From positions 7,992-71,991 of the forward strand of contig CAYZTH010000001.1 of NCBI GenBank assembly GCA_964481435.1: DNA of 64,000 nucleotides, written 5' to 3'. This document shows positions 1-64,000 of this stretch, in pieces; position 1 is the stretch's first letter, and every line of letters begins with the position of its first letter. This DNA comes from Candidatus Woesearchaeota archaeon (GTDB taxonomy: Archaea; Nanobdellota; Nanobdellia; Pacearchaeales; UBA284). Position numbers and translations under genes: made by a program. Under the pieces are notes generated by a model that did no database searches, was not told the DNA's origin, and saw nothing but the letters and a program-made list of their open reading frames with translations.

Positions 1-402
1 GATGCGCAGGGTGCAGTAGTAGGCCGGCTTGCTAGTTTTGCAGCAAAGAAAGCACTGCAAGGAAACAAGATCATAGTTGTTAATGCAGAAAAAGCAAGGA
101 TTATCGGAAGAAAGAGCGTTATCCTAGATGATTATATTAAAAAAAGAGCTCTTGGAAAAGGTGTTCAAAAAGGTCCCCACTTTCCTTATAGGTCGGACAT
201 GATCCTAAGAAGAATGATTCGAGGTATGTTGCCATGGAAGAGAACAACGGGCAGAGAGAAGTTCAGAGAGATAAAATGTTTTATAAGCATCCCAGTCGAA
301 TATCAGAATAAGATGAAAGATGCAGTAAAGTTTGAGATAAAAAATGCTTTAAACTATCTTACGCTTGAAGAGCTATCAAAATTAATAAGATATAACGGGT
401 AA
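1..402 (+). CDS. rpl13: 50S ribosomal protein L13 (uL13), 5'-truncated at the window edge
   Basis: Frame 1 is open from nt 1; the C-terminal region RMIRGMLPWKRTTGREKF is typical of uL13, and the gene lies just upstream of S9 as in the archaeal L13-S9-RpoN cluster. Confidence 0.8.
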   Translation, partial: DAQGAVVGRLASFAAKKALQGNKIIVVNAEKARIIGRKSVILDDYIKKRALGKGVQKGPHFPYRSDMILRRMIRGMLPWKRTTGREKFREIKCFISIPVEYQNKMKDAVKFEIKNALNYLTLEELSKLIRYNG

Positions 403-513
403 AGGTATAATTAAATAAAATCAACTTTATAATAAATTAAAAACAAAATAAGGATTTTGGTGCCTAAGCACAAAGCATTGCAAAATCCAGTTACATAAAA
501 ACAATATATTAAC

Positions 514-957
514 ATGTCAAAAAAAACATCAAAGTTCATAGATAAAAAACAGAAGATTATCACCCTCTCCGGAAAAAGAAAAACCGCGATTGCTAAGGCA
601 ACAATTCAGGAAGGCGATGGAAAAATAACCATAAACAAAAAACTTATCACCTCCTTTAATTCATTTCAACAGCTTTCATTGAGAGAGCCCTTGGTTCTTG
701 CCGAAGAAATTCTCGGAGATTCCTTGAAATCAGTCAAAATAGAGGTAATTGTTCATGGCGGCGGTTCTGAGAGTCAGATTGAGGCAGCAAGATTAGCTTT
801 GGCTAGAGCCTTAGTCGCATGGTTCAAGGAAGCCAGTCTGAAAAACAAGTTCTTGAAATATGATAGGATGTTGCTTGTTGCAGATACTCGAAGAAAAGAG
901 ATGCGAAAGCCAAACGATTCCAAAGCACGAGCAGCTAGACAGAAATCATATAGGTAA
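514..957 (+). CDS. rps9: 30S ribosomal protein S9 (uS9)
   Basis: 147 aa; GKRKTAIA N-terminal motif and basic C-terminus ending RQKSYR, characteristic of uS9; conserved position after L13. Confidence 0.9.
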   Translation: MSKKTSKFIDKKQKIITLSGKRKTAIAKATIQEGDGKITINKKLITSFNSFQQLSLREPLVLAEEILGDSLKSVKIEVIVHGGGSESQIEAARLALARALVAWFKEASLKNKFLKYDRMLLVADTRRKEMRKPNDSKARAARQKSYR

Positions 958-1003
958 GATTCTTTTGAGTTAAATTTATATTTCTCAATTATCTTTATTT
1001 TCT

Positions 1004-1342
1004 ATGAAACCAAGGATAATTCATTCTTCAGATGTAAATGAAAAAGATTTAGGAAGAAAGAAGGTCAGAGATATTATCAACCAAAAAGACTGGCCATTCA
1101 GTATAGCGATTGTCAAGAAAACAGATAAGACAAAAATAGGATATGATAAAGAAAGCAACCTTGTTTACTATGTCCTTAAAGGAAAGGGTACAAGCATAAT
1201 TAATGGGCATAAATATAATGTCAAAGAAGGAGATTTTATTATTTCTCCAAAAGGAACAAAATACAAGAATTCTAAAGGCCTGACCTTGTTAGCAATTTCT
1301 TATCCAAGATTTGACCGAAAGAAAAGAGTATATGTAGATTAA
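1004..1342 (+). CDS. cupin-domain protein (function unknown)
   Basis: 112 aa; beta-rich cupin-like pattern (YYVLKGKG...GDFIISPKG); paralogous to the convergent ORF 1388-1675. Confidence 0.4.
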   Translation: MKPRIIHSSDVNEKDLGRKKVRDIINQKDWPFSIAIVKKTDKTKIGYDKESNLVYYVLKGKGTSIINGHKYNVKEGDFIISPKGTKYKNSKGLTLLAISYPRFDRKKRVYVD

Positions 1343-1387
1343 TCAAGAACCTTTGTTTCATCAAACTTGGGATCAAATGCGGGTACG

Positions 1388-1675
1388 TTAACTATGATGG
1401 CCTTGAAATTCATACTCCGTATTTTCAGATATGAAAACAACATCTCCTTTTTCAGCGACTATATCCCTATCTCCGTTTTTAATCTTCATCTTTCCTTTTA
1501 AAAGGTAATAGACTCGGTCGTTGTTCTTGCCCCGGGTTATTTCATGATGTTTCTTAGCATGCCCCTCAACCAAGCTTACATTCGGGGACAATTCTTTTGT
1601 CAGGAGATTATATACAGAATAATTTTTGGCGACCTGTCTTTTTATTGCCTCTTTATTCTTGATTAATTTTATCAT
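1388..1675 (-). CDS. cupin-domain protein (function unknown)
   Basis: 95 aa; YYLLKGKMKIKNGD...GDVVFISENTEYEF resembles the neighbouring cupin. Confidence 0.4.
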   Translation of the reverse strand: MIKLIKNKEAIKRQVAKNYSVYNLLTKELSPNVSLVEGHAKKHHEITRGKNNDRVYYLLKGKMKIKNGDRDIVAEKGDVVFISENTEYEFQGHHS

Positions 1676-1704
1676 CTGTCAAAAGAAGATTTAAACTTAT
1701 AAAT

Positions 1705-2928
1705 TTATTCATATCTCAGTGCATCAACTGGCTTTAGTTTAGATGCCTGAAGGGCCGGTAAGGCTCCTGAAGCGCATCCTACGCCGAATGAGAACACTAA
1801 GGCCCCAACAATGAGATACCAGGGGAAGTAAGCTTTCAAGAGATTAGTTCCCAGTGCCTGTCCTGCGAAGAATGAAGCACCTAGACCGAGTAAAACTCCT
1901 AGAACGACCCCAATTACTCCTCCAATTAGGCCAAGTACGCCCGATTCAATCAAAAATAAAGTCAAAATATTTGCGTTTCTGGCACCGACCGCTTTCATAA
2001 TTCCTATCTCCCTAGTCCTCTCTAAAACCGCAGTATACATGGTATTCATTATACCAATCCCTCCGACAACCAAAGAGATAGCGGCAATGCCAATGAAAAC
2101 GGCCTGAATAATCCCAAATATGCTATTGAAGCTCTGCAATAACTGTTCAGAAGTCTGGACTCTGAAATCCTCTTCACCTTCTTTTAATCCTCGGTCTTTT
2201 CTTAATCTTGTTTTGATTTCTTCGGCGACTTTGTTGACATCTTCCCCCTCTTTTATTTGAATAGTGAGCATATCATATTGGTTGTTTATTCCCAATATCT
2301 CTTGAGCAGTTTCCAAGGGCAAAATGACTGTGCCATCGTCATAGGGATTTCCTATTTTTTCCAGAATTCCGACAATAATTACCTCGGTTTGATTCTTCCC
2401 AATCTTTATTTTATCTCCAACTTTAAGCGGTCTTTTAAAATCTTTTAAATTTGCAAGCCCCACACCAATAACGGCCTTGTATTTATCGCCCTGCTTTAAA
2501 TTTCTTCCAACAGCTATTTTATAGTTTTGCGCTTCATCTATTAGGTCTTGAGTTTCAAAAGAAAAACCAGTGACATACTGATATGTCAAGACATCACCAT
2601 TTTTCACTTGATCGATTTTGAAAATAGCGCCTCCCACTCTTTTAACCCCATTAACGCCTTGAATAATTTTTATATCATGATCCGTCAGTTTAGAAGTTCC
2701 AGAACTTGTTCCAGGAGCTCCCATCGCAACAGCCCCTGGCTGGATGAATATTTTATCCTTTCCAAGCTGCGAGAACTGTTGGGTTACAGCGACCTGCAAT
2801 CCCTGCCCAATTGATATAAGGGCAACAACGGCGGCAATTCCTATGAATATACCGAGCATGGTGAGCCAGCTCCTCATTCTCCTCCTTTTTATATTCTTAA
2901 ATCCTAATTTGAAATAATCTAGAATCAT
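1705..2928 (-). CDS. ABC transporter permease, MacB/FtsX-like
   Basis: 407 aa; N-terminal TM, large extracytoplasmic domain, then 3 C-terminal TM helices; typical FtsX/MacB permease architecture; in operon with the ATPase at 4266-4937. Confidence 0.75.
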   Translation of the reverse strand: MILDYFKLGFKNIKRRRMRSWLTMLGIFIGIAAVVALISIGQGLQVAVTQQFSQLGKDKIFIQPGAVAMGAPGTSSGTSKLTDHDIKIIQGVNGVKRVGGAIFKIDQVKNGDVLTYQYVTGFSFETQDLIDEAQNYKIAVGRNLKQGDKYKAVIGVGLANLKDFKRPLKVGDKIKIGKNQTEVIIVGILEKIGNPYDDGTVILPLETAQEILGINNQYDMLTIQIKEGEDVNKVAEEIKTRLRKDRGLKEGEEDFRVQTSEQLLQSFNSIFGIIQAVFIGIAAISLVVGGIGIMNTMYTAVLERTREIGIMKAVGARNANILTLFLIESGVLGLIGGVIGVVLGVLLGLGASFFAGQALGTNLLKAYFPWYLIVGALVFSFGVGCASGALPALQASKLKPVDALRYE

Positions 2929-2929
2929 T

Positions 2930-4123
2930 TTATCCTTGTTGTAGCAACTTTTTCTTCTTATTTTTTCTTCTCACTATGAAGAAAACAATAACTGCAATTA
3001 TAACAAGGATAATTATCACCCAGAGCCAAGGGAACGTTGGAATCAGACCGAGTCTTTGGGCTTCCTGAACGCTATGCGCTTGGACATTTAGGGTCTTAAC
3101 TTCGGAATATTTTTTATTATTTGAATCTCTGTACTCTAAGCTGACTTGGATAAAGGTATTTTTTTGTTTTGGGACAATTGTGAACTCAATAGAGCCATAA
3201 TCATCTGATTCGATGGTCCCGATATAGCCTGAATTTGACGTCTCTATAGTATACTCTCCGGGCAAGAGTTTTGCCTCAACAAAACTGACTTTTCCAAGCC
3301 CCTTATTTAGAACCTTGATATCGAGTTTGCTCGGCATGTTCATTATTAGAGTATCTTTGTCAACTGCAATGTCCAGGATTGGTTTTTCATAAATCTCAAT
3401 TGATACAAAATCCTGCCTGCTGTACTCTTTTCCGAAAGTGTCAAAATAAGTTATCTGAACTGGAACTTTGTATACGCTGATTGTGGCACTTGATAAGGCA
3501 ATCAAATTGAATTGCACATTCTGCGTGTCTCTATTGCTTAAAGAAGTAATTGCTTGTTCTGTAACGCTTTCTGGAGCAAAAGGCGAGTTGCTAAGGTCCA
3601 GTCTAACAGTTATCTCTCGTATTTCAGATCCGGCATTATTTTGTAGGGTCATTATTAGATTTATTCTTTCACCCGGGGCAACACTGCCGGGGTTGCTCTT
3701 GACATCGCTGATTTCTAGATAAACTTGGTTAGGGGCAATTTGAATATCAAAATCTTCAGAATATGAATTTCCATTTATTTTATAGTCGAGGGTGATTTCT
3801 TCTTTTCCAGCTTCTGCATCATCTTGAACATAAACATTATAACTTAGTGTTTTGGTCTCTCCTGCTTGCAAAGAGATAGTCTTTTCAGCAGCAGATCTAA
3901 GATCTAAGGGGTCGTTCACATCCAAGGTGAATTTGATATCGGTAAGATTCGTGTTTCCGTTATTAGAAACATAAAAATTTAGGGTGACTTGTTCACCAGA
4001 ATGAATTGGAAAAGGATTTTGAGCGAAAGTGATATCTAGGGGAGTTGCCGAGGTAAATCCCAGAGCCAAGATACTGAATAAGGCAAATAAAAATACTGAA
4101 ATTATTAATGTTTTGTTTTTCAT
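2930..4123 (-). CDS. secreted, C-terminally membrane-anchored surface protein, sequon-rich; embedded in the ABC operon
   Basis: 397 aa; N-terminal signal peptide, C-terminal TM plus RRKNKKKK tail, many N-x-S/T sequons; start abuts the permease stop (2928/2930). Confidence 0.4.
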   Translation of the reverse strand: MKNKTLIISVFLFALFSILALGFTSATPLDITFAQNPFPIHSGEQVTLNFYVSNNGNTNLTDIKFTLDVNDPLDLRSAAEKTISLQAGETKTLSYNVYVQDDAEAGKEEITLDYKINGNSYSEDFDIQIAPNQVYLEISDVKSNPGSVAPGERINLIMTLQNNAGSEIREITVRLDLSNSPFAPESVTEQAITSLSNRDTQNVQFNLIALSSATISVYKVPVQITYFDTFGKEYSRQDFVSIEIYEKPILDIAVDKDTLIMNMPSKLDIKVLNKGLGKVSFVEAKLLPGEYTIETSNSGYIGTIESDDYGSIEFTIVPKQKNTFIQVSLEYRDSNNKKYSEVKTLNVQAHSVQEAQRLGLIPTFPWLWVIIILVIIAVIVFFIVRRKNKKKKLLQQG

Positions 4124-4265
4124 TTTTGTAACTATTATATAATGACTTTCTTATCTTTTAAAGGTTTCTGTTGTGGCTAGCTGCGCCTGTACCCCTTATA
4201 AGCAGCCCCCGGACAAATGTCCGCAGTAATTACTGTCGCAGCAGTTTTTTCTAGTTTATTGAGCG

Positions 4266-4937
4266 TCATTTTATTTTTCCATCAACGATATGGATAATCT
4301 TCTTTGCGTGCTTTGCTACATGCATATCATGGGTGACCATAATAATGGTTTTTCCTTTTTTATTTAAATCCTTTAGCAGATTGATTATATCTTCACCAGT
4401 ATGGCTATCTAAGTTTCCCGTAGGTTCGTCTGCCAAGATGACATCTGGATCATTAGCTAGTGCTCGGGCAATAGCGACTCTTTGCTGCTGTCCGCCAGAA
4501 AGTTCTCCGGGCTTGTGATCCACCCTATCACCCAAGCCCATTTGGGTCAAGAGTTCAACAGCTCTCTTTTCTCTTTGTTCTGCAGAAGTATCCTGGAACA
4601 TCATGGGCAGCATCACATTTTCTTTAGCATTTAGTGTTCCTATTAAATTGAATTGTTGGAATATGAAACCAATCTTCTTTCCACGAATCTGAGCTAAATC
4701 AGATTCAGAAAGATGTGCAATATTCCTGTGCTCTAAAAAGATATCTCCTTCGTTTGGAATATCCAATACTCCAACAAGGTTCATCAGGGTTGATTTTCCC
4801 GAACCAGATGGCCCCATTATTGCGATGAAGTCCCCTTTATTTATGTTTAAAGATGCATGGCAGACTGCGCTGACTTTTTCTTCTCCAAGTTTATAAGTTT
4901 TGCAGACATTATTCAATGTCAATATTTTTTCGGTCAT
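4266..4937 (-). CDS. ABC transporter ATP-binding protein (MacB/LolD-like)
   Basis: Walker A GPSGSGKST, ABC signature LSGGQQQRVAIARAL, Walker B ILADEPTGNLD, H-loop VTHD. Confidence 0.9.
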   Translation of the reverse strand: MTEKILTLNNVCKTYKLGEEKVSAVCHASLNINKGDFIAIMGPSGSGKSTLMNLVGVLDIPNEGDIFLEHRNIAHLSESDLAQIRGKKIGFIFQQFNLIGTLNAKENVMLPMMFQDTSAEQREKRAVELLTQMGLGDRVDHKPGELSGGQQQRVAIARALANDPDVILADEPTGNLDSHTGEDIINLLKDLNKKGKTIIMVTHDMHVAKHAKKIIHIVDGKIK

Positions 4938-5069
4938 TTTTATTAATTCTCTTGTTATTAAACGAATCTTTAATTAAACTTTATCCCAGAACAAGGCTCT
5001 GAGGTACCAACACCTCTTTTATTTTAAGATTCCTCCTTTAAAAAACTTATCTATTCTAATCTTCTTGGT

Positions 5070-5669
5070 TTATTGTGTAGAATGGTCAATTAATATATCA
5101 AATTGCTGTTCTTTGTCAAGGGTTATGCAGCAAGCACATCCCTTATCATCAAAACTATTGCAATAAAAGTCATTGTTTTCCTTTGAATCCTTGGCAAAAA
5201 TACTATATGTGCCCGGTTCTAGGATGATTTTATAGTATCCATTAATATCGTCTGCATTTGAAACAGCCATCTTGATTGGCCCAATGACTGGCCTATAGTA
5301 ATTATTAATGACTTGATTGATATTTGTTTTTGGGAAAACAGCTATTTGTGTGATAATTCTGCTTTTAGTGCACATGCTTATATTAACCGGGGGCATGCAA
5401 TTTCCTTCTTTCATATCAACATAGCCCTGGAGCAGGTACTGTATCTGGTCTGTTTTTTTGCAACAAACGCCCATCCCGCAGCCAAGGTCGACTTCAGCAT
5501 AACCTGCCGAGCAGGAATCATGGCAGGAGTAGTTATTCAGTATGCAGGGGCTTTCTTCATTTATTTTCTTTAAAGAATTATTTGTAAAAGCAAATATAAG
5601 GATTATAATTGCGATAACTATCAAGAAAACAACTCCTGCCCAAATCCAAGACTTCTTTTTGTTATCCAT
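5070..5669 (-). CDS. Cys-rich membrane-anchored hypothetical protein
   Basis: 199 aa; single N-terminal TM (IWAGVVFLIVIAIIILIFAF), 17 Cys, several sequons. Confidence 0.3.
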   Translation of the reverse strand: MDNKKKSWIWAGVVFLIVIAIIILIFAFTNNSLKKINEESPCILNNYSCHDSCSAGYAEVDLGCGMGVCCKKTDQIQYLLQGYVDMKEGNCMPPVNISMCTKSRIITQIAVFPKTNINQVINNYYRPVIGPIKMAVSNADDINGYYKIILEPGTYSIFAKDSKENNDFYCNSFDDKGCACCITLDKEQQFDILIDHSTQ

Positions 5670-5766
5670 TTTTATACTCTTTTATTAATGATAAATAATC
5701 GGATTCAAATCTTAAAAATCTTTACATTATGCAAAGGTTTAAAAACATACACTGAAAAAGATTATT

Positions 5767-5964
5767 ATGATCATACCAATTCGTTGTCTATCCTGCGGTA
5801 AGCCAATAGCTCACCTCTGGGAAAAATACAAAGCAAAAGTAGCTAAGGGAGAAGATCCAAAGAAAGTTCTAGATGAGCTAGGTGTTCAGAGATACTGCTG
5901 CAGATCCATATTCCTTGGCCATGTTGACCTATTGGAGATGACAAGCAAGTTCAAGAAATTCTAG
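5767..5964 (+). CDS. rpoN: DNA-directed RNA polymerase subunit N (Rpo10/Rpb10 homolog)
   Basis: 65 aa; MIIPIRCLSCGKPI...RYCCR zinc-binding pattern diagnostic of RpoN/Rpb10. Confidence 0.85.
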   Translation: MIIPIRCLSCGKPIAHLWEKYKAKVAKGEDPKKVLDELGVQRYCCRSIFLGHVDLLEMTSKFKKF

Positions 5965-6143
5965 ATATTATTTTTTATTTATGGTTTTGTATTTAGATTA
6001 TACTCTAAGATTTTTTTAATAATAAGTTATCAAGAAAAAAACACGAAGACAACTTATATGTTTCCCAACAATAGCCAGTACAGCATATAACGCCAGGCGC
6101 TTAACTTCTGTGATCTGACGGGAACAGGTGTTTCCACCTAGCT

Positions 6144-7031
6144 ATGGTCGTCTTCATTATCAAGTGGTTTTATTCATTTTTAAACCTTACGATTTGGAAT
6201 AAAAAACTTTTTAAACCAGAGTTTTCTACTTATAGAATGGGTGGGACTAAAGGCAAAGAAAAAATTGCGGAACTCTGCGGGGCAGTAATGGGTGACGGAT
6301 GGATTGAGGAAAGAGAAAGGGGATTTTTTATAGCGGGAGATCCTTCAGAAGATGGAGAATATTATGACCGGCATTTCTTAAAATTGATAAATGGAGTTTT
6401 AGGAATAAATGCAAAAACAAAAAATTTTCCATATTGGCGCGTTTATGGAATTGCGCTGTATAAAAAAGAATTAATCAGGAAATTGTTAGGTTTTGGGTTA
6501 ACTAAAGGAAAAAAGGTTAAGTCTGCATACGTCCCAGAATGGATATTTAATTCAGATAAAAAAATTGCTTTCTCATTTCTTCGGGGCCTCTTTGATACAG
6601 ATGGTTGTATTTTTTGTCAGAAAGATTATACTAAATATGCCGATGAATTTAACTCAAAATATCATACTAAAATTAGGATAAGAATAGGCTGTATTTCTTC
6701 AAAACTAATAGATCAGATATTTATTTTATGCAAAAAATATGGGTTTAAAGCAGTAAGAAGAACAGTTAAAAGAGGATTTAGTTATCATAGGAATCGTTGT
6801 GACACCCACATTTTAGAAATAAATGAAATTAAAAGCATCGGTAATTGGTTTGATAATCTTAAACCTTCAAACCCCAAGCATGTAACAAAATATTTAATAT
6901 GGAAGAAATTTGGTTTTTGTCCTCCAAAAACCACCCTTAAACAAAGAAAGGATATACTTAAAAATACACTCAACCCCTATAAATTATACGCGGGAGTGTC
7001 GGAGCGGTCAAACGAGAAGCGCTCAAGCTAA
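6144..7031 (+). CDS. LAGLIDADG-family endonuclease, double-motif single chain; 3' end overlaps the tRNA-Leu 5' exon
   Basis: Two LAGLIDADG-like motifs, LCGAVMGDGWI and LRGLFDTDGCI, about 100 aa apart; C-terminal KPSNPKH tail shared with the paralog at 11149-12024. The true start may be the internal ATG near 6235. The TAA stop lies inside the tRNA intron. Confidence 0.6.
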   Translation: MVVFIIKWFYSFLNLTIWNKKLFKPEFSTYRMGGTKGKEKIAELCGAVMGDGWIEERERGFFIAGDPSEDGEYYDRHFLKLINGVLGINAKTKNFPYWRVYGIALYKKELIRKLLGFGLTKGKKVKSAYVPEWIFNSDKKIAFSFLRGLFDTDGCIFCQKDYTKYADEFNSKYHTKIRIRIGCISSKLIDQIFILCKKYGFKAVRRTVKRGFSYHRNRCDTHILEINEIKSIGNWFDNLKPSNPKHVTKYLIWKKFGFCPPKTTLKQRKDILKNTLNPYKLYAGVSERSNEKRSS

Positions 7032-7101
7032 GAGTTTTAAAAATTTTTACGAGAGACGCTTTGGCTTAGTGCCTGCGGAGGTTCGAATCCTCTCTCCCGC
7101 A
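6990..7101 (+). tRNA. tRNA-Leu(CAA), class II with long variable arm, ~28-nt intron after position 37
   Basis: Hand-folded: acceptor GCGGGAG/CTCCCGC, D-arm TCG...CGA, anticodon stem AAGCG/CGCTT, loop CUCAAG|A giving anticodon CAA, variable arm GGCTTAGTGCC, T-arm GGAGG-TTCGAAT-CCTCT, discriminator A, CCA not encoded. Confidence 0.8.
7028..7055 (+). other. tRNA-Leu intron (canonical 37/38 position, bulge-helix-bulge type presumed)
   Basis: 28 nt (CTAAGAGTTTTAAAAATTTTTACGAGAG) interrupts the anticodon loop between G37 and A38; exact boundaries may shift by 1-2 nt. Confidence 0.6.
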
Positions 7102-7114
7102 TTTTATTATTAAA

Positions 7115-7705
7115 ATGAAAATCACAAAAGAACAGTTCAAGAAAATAAAGGCATTTGCAAAGAAGCATCTTTCTAAAAATGATGATTGGCACAACCTTTT
7201 TCATGTAGAGCAAACAGTAAGACTTTCCATTTTTCTTGCAAAGAAAGAAAAAGCAGATGTTGACAAATGCGCAATTATTGCCTGGCTCCATGATATTAAG
7301 AAAAGAGCCAAAGAGGATGGAAGGGATCATGCAAAAGAAGGGGCAGAAAGAGCAAGGATTTTCCTTACCAAAATAGGTCTGTACAATGAAGATATAGATG
7401 ATATCTGTTATGCAGTATATGTTCATAATAAGGGAGTTAAAAAAAAGACAAAAGAAGCCCAGATAATTTATGATGCAGATAAACTTCAAGCAATTGGCCC
7501 CTATGGCATTTTAAGGGCGTACGGTCATTCAGTTATAAGGAAAAACAGCCAAGCACGCGCATATAGGGAATTTCAAAATGGACAAAAAATGTATATGAGG
7601 GGAATAAGCACAAAAACCGCTAAAAGGATCGCGAGAGAAAAATTTCAACTTATGAAAAAATTCAATAAGCACTATGAAGATATTCTGAATATAGGTAAAA
7701 AATGA
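7115..7705 (+). CDS. HD-domain phosphohydrolase
   Basis: H...HD...D metal-binding pattern (WHNLFHVEQT, AWLHDIKK, YDADKL); paralog at 59683-60345. Confidence 0.7.
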   Translation: MKITKEQFKKIKAFAKKHLSKNDDWHNLFHVEQTVRLSIFLAKKEKADVDKCAIIAWLHDIKKRAKEDGRDHAKEGAERARIFLTKIGLYNEDIDDICYAVYVHNKGVKKKTKEAQIIYDADKLQAIGPYGILRAYGHSVIRKNSQARAYREFQNGQKMYMRGISTKTAKRIAREKFQLMKKFNKHYEDILNIGKK

Positions 7706-8202
7706 AAAGACCCGATAGACAAGCAACACTCTGTGTTGTGATAGACCGGAATAAGAATAAGATTCTCCTTGCCATGAAGAAAAGAGGATTTGGTGTTGGC
7801 AAATATAATGGATTTGGCGGCAAGATCAAAGAGGGAGAAACAATTGAACAAGCCGCAGTCAGGGAATTTCAAGAGGAATCTGAATTAAAGACAGAATTAA
7901 AATATTTAAAAAAAGTTGCCGAAATGGATTTCTTTTTTCCGCATGAACCCCAATTTGACCAGACAATGCATGCTTTTCTTGTTGAAAAATGGGCCGGAGA
8001 GCCTCGAGAGACCGAAGAGATGGCGTTCAAGTGGTTTGACTTGGATAAAATTCCCTATACAGAGATGTGGGACGATGATAAATACTGGTTGCCAAGAGTT
8101 ATTGATGGAAAGATATTAAAGGCAAAGTTTGTTTTCAGATTAGAAGGAAACGAGCATATTAATGACCAGCAAGAAATAAAAGAGGTAGAATGTTTTGATT
8201 AA
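7702..8202 (+). CDS. NUDIX hydrolase (MutT/MTH1-like)
   Basis: Nudix box GGKIKEGETIEQAAVREFQEESEL (GX5EX7REUXEEXGU); 4-bp ATGA overlap with the HD gene. Confidence 0.8.
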   Translation: MKRPDRQATLCVVIDRNKNKILLAMKKRGFGVGKYNGFGGKIKEGETIEQAAVREFQEESELKTELKYLKKVAEMDFFFPHEPQFDQTMHAFLVEKWAGEPRETEEMAFKWFDLDKIPYTEMWDDDKYWLPRVIDGKILKAKFVFRLEGNEHINDQQEIKEVECFD

Positions 8203-8203
8203 A

Positions 8204-8704
8204 ATGAATAAACCTAGAAAAGTAAGGAGAGTAACGTCTCAAGAGCCGGGAACTGGGGCACAAAAATATCTTGTTGACACTTCGGTGATAGCGCAGAAAA
8301 AATTATACCCCCTTTTCAAAGATAAGATTAAAGGGGAGCTTCTGATTCCAAATGCGGTTATTGCTGAGCTTGAAAATTTAGCTAATCGCGGCCAGGATAT
8401 TGGTTTTGATGGATTAGAGGATATAGCCAAACTTCATCATCTTAAATCAAGAGTCAAGATAAGATTTCTTGGCGATAGGCCGACAGGACATCAGATTAAA
8501 TTTGCTAAGTCTGGCGAGATAGACGCTTTAATAAGAAATTTAGCAGTTCAAGAAAAAGCAGTCTTAATTACTGCCGATAAAGTCCAAGCAAAATCCGCCC
8601 AGGCATATGGCCTTAAAGTTTTCTTCATAAAAACAATCTTCAAGGAAGAAAAGAAAAAATTCTCCCTTTTTGGATTTAAGAAAAATAACAAAAAAAAGAA
8701 ATAA
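8204..8704 (+). CDS. PIN-domain protein (predicted nuclease)
   Basis: YLVDTSVIA N-terminal acidic motif and overall PIN-like pattern; the ORF track starts at TTG 8195, a likelier ATG is at 8204; Lys-rich tail. Confidence 0.4.
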   Translation: MNKPRKVRRVTSQEPGTGAQKYLVDTSVIAQKKLYPLFKDKIKGELLIPNAVIAELENLANRGQDIGFDGLEDIAKLHHLKSRVKIRFLGDRPTGHQIKFAKSGEIDALIRNLAVQEKAVLITADKVQAKSAQAYGLKVFFIKTIFKEEKKKFSLFGFKKNNKKKK

Positions 8705-8773
8705 GTTTATAAATCATTATTTAATTATCTCGTTATAAATTAATTTTTCAATTTATATTTGAAAAGAAGAGAA

Positions 8774-9400
8774 ATGATACCAAAAAAGATATTTTTTACT
8801 AAAGGCGTAGGAAGAGATAAAGAGAAATTAAAGTCTTTTGAGCTAGCTTTGAGAGATGCTGGAATCCAGCATTTTAATTTAGTAAATGTTTCAAGTATTA
8901 TGCCCCCTGGATGCAAGATAGTTCCAAGATCCCAGGGCTTGCAGGAGTTACATGCCGGGGAAATTGTTTTCTGCGTTATGGCTCGAAACGAAACAAATGA
9001 GCCAAATAGGCTTATTTCAGCCGCAATAGGTTGTGCAGTTCCTTCTGATCCAAACGCTTATGGTTATCTATCTGAGCACCACGACTTTGGTATGACGGAT
9101 TCTAATGCAGAGGATTATTCTGAAGACTTGGCAGCAACCATGCTTGCCTCTACTCTCGGAGTTGAATTTAATCCAGATGCGAGCTACGATGAAAGAAAAG
9201 AAGTTTGGAAGATCTCAGACAAATTTGTCAAGACAACAGCAATAGCACAATCAGCAGTGGGGGATAAAAATGGTCTATGGACTACGGTTGTTGCCGCAGT
9301 TATCTTTGTTCCTCCACAAGTTGAACCAAAAGGAGAATCGCTTCCTCCTATGCAAACAGAAATCACAACTGGAACCGCAAAAGATTCGGCCCAATCTTAA
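8774..9400 (+). CDS. pdaD: pyruvoyl-dependent arginine decarboxylase (PdaD) with ~40-aa C-terminal extension
   Basis: MIPKKIFFTKGVG start and the self-cleavage motif NLVNVSSIMPP (Ser-Ser pyruvoyl site); ATG at 8774 is preferred over the TTG at 8759 used by the ORF track. Confidence 0.75.
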   Translation: MIPKKIFFTKGVGRDKEKLKSFELALRDAGIQHFNLVNVSSIMPPGCKIVPRSQGLQELHAGEIVFCVMARNETNEPNRLISAAIGCAVPSDPNAYGYLSEHHDFGMTDSNAEDYSEDLAATMLASTLGVEFNPDASYDERKEVWKISDKFVKTTAIAQSAVGDKNGLWTTVVAAVIFVPPQVEPKGESLPPMQTEITTGTAKDSAQS

Positions 9401-9430
9401 GCTTTAAATATTCTCAGTTATTTAATAATT

Positions 9431-10348
9431 ATGGCAAATGAAATTTATGACCTGGCGATAGTTGGTGCAGGGGCAGCAGGATGTACTGCCGCAATATATT
9501 CTGCGAGAAGAAACTTGAAAACCCTCCTCCTAGATTCAAAAGCCATGGGGGGCTTATACACTGAAGCAACAATCATCGAAAACTATCCGGGTTTTGATAA
9601 AATTTCAGGCATAGAGCTGGCCCAGAAATTCCATAAGCAAGTTCAAGCACTCCCCATAAAGTTTATTCAAAAGGCTGTTGAAGACATAAAGAGTAAAAAA
9701 GATTTATTTGAAATCAAGACCGACAAAGAGACATTCGTAAGTAAAGCAATTATTATAACTTCTGGGCTTCAACCAAGAAATCTGGGTCTTGATACAGAGA
9801 AGAAATTTGTTGGTAAAGGAATAAGTTACTGTGCAACGTGTGACGCCCCTTTATTCCAGGGCAAGGATGTTGCAGTTGTTGGGGGAGGAAATTCTGCATT
9901 TTACTATGCTCTTCATCTTTCAGAGATATGCAATAAAGTCTATCTGATAAATATCAAAAAAGAATTCAGCGCAGACGATGTCGTTATATCAAAGGTCAAG
10001 TCCCAAAAAAATGTTGAATTCAAAGCCCCTTTTTCAGTATCAGAACTTAAGGGAAAGAATTTTTTAGAATCTATAAAAATAAAGCAAGATGGAAAAGAGC
10101 AAGTCCTTAATGTTTCAGGCTTGTTCATAGCAATAGGGCAAGAACCCAAGCTAGATTTCTTAAAAGACTTAAAACCCGCCCTTGGGGAAAAACACACTCT
10201 AAAAGTTGATGAAAATCTAAAAACATCGATAACAGGCATGTTCGCCGCAGGCGATGTCACCGGAACAGCGGGCCAAATAATAATTGCATGTGGCCAGGGA
10301 GCCAAGGCTGCCCTTAATGCGACCCAGTATCTTAAAGAAAAAGATTAA
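9431..10348 (+). CDS. trxB: thioredoxin-disulfide reductase
   Basis: FAD motif IVGAGAAG, redox-active CATCD, NADPH motif VVGGGNSA, C-terminal GDV...AAG FAD motif. Confidence 0.85.
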   Translation: MANEIYDLAIVGAGAAGCTAAIYSARRNLKTLLLDSKAMGGLYTEATIIENYPGFDKISGIELAQKFHKQVQALPIKFIQKAVEDIKSKKDLFEIKTDKETFVSKAIIITSGLQPRNLGLDTEKKFVGKGISYCATCDAPLFQGKDVAVVGGGNSAFYYALHLSEICNKVYLINIKKEFSADDVVISKVKSQKNVEFKAPFSVSELKGKNFLESIKIKQDGKEQVLNVSGLFIAIGQEPKLDFLKDLKPALGEKHTLKVDENLKTSITGMFAAGDVTGTAGQIIIACGQGAKAALNATQYLKEKD

Positions 10349-10363
10349 TAAAATTAATATAAA

Positions 10364-10948
10364 ATGGCAGAAGTGAAAGTTTTAATTGAAGGTTATGCAA
10401 AAAAAGATAAAAATGGCTGGTTAGCTTCTCCCGCAACAGTTCTAATCAAAGATAACGGTTTGAATATAATTGCAGATCCTGGTTCAAACAAAAAGCTTCT
10501 ACTTAAAAAACTAGCAGAAGAGAAGCTTAAACCCGAAGATATAAATCTTATATTTGTTACGCACTATCACCTAGACCATACTCTAAACATCAGACTTTTT
10601 CCAGATTGTGACGTATTAGATGGGACTGAAATAAATAGGGATGATAAAATCATAAGTTATTCTGATAAGATTCCTGGGACAAGTATTCAAGTAATTCAAA
10701 CTCCCGGACATGCTCACGAACATGCTTCATTGATTGTCAATACAAACAAAGGTAAGATCCTTATTGCAGGGGATTTATTCTGGTGGAGAACTGATGAAAA
10801 ACAGGCAACGGATTATGAAAGCTTGATAAAAAAACAAGACCCTTATGTCAAAGATGAGGAAGAGATTGAAGAAAGTAGAAAGATGGCTTTAGCCTTAGCA
10901 GACTGGGTTATTCCCGGTCATGGCAAGATGTTCAAGGTCAAAAAGTAA
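10364..10948 (+). CDS. MBL-fold metallo-hydrolase
   Basis: VTHYHLDH (HxHxDH) metal-binding motif; ~190-aa beta-lactamase fold. Confidence 0.7.
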   Translation: MAEVKVLIEGYAKKDKNGWLASPATVLIKDNGLNIIADPGSNKKLLLKKLAEEKLKPEDINLIFVTHYHLDHTLNIRLFPDCDVLDGTEINRDDKIISYSDKIPGTSIQVIQTPGHAHEHASLIVNTNKGKILIAGDLFWWRTDEKQATDYESLIKKQDPYVKDEEEIEESRKMALALADWVIPGHGKMFKVKK

Positions 10949-10950
10949 AA

Positions 10951-11024
10951 CGCACCCGAGAGGAGTTGAACCCCCAACCTAAGGCTTAGGATGCCTTCGC
11001 TCTATCCAGTTGAGCTACGGGTGC
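10951..11024 (-). tRNA. tRNA-Arg(CCT)
   Basis: Reverse complement folds as GCACCCG-TA-GCTC-AACTGGATA-GAGC-G-AAGGC-AUCCUAA-GCCTT-AGGTT-GGGGG-TTCAACT-CCTCT-CGGGTGC-G; anticodon CCT; T-stem has two G-U pairs. Confidence 0.75.
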
Positions 11025-11074
11025 TTGATATCTTTATCGATTATATATTTAAATAACTTCTTTAAGAAGAAGCA

Positions 11075-11146
11075 TGCGCCGGCCGGGGGTCGAACCCGGG
11101 TATATTGCTTGGAAGGCAATAGTCTTGACCACTGGACCACCAGCGC
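11075..11146 (-). tRNA. tRNA-Gly(TCC)
   Basis: Reverse complement: acceptor GCGCTGG/CCGGCGC (one G-U), D-arm GTC...GAC, anticodon stem ATTGC/GCAAT, loop CUUCCAA (anticodon TCC), T-arm CCGGG-TTCGACC-CCCGG, discriminator A. Confidence 0.7.
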
Positions 11147-11148
11147 GC

Positions 11149-12024
11149 TTAATTAAAGTATAAATTGAACTTTTTTAAATGTTTAGGATTAGCAGGTTTT
11201 ATTACTTCAAAAAACCTCTTGATATCCTCTTTTTTATACAAATAAACATTTTTCTTCCTTATGCCAAATTCAAAATCTATAAACTTTAGGCCACCTTTTA
11301 TTTGTTCTAAATAAACAGGGTCCCCACTGGATATTTCAACAACAGGGTCTTTTTTTCTTCTTATATAAAATGTTCCATCTGTATCAAATAGGCCCCTAAA
11401 ATAGTTAGCAAGGAGATTTTTATCAGAAAAAATTTCTTTAGGGATACCTAGTTTCCCCATTTTCCTTCCTTTTGGTAACTCAAATTCTTTTGTTAAAAAA
11501 TCAATTAATTCTTTGGAATATCCCCTTAACTTCAAATAATGATTAAATTTTTCAATATTGAACTTCATTTTAAAGAGTTCTTCAAATTTTTTCTTTAGAT
11601 ACAAGAAATAATTCGTATCACCCAAATTCCCTGTAACAGAAACTTCATGATTTATTTTGCTTAAATGCCCGTCTCCATTAAGAACGCCCAAAACTTCAGC
11701 AAGGTTCTGGTCTAAAATAGGTTTATTTATGCACTTTTTCAAATATTTTTCCATCACAATTATATCAAATTTTTTTGGATTAAATGAAGATATTTTTACC
11801 AATTTATCAAAAGTGATTTGAGGAATTAAGCAATCTCCTCTTTTGTATTTGAAAATCATATCTCTAGTAACCCCTAATTCCTTTGATAAATGGGGATAGG
11901 TAGAAACTTTTTCTTTAGCTTTTTTAAAGAGATTATTTCTTTCTAACGCATTAATCTTTATGAAATTAGCCATAATCCTTAGAAGAATTTCATATTTATA
12001 AATCTTATTATTTCTACTAACCAC
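11149..12024 (-). CDS. LAGLIDADG-family endonuclease, double-motif; stop codon 3 nt before the tRNA-Gly 5' end
   Basis: Motifs LAEVLGVLNGDGHL and FRGLFDTDGTFYI; C-terminal IKPANPKH tail matching the paralog at 6144-7031. Confidence 0.6.
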   Translation of the reverse strand: MVSRNNKIYKYEILLRIMANFIKINALERNNLFKKAKEKVSTYPHLSKELGVTRDMIFKYKRGDCLIPQITFDKLVKISSFNPKKFDIIVMEKYLKKCINKPILDQNLAEVLGVLNGDGHLSKINHEVSVTGNLGDTNYFLYLKKKFEELFKMKFNIEKFNHYLKLRGYSKELIDFLTKEFELPKGRKMGKLGIPKEIFSDKNLLANYFRGLFDTDGTFYIRRKKDPVVEISSGDPVYLEQIKGGLKFIDFEFGIRKKNVYLYKKEDIKRFFEVIKPANPKHLKKFNLYFN

Positions 12025-12062
12025 TATACTACCAACGCATGATTTTATCAGATATGCTCAAT

Positions 12063-12098
12063 TTAAAAACCTTTTTCACAGAAATGAAAGGTTTTTAA
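12063..12098. promoter_or_regulatory. perfect 12-bp inverted repeat (TTAAAAACCTTT-N12-AAAGGTTTTTAA) in the divergent intergenic region
   Basis: Read directly; sits between the LAGLIDADG start (12024) and the secF start (12121); candidate operator or hairpin. Confidence 0.35.
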
Positions 12099-12120
12099 AC
12101 ACCCCCCGCTAATCATAAAA

Positions 12121-13143
12121 ATGGAACCAGAAGACAATATTGCTAAGGCAGATGGTGTTTCTGAGAATAAGGTCGAAGAATTAAAAGAAGAAAAGACCGA
12201 AGTAAAAGAGATAAAACCTGAAAAAGTAAAAGAAAAAGGGCCCAAAAAACCATTTAGACTTATTCCGACTTCTGCATGGTATGATAAACACTATAAGAAA
12301 CTTCTGATCATATGGATAATTATCTCCATTTTGATTATTGCTCAGCTCGTTTTTATGGTAGCAACAACTGGCGATATAATGCGCAAGGATGTCTCACTTA
12401 CAGGAGGAACTTCTATAAGTGTCTACACAAACGCTACGATGAACACGAAAGAATTAGCTGCTTCTTTAAAAGCCAGTCTGAATCAAGAGGTTTCTGTTCG
12501 AACACTGACTGAGATCTCTTCAGGAAAACAGATTGCCTTTATTGTTGAAACCAAGGCGGACGCAAATCAGACACAGACCGCGCTTGAAGAAAGATTGGGC
12601 TATACTTTGGACTCAGGCAATTCCACAATAGAGACGTCTGGTTCAAATCTAAGCAAGTCTTTCTATAGGCAATTGATAATCGCCTTGATACTGGCATTCA
12701 TTTTCATGGGAATAACTGTTTTCATAATATTCAGGGTACCAATCCCAAGCCTGGCAATAATCCAGTGCGGAGTTTTTGATACTATTGGTGCTTTAGCCAT
12801 AGCAAATTTATTCGGAATACAGATGTCCACGGCGGGTATAGCTGCCTTGCTTATGCTTGTCGGGTACTCAGTAGATACTGACACGCTTCTGACAACGAAA
12901 GTCATCAAAAGAAAAAGCGAAGGCAATACAAATTCAAGAATCAAATCTTCATTCAAAACAGGGATAATAATGACCCTGACCTCCTTAGTAGCAGTAATAA
13001 CTGGATACTTCATTGTAACCTCTCCTGTCTTAAAACAAATATTCTTTGTTTTATCAGCAGGACTGGTAATTGACCTATTTGGGACATGGTTTGGCAACGC
13101 AGCAATACTTAAATGGTACTGTAAGAAGAAGGGAATAAACTAA
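12121..13143 (+). CDS. secF: protein-export membrane protein SecF, with charged N-terminal extension
   Basis: TM1, periplasmic domain and 5 TMs; LVGYSVDTDTLLTTKVIKRK matches the SecF motif region; adjacent to secD. Confidence 0.7.
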   Translation: MEPEDNIAKADGVSENKVEELKEEKTEVKEIKPEKVKEKGPKKPFRLIPTSAWYDKHYKKLLIIWIIISILIIAQLVFMVATTGDIMRKDVSLTGGTSISVYTNATMNTKELAASLKASLNQEVSVRTLTEISSGKQIAFIVETKADANQTQTALEERLGYTLDSGNSTIETSGSNLSKSFYRQLIIALILAFIFMGITVFIIFRVPIPSLAIIQCGVFDTIGALAIANLFGIQMSTAGIAALLMLVGYSVDTDTLLTTKVIKRKSEGNTNSRIKSSFKTGIIMTLTSLVAVITGYFIVTSPVLKQIFFVLSAGLVIDLFGTWFGNAAILKWYCKKKGIN

Positions 13144-13177
13144 ATATAATTAACAAAATAAATAAAACTTATAAAAA

Positions 13178-14908
13178 ATGGCAAAAGTATCTTGGAAAAT
13201 ATGGCTCTTGGTTATTGCGTTGATTATAGCTCTTGCTTTGATAATTAATTTTAAAGCTTTTTCCGGAGGTGTGGAAATCAATGATATAAATACAAATTCT
13301 TCTGCATTTAATGCCGGAATTGCAAGAGGAGAGATACTAAAAGAAATAAATGGAGTTAAAATCAATTCTATTCCGGAGTTTTATAATGAAATTTCCAAAA
13401 TACAGATTGTTCCAAGAACGCTGACTATCCAGACCGAAGATAAACTCATTACATATCAGACTTCCCAGATAGACTTCAGCATAGATAACCGGACTGTTTC
13501 TTTCGTTTCCGGAGATTCTGAAAAAGCCGGCCTAAAAGTTGGCATGATTGTAGAATCCATAGATAATTATTCCCTCGCGAGTTTTTCTTTTTCAGACATT
13601 AGAAAAGAAATCGAACCATCTGTAAAAATTGAGATTCTGACCGACGTGAATGATTATATCTTTTTGACTACAAAAGACCCGGGCATAACTGTAACAAAAC
13701 TTTCTAAGTGGAATGTAAAAACAGGGCTGGATATACAAGGAGGTTCAAGAGCATTGATATCCCCTGAAAAGAAACTTGATGCCCAAGAGATGATTAATTT
13801 TAAATCAGTTATAGAACAGAGACTTAATACTTATGGAATTAAAGACGTAGTTATTCGTGATGCAAGCAATCCTTTTACAAGTGAGCAGTACCTTATTATT
13901 GAGATTGCGGGCGCAACACCAAAGGAACTTCAAGAGCTTATATCCCAACAGGGAAAATTTGAAGCCAAAATCGGCAACAGTACCGTCTTTGTCGGAGGAA
14001 TGGGGGACATTAAGCATGTTTGCCAAGGAGATGGTTCATGCGAATTTGTTGAACCTGCCCAATTATCGGGAAGTTCATACTTTGCTAAGTTCAGTTTCAC
14101 CATAGATTTATCTCCAAAAGCTGCTCAGAGACAAGCCCAGGCAACATCAAGACTTTCTGAAAATTTAAGTCAGGGAAAAGGATATCTCAATGAAACAATT
14201 GACTTATATCTAGATGATACTTTATTAGACAAACTTCTTATTTCATCTGATCTAAAAGGAAAAGAAGTGACAACAGTAACAATTTCGGGTTCTGGAGTCG
14301 GCAATTCCAAAGCAGATGCTGTTAAAGATTCTCAAAACAGTATGAAAAAATTACAGACTATCCTCATTACAGGAAGCCTGCCTTTCAAGATAAGGATAGA
14401 TAAGATAGACACCATTTCTCCAACCGTTGGCCAAGAATTCAATCAAAACATAATCTTCGCAATAATTGCCATTTTCATTGTAGTCTGCTTGATTATATAT
14501 TTAAGATTCAGAAAGCTGAAGATTGTCCTTCCAGTGATAATAACACTAGCTTCAGAAGTTATTTTGACACTAGGTATCGCTGCCCTGATTAAATGGAATT
14601 TAGATCTTCCTAGTATTGCAGGTATAATTGCGGCCATTGGTACAGGGGTTGATGATCAGATTGTCATGATTGATGAGTCTGAAACCTCCAAGGAGTATGG
14701 GATAAAAGAGAGAATCAAAAGAGCTTTTTTCATAATCTTTGCAGCCTATGCCACAGTTATGGTTTCTTTAGTTCCTCTCTGGTTTGCAGGAGCAGGCCTA
14801 TTGAAAGGTTTTGCACTGACAACAGCAATAGGAATAACTGTTGGAGTCTTCATAACAAGGCCTGCATTTGCGGAATTCCTCAAAATCATTAAAAAAGATA
14901 AAGACTGA
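13178..14908 (+). CDS. secD: protein-export membrane protein SecD
   Basis: 576 aa; GLDIQGGSRALIS (SecD GLDLxGG motif), large periplasmic domain, C-terminal 6-TM bundle with GIIAAIGTGVDDQIVMIDE. Confidence 0.8.
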   Translation: MAKVSWKIWLLVIALIIALALIINFKAFSGGVEINDINTNSSAFNAGIARGEILKEINGVKINSIPEFYNEISKIQIVPRTLTIQTEDKLITYQTSQIDFSIDNRTVSFVSGDSEKAGLKVGMIVESIDNYSLASFSFSDIRKEIEPSVKIEILTDVNDYIFLTTKDPGITVTKLSKWNVKTGLDIQGGSRALISPEKKLDAQEMINFKSVIEQRLNTYGIKDVVIRDASNPFTSEQYLIIEIAGATPKELQELISQQGKFEAKIGNSTVFVGGMGDIKHVCQGDGSCEFVEPAQLSGSSYFAKFSFTIDLSPKAAQRQAQATSRLSENLSQGKGYLNETIDLYLDDTLLDKLLISSDLKGKEVTTVTISGSGVGNSKADAVKDSQNSMKKLQTILITGSLPFKIRIDKIDTISPTVGQEFNQNIIFAIIAIFIVVCLIIYLRFRKLKIVLPVIITLASEVILTLGIAALIKWNLDLPSIAGIIAAIGTGVDDQIVMIDESETSKEYGIKERIKRAFFIIFAAYATVMVSLVPLWFAGAGLLKGFALTTAIGITVGVFITRPAFAEFLKIIKKDKD

Positions 14909-14919
14909 AAAGCCCAGAT

Positions 14920-15339
14920 ATGCTTCCCCACATACATGTGATTATCTCGCTAATAGCCTCACTAATCCTCTATGCTCTGAAAATAAATCCTCTTTTTATT
15001 TTATTATTCTTCTTAGCTTCGATTTTGATAGATTTCGATCACTATCTGTTATATGTTTTCAGAAAAAAGAAGTTCAACCTCTTCAAAGCATATAGTTACT
15101 GTCGAAATGATTCTGAAAGAGAATTCTTAAAAGAAGGGAAGAAAAGAGTCTTATTCGTTTTTCATAATGTTGAGATTTTTTTGATTCTGTTTATTCTTTC
15201 TTTTTTCATAAGTTTCTTTGTGCCTATTGTTTTAGGATATGTATTTCATTCGATAATTGATATTATAACTGAAATGCCCGAGAAAGTTAAAAAAGATTGG
15301 TCAATTATCCATTACTGTACTGGAATCATCAAAAATTAG
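14920..15339 (+). CDS. hypothetical membrane protein
   Basis: 139 aa; 3-4 predicted TM helices; no recognisable motif. Confidence 0.3.
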   Translation: MLPHIHVIISLIASLILYALKINPLFILLFFLASILIDFDHYLLYVFRKKKFNLFKAYSYCRNDSEREFLKEGKKRVLFVFHNVEIFLILFILSFFISFFVPIVLGYVFHSIIDIITEMPEKVKKDWSIIHYCTGIIKN

Positions 15340-15439
15340 AAACTCTTTGGTGCCCAGAAAACTTCTTTGGCATACCAAAAATTGAATAATTTTTTAGCAT
15401 GCGAGATATCCTACTCATACCAAAAAAGTGGTCGTATTC

Positions 15440-16615
15440 TTAATTTCTGTTTTCCAATAATCCCCTGATGGTGTTTATCTCTTTTTTGCTTAAGTCAGGA
15501 TTATTGGGAATATAAAAGCCGAAATTATGGATTATTTCGGCATTTTTCATCGCGTGTTTTTTATCTTTAAAGAAAGGCTGATTGACTATACAGCCAGCAA
15601 CAATTGGTCGAATCTCTACTTTTTTATCAAATTTATTTTTATAGTGTTCAAAAGTTTCCTTATTTTTGCATATAACCGGATAAGCAAAATTTGAGATAAA
15701 ATCCATGTGCCTTAAATTTAATCTTAAAAAATCCGGATTTTTTCTAGCAGAAAGATCATATCGTATAAAAGTGCTCATTCTTTTTCTTATAGTTTCAGGA
15801 AGATATTTCAGTTGCTCACATCCAAGAAAACCAGTAATCTCCGTGGGCCTAAGATTATATCCACTTATGTAAAAGCAGTATTTCTCATAAAAATCATCAA
15901 TTTGATGTTTATTCTTAAGTTCAGCCCTTTTTGTTGGATTAAGATTTCTGCCCCATCCATGGGCTCTTACCATGATCAGCATATTGTATAAATCTTCGTC
16001 ATCAGTGCAGACCATTCCGCCCTCAATAGTTGAGAGATGATGCCCGACATAGAATGAAAAAGTGCTTGCCAAACCAAAATTTCCCAATTTTTGATTCTTT
16101 ATTGTGCTTCCAAGGGATTCGCAATTATCCTCGATAAGGATAATTCCTTTTTTATTGCAAATCTCTTTTATCTTATCTAGATCTCCACAAAAACCAAGCA
16201 AGTTTGTTACAAAAAGAGCACTTATCTTCTTTTTATTCAGGCTCTCTAAAAGATTTTCTGAAGTGATATTAAGATTCTCTAAAGAGACGTCAATAGGTAC
16301 TGGATTCATATTTAATTGGGTTATTGGCATGACATTTGTTGCCCAGGTCACGGCAGAAAAACCCACATTTTTTCCCTCTTTAAGAAGACCAAGGTTAACC
16401 AGGGAGTGTATTAGAACAAGATTTGCAGAACTTCCGCTGTTGAACAGAACCGCGTATTTTCTGCCCTGATCGCGAGCAAACCTAGTTTCAAATTCCTTGC
16501 ATTTTTTGCCCATGCTTAGTTTCTTTGACTTCCAGATGAAATTATTTAATAAGAATTTTGTTTTAAATTCTTTATAGAACGTTTTTTTCATCAATAAGAT
16601 TATCTTTTTTTTCAT
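15440..16615 (-). CDS. PLP/PMP-dependent nucleotide-sugar 3-dehydratase of the DegT fold, ColD/E1-like (GDP-4-keto-6-deoxymannose 3-dehydratase candidate)
   Basis: DegT/DnrJ/EryC1-type sequence (NSGSSANL, IEDNCESLGS) but the Schiff-base Lys position reads FSFYVGHHLSTIEGG. His-His replaces Lys, as in ColD/E1 3-dehydrases rather than aminotransferases. Confidence 0.6.
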   Translation of the reverse strand: MKKKIILLMKKTFYKEFKTKFLLNNFIWKSKKLSMGKKCKEFETRFARDQGRKYAVLFNSGSSANLVLIHSLVNLGLLKEGKNVGFSAVTWATNVMPITQLNMNPVPIDVSLENLNITSENLLESLNKKKISALFVTNLLGFCGDLDKIKEICNKKGIILIEDNCESLGSTIKNQKLGNFGLASTFSFYVGHHLSTIEGGMVCTDDEDLYNMLIMVRAHGWGRNLNPTKRAELKNKHQIDDFYEKYCFYISGYNLRPTEITGFLGCEQLKYLPETIRKRMSTFIRYDLSARKNPDFLRLNLRHMDFISNFAYPVICKNKETFEHYKNKFDKKVEIRPIVAGCIVNQPFFKDKKHAMKNAEIIHNFGFYIPNNPDLSKKEINTIRGLLENRN

Positions 16616-16785
16616 TTTTCAGATTTTTAAAAGGATTCTTTTCTAGTTAAAAATGATTTAAAAAGTTTGTCTTCTCCGAAGAGAATAGCACTATCACTCA
16701 GTCGCAAAAAAAGTATATCCTACGGCCCTTTTATGAGCTTATTATTTTGACAAAGTTTATAAACCAAAAGATGCGTTCTTAAAAC

Positions 16786-17730
16786 ATGGAAAAAACAGAC
16801 AGGATCTTGGTCACCGGTTCTAATGGCTTTTTAGGAAAGGCCCTACTCTCCAAATTAAGAGGGCGCGGCTATACCAATCTAGTATTATTTACTAAAGAAG
16901 AATATGATATAGTTAAAGAGGCAGAAGTTGATAGGCTTTTCAAGGAAAAAGGGCCTTTTGATGTAGTTATACATCTTGCGGCAGTTATCGGTGGCATAGG
17001 ATTCAATAAAAGAAATCCAGGGTTATCTTTCTATGGCAATCTGATGATGAATACCCTAATGCAAGAATACTCAAGGATAAATAAAGTTAAAAAATTTGTA
17101 GGTATCGGGAGTGTTTGTGAATATCCTAAATTTACAGAAGTCCCATTTAAAGAAAAGAATCTCTGGGACGGTTATCCAGAAGAGACAAATGCGCCCTATG
17201 GGCTCTCAAAGAAGATGATGCTTGTACAATCACAGGCATACAGGGAGCAGTATGGATTTAATGGAATACATCTTTTACAAGTTAATCTCTATGGCCCCTG
17301 GGATAATTTTAGCCTTAATGATTCTCATGTAATTGCCGCTCTAATTCTAAAATTCCACAATGCAAAAGAAAAGAATCTCAATGAAGTTACTCTCTGGGGC
17401 ACAGGAAGTGCTTCAAGGGAATTTTTATATGTTGAAGATGCTGCAGAAGCGATAGTTTTGGCAATGGAGAGATATGATAAATCCGAGCCAGTGAACATAG
17501 GGGCAAGCAGGGAATTAACAATTAAAGAAGTTGCAGAGATAATCTCTAAGAACATTGGTTTCAAAGGGAAGATAATCTGGGACACATCAAAGCCAGATGG
17601 GCAGCCAAGAAGATGTCTTGACACAAGCAAAGCAAAAGAAGAATTTGGTTTTACCGCTAAGACTAGTTTTGAAGAAGGCATCAAGAAGACGGTAGAATGG
17701 TATGAATCGCAGAAGAAAAAAGGTCTTTGA
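16786..17730 (+). CDS. fcl: GDP-L-fucose synthase-like epimerase/reductase (Fcl/GMER; could function as ColC)
   Basis: SDR Rossmann start ILVTGSNGFLG; catalytic YGLSKKMMLVQSQAYREQYG (YxxxK) and NLYGPWDNF, both typical of Fcl. Confidence 0.75.
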   Translation: MEKTDRILVTGSNGFLGKALLSKLRGRGYTNLVLFTKEEYDIVKEAEVDRLFKEKGPFDVVIHLAAVIGGIGFNKRNPGLSFYGNLMMNTLMQEYSRINKVKKFVGIGSVCEYPKFTEVPFKEKNLWDGYPEETNAPYGLSKKMMLVQSQAYREQYGFNGIHLLQVNLYGPWDNFSLNDSHVIAALILKFHNAKEKNLNEVTLWGTGSASREFLYVEDAAEAIVLAMERYDKSEPVNIGASRELTIKEVAEIISKNIGFKGKIIWDTSKPDGQPRRCLDTSKAKEEFGFTAKTSFEEGIKKTVEWYESQKKKGL

Positions 17731-17794
17731 ATTAATATTTTTCTTATAGGCCGTATATAACAAAGAATATAAATCTAGTTTATTCTAATCTGTT

Positions 17795-19336
17795 ATGTAT
17801 CAATCTATAAAGAAAGTGATTAAATCTCTCTTTGACAAAGAGAATCAATCTCTCACTAAGCAGACAATAGAGAACTCTGCCTATAGTTTCGGAATAAATA
17901 TTGTTTCAAAACTGGGGGGAATAATTTTCTCTATCTTGCTGGCCAGGATTCTTTTGCCAGATCTTTACGGATTGTACAGCCTAGTTTTTTCTGTTGTTGT
18001 CACAATATCTGCTTTTACAGACTTGGGAGTTAATTCCGCTCTTTCAAGATATCTTGCAGAGTCCCTGTCGAAAGGAAAAAAATTTGAGGATGAGGCTCGT
18101 TCAAGAGTTCGTTTTCTTTTTAATTTGAAAGTCATTCTTTCATTTGGGATATCACTAATTCTCTTTTTGTTATCAACTGTAATTGCCACAGCCATATTCC
18201 ATAAACCAGAGATGGCCCTCCCACTGAGAATGGGTTCAATTTATTTACTTGTCTTGTCCATACAAGGCTTTTTCGCCATGATATTCTATCCATTGAAGAA
18301 GCTTAAGTATGGGTTATTCGCGGAAGTTATATTTCAAGTGGCGAAAATAGGGTTGTTCTTATTATTTATCAAGATGTATCTATCGGTTTCAAATGTTTTT
18401 TTAGCTATGGCCCTAGCCTTCTTTATATCTGCAGCATTCTATTTTCTTATTATCTTATTTAAACATAAGAAATTATTTTTTGGAAAACTAGTCAAGATAG
18501 AAAAGAGGAAAATTACAATCTTTTTAGGGTGGATTACCCTATTTACTGCATTTTCTTCACTTTATTCAACAATCAATACCCTTGTTCTTGGATTTTTCGT
18601 AGATAATAACTTTGTGGCTTACTACAGCGCAATTCTGTCTATAGTCCTTCCATTGAGCGTAGTCATAAATTTAGGGGGCATTGTTCTGCCAATTTTTACA
18701 GAAATTACTGGAAAAAGATTGAAAAGAGGATTTAAGAAAATAGTAAAATACTCTGCAATTGTGTCAATCCCTTCAAGTGTAGGTCTCGCATTTATCTTGA
18801 TTCCAGTCCTAAGAGTAATATACGGTCCAAGTTATGTCCCGCCAGAATTCTATAATGTAATCCTAATCTCCACGATTTTGCTTTCAATGTTGGTATTTGA
18901 AGAGTTGTTTATCTCCTTGTACCTTTCTTTATTTGCAGCAAAAGAGAAGTTCAATCGACCAACAATCAGTTTTATCCTTATGACGGTATTGAATATAGTC
19001 CTTGATTACATCTTGATTAAACTGTTACTGCCTTACGGACAGATCTGGGCGGTTTTAGCGGTTTCAATCGCAACACTTGTAACTAGATACTTGAATCTTC
19101 TTATTTTAGGGGCTCTAGCCAAAAAAGAATTCAGGCTAGGATTGAATAAAAGAACAATTTTATCTCCTCTACTTGCCTCATTGATTATGCTTGGTTTTCT
19201 ATTCCTATTTAACTGGATATTTAATCCAAATCTGATTCTTACAATAATCATGGTCGGACTTGCGATAATCCTCTATTTTATCTTCTTATTTTTGATAGAG
19301 AACTTCGGGGATAAAAAAGCAAAAGAGGGAGATTAA
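17795..19336 (+). CDS. oligosaccharide flippase, Wzx-like (MOP superfamily)
   Basis: 513 aa, ~14 TM helices, polysaccharide-biosynthesis-protein pattern. Confidence 0.65.
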   Translation: MYQSIKKVIKSLFDKENQSLTKQTIENSAYSFGINIVSKLGGIIFSILLARILLPDLYGLYSLVFSVVVTISAFTDLGVNSALSRYLAESLSKGKKFEDEARSRVRFLFNLKVILSFGISLILFLLSTVIATAIFHKPEMALPLRMGSIYLLVLSIQGFFAMIFYPLKKLKYGLFAEVIFQVAKIGLFLLFIKMYLSVSNVFLAMALAFFISAAFYFLIILFKHKKLFFGKLVKIEKRKITIFLGWITLFTAFSSLYSTINTLVLGFFVDNNFVAYYSAILSIVLPLSVVINLGGIVLPIFTEITGKRLKRGFKKIVKYSAIVSIPSSVGLAFILIPVLRVIYGPSYVPPEFYNVILISTILLSMLVFEELFISLYLSLFAAKEKFNRPTISFILMTVLNIVLDYILIKLLLPYGQIWAVLAVSIATLVTRYLNLLILGALAKKEFRLGLNKRTILSPLLASLIMLGFLFLFNWIFNPNLILTIIMVGLAIILYFIFLFLIENFGDKKAKEGD

Positions 19337-19368
19337 TATGCCTGTTACGTCCTTTTTTTATTTATTTT

Positions 19369-20349
19369 TTAGAACCAATTTCCCTTTTTGAGGATTTTTG
19401 TGGCAATGAATATTTTGAGTGTTAAAAGAATATTGCGGTCCATCCTGCTTTTTTTGGCTTCAAATTCTCTCTTATAGTTTTCGTCAATTACTGGGATAAC
19501 CGGGGCCTTGCAGCTTCCAAGCCACCAAGCTAATTCTGTGAAGGTGCTCAAATATGTCCCAAGGATTTTTTTTGTCTTTGAAAGCAGGATAAGATCTACC
19601 AATCCTTCTTGTGTCACGCTAACATTTTCTCTGTCTCGATTATTTTTAGGATAAACAATTACCTTTTCCTTTAATTTAGATTTGAAAAGATTTTCAGTTT
19701 CTTCGCAATCTGTGCATAAGAAGAACATTTGTTCTGGATTTTCTTTTAATATCTTGTCAATCTCTTCGAAAAAACGCTCATTTGAAGAGACTTTTCCAAG
19801 ACCTTCCTTTCCAAGAAGAAAATCCCCTCGTCTTGCATGAATTCCGACGAAATCAGTCAGGTCATTTTTTTTCAAGAATTTTTCGACTTCTTCCCTAACA
19901 AAACTAATTGGGACAAGTCTTTTAAGATATTCAAGTATGTCTTTTCTTATATTCATAGGGATTCCTTCAAATTCATGGTCTATATCATTTCCTTTTTTTG
20001 TAGAGAATAAACTGGGGAATATCTGTTTTTCTTCTCTTTCACCAGGAAAAAGGATCCATCGCGCATTATCTGTTGCAAGATATTCGTGAGCAGACTCTGG
20101 AATTTCATTTACGTCTGCACGATAGACTTTCAGGTTTTTCTTGTCAATTTTTTTCAAATCCTCTTTTTTTAGTTCAGGGAACTGGTTTTCAAATAGGTCG
20201 TTGAATTTTCCCCTTAGGGTATGGTTTGAAGGCCAGTACAAGAGAAGTTCTCGGCCATATTTATCTCCAAGCCTCCACATAGAAATAAGGCATTTAATCC
20301 TGTTTGATATCCCCCCCGGGTTGGCAGCAATTATTTTCCTATTTTCCAT
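19369..20349 (-). CDS. glycosyltransferase family 11-like (alpha-1,2-fucosyl/colitosyl-transferase type)
   Basis: N-terminal PGGISNRIKCL (GGLGNQ-like motif I), GIHARRGDF (GT11 HVRRGDY motif) and C-terminal YLSTFTELAWWL (SxFSxWaAwL-like). Confidence 0.55.
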   Translation of the reverse strand: MENRKIIAANPGGISNRIKCLISMWRLGDKYGRELLLYWPSNHTLRGKFNDLFENQFPELKKEDLKKIDKKNLKVYRADVNEIPESAHEYLATDNARWILFPGEREEKQIFPSLFSTKKGNDIDHEFEGIPMNIRKDILEYLKRLVPISFVREEVEKFLKKNDLTDFVGIHARRGDFLLGKEGLGKVSSNERFFEEIDKILKENPEQMFFLCTDCEETENLFKSKLKEKVIVYPKNNRDRENVSVTQEGLVDLILLSKTKKILGTYLSTFTELAWWLGSCKAPVIPVIDENYKREFEAKKSRMDRNILLTLKIFIATKILKKGNWF

Positions 20350-20404
20350 TTTTTATAGTTTAAAAGATCATTTAGAAATTTTTTAGATATAGACTCGTTG
20401 AATA

Positions 20405-21508
20405 TTAAACACATGAATTAAATAAGTTTTTTCCTAGTTCTTTAGCCTTTTCTAAGATGTATTCCTCGGTAAATTTTTCAGGAGGATTAATCGGGATGAT
20501 TCCCATTTTTTCAAATTTTTCTCTTAAATCTGAAATTAGCATCATCCTGGCTAATTCTTTGAATTTCACTTTTGGGTTCCAACCAAAGGTTTTCCTTGCC
20601 TTACTAGCATCTCCTAGCAAATAAGGAACCTCTGCAGGTCTTTTATATCGCTCATTTATGCCTAAGAATTTATTATAATCAAGGCCTATTAATTTGAAGC
20701 ATTCATCTAAAAATTCTCTAACCGTATGAGATTCTCCAGTAGCTATGACAAAATCATCTGGCTTGTCCTGTTGTAAAATCTGCCACATTGCCTCAACATA
20801 TTCTTCAGAGTAGCCCCAGTCTCTCTTAGCATCTAGATTTCCTAGGGTGACGTTCTTCCTCTCTCCAACAAGAATCTCTGCTATTTCCCTTGTTATCTTT
20901 CTTGTTACAAAATTTAATCCCCGTCTTGGTGATTCATGATTGAATAGGATTCCATTTGAGGCAAATAATCCATAAGCGTCTCTATAGAGTTTGGTTAGAT
21001 GAAAGGCCGCAACTTTCGAAATACCATATGGGCTCTGTGGATTTAATGGAGTATCCTCATTCTGAGGGGGTGCAGAAGTTCCAAACATTTCTGAACTAGA
21101 TGCCTGATAGAACTTTCCCTTATAGTCCATTTTCTTCAAGGTATCAAGGATTCGATATACTCCAAGCAAGTCGATGTTTATTGTGGACATGCCATTGTCA
21201 AAACTTATTCCGACATGACTCTGCGCAGCAAGATTATAAATTTCATCTGGTTGGACTTGTTCAATTATGTTTCTTAAGCTAGATGTATCTGTAAGATCAG
21301 CATACTTAACAACGAAAGGGCAGTCTGGATCTGAGTAGTCTTCTTCATATTTCTTAATAAGATGGTCTATTCTTTGAGTATTCGGATAACTTGCTCTTCG
21401 GACTATTCCCCTAACAAGATATCCCTTTTTGAGAAGGAGTTCTGCTAGGTAAGAGCCATCCTGTCCCCCAATCCCGGTAATGAACGCTACCTTTTTTCCG
21501 TTTATCAT
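20405..21508 (-). CDS. gmd: GDP-mannose 4,6-dehydratase
   Basis: AFITGIGGQDGSYLAELLL, NLAAQSHVGISFD, and YxxxK region; full-length Gmd-like (367 aa). Confidence 0.9.
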   Translation of the reverse strand: MINGKKVAFITGIGGQDGSYLAELLLKKGYLVRGIVRRASYPNTQRIDHLIKKYEEDYSDPDCPFVVKYADLTDTSSLRNIIEQVQPDEIYNLAAQSHVGISFDNGMSTINIDLLGVYRILDTLKKMDYKGKFYQASSSEMFGTSAPPQNEDTPLNPQSPYGISKVAAFHLTKLYRDAYGLFASNGILFNHESPRRGLNFVTRKITREIAEILVGERKNVTLGNLDAKRDWGYSEEYVEAMWQILQQDKPDDFVIATGESHTVREFLDECFKLIGLDYNKFLGINERYKRPAEVPYLLGDASKARKTFGWNPKVKFKELARMMLISDLREKFEKMGIIPINPPEKFTEEYILEKAKELGKNLFNSCV

Positions 21509-21689
21509 AATAAATGTTTAATCAGCCCCCTTTTTAAAATTATCTGATATAAAATAGATATAGCGAGAAGTTGTTTCTAGTCGGTGAAAATATTTCAAAT
21601 AACCTCAAATAAAAAACATTTTTTTTTCGCCAAAAACATTTAAAAAGAATTAAAAGTTGTTTATGCTTAGAAATTAAAGTAGATTCAAA

Positions 21690-22691
21690 ATGGATAAAAA
21701 AGAAATAAAGATAAATTTCCGGTATTTTGACCCAAATTTTAATTCAGAAGATAATTTATTTACGGATCTTTTGAGAAGGAGGTACCATGTTGTGATAAGT
21801 GACAATCCAGATTATGTCTTTTATTCGGTTTATCCAGAAAATGCCGGTAAAGGTCTAGGGGGAATGGGCAGAGTTATCAAAAAGATCTCTCCGGATCTTT
21901 ACATATTCTCCAGAAAAATCGTTTCAAAAGTTTTATCTGTTTTCAAAAAGAAGAACAAAGTAGAGGGGAAATTTGTCAAGATCTTTTTTGGTGCAGAACA
22001 CACCAAACCAAATATGAAAGAGTGTGATTGGGCATTTTCTTCACACTTTGAAGAGGAAATCAATCATCCAAAGTATATGAGAATAGCTTCCTACCGAGTT
22101 ACTGACTTTAAACTAGAGAACGCAGGTAAGCCCCCGATAAAAAAAGACCTAGACCTGGAGCAGATAAAGAAGGAAAAGACAAAATTCTGCAATTTTATTT
22201 ATTCCCAGGATATCAAGGAAAGAAATGAATTTTTCAAGATATTGAATGAGTATAAGCCAGTAGATTCGCCAGGAAGATGCATGAATAATATGCCGGCAAT
22301 TAGTGTAAATGACCCAAAGAAATCAAGAGAAGCAGTAAATTGGGCAGAGGAAAAGTTGAAGTTCATCAGGCCCTATAAGTTTACAATAGCTTTTGAGAAC
22401 TTCTCTAGTCCTGGCTGGGTCACAGAAAAACTGACTCATCCCATGTTGGTTAATAGTGTCCCAATTTATTTTGGACATGGGGCAGTTAAAGAAGACTTCA
22501 ATACAAAGAGTTTCATAAATTTCCACGATTTTAAAGATATGAAGGAGTTCGTTGAGCATATCATAAAAGTTGACAACGATGATTCACTTTATGAAGAGTA
22601 CTTGAGACAGCCTTTTTATGAGAATAATATCCCTTCAGAGTATGTTGACGATGAGCGGATATTGAAAAGATTTGAAGAAATATTTGGATAA
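21690..22691 (+). CDS. glycosyltransferase family 10-like (alpha-1,3/4-fucosyltransferase type)
   Basis: KFTIAFENFSSPGWVTEKLTHPMLVNSVPIYFG matches the FxxxFENS...YxTEK fucosyltransferase motif. Confidence 0.6.
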   Translation: MDKKEIKINFRYFDPNFNSEDNLFTDLLRRRYHVVISDNPDYVFYSVYPENAGKGLGGMGRVIKKISPDLYIFSRKIVSKVLSVFKKKNKVEGKFVKIFFGAEHTKPNMKECDWAFSSHFEEEINHPKYMRIASYRVTDFKLENAGKPPIKKDLDLEQIKKEKTKFCNFIYSQDIKERNEFFKILNEYKPVDSPGRCMNNMPAISVNDPKKSREAVNWAEEKLKFIRPYKFTIAFENFSSPGWVTEKLTHPMLVNSVPIYFGHGAVKEDFNTKSFINFHDFKDMKEFVEHIIKVDNDDSLYEEYLRQPFYENNIPSEYVDDERILKRFEEIFG

Positions 22692-22701
22692 TTTCATTGA
22701 A

Positions 22702-23688
22702 TTATTTTTTATATCCGTCTGGATGATTCTTTAACCAGTTAAATGCGGTCCTTATTATGGTGTCTATAGAACTATACTCTGGGTTCCACCCAAGTTCCTT
22801 CTTTATTTTTTTCGAGCTTGCTATAAGGACATCAGGGTCCCCAGGCCTTCTTGCCTTTTCGATAGCGGTTATTTTCATTCCAGTAACCTTTCTTGCTGTA
22901 TCAATTATTTCCTTCACAGAGAAACCCTTTTCACTCCCCAGGTTATATCTCTCTGTCTTCCCGCCACTATCGAGGTACCTTAGAGCCAAGATGTGGGCCT
23001 TTGCAAGGTCAGTTACATGGATGTAATCCCTGACACCAGTACCATCCCTTGTTTTATAATCGGTCCCAAAAATATCTAAATGGTCAATTTTTCCTAGGGC
23101 AGCAAGCAAAACTCTTGGAATAAGGTGGTGTTCTGGTTTATGGAATTCTCCTAACTGACCCTCTGGGTCTGCTCCTGCAGCGCAGAAGTATCTCAAAGAA
23201 ACGGATTTTATGCCATAAGCATGATCATAATACCCTAGTATTCTCTCAAAGACTAGTTTTGTATAACCATAGGGGTTACTTGGTTTCTTAAGGTCCTCCT
23301 CTTGTATGGGAACCCTCTTAGGTATGCCATAGACTGCCGCAGAAGATGAAAAAACAATTTTTTTCACATTATATTTTCTCATAGCCTCTAGAAGGTTCAG
23401 GCCGTTGGAAATGTTGTTCATAAAATATTTTTCAGGGTTTGAAACAGATTCTGGAACATCTGCATAAGCTGCAAAATGAACAACAGAATCTATCTTTTCT
23501 TTTTTGAATAGGGCATCAAGTCTGTTCCTATCAGCCAAGTCTCCTTTGATGAATTTTCCACCAACAATGGCTTCCCTATATCCATTTTCAAGGCTGTCAA
23601 AGATGATAACTTCATTGCCCTGTTTAAGCAATTCCTTTACAGTATGGCTGCCTATATAGCCCGCACCCCCCGTAACCATAATTTTCAT
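22702..23688 (-). CDS. galE: UDP-glucose 4-epimerase
   Basis: MKIMVTGGAGYIGSHTV, YxxxK (YGYTKLVFERIL); 328 aa, GalE-like throughout. Confidence 0.85.
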   Translation of the reverse strand: MKIMVTGGAGYIGSHTVKELLKQGNEVIIFDSLENGYREAIVGGKFIKGDLADRNRLDALFKKEKIDSVVHFAAYADVPESVSNPEKYFMNNISNGLNLLEAMRKYNVKKIVFSSSAAVYGIPKRVPIQEEDLKKPSNPYGYTKLVFERILGYYDHAYGIKSVSLRYFCAAGADPEGQLGEFHKPEHHLIPRVLLAALGKIDHLDIFGTDYKTRDGTGVRDYIHVTDLAKAHILALRYLDSGGKTERYNLGSEKGFSVKEIIDTARKVTGMKITAIEKARRPGDPDVLIASSKKIKKELGWNPEYSSIDTIIRTAFNWLKNHPDGYKK

Positions 23689-23812
23689 AAATTGAATAGG
23701 CCGGGGGGAATATTTAAAGTTAATTATAATAGAAGATAATATAAAGAATTTACAACGCTACAACACAATATAAGACAACAATCTTTATAAATAATATCTG
23801 GGATAATTTAGT

Positions 23813-24757
23813 ATGGAAGATAAAAATCCAAAGGTGTCTATAATCCTGCCGGTTTATAATGCAGAAAAATTTCTAGATGAGAATCTGCTCTCTATCTTAA
23901 ATCAAAGTTTTGAAGATTTTGAGTTTATCATAATTAACGATGAATCAAAAGACAAATCTGCAGAGATAATACAAAGATATGCGGAAAAAGATAAAAGAAT
24001 AATCTTTTTGAATAATGAAAAAAATATGGGATGTGTGAAAACCAGAAACAAGGGATTAAAGCTAGCAAGAGGAGAATATATTGCGGTAATGGACCCAGAT
24101 GATGTTTGTCTTACAGACCGATTTAAAATTCAGGTAGACTATTTAGACAGGCATCCAGAAATTTTCTTAATCGGCGGTTCTGCGATTGTAATTGATGAAG
24201 AAGGGAATAGGATGGGGATTTTATTAAAAGAGGATAATCCCGAGAAAATTGCAAAAAAGATGGTAAACGCAAACTGCATGATTCACCCCTCAGTTATGCA
24301 TAGAAACACACAAGAATTCTTTTATCGAGAGAAATTTATTATTTCTGATGATTATGACTTTCTTCTAATGGTATTATCTACAAATAAGAAAATGTCAAAT
24401 GTTCCGGAATTTATTGTAAAATATCGGATTAACAAGGGTTCAGCCACAAATACTAAGAAGAATCCAGAATTTTTCTTTAAAATAGCAAAAGAATTTTATA
24501 GGCAGCGAGTAGAAACCGGTAAGGATGATTATGATCAATTGGACTTAGACAAGGTACAGCCCAAAATGGTAGATTTCAATAAGTTAAATTCAAAGACCAA
24601 GATTGTTGTTGGATTTCAGGACAATCAAATGAAAAATGTCAGAAAAGAGATAAAAGATTATATCAAGACTTATAATTTTGAAAAACAACTCGCGGCCTAT
24701 TATCTGCTCAGTTTTTTACCAATAGGGTTCACTAAACTTTTAAGGAAGAAATTATAG
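23813..24757 (+). CDS. glycosyltransferase family 2
   Basis: SIILPVYNAEKFL, DxD-type motif (AVMDPDD), GT-A fold. Confidence 0.75.
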   Translation: MEDKNPKVSIILPVYNAEKFLDENLLSILNQSFEDFEFIIINDESKDKSAEIIQRYAEKDKRIIFLNNEKNMGCVKTRNKGLKLARGEYIAVMDPDDVCLTDRFKIQVDYLDRHPEIFLIGGSAIVIDEEGNRMGILLKEDNPEKIAKKMVNANCMIHPSVMHRNTQEFFYREKFIISDDYDFLLMVLSTNKKMSNVPEFIVKYRINKGSATNTKKNPEFFFKIAKEFYRQRVETGKDDYDQLDLDKVQPKMVDFNKLNSKTKIVVGFQDNQMKNVRKEIKDYIKTYNFEKQLAAYYLLSFLPIGFTKLLRKKL

Positions 24758-25858
24758 GCCGAATCTCTGATCATATTTTATCTTCTCAAATAGATTAAGT
24801 GCCTCTTCCACACACTGGTCTATATTGATATACTTATACTTGCCCAATCGTCCAAGAAAATGGATATTTTTTTCATTTCCTGATTCCTTTACATATTTTT
24901 GTAAAGAGTCCATATTTTTCTTATTATAAACCGGATAAATTGGTTCTTTTCCCCAGGTGAAAAACTCTTTACAAATAATTGTCTTTTTTGATTTTATTTT
25001 ATAGAACTTTTTAAATTCCGTTATTCTCGTGAATTTGAATTTTTCTTGAGGAAAATTAACCACCGAGTTGGGGAGAAAACTTTTTATTTTTAATTTCTCA
25101 AAAAGAAAGTCGATGCTTCTATAGTCCAGTGTTCCGAACTTATAATTGAAATATTCATCAATTTTACCTGTCCAGATGATCTCTTTAGCAACATTTTTTA
25201 ATATTTCTTGGTAGGGAGTATTTAATTTTATAAAAATATTCTTATTTGAAAGCATTTTTTTGAACATATCTGTAAATCCTTTTTTTGGCATTCCTTGGAA
25301 AGGACTATCAAAATAGAAATTATTTCGGTTATATCTTATAGGGAGACGTTCCAAAACAGATCTGTCTAATTCAGAAGGATACAAATCCCATTGCTTTTTT
25401 GTATAACTCTTGACAAATGCCTCATATAACTCTCTCCCAAACTTAGAAAGCACGACATCCTCCGAATTTTTTATTATTTTTGTTACAACGGCCTTATCTT
25501 TAAGGAAATTCTTTAATTCTTCTTCATTTTTTAAGTTTATATTAAAGAATTTATTTACAGTATTGAGGTTTATGGGAATTGGGAAAAACCGCCCTTCGTA
25601 GTAAGATAATACCCTGTGCTTATAGTCATTAAATTTTGTAAATCTTCTTAGATAGTCAAACACTCTTTTACTCTTCGTATTAAATATATGCGGCCCATAT
25701 TTTTGCACTAAAATTCCCTCGCATTTATAGTCGTAACAAGCGCCCCCTATATGGTCTTTTTTATCAATAATCAAGATTTTCTTGCCAATAGAAGCTAATC
25801 TCTCTGCAAGCACAATTCCCGATATGCCACTTCCCACAATAAGATAGTCGTATTTCAT
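24752..25858 (-). CDS. glf: UDP-galactopyranose mutase
   Basis: MKYDYLIVGSGISG FAD motif, DHIGGACYD, KYGPHIFNT; collinear with E. coli Glf. Confidence 0.85.
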   Translation of the reverse strand: MKYDYLIVGSGISGIVLAERLASIGKKILIIDKKDHIGGACYDYKCEGILVQKYGPHIFNTKSKRVFDYLRRFTKFNDYKHRVLSYYEGRFFPIPINLNTVNKFFNINLKNEEELKNFLKDKAVVTKIIKNSEDVVLSKFGRELYEAFVKSYTKKQWDLYPSELDRSVLERLPIRYNRNNFYFDSPFQGMPKKGFTDMFKKMLSNKNIFIKLNTPYQEILKNVAKEIIWTGKIDEYFNYKFGTLDYRSIDFLFEKLKIKSFLPNSVVNFPQEKFKFTRITEFKKFYKIKSKKTIICKEFFTWGKEPIYPVYNKKNMDSLQKYVKESGNEKNIHFLGRLGKYKYINIDQCVEEALNLFEKIKYDQRFGL

Positions 25859-25913
25859 TTTTTATTTGATGAAAGATAGAAAAAAACTTTAAAAAGCTTT
25901 ATAATTCTTTGCA

Positions 25914-26726
25914 GTGCAGCAGGAATTATTCGCACGCCTCAGGGACAACAGCCATAAAGATTTAAATACCCTCTCAATTACTCAGGTTATGACAAATTCA
26001 ACAAGAATCGCAATCGCAACAATGACCTATGATAAAAAAGGCGATGCAGAGTTAATGAGAGAAACTCTGCGTTTTTTAGCAAGCAAAGGTCATCAGGCTT
26101 ATATTGCAGATGGCGGAAGTTCTACGAGATTTCTTGATGACCTTAGACTAATGGGCCATGAAGTTGTGCAGGTACCAGGTGGTTTAACCTGTCAGCACAT
26201 AAATTCTATTCAAAGAGCAGCAGGAAATGCAAAAACAGTCCTCTATATGGAGCCTGACAAGTTTAAATGGGTCTCTGAACATCTGGAAGAAGCAATAGAT
26301 AAATATTTTAGTATGCGCGAAGGGCCAGATATTTTTGCCGTCGTTAGTAGAACTTCCGATCAGATGAACACCTTTCCACCTCATCAGCGAACATGCGAAG
26401 GATTGATGAATGATCTAATTCATAAGAAAACTGGGTTCAAAGGTGACTCTATCTATGGCCCAAAGGTTTTCTCATCAAAGCTTGCCGCACACTTGAATGA
26501 ACTTAGTGGAAAAGACCTAGGTTGGGCAGGTCTTATGTTCTCAGTTGGTAGGGCTTACAATTTAGGAATGCCCCTAAGGTCAATAGAAGCAGCTTCTGAA
26601 TGTCCTAGTAGTCAAACATCAGAAGATAAAAACGCAGCAGCCTATAGGGAAAGGCAATTTAAACAGAATGCATTAGGACTATACCTTGGATTAGGAGAAA
26701 CAGTACCTGCAGAGTTCTTAGCCTAG
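25914..26726 (+). CDS. hypothetical protein, compositionally atypical (GC-richer, Lys-poor)
   Basis: 270 aa from a GTG start (alternative in-frame ATG at 25989); visibly higher G+C and few Lys codons compared with neighbours; no motif recognised confidently. Confidence 0.4.
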   Translation: MQQELFARLRDNSHKDLNTLSITQVMTNSTRIAIATMTYDKKGDAELMRETLRFLASKGHQAYIADGGSSTRFLDDLRLMGHEVVQVPGGLTCQHINSIQRAAGNAKTVLYMEPDKFKWVSEHLEEAIDKYFSMREGPDIFAVVSRTSDQMNTFPPHQRTCEGLMNDLIHKKTGFKGDSIYGPKVFSSKLAAHLNELSGKDLGWAGLMFSVGRAYNLGMPLRSIEAASECPSSQTSEDKNAAAYRERQFKQNALGLYLGLGETVPAEFLA

Positions 26727-28192
26727 TTCTTTTTATTAATTCTAAAAATACTCTTTATTTTTCTTGCCGAGTAATTAACAAGGGCCTTTCTTTTTGTCCA
26801 AAAAACATACTTGAGAGTATAGGGAAGCAGAGGAAACTGTAGAATAAAACCCCTCAGGGTCAGCATCCTGAACAAAGAAAGATTATCTAGGAACTCTTCT
26901 TTTAGTTCATATAATTTCTCTAAACTATTCTCCGCAGTATATGCCGGAGTAGGCTTGTCAGACATCCAAAAATCATCCGTCATCATTCCTTTTTGTTTAG
27001 CAAGTTCATAGACCTGTGTTCCAGGATAGACTGTAAGTATGGCCCCGTCAGTATACGGGTGGTACTTTATTCTTTGCAGTTTCTTTATCAGATTAATTGT
27101 GTTTTTTATTGTTTTTTCATTTTCTCCAGGAAGCCCTATGATTATGAAGGGTTTGATATTTATTTTAGACTTCGCGAACATTTTGAATGCATTGATTATA
27201 TCCTCTTGATTTATCCCTTTATTTGCCATCCTCAAAATATCGTTGTCCCCGCTTTCAACGCCCAAAAGAACTCTCTTGAAATTAGCCCTTTCTAAGAATC
27301 TGATCATTCTCTCACTTAGTGGTTTTATCCTGCCACTAGCAATAAAATCTTTCTTTATACCTCTTCGGAGTATTTCTTTGCATATTTCAATTACTCTCTC
27401 ATTATCTACAAAAAGAGAGTCATCATGGAACCAGATTTCTTTTATTTGTGGAAATCTCTTGACCAAATATTCAATCTCGTCAACAACATTTTTTGGGCTC
27501 CTGAATCTGACTCTTCTTTTTGTCAGGGGATTTAGGGAACAGAAACTGCATTTGAAAGGACATCCCCTTGAACTTAGAATACATGCAGAATCGCGGGGAG
27601 TATTAAAAAAAAGTTCATGCTTCGGAAAAGGAAGACTATCCAAATCTTCAATAAGTTCTCTTGGCGGAGTCATTATAATTTTTCCTTTCTTAAAAAAAAC
27701 AATTCCTTTTATTTTTTTTGAATCAGCAGTCTTGCTCTTAACTATTTCTGTCAGAGTCAATTCTCCTTCTCCTAAGACAATGATTACATACGGATACTTT
27801 TTCAATAGTTGGTCATACATGACTGTTGCATGGATACCGCCCAAAATTATCTTTATTTTTGGATGGTTTTTGTGGATGTACTCTATTAGCATATAACTGC
27901 TTACCCTATTTGGGGTCAGCATCTGTATTCCAACAAAATCAGGAGAGAAAGAATTTATTTTTTCTATGACCTGGTTCTTACAGGTTTCATAATCAAGGTG
28001 ATTAAAGCATAGGCTCTCAACGGTAATCCCCTGAGATTCCAAATAAGAATGAAGATATGCAATTCCCAGAGCATAATGAGATTCTGCACCTAATTTCACG
28101 CCTTTTTTATTATCTTTTTTTGTAGTCATCAAGGATATTTCCTCAAAACTGCTTGTAACAAATAGGATTTTTTTGCCGGATTTTTTCATCAA
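26723..28192 (-). CDS. cobalamin-binding radical SAM protein (class B rSAM)
   Basis: N-terminal B12-binding Rossmann domain with GGIHAT; radical SAM Cys triad SSRGCPFKCSFCSL; paralog of 28562-30004. Confidence 0.75.
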   Translation of the reverse strand: MMKKSGKKILFVTSSFEEISLMTTKKDNKKGVKLGAESHYALGIAYLHSYLESQGITVESLCFNHLDYETCKNQVIEKINSFSPDFVGIQMLTPNRVSSYMLIEYIHKNHPKIKIILGGIHATVMYDQLLKKYPYVIIVLGEGELTLTEIVKSKTADSKKIKGIVFFKKGKIIMTPPRELIEDLDSLPFPKHELFFNTPRDSACILSSRGCPFKCSFCSLNPLTKRRVRFRSPKNVVDEIEYLVKRFPQIKEIWFHDDSLFVDNERVIEICKEILRRGIKKDFIASGRIKPLSERMIRFLERANFKRVLLGVESGDNDILRMANKGINQEDIINAFKMFAKSKINIKPFIIIGLPGENEKTIKNTINLIKKLQRIKYHPYTDGAILTVYPGTQVYELAKQKGMMTDDFWMSDKPTPAYTAENSLEKLYELKEEFLDNLSLFRMLTLRGFILQFPLLPYTLKYVFWTKRKALVNYSARKIKSIFRINKKN

Positions 28193-28239
28193 TATGGTAA
28201 AAAGGTTGCATTTAAAAGTGTTTTGAAAGGCATAAAATT
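28193..28239 (-). promoter_or_regulatory. duplicated promoter of an rSAM paralog (TTTAAAT TATA-like box ~27 nt upstream of the ATG; probably a leaderless transcript)
   Basis: The ~45-bp block CATTTAAAAGTGTTTTGAAA... is conserved upstream of both rSAM genes (compare 30005-30050). Confidence 0.4.
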
Positions 28240-28518
28240 TTAAAATAGGCTAAAGACTCCCTTTTGGAAGACCAACGCGCCGCCAATCAAGAAGAAAAAT
28301 CCTGGAAGATTGAATACGAATGAGAGCAGGATGATTGCCGCAGCAAAAAAGTCGATTATGCTGGCTATGTTTATTGAAGCAATCGAGAATATGACTGATT
28401 TTATAAGGAGATAGACCGCACCGATGATTAAGACCGATTTCACAACATATGAAAAGAACGCAGAAAACATAAATAAAGAAACAAGTATGTCCAGGATTCC
28501 TAAAATCATTATGACCAT
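28240..28518 (-). CDS. small hydrophobic membrane protein (2-3 TM)
   Basis: 92 aa, almost entirely hydrophobic; sits between the two rSAM paralogs. Confidence 0.3.
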   Translation of the reverse strand: MVIMILGILDILVSLFMFSAFFSYVVKSVLIIGAVYLLIKSVIFSIASINIASIIDFFAAAIILLSFVFNLPGFFFLIGGALVFQKGVFSLF

Positions 28519-28561
28519 GGTATTATGATTATTTTTCTTTTTAATTTTATTAATAGTTAAT

Positions 28562-30004
28562 TTAGAATAATCTGCCTTTTTTTAACAGAGTTTCCACTCT
28601 CCCAAAGAGATATTTCATTAAGTAAGGGAGTGTCTCGAATTGGGCTTTAAATCCTCTTGGAGTTATTATTCTATAAAATGAGAGGTTATCCGCGAGAATT
28701 TCCTCGAACTTTTTTAATTCTGCATAACTGTGTTCTGCAGTATATAGCGGAATCTCCTTATCCGTAAGCCAGAAATCATCATTGATAAATCCCTTGGACT
28801 TTGCAATTTCGTAAACTTCGGTTCCAGGATAAACAAATAGGATATTGAAGCATCTGGGATAAGATACATATTTTATTTTTTGTAACTTTTTTATGAATTT
28901 GGCGCTTTCATTTATTGTATGCAGATTTTCTCCAGGCAGACCAACAATTAGATATGTTTTAAGGTGTATTTTCGACTTTGAAAATAACTTAAATGCCTTA
29001 ATTATGTCCTCTTGATTTATCCCTTTATGGCAGGATCTTAGAAGTTCATTGTCTCCGCTTTCTATACCCAGTGTGACTCTTATGAAATTTGCTTCCTCAA
29101 GTTTTTTAACAACTTCGGCACTCAAGGGTTTAATTCTTCCGCTGCACACAAAATCCAGTTTTATTTTTCTTCTCATTATTTCGTTGCAGATGTCTATCAC
29201 CCGCTGATTATCAACAAAGAAGGAATCATCATTTATTGAGAGTTCTTTCATCTGAGGAAATTTCTTTACCATATACTCTATTTCATCAACGACTTTTATA
29301 GGGTCTCTGAATCTCACCGCCCTTTTAGATTCTGGATTCAAGCAGCAAAAACTGCAGGCAAAAGGGCATCCTCTTGCAGATAAAAGACTCCCGGTCCATC
29401 TTTTGCTACCCTTAAAGAATACTTCGTGTTTTGGAAAAGGCAGGCTATCTAGGTCTTTTATTAATTCCCTAGGTTTTGTTCTTGTTACTTTCTTATTTTT
29501 ATAAAATGCGATTCCATCAATTTTCTTAAGATTAGGTTTTTTCTTGTCTAATTCTTTAATTAATTCAAATAGAGTTATCTCTCCGTCCCCAAGGGCCACT
29601 ATTAAAAAGGGATATTTTTCTATCAGTTGCTTATACATTATTGTAGCATGTATTCCCCCGGCAATTATCTTAATCTTAGGATAATTTTTATGTATCCAGT
29701 CAATAAGATAGTATGTGCTGACTCTATTACAGGTTAACATTTGAAAGCCAACAAAATCTGGAGAGAAACTTTTTATTTTTTCAATTACTTCCCTGTAGCA
29801 GTCTTTATACGGTTTATGATTTAGCCAGAGAGTTTCAACTTCCATGTTCTTTGATTCAAGGTAAGAATGAATGTATGCGAGGCCAAGGGGATAATAAGTT
29901 TGCTCTCCGAAGTCTTCACTGACTTTCCCCTCTGGAACTAACGGAAGATCTTCAAAACTTGTCGTTATTAGCAATACCTTTTTTCTGCCGGATTTTTTCA
30001 TCAA
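28562..30004 (-). CDS. cobalamin-binding radical SAM protein (class B rSAM), paralog
   Basis: Same architecture: GGIHAT B12 motif and SARGCPFACSFCCL; N-terminus MMKKSGRKK nearly identical to the paralog. Confidence 0.75.
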   Translation of the reverse strand: MMKKSGRKKVLLITTSFEDLPLVPEGKVSEDFGEQTYYPLGLAYIHSYLESKNMEVETLWLNHKPYKDCYREVIEKIKSFSPDFVGFQMLTCNRVSTYYLIDWIHKNYPKIKIIAGGIHATIMYKQLIEKYPFLIVALGDGEITLFELIKELDKKKPNLKKIDGIAFYKNKKVTRTKPRELIKDLDSLPFPKHEVFFKGSKRWTGSLLSARGCPFACSFCCLNPESKRAVRFRDPIKVVDEIEYMVKKFPQMKELSINDDSFFVDNQRVIDICNEIMRRKIKLDFVCSGRIKPLSAEVVKKLEEANFIRVTLGIESGDNELLRSCHKGINQEDIIKAFKLFSKSKIHLKTYLIVGLPGENLHTINESAKFIKKLQKIKYVSYPRCFNILFVYPGTEVYEIAKSKGFINDDFWLTDKEIPLYTAEHSYAELKKFEEILADNLSFYRIITPRGFKAQFETLPYLMKYLFGRVETLLKKGRLF

Positions 30005-30050
30005 TATAATAAAAAGAACGCATTTAAAAGTGTTTTGAAAAGTATTAAAC
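30005..30050 (-). promoter_or_regulatory. duplicated promoter of the second rSAM paralog
   Basis: Near-identical copy of the block at 28193-28239 (TCAATATAATAAAAAGAACGCATTTAAAAGTGTTTTGAAAAG). Confidence 0.4.
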
Positions 30051-30142
30051 AGTCATTTTATTGGACTGGGAAAAATTATGTTGGGACATAATTATGAGAG
30101 ATAAGCCCCTAATATTAAGAGGTATTTACAGAATTATCCTAA

Positions 30143-32506
30143 TCAAATGACTTTTACATCTGGAAGAGGAACAATGAAATTTGTTCCTTTTTCAACTAAT
30201 TCTCTTTCTCTCTCCCTGAATCCCTTTACAAAACTGTATGGCAAGGCTAGTAGATAATCTGGTCTTTCGTGCCTTAATTTTGTTTCATCAAAGATGGGAA
30301 TCTCCGAACCAATCATGTACTTCCCGAATTTGAATGGATTTGAATCTGCAGCAGCTTGGACCAAGTTTGGCCCTATTCCGCAGAACTGCATGATGGTATT
30401 TCCTTTTGTAGAAGCACCATATATCCAAGTCTTTTTTCCTTCTCTTTTTATCCTTTCAAGCAAGGCTATCAGCTCTTGTTTTGTTCTGGTGATTCTTGCC
30501 ATGAATTCCGTATACGTTGAAGTATTGAATATGCCCCAATCCAATTCTTCATTAAGATTCTGCTGTAATCTCATGGTCCTTGGATATTTTAGATTTCCTT
30601 TTTTCTTGGCAAAAATCCTGAAACTTCCGCCATAAACATCATTTAACTGAACATCAAACAATTCGAGTCCTGCTTTCTCAAGAATCCACTTCATATTCTG
30701 CGTTCCATAATAGCCAACATGCTCATGAACAATATTGTCATACATATTAGTCTTAATCATTGCAGGAAGATAAGCCATTTGAATTATTACTGCACCATCT
30801 TCGTCTAAAATCTCACTTATGTCTTTACAGAACTTGATTGGGTCATGCTGATGATAGAATGTAGCAACACAAAAGACTAACTTCGCTTTATGATCAGAGA
30901 CGCTCTTAAAGTTTTCTGCACTGAAAAAGTCTTTTACTCTTTTGAATTTACTTGAATGAACCACACTTTCAACATTCTGTGCAGGGTCTATTCCTATTAA
31001 ATTATAATCACTAGCTGAGAAAAAGTCTAGAAGAGCCCCATCATTACAACCAATATCTAAAATTGTGTCATTTGAGTTCAAGTTCTTTAAGATTTTACCT
31101 GAATTTGCAACATCTTCAAGTATCTTTTTCATAGAAGAATTAGAAGTACTTGTGTAAGGATATTGTTTGTACATGTTCAATAAAGAATAATTATATGCTA
31201 ACTGAAGTGTACCACACTCTTTATCGCTTGACTTGACACACTGCATAATTTTAAGTGAAGATTTTTTTAATTTATCTCTATAATCTAAATTATCTGGAAA
31301 GATTGAAGAAAGATACTGCTCTCCTAAGTCTATGCAAGGAATAATGTTTTTATTACCACAGAATCGGCATTCGGTTATTTGTTTCTTAGGTTCTTTTAAT
31401 TTTTGTTTCATAAAGTCTATAACCCCTCTTGCATCAGGGTAGTCTGGTGAATTATTCATTGGTTCTTGAATGTCAACAAAGCCATCAAATGAAATGTCTA
31501 AATCAAGTTCTTTAACCAAATCTTTTAAGACAATAGAGTTCTTTGCACCAACTTCAATAATGCCTTTTCTATCAAGATTCTTAGCAATCCATTCACCAAC
31601 CCATTCAACAGGTGCGAAAGCATACTTGCTTCGACCATCAATATAGACTTTAGAATCATTAAGCATACCGATTAAAACCCCTTTATTCAATCCTTCGCCA
31701 TACATCGCGCTCAATCTCACAATCAAAGATTCACCATTCATAGCAACTATCATTTCGGCTTCAAGTTTATTCCTTCCATAAACAGTATCAAGTTGAGTTC
31801 TTGCCGAAAGTGTGCTGATTTGGATAAACTTCTGGAATTTGACGCCCTCAAAAATGTTCTTGGTCTTTTCAACTGTCTCTTTATAGTCCCACTCTGGATT
31901 TTGTTCTGCTTTAAATCTCGAAGAAGGCATAGCACAATTAATTACATAATCAAAACTCTTTCCAAGCACGCTGTCATAATTTTCTAATGTGACTGGTGTG
32001 ACATTATGTCCTAGCTTATTTAATGCTTTTAGAATTTGAGAACCGACAAAGCCATTTGCACCGAACAATGCTACTGTTTTCTTCAATCTTTGTTTGGTGA
32101 CATTCTCATGTATTATTGGTGGATTGCAAGTGTCCCAGGGTTTTGATAGCATAGCTATGGCCGTAACGGGGGTTATTGCATGAAAAGCATGAGCGACTCC
32201 AGGAGAAGCGAAAGTACATTCTCCCTTACCCATATGTATTACCTGTTCCTTAGCATCTGGGCTCTCTTTAAGGACCATTATCCCAGAACCCTCTACCACC
32301 AAGAAATATTCAGTGAATTCTGGATGCATATGATTTCCCCTGCTTGCGCCAGGAGTAAAATAGAGCATGTTGAACTCTTTAATGTCCGTTTCAGGGGTCC
32401 AGGTAAAGATTCCCCCCCTGCCGTCAATAACTGTATTAATATTACAGTTTGGTTTCAAAAGCCCAAACTTCTTTTTAGGTTCGTCTGTCTTTTTTTTATC
32501 TACCAT
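30143..32506 (-). CDS. trifunctional fusion: FdtA/WxcM-like cupin (sugar ketoisomerase/epimerase) + RmlD-like NAD(P) 4-ketoreductase + TylC3/TcaB9-type NDP-hexose C-methyltransferase
   Basis: aa 1-130 cupin with RGNHMH; aa ~140-375 SDR (VALFGANGFVGSQIL, YGRNK); aa ~380-787 C-methyltransferase with Zn-ribbon CRFCGNK...C...C..C, SAM motif ILDIGCNDG and C-terminal WIYGASTKG...FKFGKY domain. Confidence 0.7.
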   Translation of the reverse strand: MVDKKKTDEPKKKFGLLKPNCNINTVIDGRGGIFTWTPETDIKEFNMLYFTPGASRGNHMHPEFTEYFLVVEGSGIMVLKESPDAKEQVIHMGKGECTFASPGVAHAFHAITPVTAIAMLSKPWDTCNPPIIHENVTKQRLKKTVALFGANGFVGSQILKALNKLGHNVTPVTLENYDSVLGKSFDYVINCAMPSSRFKAEQNPEWDYKETVEKTKNIFEGVKFQKFIQISTLSARTQLDTVYGRNKLEAEMIVAMNGESLIVRLSAMYGEGLNKGVLIGMLNDSKVYIDGRSKYAFAPVEWVGEWIAKNLDRKGIIEVGAKNSIVLKDLVKELDLDISFDGFVDIQEPMNNSPDYPDARGVIDFMKQKLKEPKKQITECRFCGNKNIIPCIDLGEQYLSSIFPDNLDYRDKLKKSSLKIMQCVKSSDKECGTLQLAYNYSLLNMYKQYPYTSTSNSSMKKILEDVANSGKILKNLNSNDTILDIGCNDGALLDFFSASDYNLIGIDPAQNVESVVHSSKFKRVKDFFSAENFKSVSDHKAKLVFCVATFYHQHDPIKFCKDISEILDEDGAVIIQMAYLPAMIKTNMYDNIVHEHVGYYGTQNMKWILEKAGLELFDVQLNDVYGGSFRIFAKKKGNLKYPRTMRLQQNLNEELDWGIFNTSTYTEFMARITRTKQELIALLERIKREGKKTWIYGASTKGNTIMQFCGIGPNLVQAAADSNPFKFGKYMIGSEIPIFDETKLRHERPDYLLALPYSFVKGFRERERELVEKGTNFIVPLPDVKVI

Positions 32507-32580
32507 TTCTTTTTCAGTTTATATCGGTTTTTAAGGTTTTATGTTATCAATTGCAATATTTGAAATTATTCAATAAAAAA

Positions 32581-33726
32581 TCATTTTCCTATAAATTCCT
32601 CAAAAATCTTTTTGCCCCACTTCTCCAAAGATAATTTTTTTACCTCTTTTATGGAATTCAGTATAATCCTTTTCTTTTTTGTTTCATTTTCTAAGAGATT
32701 TACTATTTTATTAGCATCATGTTTGCCAAAAGAATCCAGAATAAGCCCATTTTTTCCATTAGTAATTATCTCCGGTTCTGCACTTTTTGCGCAGACTATC
32801 AGGCATCCTGAAGCCATTGCCTCCGAGACAACCAATGTAGGAGCGCCGCCTTCGTATCTTGACAAGCAAAAAAAGATATTTGAAGCATTGTAATAGTAGG
32901 GAATCTTTTCTCTGGGCACATTCTCCAAAAATAGTATAAATTTTTTGTTAAGCAGATGTCCCACTTTTCTTTTATCTGCACCGATGATGATAAGCCCGAA
33001 ATTTTTATTTAGGTGATGGATTTCCTCTGAGAGGTTGATAGCCCTATCCAATCCTTTTGTCCAAAAACCTCCACGGCCAATATAGAGCCCATAGGTCTTA
33101 TCTTTATCAAGGTCAAGCCGGTCCTTGATAATCTTCGTGTTCCTTATTTTAAATCCCTCTAAATTGACGCCAGTCCTGATAACTTCCATATCCCTATTGA
33201 TCTTATAGAGCGTTCTTAGTTGTTTTTTCACCTTTTCAGAAACACATATTATTTTGTCTGCTTTTTTTATGGGGGGCATCTCCAAATAGTATCCAAAAAG
33301 AAGCAAAGGCAATAAAATTATTCTTTTTATTATCCCGAATCTCATCGTGCTATTTTTCAAAAAATAATACGCACTGCCATGATATGTATGGACAATCTTT
33401 TGGCCAGGCTTCTTTTTGTAGTCCTTTAACCAGTAACCCCAAACTCCATGAGAGTTTATGATGTCAAAAGTATTCTCCCTCAAGTATGATTTTACTTTTC
33501 TGTTGAATATGATATCATTCAGAAAAGGGATTTTTGTCGATTTTATCTCAATATAAGAGATACCTCCTGCAGAATAGCTCTTGTTCTTTTCTCCACCATA
33601 TACCCAGGTTATATCTGTTTCTCTGTTTACTGATTTGAGGTACTCAATTAAATTCTTTTTAAATACCGAAACTCCTCCATTAAAAGAAGGATTTGAACCG
33701 ACAAAACAGATTTTTAATTTTTTCAT
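32581..33726 (-). CDS. glycosyltransferase family 4 (GT-B)
   Basis: SRYEGGAPTLVVSEAMASGCLIV (E-x7-E GT4 motif); start moved to the internal MKKLKICFVG Met to remove a 53-bp overlap (ORF track start 33789). Confidence 0.7.
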   Translation of the reverse strand: MKKLKICFVGSNPSFNGGVSVFKKNLIEYLKSVNRETDITWVYGGEKNKSYSAGGISYIEIKSTKIPFLNDIIFNRKVKSYLRENTFDIINSHGVWGYWLKDYKKKPGQKIVHTYHGSAYYFLKNSTMRFGIIKRIILLPLLLFGYYLEMPPIKKADKIICVSEKVKKQLRTLYKINRDMEVIRTGVNLEGFKIRNTKIIKDRLDLDKDKTYGLYIGRGGFWTKGLDRAINLSEEIHHLNKNFGLIIIGADKRKVGHLLNKKFILFLENVPREKIPYYYNASNIFFCLSRYEGGAPTLVVSEAMASGCLIVCAKSAEPEIITNGKNGLILDSFGKHDANKIVNLLENETKKKRIILNSIKEVKKLSLEKWGKKIFEEFIGK

Positions 33727-33736
33727 GTTTATAATG

Positions 33737-34876
33737 TTATTTTCCTGATAATTTAAGATAGAGTTCTTTTGTCCTTTTTCCAATTTCATCCCAATTATTC
33801 TTTTTCCAGTATTTCTCTGACTGAACTTTCAGATATTTTGTCTTTGATGGGCTGTCCAATAGTTCATTTATTTTTTTTACAAGATCAACAGAATCATCTT
33901 CCTTGAAAGTATCTATACATCCTTCTTCTTTCTTGAGGATTACAAAAGAAGGAATATCTGCAGACAGAGTAGGGACTTGATAAGCCAATTGCATGGCCAT
34001 GGTTGAAGAGAGGAAGTCTCCTCCTCCTTGGGTATGAAGATTTATCCCAACATCTGCAGCATTGAGAAAAAGAGGCATTTGTTCATCAGGAACAAAACCC
34101 AGAAGTTTGACTCGGTCTTTAATTTGCAATTCATCGATTTTCTTTACTATACGGTCATAGACTATTTGGTCTTTTGCCAATTGCACTTTTCCAATAATCA
34201 AAAGTATTGTATTTTGGTCTAATTTTTTTATAGCCTCTAAGACCATATCATAGTTTTTAGAGCCCCGGATATAGCCGAGCAAGATTAGAACCTTCTTTCC
34301 ATGATATCCCAGCTTATCTTTGCACTTCTCTTCATCTAATCTTTTCATATTTGTTGGAAGTCCAAGAGGGAGAGTCACTATCTTATCTTTGTCAATTTTC
34401 CATTCCTCTATATTTATCCTCTCTCCATTCTTTGAGTGCGTGATGAATTGGTCAACAAATAATTTTAAGAATACATAAATGAACTTGTAGTAATAGAAAA
34501 GCAGCTTCTCTTTTTTACCTCCGTCCATAGCATAATACTTTGAAGGAGAATCATGCAGCGCCATGACAATTTTTGCCTTTGTGAGCATTTTTAGCCAAGC
34601 TAGAAAAGGGATTATATAAATGCCAACAAATTTTCCCAAGCATTTACCAAATATCCCTATATGGAATTGGATATGTATTATATCTTCTTTTGAAGTTCCT
34701 TTTGCGGCCTTCCTTGCTATGTTTATGAAGTGAAAGGGGTTTGAGGAGGTTTGGTCTTTTATTTCTATAATCTCGGGTTCAATACCGGCCTTTTTCAGAG
34801 CATCTGCAAGCTGTTTTGCATGTTCTGCAATACCACATCTTGTTGGAGGATATGTTGACACAAGTTTTATTTTCAT
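33737..34876 (-). CDS. glycosyltransferase family 4-like (GT-B)
   Basis: 379 aa; C-terminal GT-B pattern (LGFVPDEQMPLF...STMAMQLAYQVPTL). Confidence 0.6.
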   Translation of the reverse strand: MKIKLVSTYPPTRCGIAEHAKQLADALKKAGIEPEIIEIKDQTSSNPFHFINIARKAAKGTSKEDIIHIQFHIGIFGKCLGKFVGIYIIPFLAWLKMLTKAKIVMALHDSPSKYYAMDGGKKEKLLFYYYKFIYVFLKLFVDQFITHSKNGERINIEEWKIDKDKIVTLPLGLPTNMKRLDEEKCKDKLGYHGKKVLILLGYIRGSKNYDMVLEAIKKLDQNTILLIIGKVQLAKDQIVYDRIVKKIDELQIKDRVKLLGFVPDEQMPLFLNAADVGINLHTQGGGDFLSSTMAMQLAYQVPTLSADIPSFVILKKEEGCIDTFKEDDSVDLVKKINELLDSPSKTKYLKVQSEKYWKKNNWDEIGKRTKELYLKLSGK

Positions 34877-35025
34877 TTCATTTTTTTATGCCAGAGGCAT
34901 CCGCCTATTTATTTTTTTCTTGCAGATTCGTGCCAGAAGACACGGGCAAGATTTAATTTGTTCGATAATAATGCGCTTCTTTTTACATATAAATACTTCA
35001 TTCTTTCTTGTGTGGATTTTATTTT

Positions 35026-35853
35026 CTAATTTAGATAGTATCCTAGCAAGAAAGGCACTGCCCTCAAAGCTCTTAAAAAAAAGCTTTTGAAACTTACGCT
35101 AAATGATCCTGCATGTATGTTCCTCGGCCTATTCTTGCTTTTTATAAGTTCAGTATAATATCCAGACCTTACCAAGATTTTATTATTTTTTCCGTATCTA
35201 TAATTTTTCTTGAATAATTGTATGAGATTTTCCGGTTCCATATGATAAACCGCATGGTCAAGTTTCCCTGTCCTGTTGGAAAGTTTTGAAAATTCATAGA
35301 ATGTTATTGCATGATCTTGTGAGACAACAAAAGGAATGACTTTTTTTGGAATGTTCTTCATAGCTCTGATTAATAAATCTCGTCTATAAAATCTTGGCAG
35401 GATTACTCCTCCAACAGGATTAAGATATTTCTCAGGGTACTTTTGAGTAAGAACCCTGTCTGCATCAAATAAAGAGGGTAAGAATTTTTGTTTGTTGTAT
35501 GCCCTTTCTTCCAACCATAAGGAATCGAAGCTGTTCATCAATCCGACTGCTCTTTCCACAGCAGTCTTATCTAGGATCTGATCCGAATCAAGCAGAAGGA
35601 CAAAATCTCCCTTGCTTGCCGAAGCTCCAAGATATCTTGAACCAAGAAGCAATCCAGGATATTTTATTATCTTGCACCCATAATCTCTTGCGATGTCCAG
35701 GGTTTTATCTTTGCTTCCGCTGTCAATGACTATTATTTCAATCTTGGTATATGATTGGGCTTTTACCGCGTCTAAACATTTCTTCATAGTTCTCTCGCTG
35801 TTAAAAGTGGGGATGTTTACAGAAACTAGGGGCAATTTATTTGTTTTCTTCAT
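35026..35853 (-). CDS. glycosyltransferase family 2
   Basis: VSVNIPTFNSERTM, IIVIDSGSKD, LLLDSDQIL (DxD). Confidence 0.75.
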   Translation of the reverse strand: MKKTNKLPLVSVNIPTFNSERTMKKCLDAVKAQSYTKIEIIVIDSGSKDKTLDIARDYGCKIIKYPGLLLGSRYLGASASKGDFVLLLDSDQILDKTAVERAVGLMNSFDSLWLEERAYNKQKFLPSLFDADRVLTQKYPEKYLNPVGGVILPRFYRRDLLIRAMKNIPKKVIPFVVSQDHAITFYEFSKLSNRTGKLDHAVYHMEPENLIQLFKKNYRYGKNNKILVRSGYYTELIKSKNRPRNIHAGSFSVSFKSFFLRALRAVPFLLGYYLN

Positions 35854-35862
35854 TTTTAATTT

Positions 35863-36930
35863 TTATTTAGATTTATGTTCATTATCTAGTTTAATTTTCA
35901 AAAATAATTTATCGTATTCATCTGCTTTTTTATTCCAATCAAAGTTCTTACTGAAAGAAAGGGCATTTTTTCCCATTTTTTTTCTAAGGGCCCTATTAGC
36001 AATTAAAATTTTGGCCTTCTCCTTGAATTCTTCATAATTATTGACTAAAAATCCGGTTTTATTACCCTGGACAACTTCTGGAATTGAAAAGACATTATAT
36101 CCTATACTCGGTTTTGCACAGGCCCCGGCTTCAATGAATATTAATCCAAAACCCTCCCATTTTGATGCAGAAACAAAAAAACTGCACTCTTGATAGAGTT
36201 TAATCAATTTTTTTCTGCTGATTCTTCCTAGGAATTCTACTTTGTTAGCACCTATCTCTTTTGCATAATTTTCAAGCCTTTTAGTTAGAGGACCATCTCC
36301 CGCTATCTTTAATTTGAAATTCAAGTCTTTGCTTAGTTTTATTACTTCATCGACTCTTTTATGTGGTTCGTGTCTTCCCACAAAGAGCATAAATTCTTTA
36401 TCCTGATAACTGGGTTTGAACTCGCTTGATATTCCATCATAGATAATCTCTATTCTTTTATCACTGACTCCTTTTCTCTTCAATTCCCATTTTATGCTCT
36501 TTGATATAGCAATTATCTTAGGAACAAATCTTAAAAGGAAATTATTTGTTGAAACTGCCCAGGCCCTCATGAATCTTCTAAATCCTTTTTCAGTGTTTCC
36601 ATAAGCAGGGGATCCATTATATGTGACTACTAGGTTTTTTCTCCATAGTGCTAGGTTTAACAGAAAATGATGCAAATTGACAAGGTCATATCCCTCTGTA
36701 GCTTTCTTTAAAGAGGCAAGTTTGTTCAAAAATAAGAAATCTTTCCAGGTCTTGGTGACTAATTTTCTTCCAGAAACAAGTTTTATCTTAAAGTTCTCTT
36801 CTGGGAAATCTGCATCAAAGGTTATTACATCCACCTCATGTTTTTTTCCGATTCTTCTTGCGATTTCGTATAGTGCAGTGTCTGCGCCACGCCCTCTTAA
36901 AAAAGTATCATTTACAAAAGCGATTTTCAT
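35863..36930 (-). CDS. glycosyltransferase family 4 (GT-B)
   Basis: FVGRHEPHKRV...SASKWEGFGLIFIEAGACAKPSI GT4 signature. Confidence 0.75.
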   Translation of the reverse strand: MKIAFVNDTFLRGRGADTALYEIARRIGKKHEVDVITFDADFPEENFKIKLVSGRKLVTKTWKDFLFLNKLASLKKATEGYDLVNLHHFLLNLALWRKNLVVTYNGSPAYGNTEKGFRRFMRAWAVSTNNFLLRFVPKIIAISKSIKWELKRKGVSDKRIEIIYDGISSEFKPSYQDKEFMLFVGRHEPHKRVDEVIKLSKDLNFKLKIAGDGPLTKRLENYAKEIGANKVEFLGRISRKKLIKLYQECSFFVSASKWEGFGLIFIEAGACAKPSIGYNVFSIPEVVQGNKTGFLVNNYEEFKEKAKILIANRALRKKMGKNALSFSKNFDWNKKADEYDKLFLKIKLDNEHKSK

Positions 36931-36984
36931 GAAGAATAAAACCAGATATATTTTATAAATCTATATTTTTGCGTTTTGTTCTGT

Positions 36985-38013
36985 TTATATAAAGCCAAAG
37001 ATTATATTTGCTAGGACCAGGATTCCAAGCAAGGCTTCAATAATTAGAAGCAGTGCAACAACATCTTTTTCATAGACTTTATGAGAGGGTTTCACTTTCT
37101 TAAGAACCCATATTGCTAGATGAGTAAGGCTGTATATCTTTTTGTAGCGAAGTTCTAGACTGTCATCTTTATTTGGAACCCCAAAATTCCATGCTTTAAA
37201 TTTGCTGAATGCTTTTAAGATTCCCTCAATTATGAATGGCAAGAATAAGATGACTGCGGGTTTTTCCATATTTCCAAGTATTGCGAAGCAGCCGATTAAA
37301 GCACCTATGACATAAGTCAGGGTATTTCCAGGAAAGATCCTCGCAGGAATTTTATTTAATAAATAAAATGCAAACAAAGCAAGTACGATGATGCCCGCAA
37401 TTAAAGCTAGCCACTGTTGTCCCGTAGCTAGTGAAACAATTCCTAAAAAGACGAATACAATGCCCCCTAAACCCGCTTCTAGCCCATTATACCCTGCCAA
37501 TAGATTAAACCCATTGGTGGTGCCAACAATAGACAGGGGTATGATAACCAACGGATATATCAGGCCAAGATTAACACTTCCAAAGAAAGGAAGGATTATT
37601 GAGGAGTCGCCAGCATTAATGACCATTAAAGGGATAGCTAGGGGGATTGTCATCAGTATCTTCTTATAACCACTTATGGAAGATTTCTCCCAGCCGAATA
37701 TATCATCTATAAATCCGATAAAACAAGCAAGCAGTAGTGTGATGACCATCGTAAGGATTTCAGTATTGTGCAGTATGGAATTAATGATAAATGTTCTAAA
37801 GAACATATAGACAAAAATAGTCACGACAATGGATATCGCGACAGCTATGCCTCCAACCTTGGGGACAAGTGGCTTTTTGTATTTGTTCATGTCTGGAACA
37901 AGCATGTTCTTGTGGGAGCCGGCAAGTTTGATCCACCATCTTGTTAGAAAAAAGCACAGAAAAAAGGCTAAGGCAAAGATCAAAATTAAAATAGAGAGAT
38001 TTGTCCAAAACAT
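36985..38013 (-). CDS. aglH: dolichyl-phosphate GlcNAc-1-phosphate transferase-like (AglH / GPT-MraY-WecA family)
   Basis: 10-11 TM protein; VPDMNKYKKPLVPKVGGIAV and IGFIDDIFGW (Mg-binding DD motif), typical of archaeal AglH/GPT. Confidence 0.7.
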   Translation of the reverse strand: MFWTNLSILILIFALAFFLCFFLTRWWIKLAGSHKNMLVPDMNKYKKPLVPKVGGIAVAISIVVTIFVYMFFRTFIINSILHNTEILTMVITLLLACFIGFIDDIFGWEKSSISGYKKILMTIPLAIPLMVINAGDSSIILPFFGSVNLGLIYPLVIIPLSIVGTTNGFNLLAGYNGLEAGLGGIVFVFLGIVSLATGQQWLALIAGIIVLALFAFYLLNKIPARIFPGNTLTYVIGALIGCFAILGNMEKPAVILFLPFIIEGILKAFSKFKAWNFGVPNKDDSLELRYKKIYSLTHLAIWVLKKVKPSHKVYEKDVVALLLIIEALLGILVLANIIFGFI

Positions 38014-38079
38014 TTTATTTATTGAGATATTTAGGTATATCCAAAAAATTAAGAAATCTTATAAATCTTTCCTATACCC

Positions 38080-40980
38080 CTAAATTCCCAGATAGTCTAA
38101 TTTTCCAAAAGTGTTCGGATTTGATATATCTACATTCGTCTCCAGATACTCATTATAGTAAGGGGTGTTACTTGGATAATTCACTTTCCAGATCTTAATA
38201 GGTCCCTGGACTCCTCCAGCATAAACAATGTCTCCGATTGTTAGATTATAATTATCCCTAAGCTGTTTCACAAAAGGAGAGGGCTCATTATGCGCCAATA
38301 CAAAGTTTTCTGATTCATCTAGAAGATATAATCTGACCCACTGGGTATTAAGGGCTTTTTCACTTAAGTATAATCCGATTCCAAGATTATTTACTCCTGT
38401 TTGAGAAATGCTTGGAATAATATAAAGCATGGATTCAATCATTTTTTCATTACCTCTTCTCAGGTCATATCTTCTCCCCTGGGCCCATAGATATCTTATT
38501 GGAATACGATACTGTTGGCCATTATAGACCATGACTGCTTCAAGGTTGTTTACTGATTGTGTGTTTTTGTCTATGGTCAATAAAAATAAAGCGATTCCAG
38601 CTCTTTGCATGGGGAATAATTGTCCATTCCAGAGCATATCCTCGTCTATGGCTGTGCCATAATTGCCATTTGCGTAAACATAGATTGTTTCATTCTTTGT
38701 TTCCTGAGTTTGTTTTTGGTCCAGAGAGAAAGTACTTATCCAGCTTAGCCGGTCTAATCCTGTTTTATCAGAGCCGATGCTCGCAAACGCAGAGTACTTG
38801 CCTATATCTGAACTATCAATAAGGACATAGGAAACATTATATGCTTTGCAGACCTGTAGGGCTGTTGATTCATTTTTAGCATCTAGAAGATATCTTGCAG
38901 TGACGTGGTCCCAAAACGCATTCCAGTGACCTCCGTCTGTGACTGTTGGTCTCTGCCCATAGTACTGAACCCAATAACCATAGTCCCACCAGTGCACAAA
39001 TATAGAATCTTTTGGTGTCTCTGTTCTTGTCCACTCCATTGCTTTCTGCCACTGTTCATAATAGGCGCTGTTTACAGTGGCTCTTGCCTCTTGAGTGGCT
39101 GATTGTTCATTATTCAAGAAATTTATTATCAAGAATACTGCAATAAATATCACCACAGCACAGACGAGTATCTTATAAGCGTTCTTCTTTATTGTAAACA
39201 TATATTCAGATAGTTTTACAGGTAAGAATACCGAAGCGATGATTATTGCAGGACTGACGATGAAGAATAATCTGACCGCACCCCTCATGGAGATAATTAT
39301 CCAGAAGAAGAACGATAGTAGAAGAAGGTGTATGAAATTTATTTTTTTTAAGTCTTCATTTAATTTTTCATCTTTTTTTGCATTGGCGTATATGTACATA
39401 AATAGCATTATTGCTACAAAGATAATTATCCCTCCAAAATAGAGGATACTGCTGAAAGCATTTTCTCCATTGAGGATGTCTGAAGCAGAAACCCTTGAAA
39501 AAATGAGATTAAACAATAAGAATGCAAATCCCACATTCAATAGGGAATTCCAATCTTTTTTCTGTATAGAGTGGATTAAAGTGCCTATTGATACGATGAG
39601 ATAAATTCCCAGGAGCATATAGTCCACTGTAGGAGTGAGGTTTGAGAAGATTAATAGCAACCATATCACCAAAGAAATCGCAAGATAAACCGGATAGATA
39701 TATCTTTTCTTGACATCGAAGTGCTTTACAGCTTCATAAAATAAGAGGAAGGTTCCAAAAAGGAATGTCCAGAAGAACCAACTAAAAGACGCCAAGACTT
39801 GCATTACATATGGCGCACTGTTCTCTGCAACAGTTAGGGCTATTCTCCCACCACCAAACGGATTTATTAGTTTTGCAATTATGATATTAAGAGAATCTGA
39901 AAGCAAGCCCCTTTTCAGAATCAGCATAGCGATGATGACTAAAATAACAGAGATTATCAAACTGATTACGCTTTCAGGCAATTTTATCTTGTCTTTGATC
40001 TTCCTTAATTTTGTACTGAAAATAATTTGATCGATTATCAAGACTCCTAAAATAGCAATGCAAAAACCGCTATCTTGCAGAGATAGCAAAGTTCCTCCCA
40101 AACCTACTTTAAACATGGAAAATATCAATGCGGGAATCAGCCACGATGCAAAAATCAAGAGAGTCTTCTTCTTTTCTTTATTGAACAAGAAAGCTATTAG
40201 TGTTGCCAATCCAAAAGCCATAAAAATATATCTGAAACCGCCCCAGCTATAGATCATTATTCCCGTGAATATTCCGGATAAGATTCCAAAAGGAAGCATC
40301 TTCTTGATTTTATCCTGTTTCCATGCTAGAACTATGAACAGAAGAGCTGCCCAGAAGAATACCATTCCCAAGCTCTCAATCTCCGGAATGCCCCCCGTAG
40401 TTCTATGGATTATTTCGGGAGCAACAACATAAAACAAGGTTGCAATCAAAGCGCCAATTGCCGAAAATTTTTTAGGCATCATAAAAGAGAATATTACATA
40501 AAGGAATAAGAAGAATAAAATAAATGCCAGGCCTGAGAAGATGACCGGGGCTATTATTGCAACAAATTCAACACTTTTTTGAGGTCCATGCAGGAAGGGG
40601 CTTAGTATTTTATACAGATAAGCGATTGCCCATGGCATCAGGCTATTTTTAGCATAGCTTGTCGCGCCAAGTGGCGCTGAAGTCATATGGTCTATTGGTT
40701 GATACTGGCCAGAAGAGATATCTTTTGCCAGTCTTAAATATAAAAATGGATCAAGATCCGGACCAAGAGTATAATTTCCATTTGTGACATCTTTTAGATA
40801 AGGAATATTTGTAGTCCTGAGATGGCATCCAAAATAAACAATTACTGCAAGCAAGATAATGACTAGAATGACAAACCAGTACTTTTTGAAGAAAGTTCCA
40901 ATTGATTTGGATGGTGTTTTATCCCCCTTTACCTCCAAATTTTCCTTTTTTTCTGGATTTTCCGTATTCACTTCGTTCAT
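38080..40980 (-). CDS. aglB: oligosaccharyltransferase AglB (STT3 homolog)
   Basis: 966 aa, 13-TM N-terminal domain plus large C-terminal soluble domain; diagnostic WWDYGYW (WWDYG) motif. Confidence 0.9.
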   Translation of the reverse strand: MNEVNTENPEKKENLEVKGDKTPSKSIGTFFKKYWFVILVIILLAVIVYFGCHLRTTNIPYLKDVTNGNYTLGPDLDPFLYLRLAKDISSGQYQPIDHMTSAPLGATSYAKNSLMPWAIAYLYKILSPFLHGPQKSVEFVAIIAPVIFSGLAFILFFLFLYVIFSFMMPKKFSAIGALIATLFYVVAPEIIHRTTGGIPEIESLGMVFFWAALLFIVLAWKQDKIKKMLPFGILSGIFTGIMIYSWGGFRYIFMAFGLATLIAFLFNKEKKKTLLIFASWLIPALIFSMFKVGLGGTLLSLQDSGFCIAILGVLIIDQIIFSTKLRKIKDKIKLPESVISLIISVILVIIAMLILKRGLLSDSLNIIIAKLINPFGGGRIALTVAENSAPYVMQVLASFSWFFWTFLFGTFLLFYEAVKHFDVKKRYIYPVYLAISLVIWLLLIFSNLTPTVDYMLLGIYLIVSIGTLIHSIQKKDWNSLLNVGFAFLLFNLIFSRVSASDILNGENAFSSILYFGGIIIFVAIMLFMYIYANAKKDEKLNEDLKKINFIHLLLLSFFFWIIISMRGAVRLFFIVSPAIIIASVFLPVKLSEYMFTIKKNAYKILVCAVVIFIAVFLIINFLNNEQSATQEARATVNSAYYEQWQKAMEWTRTETPKDSIFVHWWDYGYWVQYYGQRPTVTDGGHWNAFWDHVTARYLLDAKNESTALQVCKAYNVSYVLIDSSDIGKYSAFASIGSDKTGLDRLSWISTFSLDQKQTQETKNETIYVYANGNYGTAIDEDMLWNGQLFPMQRAGIALFLLTIDKNTQSVNNLEAVMVYNGQQYRIPIRYLWAQGRRYDLRRGNEKMIESMLYIIPSISQTGVNNLGIGLYLSEKALNTQWVRLYLLDESENFVLAHNEPSPFVKQLRDNYNLTIGDIVYAGGVQGPIKIWKVNYPSNTPYYNEYLETNVDISNPNTFGKLDYLGI

Positions 40981-42332
40981 TTTTTCTTAAGAAGGAATCG
41001 CTTTTTATACCTTTCCTTTTTCAAATTTTTCTTTTTTGATTCTGGTTTTTGTTCTTTATGGAAGATGTTTATGCTGCCTAAAAGGGCCAGCGGCTCACGT
41101 TCTTTATGCTGCACTAGGCTGACAATAAACATGCTTATCAAAAGAAGGGCATTAAGGATTATCAACACCCAGATGAACTGCATTATACTTTGGTGGAAGA
41201 AGATTAACAGGGCAATTTGCAAGAAAGCAGCGGTCAATAGTATTCTGAAGGTCATTTTTTTATTCTTGTTTGTTACAAGGTTATAATAGACCAGCAGATT
41301 AGCAAAAGAGAATAGGGCCATGGCGAGTATCATGTACTTAAGATATGGTGCAGCAAGCAGATACTTGCTACCCAAGACTATCTTTACGAATTCTTCAGAA
41401 AAGAACAATGAAAGGATAAAAGCTGCACCAAAAAGAGCAGCAATCAACCCGCCTGCTTTTTTAAGAATATTCATACTCTCTTTTTTATGATTTTTTTCAT
41501 GCTCTCCAGCTAAATTCGGAACCATTACTCTCTTTATTCCGGTAGCTATGAAAAATAATGCTTTCCCGATAGTAGATATACCGCCATATACTCCGGCTAT
41601 TCTCGGGGTGAAATAGTACCTCGCGATTATTACGTCCACGCTGTACATCAGAGTAACTAGGCCGAAGATAAGGAGCGTAGCGAGGGAGTATTTTGTTGTT
41701 TTTTCCTCACTTTTTTGTTGTTTTGCCTTTCTTAGGTCTTTAAAATACCAATAACCAAGAATAAATGCTAGGCCCGTGGATATGGGCACAGAAAGCAAGG
41801 CCCCGTAGATTTTCATATTTGCTGGCAGCATGACCACAATGACCATTGCGGCGACTAATTTTGCCACATTGAATATAGAATCATTTATGCCCATCGCTTT
41901 GAACTTCTCAAATCCCTGGAAAATACCCCACATGACCGGCAAAACAAATGCAAAAACCAGAGAGAGTGATGTTGCAACAAGAATGGAAAAGGTTGTATGG
42001 ATCAGCATAGCTATCAAGGGGCTTATTGCTAAGAAGATTACAAATAATACTCCCGAAAGGAGAAACATCCTCTTGAGATAACTGCTCATCAGCCAGTGCA
42101 TCTTGCCTTTCTCATTTTTGATTCTGAATTTTGCGATGAAAACAGACACGACGGTTCTTATTGTTTCTTGAGGAATAGTTAAAATGTACATCAAGGAGTT
42201 TATTGAAGCTAAGAGGCCGTAGTCCTCCACACTTAACATCCTAGCCATGGCAAAGAAATAAAGATAGCTTGCAATTCCCGCAACAGCTGAGAAAAGTAAT
42301 AGGGTCATTGCATCTTTGGTTATTTTGTGCAT
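40977..42332 (-). CDS. oligosaccharide flippase, Wzx-like (MOP superfamily)
   Basis: 451 aa, ~12 TM helices, Lys-rich C-terminal tail; 4-bp overlap with aglB. Confidence 0.6.
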   Translation of the reverse strand: MHKITKDAMTLLLFSAVAGIASYLYFFAMARMLSVEDYGLLASINSLMYILTIPQETIRTVVSVFIAKFRIKNEKGKMHWLMSSYLKRMFLLSGVLFVIFLAISPLIAMLIHTTFSILVATSLSLVFAFVLPVMWGIFQGFEKFKAMGINDSIFNVAKLVAAMVIVVMLPANMKIYGALLSVPISTGLAFILGYWYFKDLRKAKQQKSEEKTTKYSLATLLIFGLVTLMYSVDVIIARYYFTPRIAGVYGGISTIGKALFFIATGIKRVMVPNLAGEHEKNHKKESMNILKKAGGLIAALFGAAFILSLFFSEEFVKIVLGSKYLLAAPYLKYMILAMALFSFANLLVYYNLVTNKNKKMTFRILLTAAFLQIALLIFFHQSIMQFIWVLIILNALLLISMFIVSLVQHKEREPLALLGSINIFHKEQKPESKKKNLKKERYKKRFLLKKK

Positions 42333-42375
42333 TTTTCTTATTAAAGGTTATATTTTCAGGTTTTAAAACTAGTCC

Positions 42376-43245
42376 TTATATCTTAAAAAAAGACATCATC
42401 CAAGGCGTAAAAAAGACTTCAATTATTGCCGCAAGAATTAGTATTATTAGCGCCACTATTATCAGATCTAGAGAATCCTGGACCGTATGCCAGAACGCTT
42501 TCTTTCCAAGCTTGTGTCTTATTATCGATACGCTTATTATTCCTCCGGCTAGGGCAGTCACAAAATATGCCGCAATCTCGGGAATTCCATGAATAAGGTA
42601 TCTCAAAAGAGAAAGAGGCATGTTAGCAAGAGAGCCCTTTGCGAACAGACCCATTGCTACTCCAATGACACTTGCGTTCCATGCAAGGATAAAAATTGCC
42701 CCTGCTCCAAAAACAAAAGAAAATAAGAGTATTGTAAGCATGACAAAGAAATTATTGGATAAGATAGATGAGAATGCATTCAACCTACTTTTAAAATCAA
42801 GTCCAATAGTGTGCCCAGTGATTTGTGCGCAATTCTTCAGATCTCCGGCATTGATAGAACAGTACGAATCAAGCTGTGCTTGGAAATTTGCATGAATCAT
42901 GTCCTGTGGCATCAATATGAAAGCAAGGGAAAAAGCCAGGATATACCCTAAAAATAAGAATAACATTGCAGTTAAGGCCTTTCCATGTTCTTTGATAAGA
43001 ATTTTTTCTTCTTTTATTTTATCCTCTTTCTTCTCTTCTAGTCTGATTAGATAATACATAAAAGGCAAGGAGAGCATTGTTGTAAATGTCACGACGAAAA
43101 CACTGCTGTACGATTCTAGGGCCGCGCTCTTATAGAATAAAAAAGTTGCAAGCAAAACAGAGATTATGGCGTAGAAGAAACCAATCAGCAGCATCTCAAC
43201 GGGTTTTCTTTCAGCTTTTCTAGGCTTTATCAGGAATTCTAGCAT
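42376..43245 (-). CDS. DUF95/SpoIIM-like membrane protein
   Basis: 6 TM helices; HGIPEIAAYFVTALAGG resembles the DUF95 HGxxE...AG motif. Confidence 0.4.
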   Translation of the reverse strand: MLEFLIKPRKAERKPVEMLLIGFFYAIISVLLATFLFYKSAALESYSSVFVVTFTTMLSLPFMYYLIRLEEKKEDKIKEEKILIKEHGKALTAMLFLFLGYILAFSLAFILMPQDMIHANFQAQLDSYCSINAGDLKNCAQITGHTIGLDFKSRLNAFSSILSNNFFVMLTILLFSFVFGAGAIFILAWNASVIGVAMGLFAKGSLANMPLSLLRYLIHGIPEIAAYFVTALAGGIISVSIIRHKLGKKAFWHTVQDSLDLIIVALIILILAAIIEVFFTPWMMSFFKI

Positions 43246-43346
43246 TTTTCTCTCTTTTTTGTCTATTTAAAATATAGCGGCTTCCTCTTTTAAAAGCTTT
43301 CTACCTGTTCAACAATAGATTTTTAATCTCTTTTTTCTTTTAGATT

Positions 43347-44219
43347 ATGTCCAAATTATTACAAAAAGAGGTAAGCATGAAAAAAGAAAGGTTTGAAAAT
43401 ATCTGTCAAGACATAAAGTCCATAAAAATACAGGGAGCAGAGAATATTGCACGCGCTGCCTTGAAAGCCTTGCTCATCAGGCACGATTCTCAGTCAGTTA
43501 AAAAATTGATATCTCTAAGGCCGACCGAGCCTTGCCTAAGAAATTGCATTACTCATGCCCTAAGTTTTCCTGAAATTAAGGAAGGAGTTTCAAGAACACT
43601 GAAAATTATGGACGATTCTAGGAAAAAAATAAGGATAATGGGTTCAAGATTGATAAAAAATAATTCAATAGTATTCACGCACTGTCACAGCTCAACAGTC
43701 ATCTCCATCTTAATTGAAGCTAAAAAACAGGGAAAACACTTCGAAGTATACAACACTGAAACAAGACCTAATTTCCAGGGAAGAAAAACCGCTGTTGAGC
43801 TTTTGAAAGCAGGAATTCCCGTTACCATGTTTATTGATTCTGCTGCCTCAACAGCCATCAGACGTGCAGATTTATTCTTATTTGGGGTAGATGCAATAAC
43901 CACTCGGAGCATAATAAACAAGGTGGGAAATAAAACCATGGCAGAAATTGCCCAAAGATATGATACTCCAAGCTATGCCTGTTCATTCTCTTGGAAGTTC
44001 GATTCAAAAACCGCCATCGGGGACATGGAAAAATTAGAGAAAAGAGATGAAAAAGAAGTATGGTTTGAAAAACCAAGTAAATTGAAAATAAATAACATTG
44101 TTTTTGATGAAATCCCTCTTTCACTTGTGACCGGGATTATCTCTGAGCTAGGGGTCCTCGAACCTGCGACGTTCACAAATGAATTACAAAAGCACTATCC
44201 CAAAGTCTTTAATCTATAA
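43347..44219 (+). CDS. eIF-2B alpha/beta/delta-family protein (ribose-1,5-bisphosphate isomerase-like)
   Basis: IQGAENIARAAL, VFTHCHSSTV, GRKTAVELLKAGIPVT...GVDAIT collinear with the IF-2B/MtnA family. Confidence 0.7.
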   Translation: MSKLLQKEVSMKKERFENICQDIKSIKIQGAENIARAALKALLIRHDSQSVKKLISLRPTEPCLRNCITHALSFPEIKEGVSRTLKIMDDSRKKIRIMGSRLIKNNSIVFTHCHSSTVISILIEAKKQGKHFEVYNTETRPNFQGRKTAVELLKAGIPVTMFIDSAASTAIRRADLFLFGVDAITTRSIINKVGNKTMAEIAQRYDTPSYACSFSWKFDSKTAIGDMEKLEKRDEKEVWFEKPSKLKINNIVFDEIPLSLVTGIISELGVLEPATFTNELQKHYPKVFNL

Positions 44220-44220
44220 G

Positions 44221-44880
44221 ATGAAATCTCCAAGGCCCCTGATTTCTTTTGATCTCGACCAGACACTTGTCAAATCAACAAAAGCACATTCTTTATCATT
44301 TGCACAAGCATTTGGCAAAGAAGGCATAAAGATAAACGAAAAATCTATAAGAAAATTTATTGATGGTAGACATAGCACCGAAGTTATAATTTCTATTAGG
44401 CCGAAATTAGAAGAAGAAAGAATTAAGAACATAAGAAAATGGCATAAGCTCTTCTTAAGAAAGACCATAAGGTTTGCCAAACCCATTCCCGGGGTCTTGC
44501 AAACACTGAAAAGTCTAAAAAAAGATTTTCAGATAGCGTTGGTTACAAACTGTTCAAAGCAAGAAGTTAATTTATTGATGAAAGCCGCAAAGATTTCTCA
44601 AAGCACATTTGATATTATAATTCGGGCCGATGAAGTTAAGCATCCTAAACCCTGGCCAGATGAAATCTTTAAAGCAGAGAAAATTGCAGAAGTAAAATCA
44701 GATATTCACGTCGGAGATTCTGTCTATGATATAATCGCGGCGAAAAGAGCAAGAGCGAAGAGCATTTCGGTTTTGACAGGACAGACATCAAGAAAGAAAC
44801 TTCTAAGATACCATCCAGATTATATTTTAAGATCTGTCGTAGAACTTCCTAAGTTGTTAAAAAGTATTTCTATAAATTGA
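44221..44880 (+). CDS. HAD-superfamily hydrolase
   Basis: ISFDLDQTLV (DxDxT), VTNCSKQ, VGDSVYDIIAAKRA (motif IV); ATG at 44221 preferred over 44179 to avoid overlap with the preceding gene. Confidence 0.7.
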   Translation: MKSPRPLISFDLDQTLVKSTKAHSLSFAQAFGKEGIKINEKSIRKFIDGRHSTEVIISIRPKLEEERIKNIRKWHKLFLRKTIRFAKPIPGVLQTLKSLKKDFQIALVTNCSKQEVNLLMKAAKISQSTFDIIIRADEVKHPKPWPDEIFKAEKIAEVKSDIHVGDSVYDIIAAKRARAKSISVLTGQTSRKKLLRYHPDYILRSVVELPKLLKSISIN

Positions 44881-44891
44881 TTAAATAATTT

Positions 44892-45899
44892 TTAGTTCAG
44901 AAGCCACCAAATTGTTTTTTTATTACATGCTGCGCAGAGAGGGACTTTATCGAACTCTCCAGCGAGATGATTCTCTCTAATTTTCTTTAATCTCTCTCCA
45001 AACCAGATATCTTCTATACTACCCTCTTTTAGATTTCCTAGGACTTCTCTATGGTTCCAGTCATCGCAGCATAGGACAACATCGCCATTCCAATCAACGA
45101 CCATCTTTTGCCATATGAAGCTGCAAGGCCATCTTTTCTGATTTTTAAAATGAAAGCTTTTCTCAGAATCTTTATCCAGGTTTCCTGCCCAGTTTCTCTG
45201 ATTTAATATGTTAAGGCCATCAACAATATTCTTCCACTGTTTATAGAACTTTTTTATCTCTTTCCTGTTCTCATCAAGTTCGACAAGGACAAGTGAAACC
45301 GAGGGCTTTTTCAGGCCCAGTTCATTTCGCATTTTCATGAAGTTGATTATGTTCTCGCTGGTTTCGTCGAACCTTAATCCTACTCTTATCTTTTCGTAAG
45401 TCTCTTTTGAATATGCATCAAAGCTGATGGTTATCCAGTCTAGGCCAGATTCAATAAGCCTTTTTGATATCTCTAGCCCTAATAGAGATGCATTGCTGTA
45501 GAATCCGACAATCAAGTCTTTGCTCTTCGCATACTTTATCTTCTCGATTATTGTCTGGTCAAGCAACGGTTCTCCGAAAAAAGAAAGAACAACACTTTTG
45601 ACGCCAAAACTTGCGCAATTATCAATTATTTTTTTATATAGGTTCATATCCATAAAACCTATTTCTTTCAGCAGATGATGGGGGCACATGACACAATTAG
45701 AATTGCAAGCATTTGTCGTACCTATATCCAGGCTCATCGGCGGCTTGCCCTCTAAATTTTTTATTACTTTCTTGATTTTTTTATCATAGGCCTTTTTATA
45801 AACGGGACTATTGATTATAAGTCGATTTGATAAGAATGCTCTTCCAATATTAAAACCAAGATTATTTGCCCTTATCTTATTTAGAATTTTCATCAGCAA
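44892..45899 (-). CDS. radical SAM protein with SPASM-like C-terminal Cys cluster
   Basis: LDIGTTNACNSNCVMCPHH (CxxxCxxC); C-terminal CSFIWQ...LCCDDWNH auxiliary cluster region. Confidence 0.65.
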   Translation of the reverse strand: MLMKILNKIRANNLGFNIGRAFLSNRLIINSPVYKKAYDKKIKKVIKNLEGKPPMSLDIGTTNACNSNCVMCPHHLLKEIGFMDMNLYKKIIDNCASFGVKSVVLSFFGEPLLDQTIIEKIKYAKSKDLIVGFYSNASLLGLEISKRLIESGLDWITISFDAYSKETYEKIRVGLRFDETSENIINFMKMRNELGLKKPSVSLVLVELDENRKEIKKFYKQWKNIVDGLNILNQRNWAGNLDKDSEKSFHFKNQKRWPCSFIWQKMVVDWNGDVVLCCDDWNHREVLGNLKEGSIEDIWFGERLKKIRENHLAGEFDKVPLCAACNKKTIWWLLN

Positions 45900-45912
45900 A
45901 ACCCTCCGATTT

Positions 45913-46320
45913 TCATTTTGATTGCTCGTCTACTAAACTTGCCTCAATCTTTTGCATCTTATGTACAACTGCTTCCATTTGTTCTGCAACTCTCTCTCTT
46001 AAGGCCATAAAATTCATTGCTTTCTTATCAAGAAGTGCTCGAGCCTCATCAACAGATTTTTTAGCAAAAACCTTTGCCCCTATTTCAACCATTACTTCTT
46101 TGTTATCCTGTAATTTTGATTTGACAAATATTCCCTGTCCAATTGGTGAAAGGGTCTCTTGACTGATGCCTGTTTCTTTTAATTCATTCAGAGACGAGCT
46201 TGTTGTCTGCAGTTCTAATACAAATTTTTCTATTGCTTGAAGTTGTTGTTCCATCTCCTGGAGCTTAGCCCCAAATAGATTGAATTCCATCACTGCCTTT
46301 TCCATTTCTTTATTGTTCAT
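45913..46320 (-). CDS. pfdA: prefoldin subunit alpha
   Basis: 135 aa: coiled coil, two beta hairpins (TLSPIGQGIFVKSKL, EVMVEIGAKVFAKK), coiled coil. Confidence 0.65.
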   Translation of the reverse strand: MNNKEMEKAVMEFNLFGAKLQEMEQQLQAIEKFVLELQTTSSSLNELKETGISQETLSPIGQGIFVKSKLQDNKEVMVEIGAKVFAKKSVDEARALLDKKAMNFMALRERVAEQMEAVVHKMQKIEASLVDEQSK

Positions 46321-46350
46321 TTTTATTAAAACTAGATAAATTTACAGCTT

Positions 46351-46815
46351 TTAAAACTTTAGTATCTTCCTTGCAAGAAGGCTGAAGACAAAACTGAAAA
46401 CTATATAACAGAAGAACCAGCCTCCGCCATCATGAACTATTGGAAGATTTGCTCCCCAGTAAAAAATATTACCAATTTCTGCAGCAGCATACCAACTTCT
46501 CAGAAGACCAAAGATGATTATTACGGGTATGAATGTTATTATCATCGGCTTTAGAGACATCTTAAATGATTGCATGCTTAGCTTCATTATCTCGCTCTGA
46601 AGTTCATTCATCCTTGCAGGGTCTTTGACTGTTTTGATTTCTTTATTCAGTTCTTTCTGCCTTTCTGTTACCTCTTTGTATTTCTTATCTATAGTGAGCT
46701 TGTAGACCCAAGTCAATAAAAAAGAAAGAATCGCAGATACAATAATGATACTTACGAGCCCTTTGGGAAGTCCAATAGGTGCCCATTGAATAAAAGCAGT
46801 GATAAAACTAACCAT
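46351..46815 (-). CDS. DUF106-family membrane protein (archaeal Oxa1/YidC-like insertase)
   Basis: TM1, coiled-coil KELNKEIK...SEIMKLSMQSFKMSLKPMIITFIP, two C-terminal TMs. Confidence 0.5.
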   Translation of the reverse strand: MVSFITAFIQWAPIGLPKGLVSIIIVSAILSFLLTWVYKLTIDKKYKEVTERQKELNKEIKTVKDPARMNELQSEIMKLSMQSFKMSLKPMIITFIPVIIIFGLLRSWYAAAEIGNIFYWGANLPIVHDGGGWFFCYIVFSFVFSLLARKILKF

Positions 46816-46880
46816 CTAAAAGAAAGTCATTTACGGCTTTTAAACCTTATGAAAAGAAAAAAAGAAAAAAATAAAATTAA

Positions 46881-47456
46881 TTAATCCCTTGCGCAACAAT
46901 GATAATGAAATTGACCTGCACAGCATTTTCCATTCTGTGAAAACCAAAACTCATCAAATTTCGCTCCCGGAGTCGTATCTGGAAGCGTCGCATTTGTTAC
47001 AGTTATCAAACATTTACCATCAGAACATCCGTCAGGACAATAAATCAGTGTTCTATTTGCCACATTATTCCAGCAGTAAAATTCTGCAGTTACATTAGAC
47101 ATTGTTACATTTTTACCCTTTTCCCAACAGAAGTCAGTGTAGGTTTTTCCGTTATATCTCACAGTTCCTTTTGTGTAAGGTTTTATTCCACCATCCGTGT
47201 CTGTACAATTTGTTCCGTTACTGGCCGATAACAAAGAACTGGTTGTTGGTGTAAAAAGTGAAGCTCCAGCATACTCGCTATCAGTTGGGGCTGTTGAGAC
47301 TGGAAAAAGTAAGTCTGAGAAGCTTAAACCAATTGCGGCTGCTAATAGAACTGCAACCACCACAAGAACAGCAAAAATTGCCTTGTTATGGCTAGAATTG
47401 TTGTTGTTTTGTATCGCTTTCAAATTATTTTTCATATTAAACCTCCTTTCAATCAA
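46881..47456 (-). CDS. secreted Cys-rich protein, candidate archaeal type IV pilin-like (class III signal peptide?), sequon-rich
   Basis: N-terminus MIERRFNMKNNLKAIQNNNNSSHNK|AIFAVLVVVAVLLAAAIGL has a basic leader then K-A followed by a hydrophobic helix; C-terminal domain has 12 Cys and many N-x-T/S; first 68 aa shared with 47538-48149. Confidence 0.45.
   Translation of the reverse strand: MIERRFNMKNNLKAIQNNNNSSHNKAIFAVLVVVAVLLAAAIGLSFSDLLFPVSTAPTDSEYAGASLFTPTTSSLLSASNGTNCTDTDGGIKPYTKGTVRYNGKTYTDFCWEKGKNVTMSNVTAEFYCWNNVANRTLIYCPDGCSDGKCLITVTNATLPDTTPGAKFDEFWFSQNGKCCAGQFHYHCCARD
47263..47455. repeat. 193-bp direct repeat, copy 1 (5' coding region plus promoter of pilin-like gene A)
   Basis: Matches 47956-48148 with 2 mismatches across 193 bp (read directly). 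Confidence 0.85.
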
Positions 47457-47537
47457 TCTATTTTATTAATTAAAAAGAAGCTAGAATATACTTATATATC
47501 TTTTGAAAAGAAAAAAATAAAAAAAGAAAAAATAAAA

Positions 47538-48149
47538 TTAAACTCCTTGTGGGAAATAGCACGCGTCCCAGCAATAATCTTTGTTATTGTATTTTATCAT
47601 ACATACTTCATAGCAAAGGGATGATGCGACATCCATTTCCGCTCTAGCTTCGCCATAAATTTCATTTGATACATTAAAGCATGCCCCATTACTGCAGCTT
47701 AAATTATATGCCAAGCAGTTATATTCCGTGTAGCGACATTCATCTTTTAAACAGTAGAACTCCCTGAGCCATGATCTGCTCTTACAGAAGTCTGTGCAAA
47801 TCCAAGTTGAATTATAATAAACGCAACCCGTTTTATTTAAATTCATTTTAGGGGCCCGGGTTATACCCTTTAGATAGATGTTTGCACCACCATCAGAATC
47901 TGTGCAATTCGTCTGATTTCCTAAAGTTAGGCTTGTTCCCATTCCGCCTAAACTTGCTCCAGCATACTCGCTATCAGTTGGGGCTGTTGAGACTGGAAAA
48001 AGTAAGTCTGAGAAGCTTAAACCAATTGCGGCTGCTAATAGAACGGCAACCACCACAAGAACAGCAAAAATTGCCTTGTTATGGCTAGAATTGTTGTTGC
48101 TTTGTATCGCTTTCAAATTATTTTTCATATTAAACCTCCTTTCAATCAC
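47538..48149 (-). CDS. secreted Cys-rich protein, paralog with identical N-terminal 68 aa and divergent C-terminal domain
   Basis: Same leader/TM as 46881-47456 (1 aa difference), then unrelated Cys-rich, sequon-rich C-terminus. Confidence 0.45.
   Translation of the reverse strand: MIERRFNMKNNLKAIQSNNNSSHNKAIFAVLVVVAVLLAAAIGLSFSDLLFPVSTAPTDSEYAGASLGGMGTSLTLGNQTNCTDSDGGANIYLKGITRAPKMNLNKTGCVYYNSTWICTDFCKSRSWLREFYCLKDECRYTEYNCLAYNLSCSNGACFNVSNEIYGEARAEMDVASSLCYEVCMIKYNNKDYCWDACYFPQGV
47956..48148. repeat. 193-bp direct repeat, copy 2 (5' coding region plus promoter of pilin-like gene B)
   Basis: Near-identical to 47263-47455. Confidence 0.85.
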
Positions 48150-48208
48150 TTAAAATTATGATAATAGCTAAGTTAGAAGCGGTTTATATATCTTTTTACA
48201 GAATATCT

Positions 48209-49594
48209 TTACTGTGCTGCAACAAACTTTCTAGCCAATGGACTTGAATCCATTGCATGCTGCTGAGCAATATCCTCATACATCTTGTATAAGATCATGA
48301 CTGCAAGCAGGATTCCTGTTCCCCGAACTAATGCCCCAGTTATATCTGCCAGAGCAGCGATTAAACCAACTGCTGCTCCTCCCATGATTGTTAGTGGCAT
48401 GATGTATCTAGATAAGATTGATTCTATTACTCGTGGGTCTCTTCTGAATCCAGCTACTTGTAATCCGCTTGAAGAAATCTGACTAGCCTGATTTGAAGCA
48501 TCCATCCCCGATGTTTTGACCCAGAATACTGCAAATACAATTGAACCAGCTACCATGAACAGGATATAAAATAGTGATTGAGCAAGCATAACTGGTTGTA
48601 AAGATCCCTTGATTATCGGTTCAATTATCCCATTGTTTGGAGGGGATAGCCAAAATGCGAGTCCTGATTGTGCAACGCCGTTGCTGAAATGCCCTAGGAA
48701 AGTGGCTTTCTTTGCAACATTTTCTGCCAGTGTCGCAACAAGTTGCAGATTAGCGTGCAGAGCAGCAGTCAAAATAACGGGGATGTTACTTGTATAGAAA
48801 AATGATAGCGGCCACCGGATATTCATTCCACGGATTCTTCCGAAAGATAGGGGGACCTCGACTTTGATTGATTGCGTATAAACCACAACAAAGAAAACAA
48901 CAACTGTTGCAGCAATAGCTGCAAATGCAACACTAGCAGTTATAATTGATCCTGGACTGCTTGGATTAATTAATGAGTTGATTAAGACCAATACCTTTCC
49001 TGTTGGTTGGATAACTCTTCCAGCCCCTAGGAAGCCGAATGCTTTTGTGAAAAGCTGCCAGGCAACACCACCGACAATGAATAAACTGACTCCCGAACCA
49101 AATCCATATTTAGAGACTACTTCATCCATAAGCAGGACCATTACTCCTCCGATGATTAATTGAAGTATAACCAGCCACTCAAATCCAGGCATTGCTCTGA
49201 TTCCGCCCATAAGGACGTAGATTAGCGCTTCGAAAACAACGAAGAATAAGGATAGTACTTTTTGCAGACCCTCAAAGAGTTTTTTCCCGTTTGGATCCTG
49301 TAAATCAATATTCAATATTTTTGAACCAACTAAAAGTTGCAATACGATAGATGCAGTAACAATCGGCCCGATACCTAGGCTCATCAGGCTGCCGAAGCTT
49401 GCTCCAAAGATGATTGATAAGAATTCGAATTGGCTTAGGGCACTTGCTTCAAGTTTATACAATGGGATATTAGAGAGAATGAAAAAGAAACCAAGTATAA
49501 TTAAAGTCCACTTCAACCTCTTACTGAACTCTAATTTTTTTTCAGCAGGGCCCTCGACTGCAGGCAAGTTCAACAATAAATCCTTTAAGGCCAT
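48209..49594 (-). CDS. secY: preprotein translocase subunit SecY
   Basis: 461 aa, 10 TM; collinear with SecY/Sec61alpha; located after L15 as in the ribosomal protein cluster. Confidence 0.9.
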   Translation of the reverse strand: MALKDLLLNLPAVEGPAEKKLEFSKRLKWTLIILGFFFILSNIPLYKLEASALSQFEFLSIIFGASFGSLMSLGIGPIVTASIVLQLLVGSKILNIDLQDPNGKKLFEGLQKVLSLFFVVFEALIYVLMGGIRAMPGFEWLVILQLIIGGVMVLLMDEVVSKYGFGSGVSLFIVGGVAWQLFTKAFGFLGAGRVIQPTGKVLVLINSLINPSSPGSIITASVAFAAIAATVVVFFVVVYTQSIKVEVPLSFGRIRGMNIRWPLSFFYTSNIPVILTAALHANLQLVATLAENVAKKATFLGHFSNGVAQSGLAFWLSPPNNGIIEPIIKGSLQPVMLAQSLFYILFMVAGSIVFAVFWVKTSGMDASNQASQISSSGLQVAGFRRDPRVIESILSRYIMPLTIMGGAAVGLIAALADITGALVRGTGILLAVMILYKMYEDIAQQHAMDSSPLARKFVAAQ

Positions 49595-49612
49595 TTTTTC
49601 TTTTTTCCTTTA

Positions 49613-50038
49613 TTATATTTTAATAGATCCGCCGGCTTTTGTAATCTTTTCTTCAGCTGCTTTCGAAAAACCAGAAGCCGCAATAAAAAGTTTTTTATTA
49701 ACTTTTCCAGAACTCAAAATCTTGAAACCTTTCATATCAACATCAAAACCGTCGCCTGTTTTTTTGGCTTTTCCTTTTTTAATCAGTACTTCAATTTTAT
49801 CATTGATAAATCCTACATTGACGCCCCTGATTTTTTTATGCCTGCTTGTAAAACCATGTTTTCCAAAATAATCTGGCGCATATTTCAGGACCCAGAGTCT
49901 CTTTTGTCCGGCCCTTTTTCCTGTTCCGGCCATACCCTTTCCTCCGCGATGTCCCTTTCCTCGGTAATTTTGTCTTGAGCCTGTTCCAGCTGTTCTGCTT
50001 CCTCTTAACCTGGATCTTTTAGTTCTTTTTCGGTTCAT
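49613..50038 (-). CDS. rpl15: 50S ribosomal protein L15 (uL15)
   Basis: MNRKRTKRSRLRGSRTAGTGSRQNYRGKGHRGGKG is diagnostic of uL15; the ORF track's N-terminal extension (to 50098) overlaps the L40e gene and is rejected. Confidence 0.8.
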   Translation of the reverse strand: MNRKRTKRSRLRGSRTAGTGSRQNYRGKGHRGGKGMAGTGKRAGQKRLWVLKYAPDYFGKHGFTSRHKKIRGVNVGFINDKIEVLIKKGKAKKTGDGFDVDMKGFKILSSGKVNKKLFIAASGFSKAAEEKITKAGGSIKI

Positions 50039-50040
50039 TT

Positions 50041-50214
50041 TTACTTGACTACCTTCCTGCTTTTTGGCTTGAAAATTTTTGCAAGGCACTTTCTGCATCT
50101 GACTTTTCCTTCAGCAATCTTTCTTGCTTCAACTCTTAGTTTTGCTCCACAGTTCTTACATACAAAGACATTCTTAAAGAGCCTTGCCTGCGCCGCTTCT
50201 ATTTTTCCAGCCAT
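50041..50214 (-). CDS. rpl40e: 50S ribosomal protein L40e (eL40), zinc ribbon; below the ORF-track size cutoff
   Basis: Hand translation MAGKIEAAQARLFKNVFVCKNCGAKLRVEARKIAEGKVRCRKCLAKIFKPKSRKVVK matches L40e (EA..RLF.K..VC..CGA...CRKC...PK). Confidence 0.55.
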   Translation of the reverse strand: MAGKIEAAQARLFKNVFVCKNCGAKLRVEARKIAEGKVRCRKCLAKIFKPKSRKVVK

Positions 50215-50342
50215 TTTTGTTTATATTTTATTATTTAATTATTTCAAGACTGCCGCGGTACTCGGGGTGACTTGTTAGGGGTCGCAACCCATACGAACAC
50301 AATGTGTCTTGGTAATCTTATTTAGTATTATAAATGTTCTTA

Positions 50343-50735
50343 TTATATCAATCTCTTTATTATCCTCTTGCCCTCAACATCCCAGTATTCAACATTCTGG
50401 TTCTCTACTATGTCAGATAATAAGTCACTAGCAACCTTTATTTCCGAACTTTCAAATGTTTCAAGGTCCATTATATTTGCCATGCCGGTCTCTTTGTTGA
50501 CCCCAAGCACTTGTGCTCTCTTTTTTTCAATCATAGGGACTTCAAATCTTTCTGAACCCGGAACTGCTATAATCTTTTTCTTATCATCAATGATGCCGAT
50601 AGCCTCAATTCTGCACTTGCTGGCGCCGTGTTTTCCACTTTTACTTATATCAATGTTTTTTACAGTGCAGGCAACACCATCAATTATGATACTATTTCCA
50701 CACTTGACATTGTTTGCATCAACAAGATTTGCCAT
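50343..50735 (-). CDS. eif5a: translation initiation factor 5A (aIF-5A)
   Basis: Hypusination loop SKSGKHGASK and OB-fold C-terminal domain; 130 aa. Confidence 0.85.
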   Translation of the reverse strand: MANLVDANNVKCGNSIIIDGVACTVKNIDISKSGKHGASKCRIEAIGIIDDKKKIIAVPGSERFEVPMIEKKRAQVLGVNKETGMANIMDLETFESSEIKVASDLLSDIVENQNVEYWDVEGKRIIKRLI

Positions 50736-50785
50736 GAACTACAAGAAAAAATTAATTTTTAAACCTTCGCTTTTCAATAAGAAGT

Positions 50786-51247
50786 TCACGAAGCCTTCGC
50801 TTCGACCTTTTTTGTTCTATTCTTTCTTTGTTCGTCCATATAAACTAAAGTATTATATCTCATCTTAATATGCCGTCCAATCTTTTCGGCAGTGGGCGTA
50901 TCTCTGATTTGGTTATAAGGAATCCAATGCATCGCAGCGTATGTAACAACCACTCCTTGACTTAATTTGCTAGCGTCTGCGGTAATTAGTTCAATGACTG
51001 GTTTTGTTTTTGCAAGAAGTTTATCTAGATAAGTTTTCCATACGTCTTCCCTAATAGCTTCATATGTCTTAAAAGCCGCTTCACTTTTTTGCCTGCTGTC
51101 TTGAACAGACATGTTTCCAGCCATTACAATGTTTAAGAGTCTAGAACACTCGCCAAAATAGGTTTTTGCAGCCTCATCGTTCCTTTTATTAGTTGCCCAT
51201 TCGTGATAAAGACCATCGATTTCTTGTAATTCGGCTACTAGATTCAT
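50786..51247 (-). CDS. hypothetical protein
   Basis: 153 aa, helical, no recognised motif. Confidence 0.25.
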   Translation of the reverse strand: MNLVAELQEIDGLYHEWATNKRNDEAAKTYFGECSRLLNIVMAGNMSVQDSRQKSEAAFKTYEAIREDVWKTYLDKLLAKTKPVIELITADASKLSQGVVVTYAAMHWIPYNQIRDTPTAEKIGRHIKMRYNTLVYMDEQRKNRTKKVEAKAS

Positions 51248-51252
51248 TTTAA

Positions 51253-51684
51253 TCAGAAATTCCTTTTGATATTCTCTTTAATGGCATTCATATCATCTTT
51301 TCTGCCCTTTTTGCCAGTCCTTTTCAATTTTGGAAAGACCATGCTGACTGGTTTTGTTGTTTTTGAGGTCTTTGGTCGTGGAACAGTTATTGGCCTGCCT
51401 CTTGCTATCTCTTTCATGATCTGTTCGACCTCCTCTCTTGCTTGTTTTATCTCCTCTCTTGTCTTAGAGCTCTTTTTAGGAGCAATTTCTTTTAAAACAC
51501 CTTCAAGAAGCTGGATTTTAAGTTCTTGTTCATAGATTTTCCTTGCCATGATTCCCATAGCAGTCCATATCTGGGCATTTGCAGGCTTATTAGAATTTTT
51601 ATATGCTGGAAAGAAAGTAGTTTTTTTGATAAGGTCCTCAACATACTGCCCTATGTCTTTATCGAGTTCTTTTCTCCATTCCAT
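51253..51684 (-). CDS. hypothetical protein (Lys/Glu-rich)
   Basis: 143 aa, highly charged; no motif. Confidence 0.25.
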   Translation of the reverse strand: MEWRKELDKDIGQYVEDLIKKTTFFPAYKNSNKPANAQIWTAMGIMARKIYEQELKIQLLEGVLKEIAPKKSSKTREEIKQAREEVEQIMKEIARGRPITVPRPKTSKTTKPVSMVFPKLKRTGKKGRKDDMNAIKENIKRNF

Positions 51685-51783
51685 TAAATTTTAATCTTTT
51701 TATAATATTTAAGCTTTATTGTGATGTATTAACTAAAAAATGAATAAAAGAAAAGTTTAAAAATAAAAAGGGTATATCAAAAA

Positions 51784-52122
51784 ATGAGTTTTGTCAATAA
51801 TGGTCATGATATTCTTCGCAGGAGAAACAAAGAAAAACTGTTAAAGGTATTGGCTACTGCGGGTTTTAAAATAAAAAAGGGCGGAGAAAATATTCAAATT
51901 CGTGTCCCGGATTTAGCGGGGGTAGTTGCTGAAATAAGCCCATTTTATGCTTTGAATAGGGGGCCGGGCAAGCAAGAGGGATTTGGCACCCACTCAACAG
52001 GGGACTTTTTAATAAATTATCCTGCTCAAGTCCGAAGTCCGGAGTATGCACAAGCCCAGAAAATAATACATCTGCTATACGTAGATAGTGTTTGGACAGA
52101 TACTGGCAGATTAAAAGATTAA
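51784..52122 (+). CDS. hypothetical protein
   Basis: 112 aa; no motif recognised. Confidence 0.25.
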   Translation: MSFVNNGHDILRRRNKEKLLKVLATAGFKIKKGGENIQIRVPDLAGVVAEISPFYALNRGPGKQEGFGTHSTGDFLINYPAQVRSPEYAQAQKIIHLLYVDSVWTDTGRLKD

Positions 52123-52158
52123 GCAATAACTTTAAAACCCTTCTTTTCTAAGAAAATC

Positions 52159-52845
52159 ATGGCAACGAAAAAAAACGATTTTATTGAACTTGATTTCATC
52201 GGTCGAGTAGATACAAAAGACGGTCCTATTTTTGATACTACTAATTTTGAAAAAGCAAAAGAAGCTGAATTGGCTGATGAGAAGACCAAGAGCAAATTTA
52301 AGCCAGTCAAGCTCTGCATAGGTCAGGAGATGGTTCTGAAATCCCTTGATAAAGATTTAGAAGGGAAAGAAGTCGGAAAAACCTTTTATCTCGAAATAAA
52401 AGTCAAGGAAGCCTATGGAAACAGAGATGTAAAATTGATAAGAACCGTTCCCCTTACTTCATTTGAAGAGATGCCCCAGAGAGGAATGTTTGTGAATGTC
52501 AATGGCATGGTCGCCAAAGTCGTCTCTGTAAATGGCGGCAGAGTAATAATAGACATGAATCATCCTCTAGCTGGAAAAGATTTATTTTACGAATATAAAA
52601 TTATAAAAATAATAGAAGACACAAAAGAAAAGGCAAATATTATTCTAGAGATGTTTGGAATAAATGAAAAAAATGTTGACCTAAAAGAGAACAAGTTAAT
52701 CATAAAACAAAAAGTTCAAGACGTGATTCAGCAAGTTGCAAAGAAAAAGATAAAAGAACTCCTAAATCTTGAAATAGAATTCTCAGAGTCTAAGAAGAGT
52801 CTTGAAGAAGAACTTGGAGACAAAGTTAAGAAAGAAGAGAAATAG
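52159..52845 (+). CDS. FKBP-type peptidyl-prolyl cis-trans isomerase (long archaeal type with IF/chaperone insert and C-terminal domain)
   Basis: FKBP core IELDFIGRVDT...NHPLAGKDLFYEYKIIKI with inserted flap domain. Confidence 0.8.
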   Translation: MATKKNDFIELDFIGRVDTKDGPIFDTTNFEKAKEAELADEKTKSKFKPVKLCIGQEMVLKSLDKDLEGKEVGKTFYLEIKVKEAYGNRDVKLIRTVPLTSFEEMPQRGMFVNVNGMVAKVVSVNGGRVIIDMNHPLAGKDLFYEYKIIKIIEDTKEKANIILEMFGINEKNVDLKENKLIIKQKVQDVIQQVAKKKIKELLNLEIEFSESKKSLEEELGDKVKKEEK

Positions 52846-52965
52846 GCCCTAACCTTTTTTAATTATAATTAAAGTTTATTAAGGGAGATATATGTTCTCT
52901 ATCCTAATAAACTTTAAATATCTATAACTCAACACTATAATATAAAAGGGAGAAATATAAAAAAG

Positions 52966-54051
52966 ATGGCTGAACTTTTTAAAGCAAGAGAAGAGACTCA
53001 CGAGATAGATAAAGAACTTGAAGAAATTATCAATAGGCAGAAAGCTTCTATCAGGGTCTTTGGTGTAGGCGGAGGCGGAAATAATACTCTGACAAGAATG
53101 AAAGAAATAGGAATTAAAGGAGCTGAGTGCATAGCTCTGAATACTGATGCCCAAGATCTACTTTATACTTATGCTGATACTAAAATTCTAATAGGAAAAG
53201 AGCTAACCCATGGCCTAGGGGCCGGGTCAAATCCCCAAGTTGGAGAAGATGCTGCAAAAGAATCTGAGCATGAAATAAAGCAAAGATTGCAAGGTGCCGA
53301 CATGTGCTTCATAACCTGTGGCCTAGGAGGAGGAACAGGAACCGGGGCAGCTCCTGTTGTCGCAAACATTGCAAAGAAAATGGGGGCTCTGACAATAGCC
53401 GTAGTTACAATTCCATTTACAATTGAAGGCCAGAAAAGATATGAGAATGCAATGCAAGGCCTAGAAAGAATGGAGGAATCAGTAGATACTTTAATTGTTA
53501 TTCCAAATGATAAACTTTTAGAACTTGCTCCCGACTTGCCGTTGCATACTGCTTTCAAGATAGCAGATGAAATTTTGACAAATGCCGTTAAGGGAATTAC
53601 CGAACTTGTTACAAAAGCAGGCCTAGTCAATCTAGATTTTGCGGATATAAGGGCGGTCATGGTCAATGGAGGGGTTGCAATGATTGGTGTCGGAGAAGCT
53701 GACTCAGGTGACAGAGCAACAGAAGCAGTTGAGAAAGCTATTGAAAATCCTTTATTAGATGTGGACATAACAGACGCAACCGGCGCTCTGATAAATATTA
53801 TAGGTGGTCTTGATCTTTCACTTGAAGAAGCAAAGAAAGTTATTGAGGCAGTTTCAAGAAGAATTTCTCCAAATGCAAAAATGATTTGGGGAGCCCAACT
53901 ATCAGAGGATATGGATAAGACCCTAAGGGTCCTATTGATTGTAACTGGTGTTAGAAGTCCCCAGATCTTGGGTAATAAAGAAACAACAAAGTCCCGTGCA
54001 AGAAAAGAGATGTCTGGAGAATTTGATATCGATTTTGTTGAAGGGGAATAA
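52966..54051 (+). CDS. ftsZ: cell division GTPase FtsZ
   Basis: Tubulin signature GLGGGTGTGAAPVVA and VGGGGNNTLTRM; 361 aa. Confidence 0.95.
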   Translation: MAELFKAREETHEIDKELEEIINRQKASIRVFGVGGGGNNTLTRMKEIGIKGAECIALNTDAQDLLYTYADTKILIGKELTHGLGAGSNPQVGEDAAKESEHEIKQRLQGADMCFITCGLGGGTGTGAAPVVANIAKKMGALTIAVVTIPFTIEGQKRYENAMQGLERMEESVDTLIVIPNDKLLELAPDLPLHTAFKIADEILTNAVKGITELVTKAGLVNLDFADIRAVMVNGGVAMIGVGEADSGDRATEAVEKAIENPLLDVDITDATGALINIIGGLDLSLEEAKKVIEAVSRRISPNAKMIWGAQLSEDMDKTLRVLLIVTGVRSPQILGNKETTKSRARKEMSGEFDIDFVEGE

Positions 54052-54117
54052 GCCTGCCAAAATGTCCTAAAAAGCTCCAAACCAAAGATTTAAAAAACAT
54101 CCAGTTTTCTTGTTTTT

Positions 54118-54300
54118 ATGTCTATCTTAGTTAAAACTAAATCATTCATAGATCAGTGTGTTAGGGTAATGAAGGTAGCTAGAAAACCAACAAAAACCGA
54201 GCTTATGCAGGTTTCAAAGATTTCAGCGATAGGGTTTGCGATTATAGGTTTTCTAGGTTTTTTACTAAGTATAATATTCATATACCTCTTCGGAGTGTAA
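54118..54300 (+). CDS. secE: protein translocase subunit SecE (Sec61 gamma)
   Basis: 60 aa, single C-terminal TM; conserved position upstream of Spt5/NusG. Confidence 0.7.
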   Translation: MSILVKTKSFIDQCVRVMKVARKPTKTELMQVSKISAIGFAIIGFLGFLLSIIFIYLFGV

Positions 54301-54337
54301 AAATAGAAATAAGCAGAAAAAATCAAAAAAATAAAAA

Positions 54338-54799
54338 ATGATATTTGTCGTTAAAGTCATAACAAACAAGGAAGATCAGTCAGCTGAGCTGATTGCATCA
54401 AAAGCAGCTAAGAAAAATCTCGAAGTATATTCTGTGATAAAACCCCATGGTCTTAGGGGTTATATTCTCATAGAAGCCCTCGATTACGATGTTGCTCAGC
54501 AAGCAGCCTTGAATGTCCCCTATGTAAAGGGCGTTATTTTCAAGAGTCTAGAGTATAAAGAGGTTGAAACGATGCTTGAACCTGTAGCAACAACCATCAA
54601 TATAGAGAAAGGAGACATCGTAGAGATGTTGACAGAACCTTTCAAAAGAGAGAAAGCCAAAGTTGTCAGAGTTGATAAAACAAAAGAAGAAGTCATTGTT
54701 GAGCTTCTTGAAGCCGCTGTTCCTATCCCAATAACTGTCAAGTTAGATAACGTTAAAGTTATAAGAAGAACAAAAGAAGAGCTTGAAGAAGAAAAGTAA
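54338..54799 (+). CDS. spt5: transcription elongation factor Spt5 (NusG homolog)
   Basis: NGN domain (IFVVKVITNKE...YILIEA) plus KOW motif (GDIVEMLTEPFKREKAKVVRVD). Confidence 0.85.
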   Translation: MIFVVKVITNKEDQSAELIASKAAKKNLEVYSVIKPHGLRGYILIEALDYDVAQQAALNVPYVKGVIFKSLEYKEVETMLEPVATTINIEKGDIVEMLTEPFKREKAKVVRVDKTKEEVIVELLEAAVPIPITVKLDNVKVIRRTKEELEEEK

Positions 54800-54806
54800 T
54801 TCTAAA

Positions 54807-55286
54807 ATGAAAGAAACAACTTTCAATAAGCTAGAGAATTGGCAGAAAGATTTAATTCTGAAGGCAGAGAGTGTCATGAGAAGATCCTATAATCTTTATT
54901 CACATTTTTGTGTTGGTGCAGCAGTATTATCTAATTCTGGAAAGATTTACCTTGGAACCTTTGCAGAGAACTCCTCGCAGGGAGGGACGATATGCGCAGA
55001 GAGGGCAGCAATTCTTGCAGCAAATACCGATGGTGAGAGATACTACAAAGCGATTGCAGTCATTGGAGCAGGAGAGACATTTGATTGTAAAGAGCCAGTA
55101 ACTCCTTGCGGAGAATGCAGGCAATTTATGAATGATTTTGCCCAGATTGCTCAGCAAGATATAATGTTAATATGTTCAAATACAAAAAAAGATAAGATTT
55201 TCATAACAAGCATAAAAGAACTTCTTCCTGTTCCCTTTGGTCCAGATGATTCTGGTCAGGATGTTTCAAGATTTAGAAAAAAGTAA
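54807..55286 (+). CDS. cdd: cytidine/deoxycytidylate deaminase-family zinc enzyme
   Basis: CAERAAI (H/C-x-E) and PCGECRQFM zinc-ligand motifs; ATG at 54807 preferred over TTG 54783. Confidence 0.7.
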   Translation: MKETTFNKLENWQKDLILKAESVMRRSYNLYSHFCVGAAVLSNSGKIYLGTFAENSSQGGTICAERAAILAANTDGERYYKAIAVIGAGETFDCKEPVTPCGECRQFMNDFAQIAQQDIMLICSNTKKDKIFITSIKELLPVPFGPDDSGQDVSRFRKK

Positions 55287-55305
55287 TTCTAAGAATTTTT
55301 CTAAT

Positions 55306-56019
55306 TTAGCCAAATCCGCCTTGTTCAAACTTTTTATAGTATACAAATACAACAACCGCTGCAATTAATATAGCGAATACGACCAAGGCAAATATGTTTG
55401 CTGAAGATATTAAGAATAGCATCAACAAGCTAATGACCAGCACAAATATTGTCATTATCCTTGATCCATTGAATATCTTGAATCCTATTCCCACCGGTAT
55501 TAAAGATAAGACCGCAAGCCAGACCGGGTAGATAGCCAAAGTTCCAAGTCCAACAATTTTCAAAATTACTGCAAAAATTAATGAAGCAACTGGTCCAGAT
55601 AATCCTATCTTGGCAATATCCCTCTCTTCCATCTCATACCACTTCCTCCGCATTCTGGACTGCATTGGTTCGAAGTCAAAAGTAAGTATTGAAGACCAGA
55701 GGAAATGTCCAAGACTTACGAAAAATGAGATTAAAGGCAGGAATAGCCAAATTGGGAAAGCCCACTTTAATTTGAATCTGTCTTCCCACCAGTATCTTCT
55801 GAAAGAGAGTAGTTTTACTTTAATATTACAATTGTAATAATAGGCAGTTATTTTCATTCCTAAGATGAATAAAAAAACCATCACCAAAGAGAATGCAAGA
55901 AGAAGCCATATTTGTGCTGTTTCAAAATAAAGAAATTTTCCCACTATCTTCATAGACATAAGTAGTCCTAAAAGAACTGATGCAACTATCCACGCAACCA
56001 CCTCATCAAAAGTAAACAT
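55306..56019 (-). CDS. hypothetical polytopic membrane protein
   Basis: 237 aa, ~6 TM; adjacent to the FlaI-like ATPase. Confidence 0.3.
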   Translation of the reverse strand: MFTFDEVVAWIVASVLLGLLMSMKIVGKFLYFETAQIWLLLAFSLVMVFLFILGMKITAYYYNCNIKVKLLSFRRYWWEDRFKLKWAFPIWLFLPLISFFVSLGHFLWSSILTFDFEPMQSRMRRKWYEMEERDIAKIGLSGPVASLIFAVILKIVGLGTLAIYPVWLAVLSLIPVGIGFKIFNGSRIMTIFVLVISLLMLFLISSANIFALVVFAILIAAVVVFVYYKKFEQGGFG

Positions 56020-56049
56020 GTTAATTTAATTGATTTTGTATTTATTTAT

Positions 56050-58338
56050 TTATCTATTTTTTTTCAACTCTTTTTTAATCCATTCTTCCCAGTCTTTGTA
56101 GACCCTCTTTCCCTTTGGAAGCCCTATTTCTCTCTCGACTTTTTCAGAAATATCATGAAAAGCATTATTTGATTTTGTCACCCACTCTGCTTCAAGCAGT
56201 TCAGGCATCTTGGCCTTCACACTCATCTCAACAAGAGATTGTTTTATCTTTGCCCTAAGAAGTATATTATCCCAGACAGCATCCCACGAGCCTGCCCACC
56301 CTTTTACATTTGAAGCGATTTCTTTTAGGACTTCTGACTCACCATTTATAAAATCATCAGTTGCTTTTAGATCATCTTTTATGACATCGTACTTCATCAA
56401 GTCCAAGAATCCTTTTTCAGCCAGGGGATCGGTCTGCCAGTGTTTCCTAACTTCTGTAATTTCTAATAATCTTCTCCACCGGTGCATACCATCTGAACTT
56501 TTTATTGGATTTACAACAGCGATTATATCTGTTGCTTTGAAACTTGTGGTTGGAACTTTCAAATCATTTACAACCCTGTCAAAGACACCATAGGCACTAG
56601 CTCCATGAATTGTACCTGCAACAACATTTGCTAAAGCGCCAACTCTCATTGCTTCATATAATGCCAAGGCTTCCTGACTTCTGACTTCTCCAACTATCAA
56701 GCATGAGTCTCCTAATCTTAGTGAAGTCCTAATACCCTCATCCGCAGCCATCTCCGTAGTCTCTCTTGCAAGAGCTTCTCTGACTTTCATTCTTAGAATA
56801 TCATAATTTAGGCCCCTCATTGCAACAACCGGCAACTCCATTGTTCCTTCAATAACAATGACTCTGTACTTGTTCATAATCTCAATCATACAGGCCCCAA
56901 GTAATGATGTTTTTCCTGAGCTTCGTGTTCCAGCTATCAGTAGGGTTCTCCCTCCATCAATTAAAAAACTTAAGAGTCCGGCGGACATGGCATTAAGCAT
57001 CTTATTCTTGATGAATAAGGGCAGAGTCCATGGTTTCTCCCTATGTCTTCTGAAAGCATATGCTAATCCATACGGGCTTAGGGGTTGTTGGATAATTGCT
57101 ACTCTTGCTCTTGCTGTTCCAATTTCTAACTCTGTGTCAAGAACAGGATTAGCTTCATCTAAAGGTCTGCCTGACATCATTCTGAACTTAGCTGCCCATG
57201 AATCAACATCTTCTTGGCTTGGAACAATATTTGTATCACACTCGTCATACTCCTGATGCCTAACAAACATAGGAACTGCTCCTGCAGGACTATTTACCAT
57301 AATATCCTGTAAATTCTCATCCTGCAATAATACCTCAACTAATCCGAAGCCAATTGTGCTTCTGACTAAGATTGTTGCAAGCTTGTTTATCTGCTTGAAA
57401 CCGAGGTCCATTTTTCTTGAAGTAGCAATCTCTTGTAAAAGGTCCTTTGCGATATTAAAAAAAACTTGTCTGATTCTTGAAGGGTCTGTAAATTCTTCAG
57501 ACCTTGGCTTATGCTCTAAGAGAACATTTCTTGCAACATTTACAAGATTCTGCAAGTCCTCATTTAAACCGAACTCAGGTGAATTCAGATGATAGAGATA
57601 TTTAGTTTGATTTGGAATCTTCAGGATAGTTACTGTGCTTCGGTCATAATCTGCCCCAATTTCATATTCATCAATTATCTCCGCATCAGCAGGAATTGAA
57701 GCAACAAGCCTCGTGAATGTAAAGTTTGGGATTACTTCTGCTCTGAAAAGGTCTTGATATATTTTTCTATCTTTTAGTTTGTAATCCTTCATGCCCTCTG
57801 CGGCATTCTTTATCAGTTTGGTCTTTTGCAGCATCAATATTATCTTTGCCAAAAGTCTAAGAAAATCTTCCTGGCACTTAGAACATTCAGGAACAACATT
57901 CGGGACACTCGCTTTCTCTTGTTGATAGATTCTCTTTGCCTCAACATAGCAGGCAATAGGGTCTTGTTTCAATAGAGTCAGGATAAGATATCTCATTGCA
58001 TCATATCTCTTTGCCAGGCATCTTTTGCATGAAAAAGGTGCGAGGGTCGTAGTTAGGAGAATTCGGTCCTGTTTGATAAGCTTTTCATACATTTGTGCAA
58101 TCTCTAGCAGCATCTCCATTTGCCCATAAGGATAACTGTAGTTTCTCTGTTGGACAAAAACAATCTTGGAAGCTGATGGAACTTCAATAAAATAGTCTAT
58201 TGCTCTTGACATGATAACTGCAGAATCCGCAATATCCGGAACTCCGGCAGCGCCCATATAATTTACATAGATTACGTCCTGTCCCGCCTCTCTCTTTATT
58301 TCATAAGCATAGAGCTTAGTATCATTTTTAAACATCAT
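56050..58338 (-). CDS. type II/IV secretion-system ATPase (FlaI/TadA/VirB11 family) with long N-terminal domain
   Basis: Walker A GTRSSGKTS, VIVIEGTMEL, Asp/His boxes LIVGEVRSQEA and GTIHGASA, collinear with T2SS-E ATPases. Confidence 0.6.
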   Translation of the reverse strand: MMFKNDTKLYAYEIKREAGQDVIYVNYMGAAGVPDIADSAVIMSRAIDYFIEVPSASKIVFVQQRNYSYPYGQMEMLLEIAQMYEKLIKQDRILLTTTLAPFSCKRCLAKRYDAMRYLILTLLKQDPIACYVEAKRIYQQEKASVPNVVPECSKCQEDFLRLLAKIILMLQKTKLIKNAAEGMKDYKLKDRKIYQDLFRAEVIPNFTFTRLVASIPADAEIIDEYEIGADYDRSTVTILKIPNQTKYLYHLNSPEFGLNEDLQNLVNVARNVLLEHKPRSEEFTDPSRIRQVFFNIAKDLLQEIATSRKMDLGFKQINKLATILVRSTIGFGLVEVLLQDENLQDIMVNSPAGAVPMFVRHQEYDECDTNIVPSQEDVDSWAAKFRMMSGRPLDEANPVLDTELEIGTARARVAIIQQPLSPYGLAYAFRRHREKPWTLPLFIKNKMLNAMSAGLLSFLIDGGRTLLIAGTRSSGKTSLLGACMIEIMNKYRVIVIEGTMELPVVAMRGLNYDILRMKVREALARETTEMAADEGIRTSLRLGDSCLIVGEVRSQEALALYEAMRVGALANVVAGTIHGASAYGVFDRVVNDLKVPTTSFKATDIIAVVNPIKSSDGMHRWRRLLEITEVRKHWQTDPLAEKGFLDLMKYDVIKDDLKATDDFINGESEVLKEIASNVKGWAGSWDAVWDNILLRAKIKQSLVEMSVKAKMPELLEAEWVTKSNNAFHDISEKVEREIGLPKGKRVYKDWEEWIKKELKKNR

Positions 58339-58490
58339 TTTTGATTATTCAACTCCAGTTCTATTTTCCAGCCTCTTTTTTATCTAATATAAAAGAAAAT
58401 ACTAATTAAAAAACCTTTGTTTGCAAGATAAATATTTAAATCAACTAAACTTAGAGATAATGAAAAATAGGTAAGGATAAATATACAAAT

Positions 58491-58901
58491 ATGGCAACAG
58501 ACCCAAGACAAGCAGGCATGTTAAGTGCAATGCTCTCTCAATTCAGCACAAGAATAAATGACCTTGAAGAGAAACAGAATACACTCCATGAGAAATTAGC
58601 AGTTCTAGGTCAGACCCTGCTTAGCAATAATCAAAGGCTGACTAAAGAGATGGCGATGCTCTCTGATGACATGTCTTCCTTAAAACAAGATATAGAGAAG
58701 ATAAGAAATACCGCCCAGATTCTATTAGAACAGTCTGCAGACTATGCTCGAAAACAAGAACTTTTGACACTTGATAAATATATGAAGGCATGGGAACCAA
58801 TGCAGTATGCAACTCTAGAAGATGTAAAACAGATGTTAAATGCGGCCTTGAAAAACAAAAAGGCCAGTTCAAAAGATAAAATAATTCCTGTTGAAGAATA
58901 A
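58491..58901 (+). CDS. hypothetical coiled-coil protein
   Basis: 136 aa, heptad-rich. Confidence 0.25.
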   Translation: MATDPRQAGMLSAMLSQFSTRINDLEEKQNTLHEKLAVLGQTLLSNNQRLTKEMAMLSDDMSSLKQDIEKIRNTAQILLEQSADYARKQELLTLDKYMKAWEPMQYATLEDVKQMLNAALKNKKASSKDKIIPVEE

Positions 58902-59036
58902 GATAAATAAAGATAAATCAAACAAAGATTATTAATAATAAGATAAATAAAAGAGTTTGCAACGCCGTGAACTTAATAGTTCACCAAACTCTCTAATAGC
59001 ATTCAATATAAACTTAACTCAAACATATACCAAAAA

Positions 59037-59681
59037 ATGACGCGACCAGTTCCAACAAATATTATACTCGAGATGAATAAACGAGGTTACAAAGACGTTG
59101 ATATCTTAAGATATCTCAAGCAAAAGGGTTACACCCCCACTGAAATGAGCGATGGTTTTAATCAGGCTAAGGTCAAGCTCGAACTTGATAGGAATCAGGC
59201 AGCCCAAGAGCAAGAGAATGAATCTGAACCAGTTATCTCTCATTTTCCAAAAGCTCCTCCTGTGGTCCAGAGGCCTGTAAGTTCGGATTCAAGTATTCAG
59301 ATTCTCCAGGTAAAGATGAGATCTCTAGAAGAAAAGCAGAAACAGCAGCTTGCCTATCTTGAAAATCTTAGAAATCAAATAATTAAGAAAATTCAGGAAG
59401 ATAGTTCAAGAATGAAAGAAGTTTCTGCACAAGTCTCGGCTCTGCAGCAAACTTTTTCAAAAGTTCTCCAGCCTCTTGCCTCAAATGTAAAGGCAAAGTC
59501 CGGCATGTTGAAATTAAGTGAAAGTCGTGATGATGAATCAGATTCAGATGAAGACAAAGTTGTGGTCATAAAGGAAACAACAAAGAGTGTCGAGAAGTCA
59601 AAATCAAGGCCAAGGTCAAAATCAGGTTCATCAAAGAAGAAGAAAGAGAAATCAAGTCTAGATGATCAATTTGGAAAATAG
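59037..59681 (+). CDS. hypothetical coiled-coil protein with Ser/Lys-rich acidic tail
   Basis: 214 aa; no enzymatic motif. Confidence 0.25.
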   Translation: MTRPVPTNIILEMNKRGYKDVDILRYLKQKGYTPTEMSDGFNQAKVKLELDRNQAAQEQENESEPVISHFPKAPPVVQRPVSSDSSIQILQVKMRSLEEKQKQQLAYLENLRNQIIKKIQEDSSRMKEVSAQVSALQQTFSKVLQPLASNVKAKSGMLKLSESRDDESDSDEDKVVVIKETTKSVEKSKSRPRSKSGSSKKKKEKSSLDDQFGK

Positions 59682-59682
59682 T

Positions 59683-60345
59683 TTAATTCTTACCTTCCCA
59701 CTCATTCATAAATTCATTTAGATAGTGTTTCATAAACTTGTGTCTTTTGTTGGCAATCTTCTTTGCAGTTTTTGTATTCATCCTGTCTTTTAAGAGGAAT
59801 AGCTTTTCGTGAAAATGATTTATTGAAGCAGAATCTCCATGTTTTTTGTAATCCTCAAAATTTTCATGCGGTCTGGGCTTTGCAGAAGGATCGTAAATAG
59901 GTCTTCCGACCTTGCCCCCATAAGCAAAAGTTCTAGCTATTCCAATCGCGCCAATTCCATCCAATCTGTCTGCGTCCCGGACAATCATGCCCTCTTTGGT
60001 TTTCATTGGTGTTTTTACACTTGCGCCTTTAAAAGAAGTATCTTCAATAATCTGACACACATGATTAATTGTTTTTTCGTCAACTTGAAGGCCCTCTAGC
60101 CATTTTCTTTCAGGATTCTTATCTTTATTTGTGCATTTGTTGAATTTCCAATCTCCAAGATCGTGCAGAAGAGCAGCGAGTTCGATAATGAATAAATCTG
60201 CTTTTTCTTTTTTTCCGATATAAATCGCCAGTTTACAGACTCGGCAAGCATGCCACCAATCATGTCCCGTGCTTTCTCCAGAAAACTTTTCTTTGATATA
60301 TTCTTTTGTTTTTTCAAGAATTTCTTTTTTATCCATATAATTCAA
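59683..60345 (-). CDS. HD-domain phosphohydrolase (paralog of 7115-7705)
   Basis: WHACRV, ALLHDLGD, VRDADRLDGIGAIG, the HD superfamily metal ligands. Confidence 0.7.
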   Translation of the reverse strand: MNYMDKKEILEKTKEYIKEKFSGESTGHDWWHACRVCKLAIYIGKKEKADLFIIELAALLHDLGDWKFNKCTNKDKNPERKWLEGLQVDEKTINHVCQIIEDTSFKGASVKTPMKTKEGMIVRDADRLDGIGAIGIARTFAYGGKVGRPIYDPSAKPRPHENFEDYKKHGDSASINHFHEKLFLLKDRMNTKTAKKIANKRHKFMKHYLNEFMNEWEGKN

Positions 60346-60376
60346 TTAAATAGAAGAATAAAAATCTTTCTAATTT

Positions 60377-61366
60377 CTAGGGTTCTTCGTCATTTATTCC
60401 AGATTCGTGGATGAAGAAAACAACCTCGCTCTCTGGCAGGTTTGGAGCATCAATCATCTTTGCGATTCTTGAGCCTTTCTTTCCTTTTCTTAGGTAGATT
60501 CTATATGTTGAAGCATGACCAACAATATGCCCGCCGATAGCCCTAGTTGGGTCACCAAACATCATTGCAGGATCAGCCATGACCTGGTTTGTTATGTAAA
60601 CTGCCAGATTATTTGCCTCTGCAAGCCTCATTAAATTATGTAAGTGTTTATTCAATCGCTGTTGTCTGTCTGCTAGTTGCCCTCGTCCAGCGAACTCTGC
60701 TCTAAAGTGTGCTGTCAAAGAATCAACAATTAGCAATCTAATTGGTTCTCCCTTCTTAATTAATTCAGAAACTTTGTCAACTAGTAATATCTGATGATCT
60801 GAATTAAATGCTCTTGCAACAAATATATTTTTCAAGGTTTTTGTGAAATCAAGCCCCAATGTATCGCACATGTTTTTGATTCTTTCTGGTCTGAATGTAC
60901 TTTCAGTATCAATCCAGACTGCCTTGCCATTTGCTCCGCCTTTGTCTAAGGGAAGTTGGACATTTACGGCAAGCTGATGGGCAATTTGAGATTTTCCAGA
61001 ACCAAAAGCACCATAGGCCTCGGTTATTGCTCTAGTTTCAACTCCTCCTCCGAGTAATGAATTTAGATTATTTGAACCAGTGGTTATCTTGATCACTTCC
61101 ATTCTTCTTTTAAGATACTCTGTAGCATCCTCAAACTCTAATTTTAGCATCTTTCTAGCAGCTGCAATTGCTTTTCTAGCAGTAGCCTCTGTTAAGTCAG
61201 CTAGGGCCGATAGGTCAGAAGGAGTCATGACTGCCACACTCATTAAATCGCCATAACCTACCTCTTCAAGCTTAGCCGCAGTTGTTGCACCAATGCCTGG
61301 AAGATCAGTAAGCTTTAGTTCTTCAGTTGTTCCAGTTCCCTCTTCTTTCTCTTTTTCTTTGGCCAT
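60377..61366 (-). CDS. radA: DNA repair and recombination protein RadA
   Basis: N-terminal HhH ([21 protein letters not shown]), Walker [15 protein letters not shown], Walker [13 protein letters not shown]. Confidence 0.95.
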
Positions 61367-61421
61367 GTTCCAATTAATTAATCGGGGTTTATAAGCATTA
61401 TTTTTGTCTAGAATATAGGTT

Positions 61422-61892
61422 CTATAACATAATAAAAGTTAGAACAATGCAAACCAGGGCAAAGAAAGCGAAAAAAATAGCCTCAATCAAGCCACCTGTC
61501 TTGATCTTGCCCTTTATTCTCACTTCAAAAGGCCAAAATAATCCTACTCCGGATTTGGTTGCGCAATCAAGTAAAAGGTGTAATAAATAAAAGAAAGTAG
61601 CAAGTAGAGCATACGCCCAATTCTGGCTTATCAAAAAGGTGATTAGGCCCGCAAGTAAGGCAAAAGCCAGGCTATGGAAAACCTCCCTATGGGCGACAAA
61701 GACATGAAGAAAGTTGCTTAGGGGTTTTGTTTTCTTGCTCATCCACGAGCCCGCAACATCGATATCTGGGAGAAGAGTTGCAATAAAAAATATCAAGAGG
61801 ATTATCCAATTAAAAGAAAAGCCAAAAACCTTTAATTTTAATAGAATCAAGAATATCATCAAGTTGAAGATAAAGTGTGTTCTCGAAAGCAT
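61422..61892 (-). CDS. DUF457-family membrane-bound metal-dependent hydrolase
   Basis: [24 protein letters not shown] motifs, 4 TM. Confidence 0.5.
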
Positions 61893-61897
61893 TTTTT

Positions 61898-62872
61898 CTA
61901 TCCACGTTCTTGAGAAAACTGTTTGATGACCATCTCTGGATTTGTTTTTTCACAGCTTGAGAGTATTATCTCGTCTCTATTGAAAAGAGCATTCTTTTTT
62001 ATCCTGCCTGTGAAAAAGAATTCTGTTCCTAGCATTTCTTCTTTTTTTTCAGTTATGAACAGAGGGTCCTCTAACTTTGAATTATCTTGGAGATTGAAAA
62101 TCTTCAGGATCATATCATTAAAAGCGATTGCCCTCATATTTTCAGAGCCATCGTCGATAATCATATTCATTATTGCTCTTTTTCTAGGCATTACATTTCC
62201 ATGTCTCACACACACAAACTTGTCTCCTTCGGCATTAACCTTCATGTTGCACTCTGGGCAGACATTGAAGAAAGAAAGATTGAACATCTGGAGCATATAT
62301 GCCCTGATACTTGCATTTTCATTGGCTTTGATTTCTTTTATTTTTCTCAGTAAAGGGGCCTCTTTTTGGGTCACTACACTATCAAATTTTACATCACTTA
62401 AAGACAGGTCTGAGCTTGAATTTAGATGCAGGTCTCTGACAGTAGTTCCACGGACATCTGCATTTTTTATGTCAATTACCGCATCTTTTTTTATTGTTCC
62501 ATTTTTGATTAGTTCTATGTCTTTCGTATCCCATAGAACCACCCTGATATTAGAAGTATCATCTGCAATCATGAAGAAAGCGACTTCAGCATCTTGCTGT
62601 TGTCTTTTGAATGTTTTTATGACCGGCGCCTCAATGACCTGGCCAGTAACTGAAATCTTTTTCATCCCTATCATCAAATCATAAATTTTTAATTTCTGCT
62701 TTTCGAAAGAAACTCCAAGTTCAGCAGCCACAATCTGGGCTGCACCCTCATTACTGATAAGTCCAGAGAGCTTCGCCTTTTTAGCCTCGATTCTTCTTGT
62801 GACTTCCTCTTTTTCTAAGCCAGCTAATTTTGATATCTTCTCAATAAGCTGGTCATATGGTGCCTTTATCAT
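61898..62872 (-). CDS. rpa: replication protein A-like ssDNA-binding protein (OB folds plus zinc ribbon)
   Basis: N-terminal ISNEGAAQIVAAELGV, OB-fold IRVVLWD, zinc ribbon CPECN...CVRHG. Confidence 0.7.
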   Translation of the reverse strand: MIKAPYDQLIEKISKLAGLEKEEVTRRIEAKKAKLSGLISNEGAAQIVAAELGVSFEKQKLKIYDLMIGMKKISVTGQVIEAPVIKTFKRQQQDAEVAFFMIADDTSNIRVVLWDTKDIELIKNGTIKKDAVIDIKNADVRGTTVRDLHLNSSSDLSLSDVKFDSVVTQKEAPLLRKIKEIKANENASIRAYMLQMFNLSFFNVCPECNMKVNAEGDKFVCVRHGNVMPRKRAIMNMIIDDGSENMRAIAFNDMILKIFNLQDNSKLEDPLFITEKKEEMLGTEFFFTGRIKKNALFNRDEIILSSCEKTNPEMVIKQFSQERG

Positions 62873-62934
62873 CTTCCTAGAACTCGATTTTTGTTTTTAA
62901 AGTTTTATGTAGTCAAACGCATACATAATTTGAA

Positions 62935-63720
62935 CTATTTCTTCATTGAAAAACTCCAGATTATTGGCCCAGAATCTGCGTCATTTGGATAATCTGCCTT
63001 TGTTTTCAGAGAAAATACCGAGAAATCTCCCTGCTGTTCTAGAGTATCAATCTGCCAAGCCAGAGAGGTAATTGTGCATGGGCTAGAAGGGTCTGATGCA
63101 CAAGTTTTTGCTTGTCCATAAACTTTCTGAATCTCTTCAAGATTATAATTTGTTATATCAATTGAATTTTTTAGTTTAAAGTTGCGTTTTAAAGAATAGC
63201 TGAAGTATGGCCCTGGTTTAGAACTAGTCAATTCAATCTCTTGGCTCTCGCAGACAAGATTACTCCCTTCAATACTGCAAGCTACTTGAATATCTTGATT
63301 AAGATATTTTTTCAGATACTCTTGGATATAATTTGAAGTATCTTGAGAGATTATATAATTTATATAATCTATCTCTGGCTTGCAATTGTCATTCAAAATA
63401 ATTGATGATTCATATAATAAGCACCCCGCATTCTCTTTGTTTATGAAAGAACTTTCCGCAAGAGTCTTTATAGATCGAGATAGGGAGAGCCGCATAGAAT
63501 CCTGAAAATAAAACTTGGGGTTCATATCATTTATTGAATTTGACGAATCTGTTCCAATGCTCTGCCCAACTTTTGGGATTGATACAGTCATTATCCAAAT
63601 AGATAAGCCCAGGAGTACAAGGACGATTATAACCAGCATTCTCCCAAAACCAATGCCCCTTTTATTCTCTATTATTTTATTTGTATTCATTTTTAGTTTT
63701 CTGGATTTATATGCTGCCAT
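62935..63720 (-). CDS. secreted/membrane-anchored hypothetical protein
   Basis: N-terminal TM/signal anchor (MLVIIVLVLLGLSIWIM), several Cys. Confidence 0.3.
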   Translation of the reverse strand: MAAYKSRKLKMNTNKIIENKRGIGFGRMLVIIVLVLLGLSIWIMTVSIPKVGQSIGTDSSNSINDMNPKFYFQDSMRLSLSRSIKTLAESSFINKENAGCLLYESSIILNDNCKPEIDYINYIISQDTSNYIQEYLKKYLNQDIQVACSIEGSNLVCESQEIELTSSKPGPYFSYSLKRNFKLKNSIDITNYNLEEIQKVYGQAKTCASDPSSPCTITSLAWQIDTLEQQGDFSVFSLKTKADYPNDADSGPIIWSFSMKK

Positions 63721-64000
63721 AAAAAGTAATTACCTTGATTAAGATTAATTCTTCTCCGGGAATGTAAAAGCAAACATTTTTTCCAAATTTATCTATTTTT
63801 TTGCATTCATTCACCGCATCGGTGTAGTAGACCTTTGCATCTCCTCCGACATTAACTCTTATTCCGCCTCTCTGATTATATACTTCATATATCTTCCAAA
63901 TTTCCTGATTTAATCTGCTTGTGACAGAAGGATCTCTTTTTCTCACTAAATCTGCGAAAGTTATGCCGTTGACTCTTTCCTGCATCAGTGAATTTAGCAT
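63707..64000 (-). CDS. hypothetical protein, N-terminally truncated by the window edge
   Basis: ORF open to the window end; no motif. Confidence 0.25.
   Translation of the reverse strand: MLNSLMQERVNGITFADLVRKRDPSVTSRLNQEIWKIYEVYNQRGGIRVNVGGDAKVYYTDAVNECKKIDKFGKNVCFYIPGEELILIKVITFYGSI

What the first reader, a model, noticed from the sequence alone, without database searches (positions are those of the whole stretch)
46881..48149. Tandem secreted Cys-rich, sequon-rich proteins sharing an identical leader via a 193-bp repeat: pilin-like cassette pair
Two adjacent minus-strand genes share an N-terminal 68 aa (basic leader, K-A junction, then a 20-aa hydrophobic helix, resembling an archaeal class III/type IV prepilin signal). 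The 193-bp DNA stretch spanning promoter, RBS region and 5' coding sequence is 99 percent identical between them (2 mismatches). The C-terminal ~130 aa are unrelated to each other but both Cys-rich (12-16 Cys) with many N-x-S/T sequons. Their T-rich 3' flanks are also similar. Conserved ends with a swapped internal domain suggests recent duplication plus gene conversion, or cassette-style variation of a surface filament subunit or adhesin. The nearby AglB locus would glycosylate them.
Basis: seen in the sequence. Interest (0 to 1): 0.65.

Follow-up and report, generated by a model that had tools for sequence, protein, structure and literature searches.

The report
Swappable archaeal surface glycoprotein gene pair
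Two neighbouring genes of a small DPANN-type archaeon encode sugar-coated, disulfide-rich surface proteins whose starts are almost identical in DNA while their outer parts are exchanged between strains, a modest example of surface-protein shuffling rather than a demonstrated pilus.

Summary
Two complete minus-strand genes (47538-48128, 196 aa; 46881-47435, 184 aa) share a 193-nt stretch (47956-48148 and 47263-47455) that differs at 2 bases. It covers the ribosome-binding site and the first 60 codons. One claim is wrong: the C-terminal parts are related. Both carry one copy of a ~67-aa six-cysteine beta domain (CxDSDGG...EYYC...CPxGCxNGAC). That domain has no Pfam, NCBIfam or PDB match, yet it occurs in more than 5000 protein clusters, whose few source-named members are DPANN archaea plus one CPR bacterium. 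Only the last ~40 residues differ in kind: a twin CX3C hairpin in gene A and CC-X7-CC in gene B. The genes occupy a variable slot between secY and an EMC3/YidC-like gene. In related genomes the flanks and the 5' module are 77-90% identical, but the ectodomain-coding DNA is replaced. A 680-bp contig from another sample joins the gene A promoter directly to the gene B body. N-terminal and C-terminal parts have incongruent relatives. I read the pair as N-terminally anchored or secreted N-glycoproteins, homogenised by gene conversion and diversified by module exchange. A prepilin (class III) signal is neither shown nor excluded: the K-A site exists but is not conserved among homologues. Moderate interest.

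The parts
47538..48128 (-). Gene A (196 aa, P0001). Layout: N-terminal module, then a 9-Cys variant of the CxDSDGG domain, then a twin-CX3C tail ending YFPQGV.
   Evidence: ORF; sequence; exact protein present in public collections; domain and tail split; AlphaFold model.
46881..47435 (-). Gene B (184 aa, P0002). Layout: the same N-terminal module, then a canonical 6-Cys CxDSDGG domain, then a DxxPGxxFDE motif, then a CC-X7-CC tail.
   Evidence: Identical DNA occurs in L015 and L016.
47956..48148 (-). 5' module, copy A. It covers the Shine-Dalgarno-like GGAGG (48135-48139), the ATG (48126-48128) and codons 1-60, ending in ...E-Y-A-G-A.
47263..47455 (-). 5' module, copy B. It differs from copy A at 2 bases: one changes N to S, the other is synonymous.
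48184..48196 (-). TATA-like box AAAAGATATATAA upstream of gene A. AAAGATATATAA is invariant in all five aligned loci.
   Evidence: Alignments. Reading it as an archaeal promoter is an inference.
47492..47504 (-). TATA-like box upstream of gene B. The rest of this promoter region differs from gene A's at 19 of 53 positions.
47670..47915 (-). Region of gene A coding for the CxDSDGG beta domain (aa 72-153).
   Evidence: hmmsearch domain table. pLDDT 85-97.
47001..47216 (-). Region of gene B coding for the CxDSDGG beta domain (aa 74-145).
   Evidence: pLDDT 96-98.
47541..47669 (-). Variable tail of gene A (aa 154-196), CX3C-X9-CX3C, predicted as two helices at low confidence. The same tail type occurs in P0004.
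   Evidence: DNA match to the L002 tail at 76%.
46884..47000 (-). Variable tail of gene B (aa 146-184), ...SQNGKCCAGQFHYHCCARD. The same tail type occurs in P0008.
   Evidence: Predicted unstructured.
47505..47537 (-). Oligo-T tract after the gene A stop codon, terminator-like.
   Evidence: Sequence; repeat D2. Reading it as an archaeal terminator is an inference.
46851..46880 (-). Oligo-T tract after the gene B stop codon, terminator-like.
48209..49594 (-). secY, the conserved upstream flank of the variable slot.
   Evidence: Pfam SecY, E = 1e-59. Synteny in L001, L002, L014, L016 and in P0006's contig.
46351..46815 (-). EMC3/TMCO1-like (YidC-like) membrane protein gene, the conserved downstream flank of the slot.
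   Evidence: Pfam PF01956, E = 2e-10. Synteny.
38080..40980 (-). AglB/STT3 oligosaccharyltransferase, the likely glycosylating enzyme. It is not part of the locus proper.
   Evidence: Pfam STT3 and AglB core hits.

Best explanation
Gene A and gene B are tandem paralogues encoding small, exported, N-glycosylated, disulfide-rich cell-surface proteins of a DPANN-type archaeon.

Each protein has three parts:
1. A conserved N-terminal targeting/anchor module. It consists of an 18-residue basic n-region, a ~21-residue hydrophobic helix, a juxtamembrane GLSFSDLLF segment, and a Ser/Thr/Pro-rich stalk ending in E-x-A-G-A-S.
2. One copy of a widespread but unannotated six-cysteine beta domain (CxDSDGG...KG...DxC...EYYC...CPxGCxNGAC).
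3. A short, variable, cysteine-constrained tail.

Inferred mechanism: the Sec translocon inserts the protein N-in/C-out. AglB glycosylates the many sequons. The ectodomain is displayed on the stalk, or released if the signal is cleaved. The variable domain surface and tail provide binding specificity.

Shown at the DNA level: the genes sit in a variable slot directly downstream of secY. The near-identical 193-nt 5' module results from recent gene conversion or unequal recombination between the two copies. The module (5' side) and the tail/oligo-T/EMC3 flank (3' side) behave as homology arms through which ectodomain-coding segments are exchanged between strains and between paralogous loci.
For: Export and surface location:
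- The proteins have a basic n-region plus a hydrophobic helix. The models show helix 18-43, then a low-confidence linker, then a confident beta domain.
- Cys and sequon content are far above the window's other proteins, and AglB is nearby.
- The same domain occurs in up to 15 tandem copies in proteins that begin with an N-terminal hydrophobic segment, several of them lipobox-like. Those proteins also carry Kazal, dockerin, PEGA, CARDB and PKD domains.

Shared domain: BLASTP; profile search with 5222 clusters at E <= 1e-3; six conserved Cys in 913 of 1037 domain instances.

Gene conversion: differences are 2/190 in the module, 19/53 upstream and 19/26 downstream. Orthologous modules differ by 11-22%.

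Slot and exchange:
- L001, L002, L014, L016 and P0006's contig all place a type-1 gene downstream of secY, each with a different ectodomain.
- L012 is a hybrid of the gene A promoter and the gene B body.
- Identities are incongruent:
  - P0001/P0002: N-part 98%, C-part 45%.
  - P0002/P0008: N-part 34%, C-part 70%.
  - P0006/P0040: N-part 31%, C-part 73%.
  - P0007/P0009: N-part 36%, C-part 79%.
Against: - There is no experimental or expression data.
- The function of the domain is unknown. Foldseek finds no match to solved structures (best E about 1).
- Whether the N-terminus stays as an anchor, is cut by signal peptidase I (possible A-I-G|L site) or is cut by a prepilin peptidase (K-A|I) could not be decided.
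- L012 is only 680 bp and comes from a mixed metagenome. It could reflect an ancestral single-gene state, or less likely a mis-join, rather than a recent deletion.
- Only five type-1 loci were recovered, so the exchange frequency is unknown.
- The rest of this genome could not be searched for more module copies.
Confidence: 0.6

Rival explanations
1. The two proteins are type IV pilin-like subunits, possibly modular pilins. The N-terminus would be a class III signal cut by a PibD/FlaK-type peptidase between K18 and A19. The shared hydrophobic helix would form a filament core, and the variable ectodomains would decorate the filament. The parallel is the Haloferax volcanii PilA1-6 pilins, which share one H-domain.
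For: - K at -2 and A at -1 directly precede the hydrophobic helix. This is the minimal rule quoted in PMC4371748, which also describes PilA1-6 with a near-identical H-domain.
- Relatives P0009 and P0011 match the stricter FlaFind-like pattern.
- P0009 lies 63 nt downstream of a gene that passes the Pfam threshold for Peptidase_A24.
- A FlaI/TadA-like ATPase lies 8 kb away in the window.
Against: - The -1 residue is not conserved among homologues with the same architecture: P in P0005, and R-F or R-Y in P0007, P0008, P0014, P0018, P0040 and P0070.
- The FlaFind-style pattern, as I recall it, fails for both window proteins because of F at +2.
- No Pfam class III signal or pilin model matches at E <= 1.
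- A ~30-residue low-confidence Ser/Thr/Pro linker separates the helix from the domain. This is unlike pilins, where the helix packs on the globular head.
- The window holds no A24 peptidase. No PilC-like protein was found among the neighbours scanned.
- The identity extends beyond the H-domain to the ribosome-binding site and the stalk. That indicates DNA homogenisation, not selection on the helix alone.
Confidence: 0.2
2. The proteins are carriers or precursors that release the short cysteine-rich C-terminal peptides as toxins, inhibitors or signals. Release would occur by cleavage at the conserved D-x-S/T-P-G-x-x-L/F-D/E motif, possibly after maturation by the nearby radical SAM/SPASM enzyme.
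For: - The tails are discrete, recurring, disulfide-framework types: CX3C-X9-CX3C, CC-X7-CC and others. They are swapped independently of the domain.
- A conserved SPG motif precedes the tails.
- A radical SAM/SPASM gene lies three genes downstream, and the same gene order is seen in P0006's contig.
- Large relatives carry Kazal inhibitor domains.
Against: - The radical SAM/SPASM protein scores below every NCBIfam cut-off, including the peptide maturases. It is separated from the pair by EMC3 and prefoldin, so the synteny may be plain lineage gene order.
- An N-terminal export signal is atypical for radical-SAM-modified precursors, which are modified in the cytoplasm (established knowledge of sactipeptide and ranthipeptide systems).
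- Some family members have no tail at all (P0003, P0011, P0170).
- There is no protease, transporter or immunity gene in the slot.
Confidence: 0.1
3. A plain recent tandem duplication followed by very fast divergence of the 3' two-thirds. There would be no recombination with other loci or strains.
For: The arrangement is tandem and head-to-tail with a 693-nt period, and both the promoters and the terminators are similar.
Against: - Each 3' part has closer relatives in other genomes than in its neighbour. Gene B versus P0008 is 70% over 113 aa, against 45% over 67 aa versus gene A. Gene A versus P0070 is 58%.
- The promoter region just upstream of the module is already 36% diverged, while the module is 1% diverged.
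Confidence: 0.05
4. Metagenome assembly artefact: two strain variants of one gene stitched in tandem.
For: The window appears to derive from a metagenome-assembled genome: its proteins occur on metagenome contigs in public collections, and repeats are error-prone there. L012 shows an alternative join.
Against: - An independent assembly (L016, ERZ27248961) has the identical tandem arrangement over 5594 bp.
- The two copies differ at two bases and have different promoters, so each junction is uniquely supported.
- Logan contigs end at the repeat, as expected for a true repeat.
Confidence: 0.03

Closest known systems
Haloferax volcanii adhesion pilins PilA1-PilA6 (paralogues with a nearly identical signal-peptide H-domain; PMC4371748)
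   Same: Several paralogous surface proteins in one archaeon share an almost identical N-terminal hydrophobic segment with divergent, N-glycosylated C-terminal parts. A charged residue followed by a small residue precedes the helix.
   Different: - Here the identity is at the DNA level. It includes the ribosome-binding site, the n-region and 20 residues beyond the helix.
- The putative cleavage site is not conserved in homologues.
- A long flexible linker and a six-Cys domain follow the helix.
- The genes are tandem, next to secY.
- No pilus machinery is linked, and processing is untested.
Multigene surface-protein families diversified by gene conversion or segment exchange (Neisseria pilE/pilS; Mycoplasma vsp/vlp-type families). 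Comparison from my own knowledge.
   Same: Conserved 5' and 3' segments flank variable segments. There are tracts of near-identity with sharp edges, and variant arrangements occur in related populations.
   Different: - Both copies here are complete, promoter-bearing genes, not silent cassettes.
- Only one or two copies occur per slot.
- No phase-variation repeat or dedicated recombinase was seen.
- The organism is an archaeon with no immune-evasion context.
Polymorphic toxin architectures (CdiA-CT, Rhs, MafB), where a conserved motif demarcates a swappable C-terminus. Comparison from my own knowledge.
   Same: Conserved N-terminal part. A short conserved junction motif (E-x-A-G-A-S) precedes the exchangeable C-terminal parts. 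The same C-terminal part is found behind different N-terminal parts.
   Different: There is no immunity gene after either gene. No recognisable toxin domain is present. The proteins are tiny, and the exchanged unit is a disulfide-rich binding-type domain.
Tandem-repeat CxDSDGG-domain proteins labelled Micrarchaeota, Bilamarchaeaceae, Woesearchaeota, Pacearchaeota, Nanoarchaeota, Diapherotrites or Uhrbacteria by their sources. Some are annotated only as 'Kazal-type serine protease inhibitor family protein' because of an N-terminal Kazal domain.
   Same: The same ~67-aa six-Cys domain, an extracellular context and many sequons.
   Different: Those proteins are 300-2000 aa long with 3-15 tandem copies, and most begin with a short N-terminal hydrophobic segment, several with a lipobox-like L-S-G-C. 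The window genes have a single copy behind a long anchor/stalk module, plus a variable tail.
Diversity-generating retroelement targets in DPANN/CPR (PMC5758913, PMC8144416, found)
   Same: Diversification of surface proteins in ultrasmall symbiotic prokaryotes.
   Different: No reverse transcriptase was found among the window ORFs scanned. The repeat is at the 5' end and includes the ribosome-binding site. There are only 2 mismatches. The diversity here comes from segment replacement, not adenine mutagenesis.

Membership tests
Archaeal type IV pilin / class III signal peptide protein | G/A/S at -1 and a charged residue at -2 immediately before the hydrophobic H-domain (PMC4371748) | tested here: met
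   Both proteins have ...H-N-K18-A19|I-F-A-V-L-V-V-V....
Archaeal type IV pilin / class III signal peptide protein | Processing site conserved among homologues | tested here: not met
   P0005 has K-P. P0007, P0008, P0014, P0018, P0040 and P0070 have R-Y or R-F. Only P0009, P0011 and P0170 have K-G.
Archaeal type IV pilin / class III signal peptide protein | FlaFind-type pattern [KRDE][GA][ALIFQMVED][ILMVTAS]x3 (pattern quoted from memory of Szabo et al. 2007) | tested here: not met
It matched only P0009 and P0011 within the small family. The real FlaFind program was not available.
Archaeal type IV pilin / class III signal peptide protein | Match to a curated pilin or class III signal model | tested here: not met
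   No such Pfam or NCBIfam hit at E <= 1.
Archaeal type IV pilin / class III signal peptide protein | N-terminal helix continuous with and packed on the globular domain | tested here: inconclusive
   The AlphaFold models show helix 18-43, then ~30 residues with pLDDT 47-55, then the domain. A low-confidence linker argues against the feature but is not proof.
Archaeal type IV pilin / class III signal peptide protein | Genetic linkage to PilB/PilC/prepilin peptidase | tested here: inconclusive
   A FlaI/TadA-like ATPase lies 8 kb away. No PilC-type hit was found among the neighbours scanned, and the window holds no A24 peptidase. Relative P0009 is adjacent to a Peptidase_A24 gene.
Archaeal type IV pilin / class III signal peptide protein | Cleavage by prepilin peptidase and assembly into a filament | not testable with these tools
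   This needs biochemistry or proteomics.
Unnamed six-Cys CxDSDGG extracellular domain family | ~67-aa unit with six conserved Cys, a D-x-D-G-G loop after Cys1, E-[FY]-Y-C and C-P-x-G-C-x-x-G-x-C | tested here: met
   Invariant columns in alignments A3 and A6. Domain HMM hits in both proteins. Gene B has exactly 6 Cys in the domain; gene A has 9 through insertions shared with P0070.
Silent-cassette antigenic variation locus (pilE/pilS type) | One expressed gene plus promoterless, 5'-truncated donor copies | tested here: not met
   Both copies have a TATA-like box, GGAGG, an ATG and a full ORF followed by an oligo-T tract.
Silent-cassette antigenic variation locus (pilE/pilS type) | Conserved segments flanking variable segments, with evidence of segment transfer | tested here: met
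Polymorphic toxin system | Cognate immunity gene immediately downstream of each variable C-terminus, and a recognisable toxin domain | tested here: not met
   Gene A is followed by gene B, and gene B by EMC3. There are no Pfam hits.
Diversity-generating retroelement target | Reverse transcriptase plus a template/variable repeat pair differing at adenines, at the 3' end of the target | tested here: not met
   No reverse transcriptase among the window ORFs scanned. The repeat is 5'-terminal with 2 mismatches.
RiPP precursor with radical SAM/SPASM maturase | Small cytoplasmic precursor adjacent to a maturase of a recognised family | tested here: not met
   The precursors carry export signals. The radical SAM/SPASM gene is three genes away and scores below all NCBIfam cut-offs.

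The most novel reading that the evidence does not exclude
In this DPANN lineage, the position just downstream of secY is a dedicated exchange site for surface 'warheads'. A portable unit of promoter, ribosome-binding site and anchor module supplies the homology. A small set of such modules sits at two or three loci: the secY slot, a locus between two ~800-aa unannotated proteins, and a locus beside the prepilin peptidase gene. Through them, six-Cys domains and cysteine-framework tails are shuffled between loci and strains to retune host or partner recognition. This would be an archaeal, recombination-based counterpart of bacterial surface variation. It would be built on a very large domain family that no database yet describes.
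Probability: 0.3. Interest if true: 0.65.

Novelty: new variant of a known kind. Interest (0 to 1): 0.42.

Why it matters
DPANN archaea are thought to live attached to other cells, and what they use for attachment and recognition is largely unknown.

This locus gives a concrete, testable candidate: small glycoproteins whose outward-facing parts are exchanged by recombination while the export/anchor part is kept identical.

It also flags a six-cysteine domain present in thousands of protein clusters that has no Pfam, NCBIfam or solved-structure counterpart. That makes it a useful target for domain curation and structural work.

Beyond that, it is a fairly ordinary case of paralogue gene conversion.

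Tried and rejected
1. Metagenome scan with the N-terminal module alignment. 599 pattern matches were found, but none was confirmed by tblastn, probably because the query is short and hydrophobic.
2. DNA pattern scan of metagenomes. My pattern used TTY where the window has TTG, so it recovered only the L002 contig.
3. Protein search with the module alignment alone. Nothing scored, presumably because of the composition filter. I therefore could not list genes that carry the module with other C-termini.
4. Genome-collection scan with P0001. It returned only one distant locus, labelled Woesearchaeota. The window's own genome is not among the species representatives, so the rest of the genome could not be searched for more module copies.
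6. Exact look-up of P0001 on contigs failed, although P0002, SecY and EMC3 look-ups worked.
7. Cluster look-up gave no names or accessions.
8. Literature searches for a description of the domain or of DPANN cysteine-rich surface proteins found nothing specific.
9. A scan of the window for other proteins with the juxtamembrane TG-x-S-F motif found none.
10. DGR and RiPP readings were considered and rejected, as set out in the membership tests.
Full report
**What is in the sequence**

Two complete minus-strand ORFs lie between secY (48209-49594) and an EMC3/TMCO1-like membrane protein gene (46351-46815). Taking the ATG that follows GGAGG as the start, as in all homologues, gene A is 47538-48128 (196 aa) and gene B is 46881-47435 (184 aa).

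A 193-nt direct repeat (47956-48148 versus 47263-47455) differs at two bases, with blastn E = 4e-96. The 64-kb window holds no third copy. The repeat runs from GATTGAAAGGAGG through the ATG to codon 60, ending at GCTGGAGC (E-Y-A-G-A).

The edges of the identical tract are sharp:

| Region | Differences |
|---|---|
| Inside the module | 2/190 |
| Promoter region just upstream | 19/53 |
| Just downstream | 19/26 |

A TATA-like AAAGATATATAA element is invariant upstream of both genes and of three related genes. An oligo-T tract follows each stop codon.

The arrangement is not an assembly artefact. An independent assembly (L016) is identical over 5594 bp, and short-k assemblies stop at the repeat (L015, L017).

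The C-terminal parts are not unrelated. BLASTP aligns the two proteins to about residue 150. Both contain the motif series N-C-T-D-[ST]-D-G-G...Y-x-K-G...T-D-F-C...E-F-Y-C...C-x-x-G-x-C.

A profile of nine family members finds 5222 representative clusters at E <= 1e-3, and 1493 at E <= 1e-10, among 1.84 billion representatives. Up to 15 matched stretches occur per protein. Of 1037 full-length domain instances, 913 have exactly six Cys and the median length is 69 aa.

Source labels on hits name Micrarchaeota, Bilamarchaeaceae, Woesearchaeota, Pacearchaeota, Nanoarchaeota, Diapherotrites and one Uhrbacteria (CPR).

The domain has no Pfam, NCBIfam or PDB sequence match. The Kazal hits in large relatives belong to a separate N-terminal domain.

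AlphaFold models built with 73-74 aligned sequences give a confident all-beta domain: pLDDT 85-97 in A and 96-98 in B. It is preceded by helix 18-43 and a ~30-residue low-confidence linker. Foldseek against the PDB finds nothing better than E about 1.

Gene B has the canonical six-Cys form. Gene A has a nine-Cys variant with insertions, shared with P0070.

Only the last ~40 residues differ in kind:
- Gene A ends in CX3C-X9-CX3C, modelled as a low-confidence helical hairpin, then YFPQGV. This tail recurs in P0004.
- Gene B has D-T-T-P-G-A-K-F-D-E followed by CC-X7-CC. This tail recurs in P0008.

**Evidence that they are exported glycoproteins**

- The N-terminus has three Lys in 18 residues followed by ~21 uninterrupted hydrophobic residues.
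- The proteins carry 8 sequons each: 3.9-4.2 per 100 aa, against a window median of 0.30 and a 95th percentile of 1.48.
- They contain 5.2-6.4% Cys, against a median of 0.83%.
- AglB (38080-40980), a large glycan-biosynthesis cluster, SecD/F, SecY and the EMC3/YidC-like gene are all in the window.
- Relatives combine the domain with dockerin, PEGA, CARDB, PKD and Ig-like domains, and begin with N-terminal hydrophobic segments, several of them lipobox-like.

Export and glycosylation themselves are inferred, not shown.

**The locus is a variable slot**

Every gene found with this type of N-terminus lies downstream of secY (window, L001, L002, L014, L016 and P0006's contig).

- L001: secY plus the module match at 89.5% as far as window position 47945, and the EMC3 side matches at 88% from 46882. 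Between them there is no DNA similarity. L001 carries a single gene with two domains and no tail.
- L002: the 5' end through N-C-T-D-S-D-G-G (77%) and the tail (76%) match gene A, but the domain core does not.
- L014: an MntA-like nucleotidyltransferase and a 131-aa gene are inserted between secY and the family gene.
- L012: this 680-bp contig from another sample joins the secY end and the gene-A-type promoter (4/52 differences) to the gene B alleles of the module and the gene B body (1/27 differences). That is the product expected from recombination between the two modules, or else the ancestral single-gene state.

**Mosaic history**

Splitting family members at the A-G-A-S junction gives incongruent identities:

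| Pair | N-part identity | C-part identity |
|---|---|---|
| P0001/P0002 | 98% | 45% over 67 aa |
| P0002/P0008 | 34% | 70% over 113 aa |
| P0006/P0040 | 31% | 73% over 182 aa |
| P0007/P0009 | 36% | 79% over 163 aa |

At least three N-terminal types exist, and two others sit in different conserved loci:
- One lies between two ~810-840-aa unannotated proteins (L005, L009).
- One lies directly downstream of a Peptidase_A24 gene (L008).

The simplest reading has two parts. Ectodomain segments move between loci and strains, with breakpoints in the stalk between the A-G-A-S motif and the first Cys, and again before the tail. Within this genome, the two 5' modules have recently been homogenised by gene conversion.

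**Pilin or not**

- For: K18-A19 satisfies the minimal archaeal rule (PMC4371748). The shared helix recalls Haloferax PilA1-6. P0009 sits next to a Peptidase_A24 gene. A FlaI/TadA-like ATPase lies 8 kb away.
- Against: the site is not conserved in homologues of the same architecture (K-P, R-F, R-Y). The FlaFind-like pattern, as I recall it, fails. No pilin model matches. A long flexible linker separates the helix from the domain. The window has no A24 peptidase. The identity is a DNA tract that includes the ribosome-binding site and the stalk.
- An alternative signal peptidase I site (A-I-G|L) at the end of the helix is also possible (my inference).

I give the pilin reading about 0.2.

**Other readings**

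- Peptide-precursor reading (tails released, possibly matured by the radical SAM/SPASM gene at 44892-45899): weak. The enzyme scores below all family cut-offs and is separated from the pair by two genes. Some family members also lack tails.
- DGR: excluded (no reverse transcriptase among the scanned ORFs; a 5' repeat with 2 mismatches).
- Plain duplication with divergence: contradicted.

**Verdict**

This is a real, well-delimited feature.

It is a new variant of a known kind: paralogous surface-protein genes with a converted constant region and exchangeable variable regions. It is built on a large, uncurated DPANN/CPR domain family. Interest is moderate, about 0.4.

Noticed in passing
Relatives P0007, P0009, P0011, P0014, P0018-P0021, P0027, P0030, P0038, P0040, P0043, P0054, P0070, P0077, P0105, P0106, P0114; window genes aa 35-45: Many DPANN proteins with the CxDSDGG domain carry a short motif, (I/M)-T-G-x-(S/A)-(I/F)...(L)-F, just after the N-terminal hydrophobic segment. 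The window genes have the variant I-G-L-S-F-S-D-L-L-F. It may be a processing or sorting signal. No other window protein has it.
   Followed up: partly
window 5070-5669 (-): Another small N-terminally anchored, cysteine-rich ORF (199 aa, 6% Cys, 3 sequons). It has no Pfam match and is unrelated to the CxDSDGG domain.
   Followed up: partly
window 44892-45899 (-): A radical SAM/SPASM gene three genes downstream of the pair. The same order, family gene - EMC3 - prefoldin - rSAM/SPASM, is seen in P0006's contig. It scores below every NCBIfam cut-off, so its substrate is unknown.
   Followed up: partly
L008 3889-4938 and 5001-5705: A 349-aa gene passing the Pfam threshold for Peptidase_A24 (prepilin peptidase) lies 63 nt upstream of family member P0009. 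The N-terminus of P0009 (K-N-K-G|F-V-A-L) fits a class III signal pattern.
   Followed up: partly
L005 2455-8525; L009 3042-9100: Family members with the second N-terminal type (P0007, P0014) sit in a second conserved locus, between two ~810-840-aa proteins without meaningful Pfam hits and near MJ0538-like and LTD-domain genes.
   Followed up: partly
L014 1130-2051: In one relative, an MntA-like nucleotidyltransferase gene and a 131-aa gene are inserted between secY and the family gene. They may be a toxin-antitoxin pair. This suggests the slot accepts foreign insertions.
   Followed up: partly
window 56050-58338 (-) and 55306-56019 (-): A 762-aa FlaI/TadA-like secretion ATPase with a long N-terminal extension sits next to a 237-aa membrane ORF that has no family match. 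No PilC-type hit was found among the neighbouring ORFs scanned.
   Followed up: partly
window 6144-7031 (+) and 11149-12024 (-): Two free-standing ORFs with LAGLIDADG-like domains.
   Followed up: no
window ~15400-42400: A large glycan-biosynthesis cluster leading up to AglB. It includes GT10- and GT11-like fucosyltransferases, UDP-galactopyranose mutase, GDP-mannose dehydratase, a DegT aminotransferase, a B12-binding radical SAM protein, a fused cupin-epimerase-methyltransferase of 787 aa, and two flippase-like genes.
   Followed up: no
window 46816-48208: In many archaea the gene after secY is adenylate kinase (my own knowledge of the spc-operon end). Here that position is occupied by the variable surface-protein genes, and no adk lies between secY and the EMC3-like gene.
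   Followed up: no
window 47352/48045 and 47407/48100: At both mismatches of the 193-nt repeat, the coding strand has A in gene B and a non-A base in gene A (AAC/AGC and GCA/GCC). With only two sites this is compatible with chance, and no reverse transcriptase is present.
   Followed up: partly
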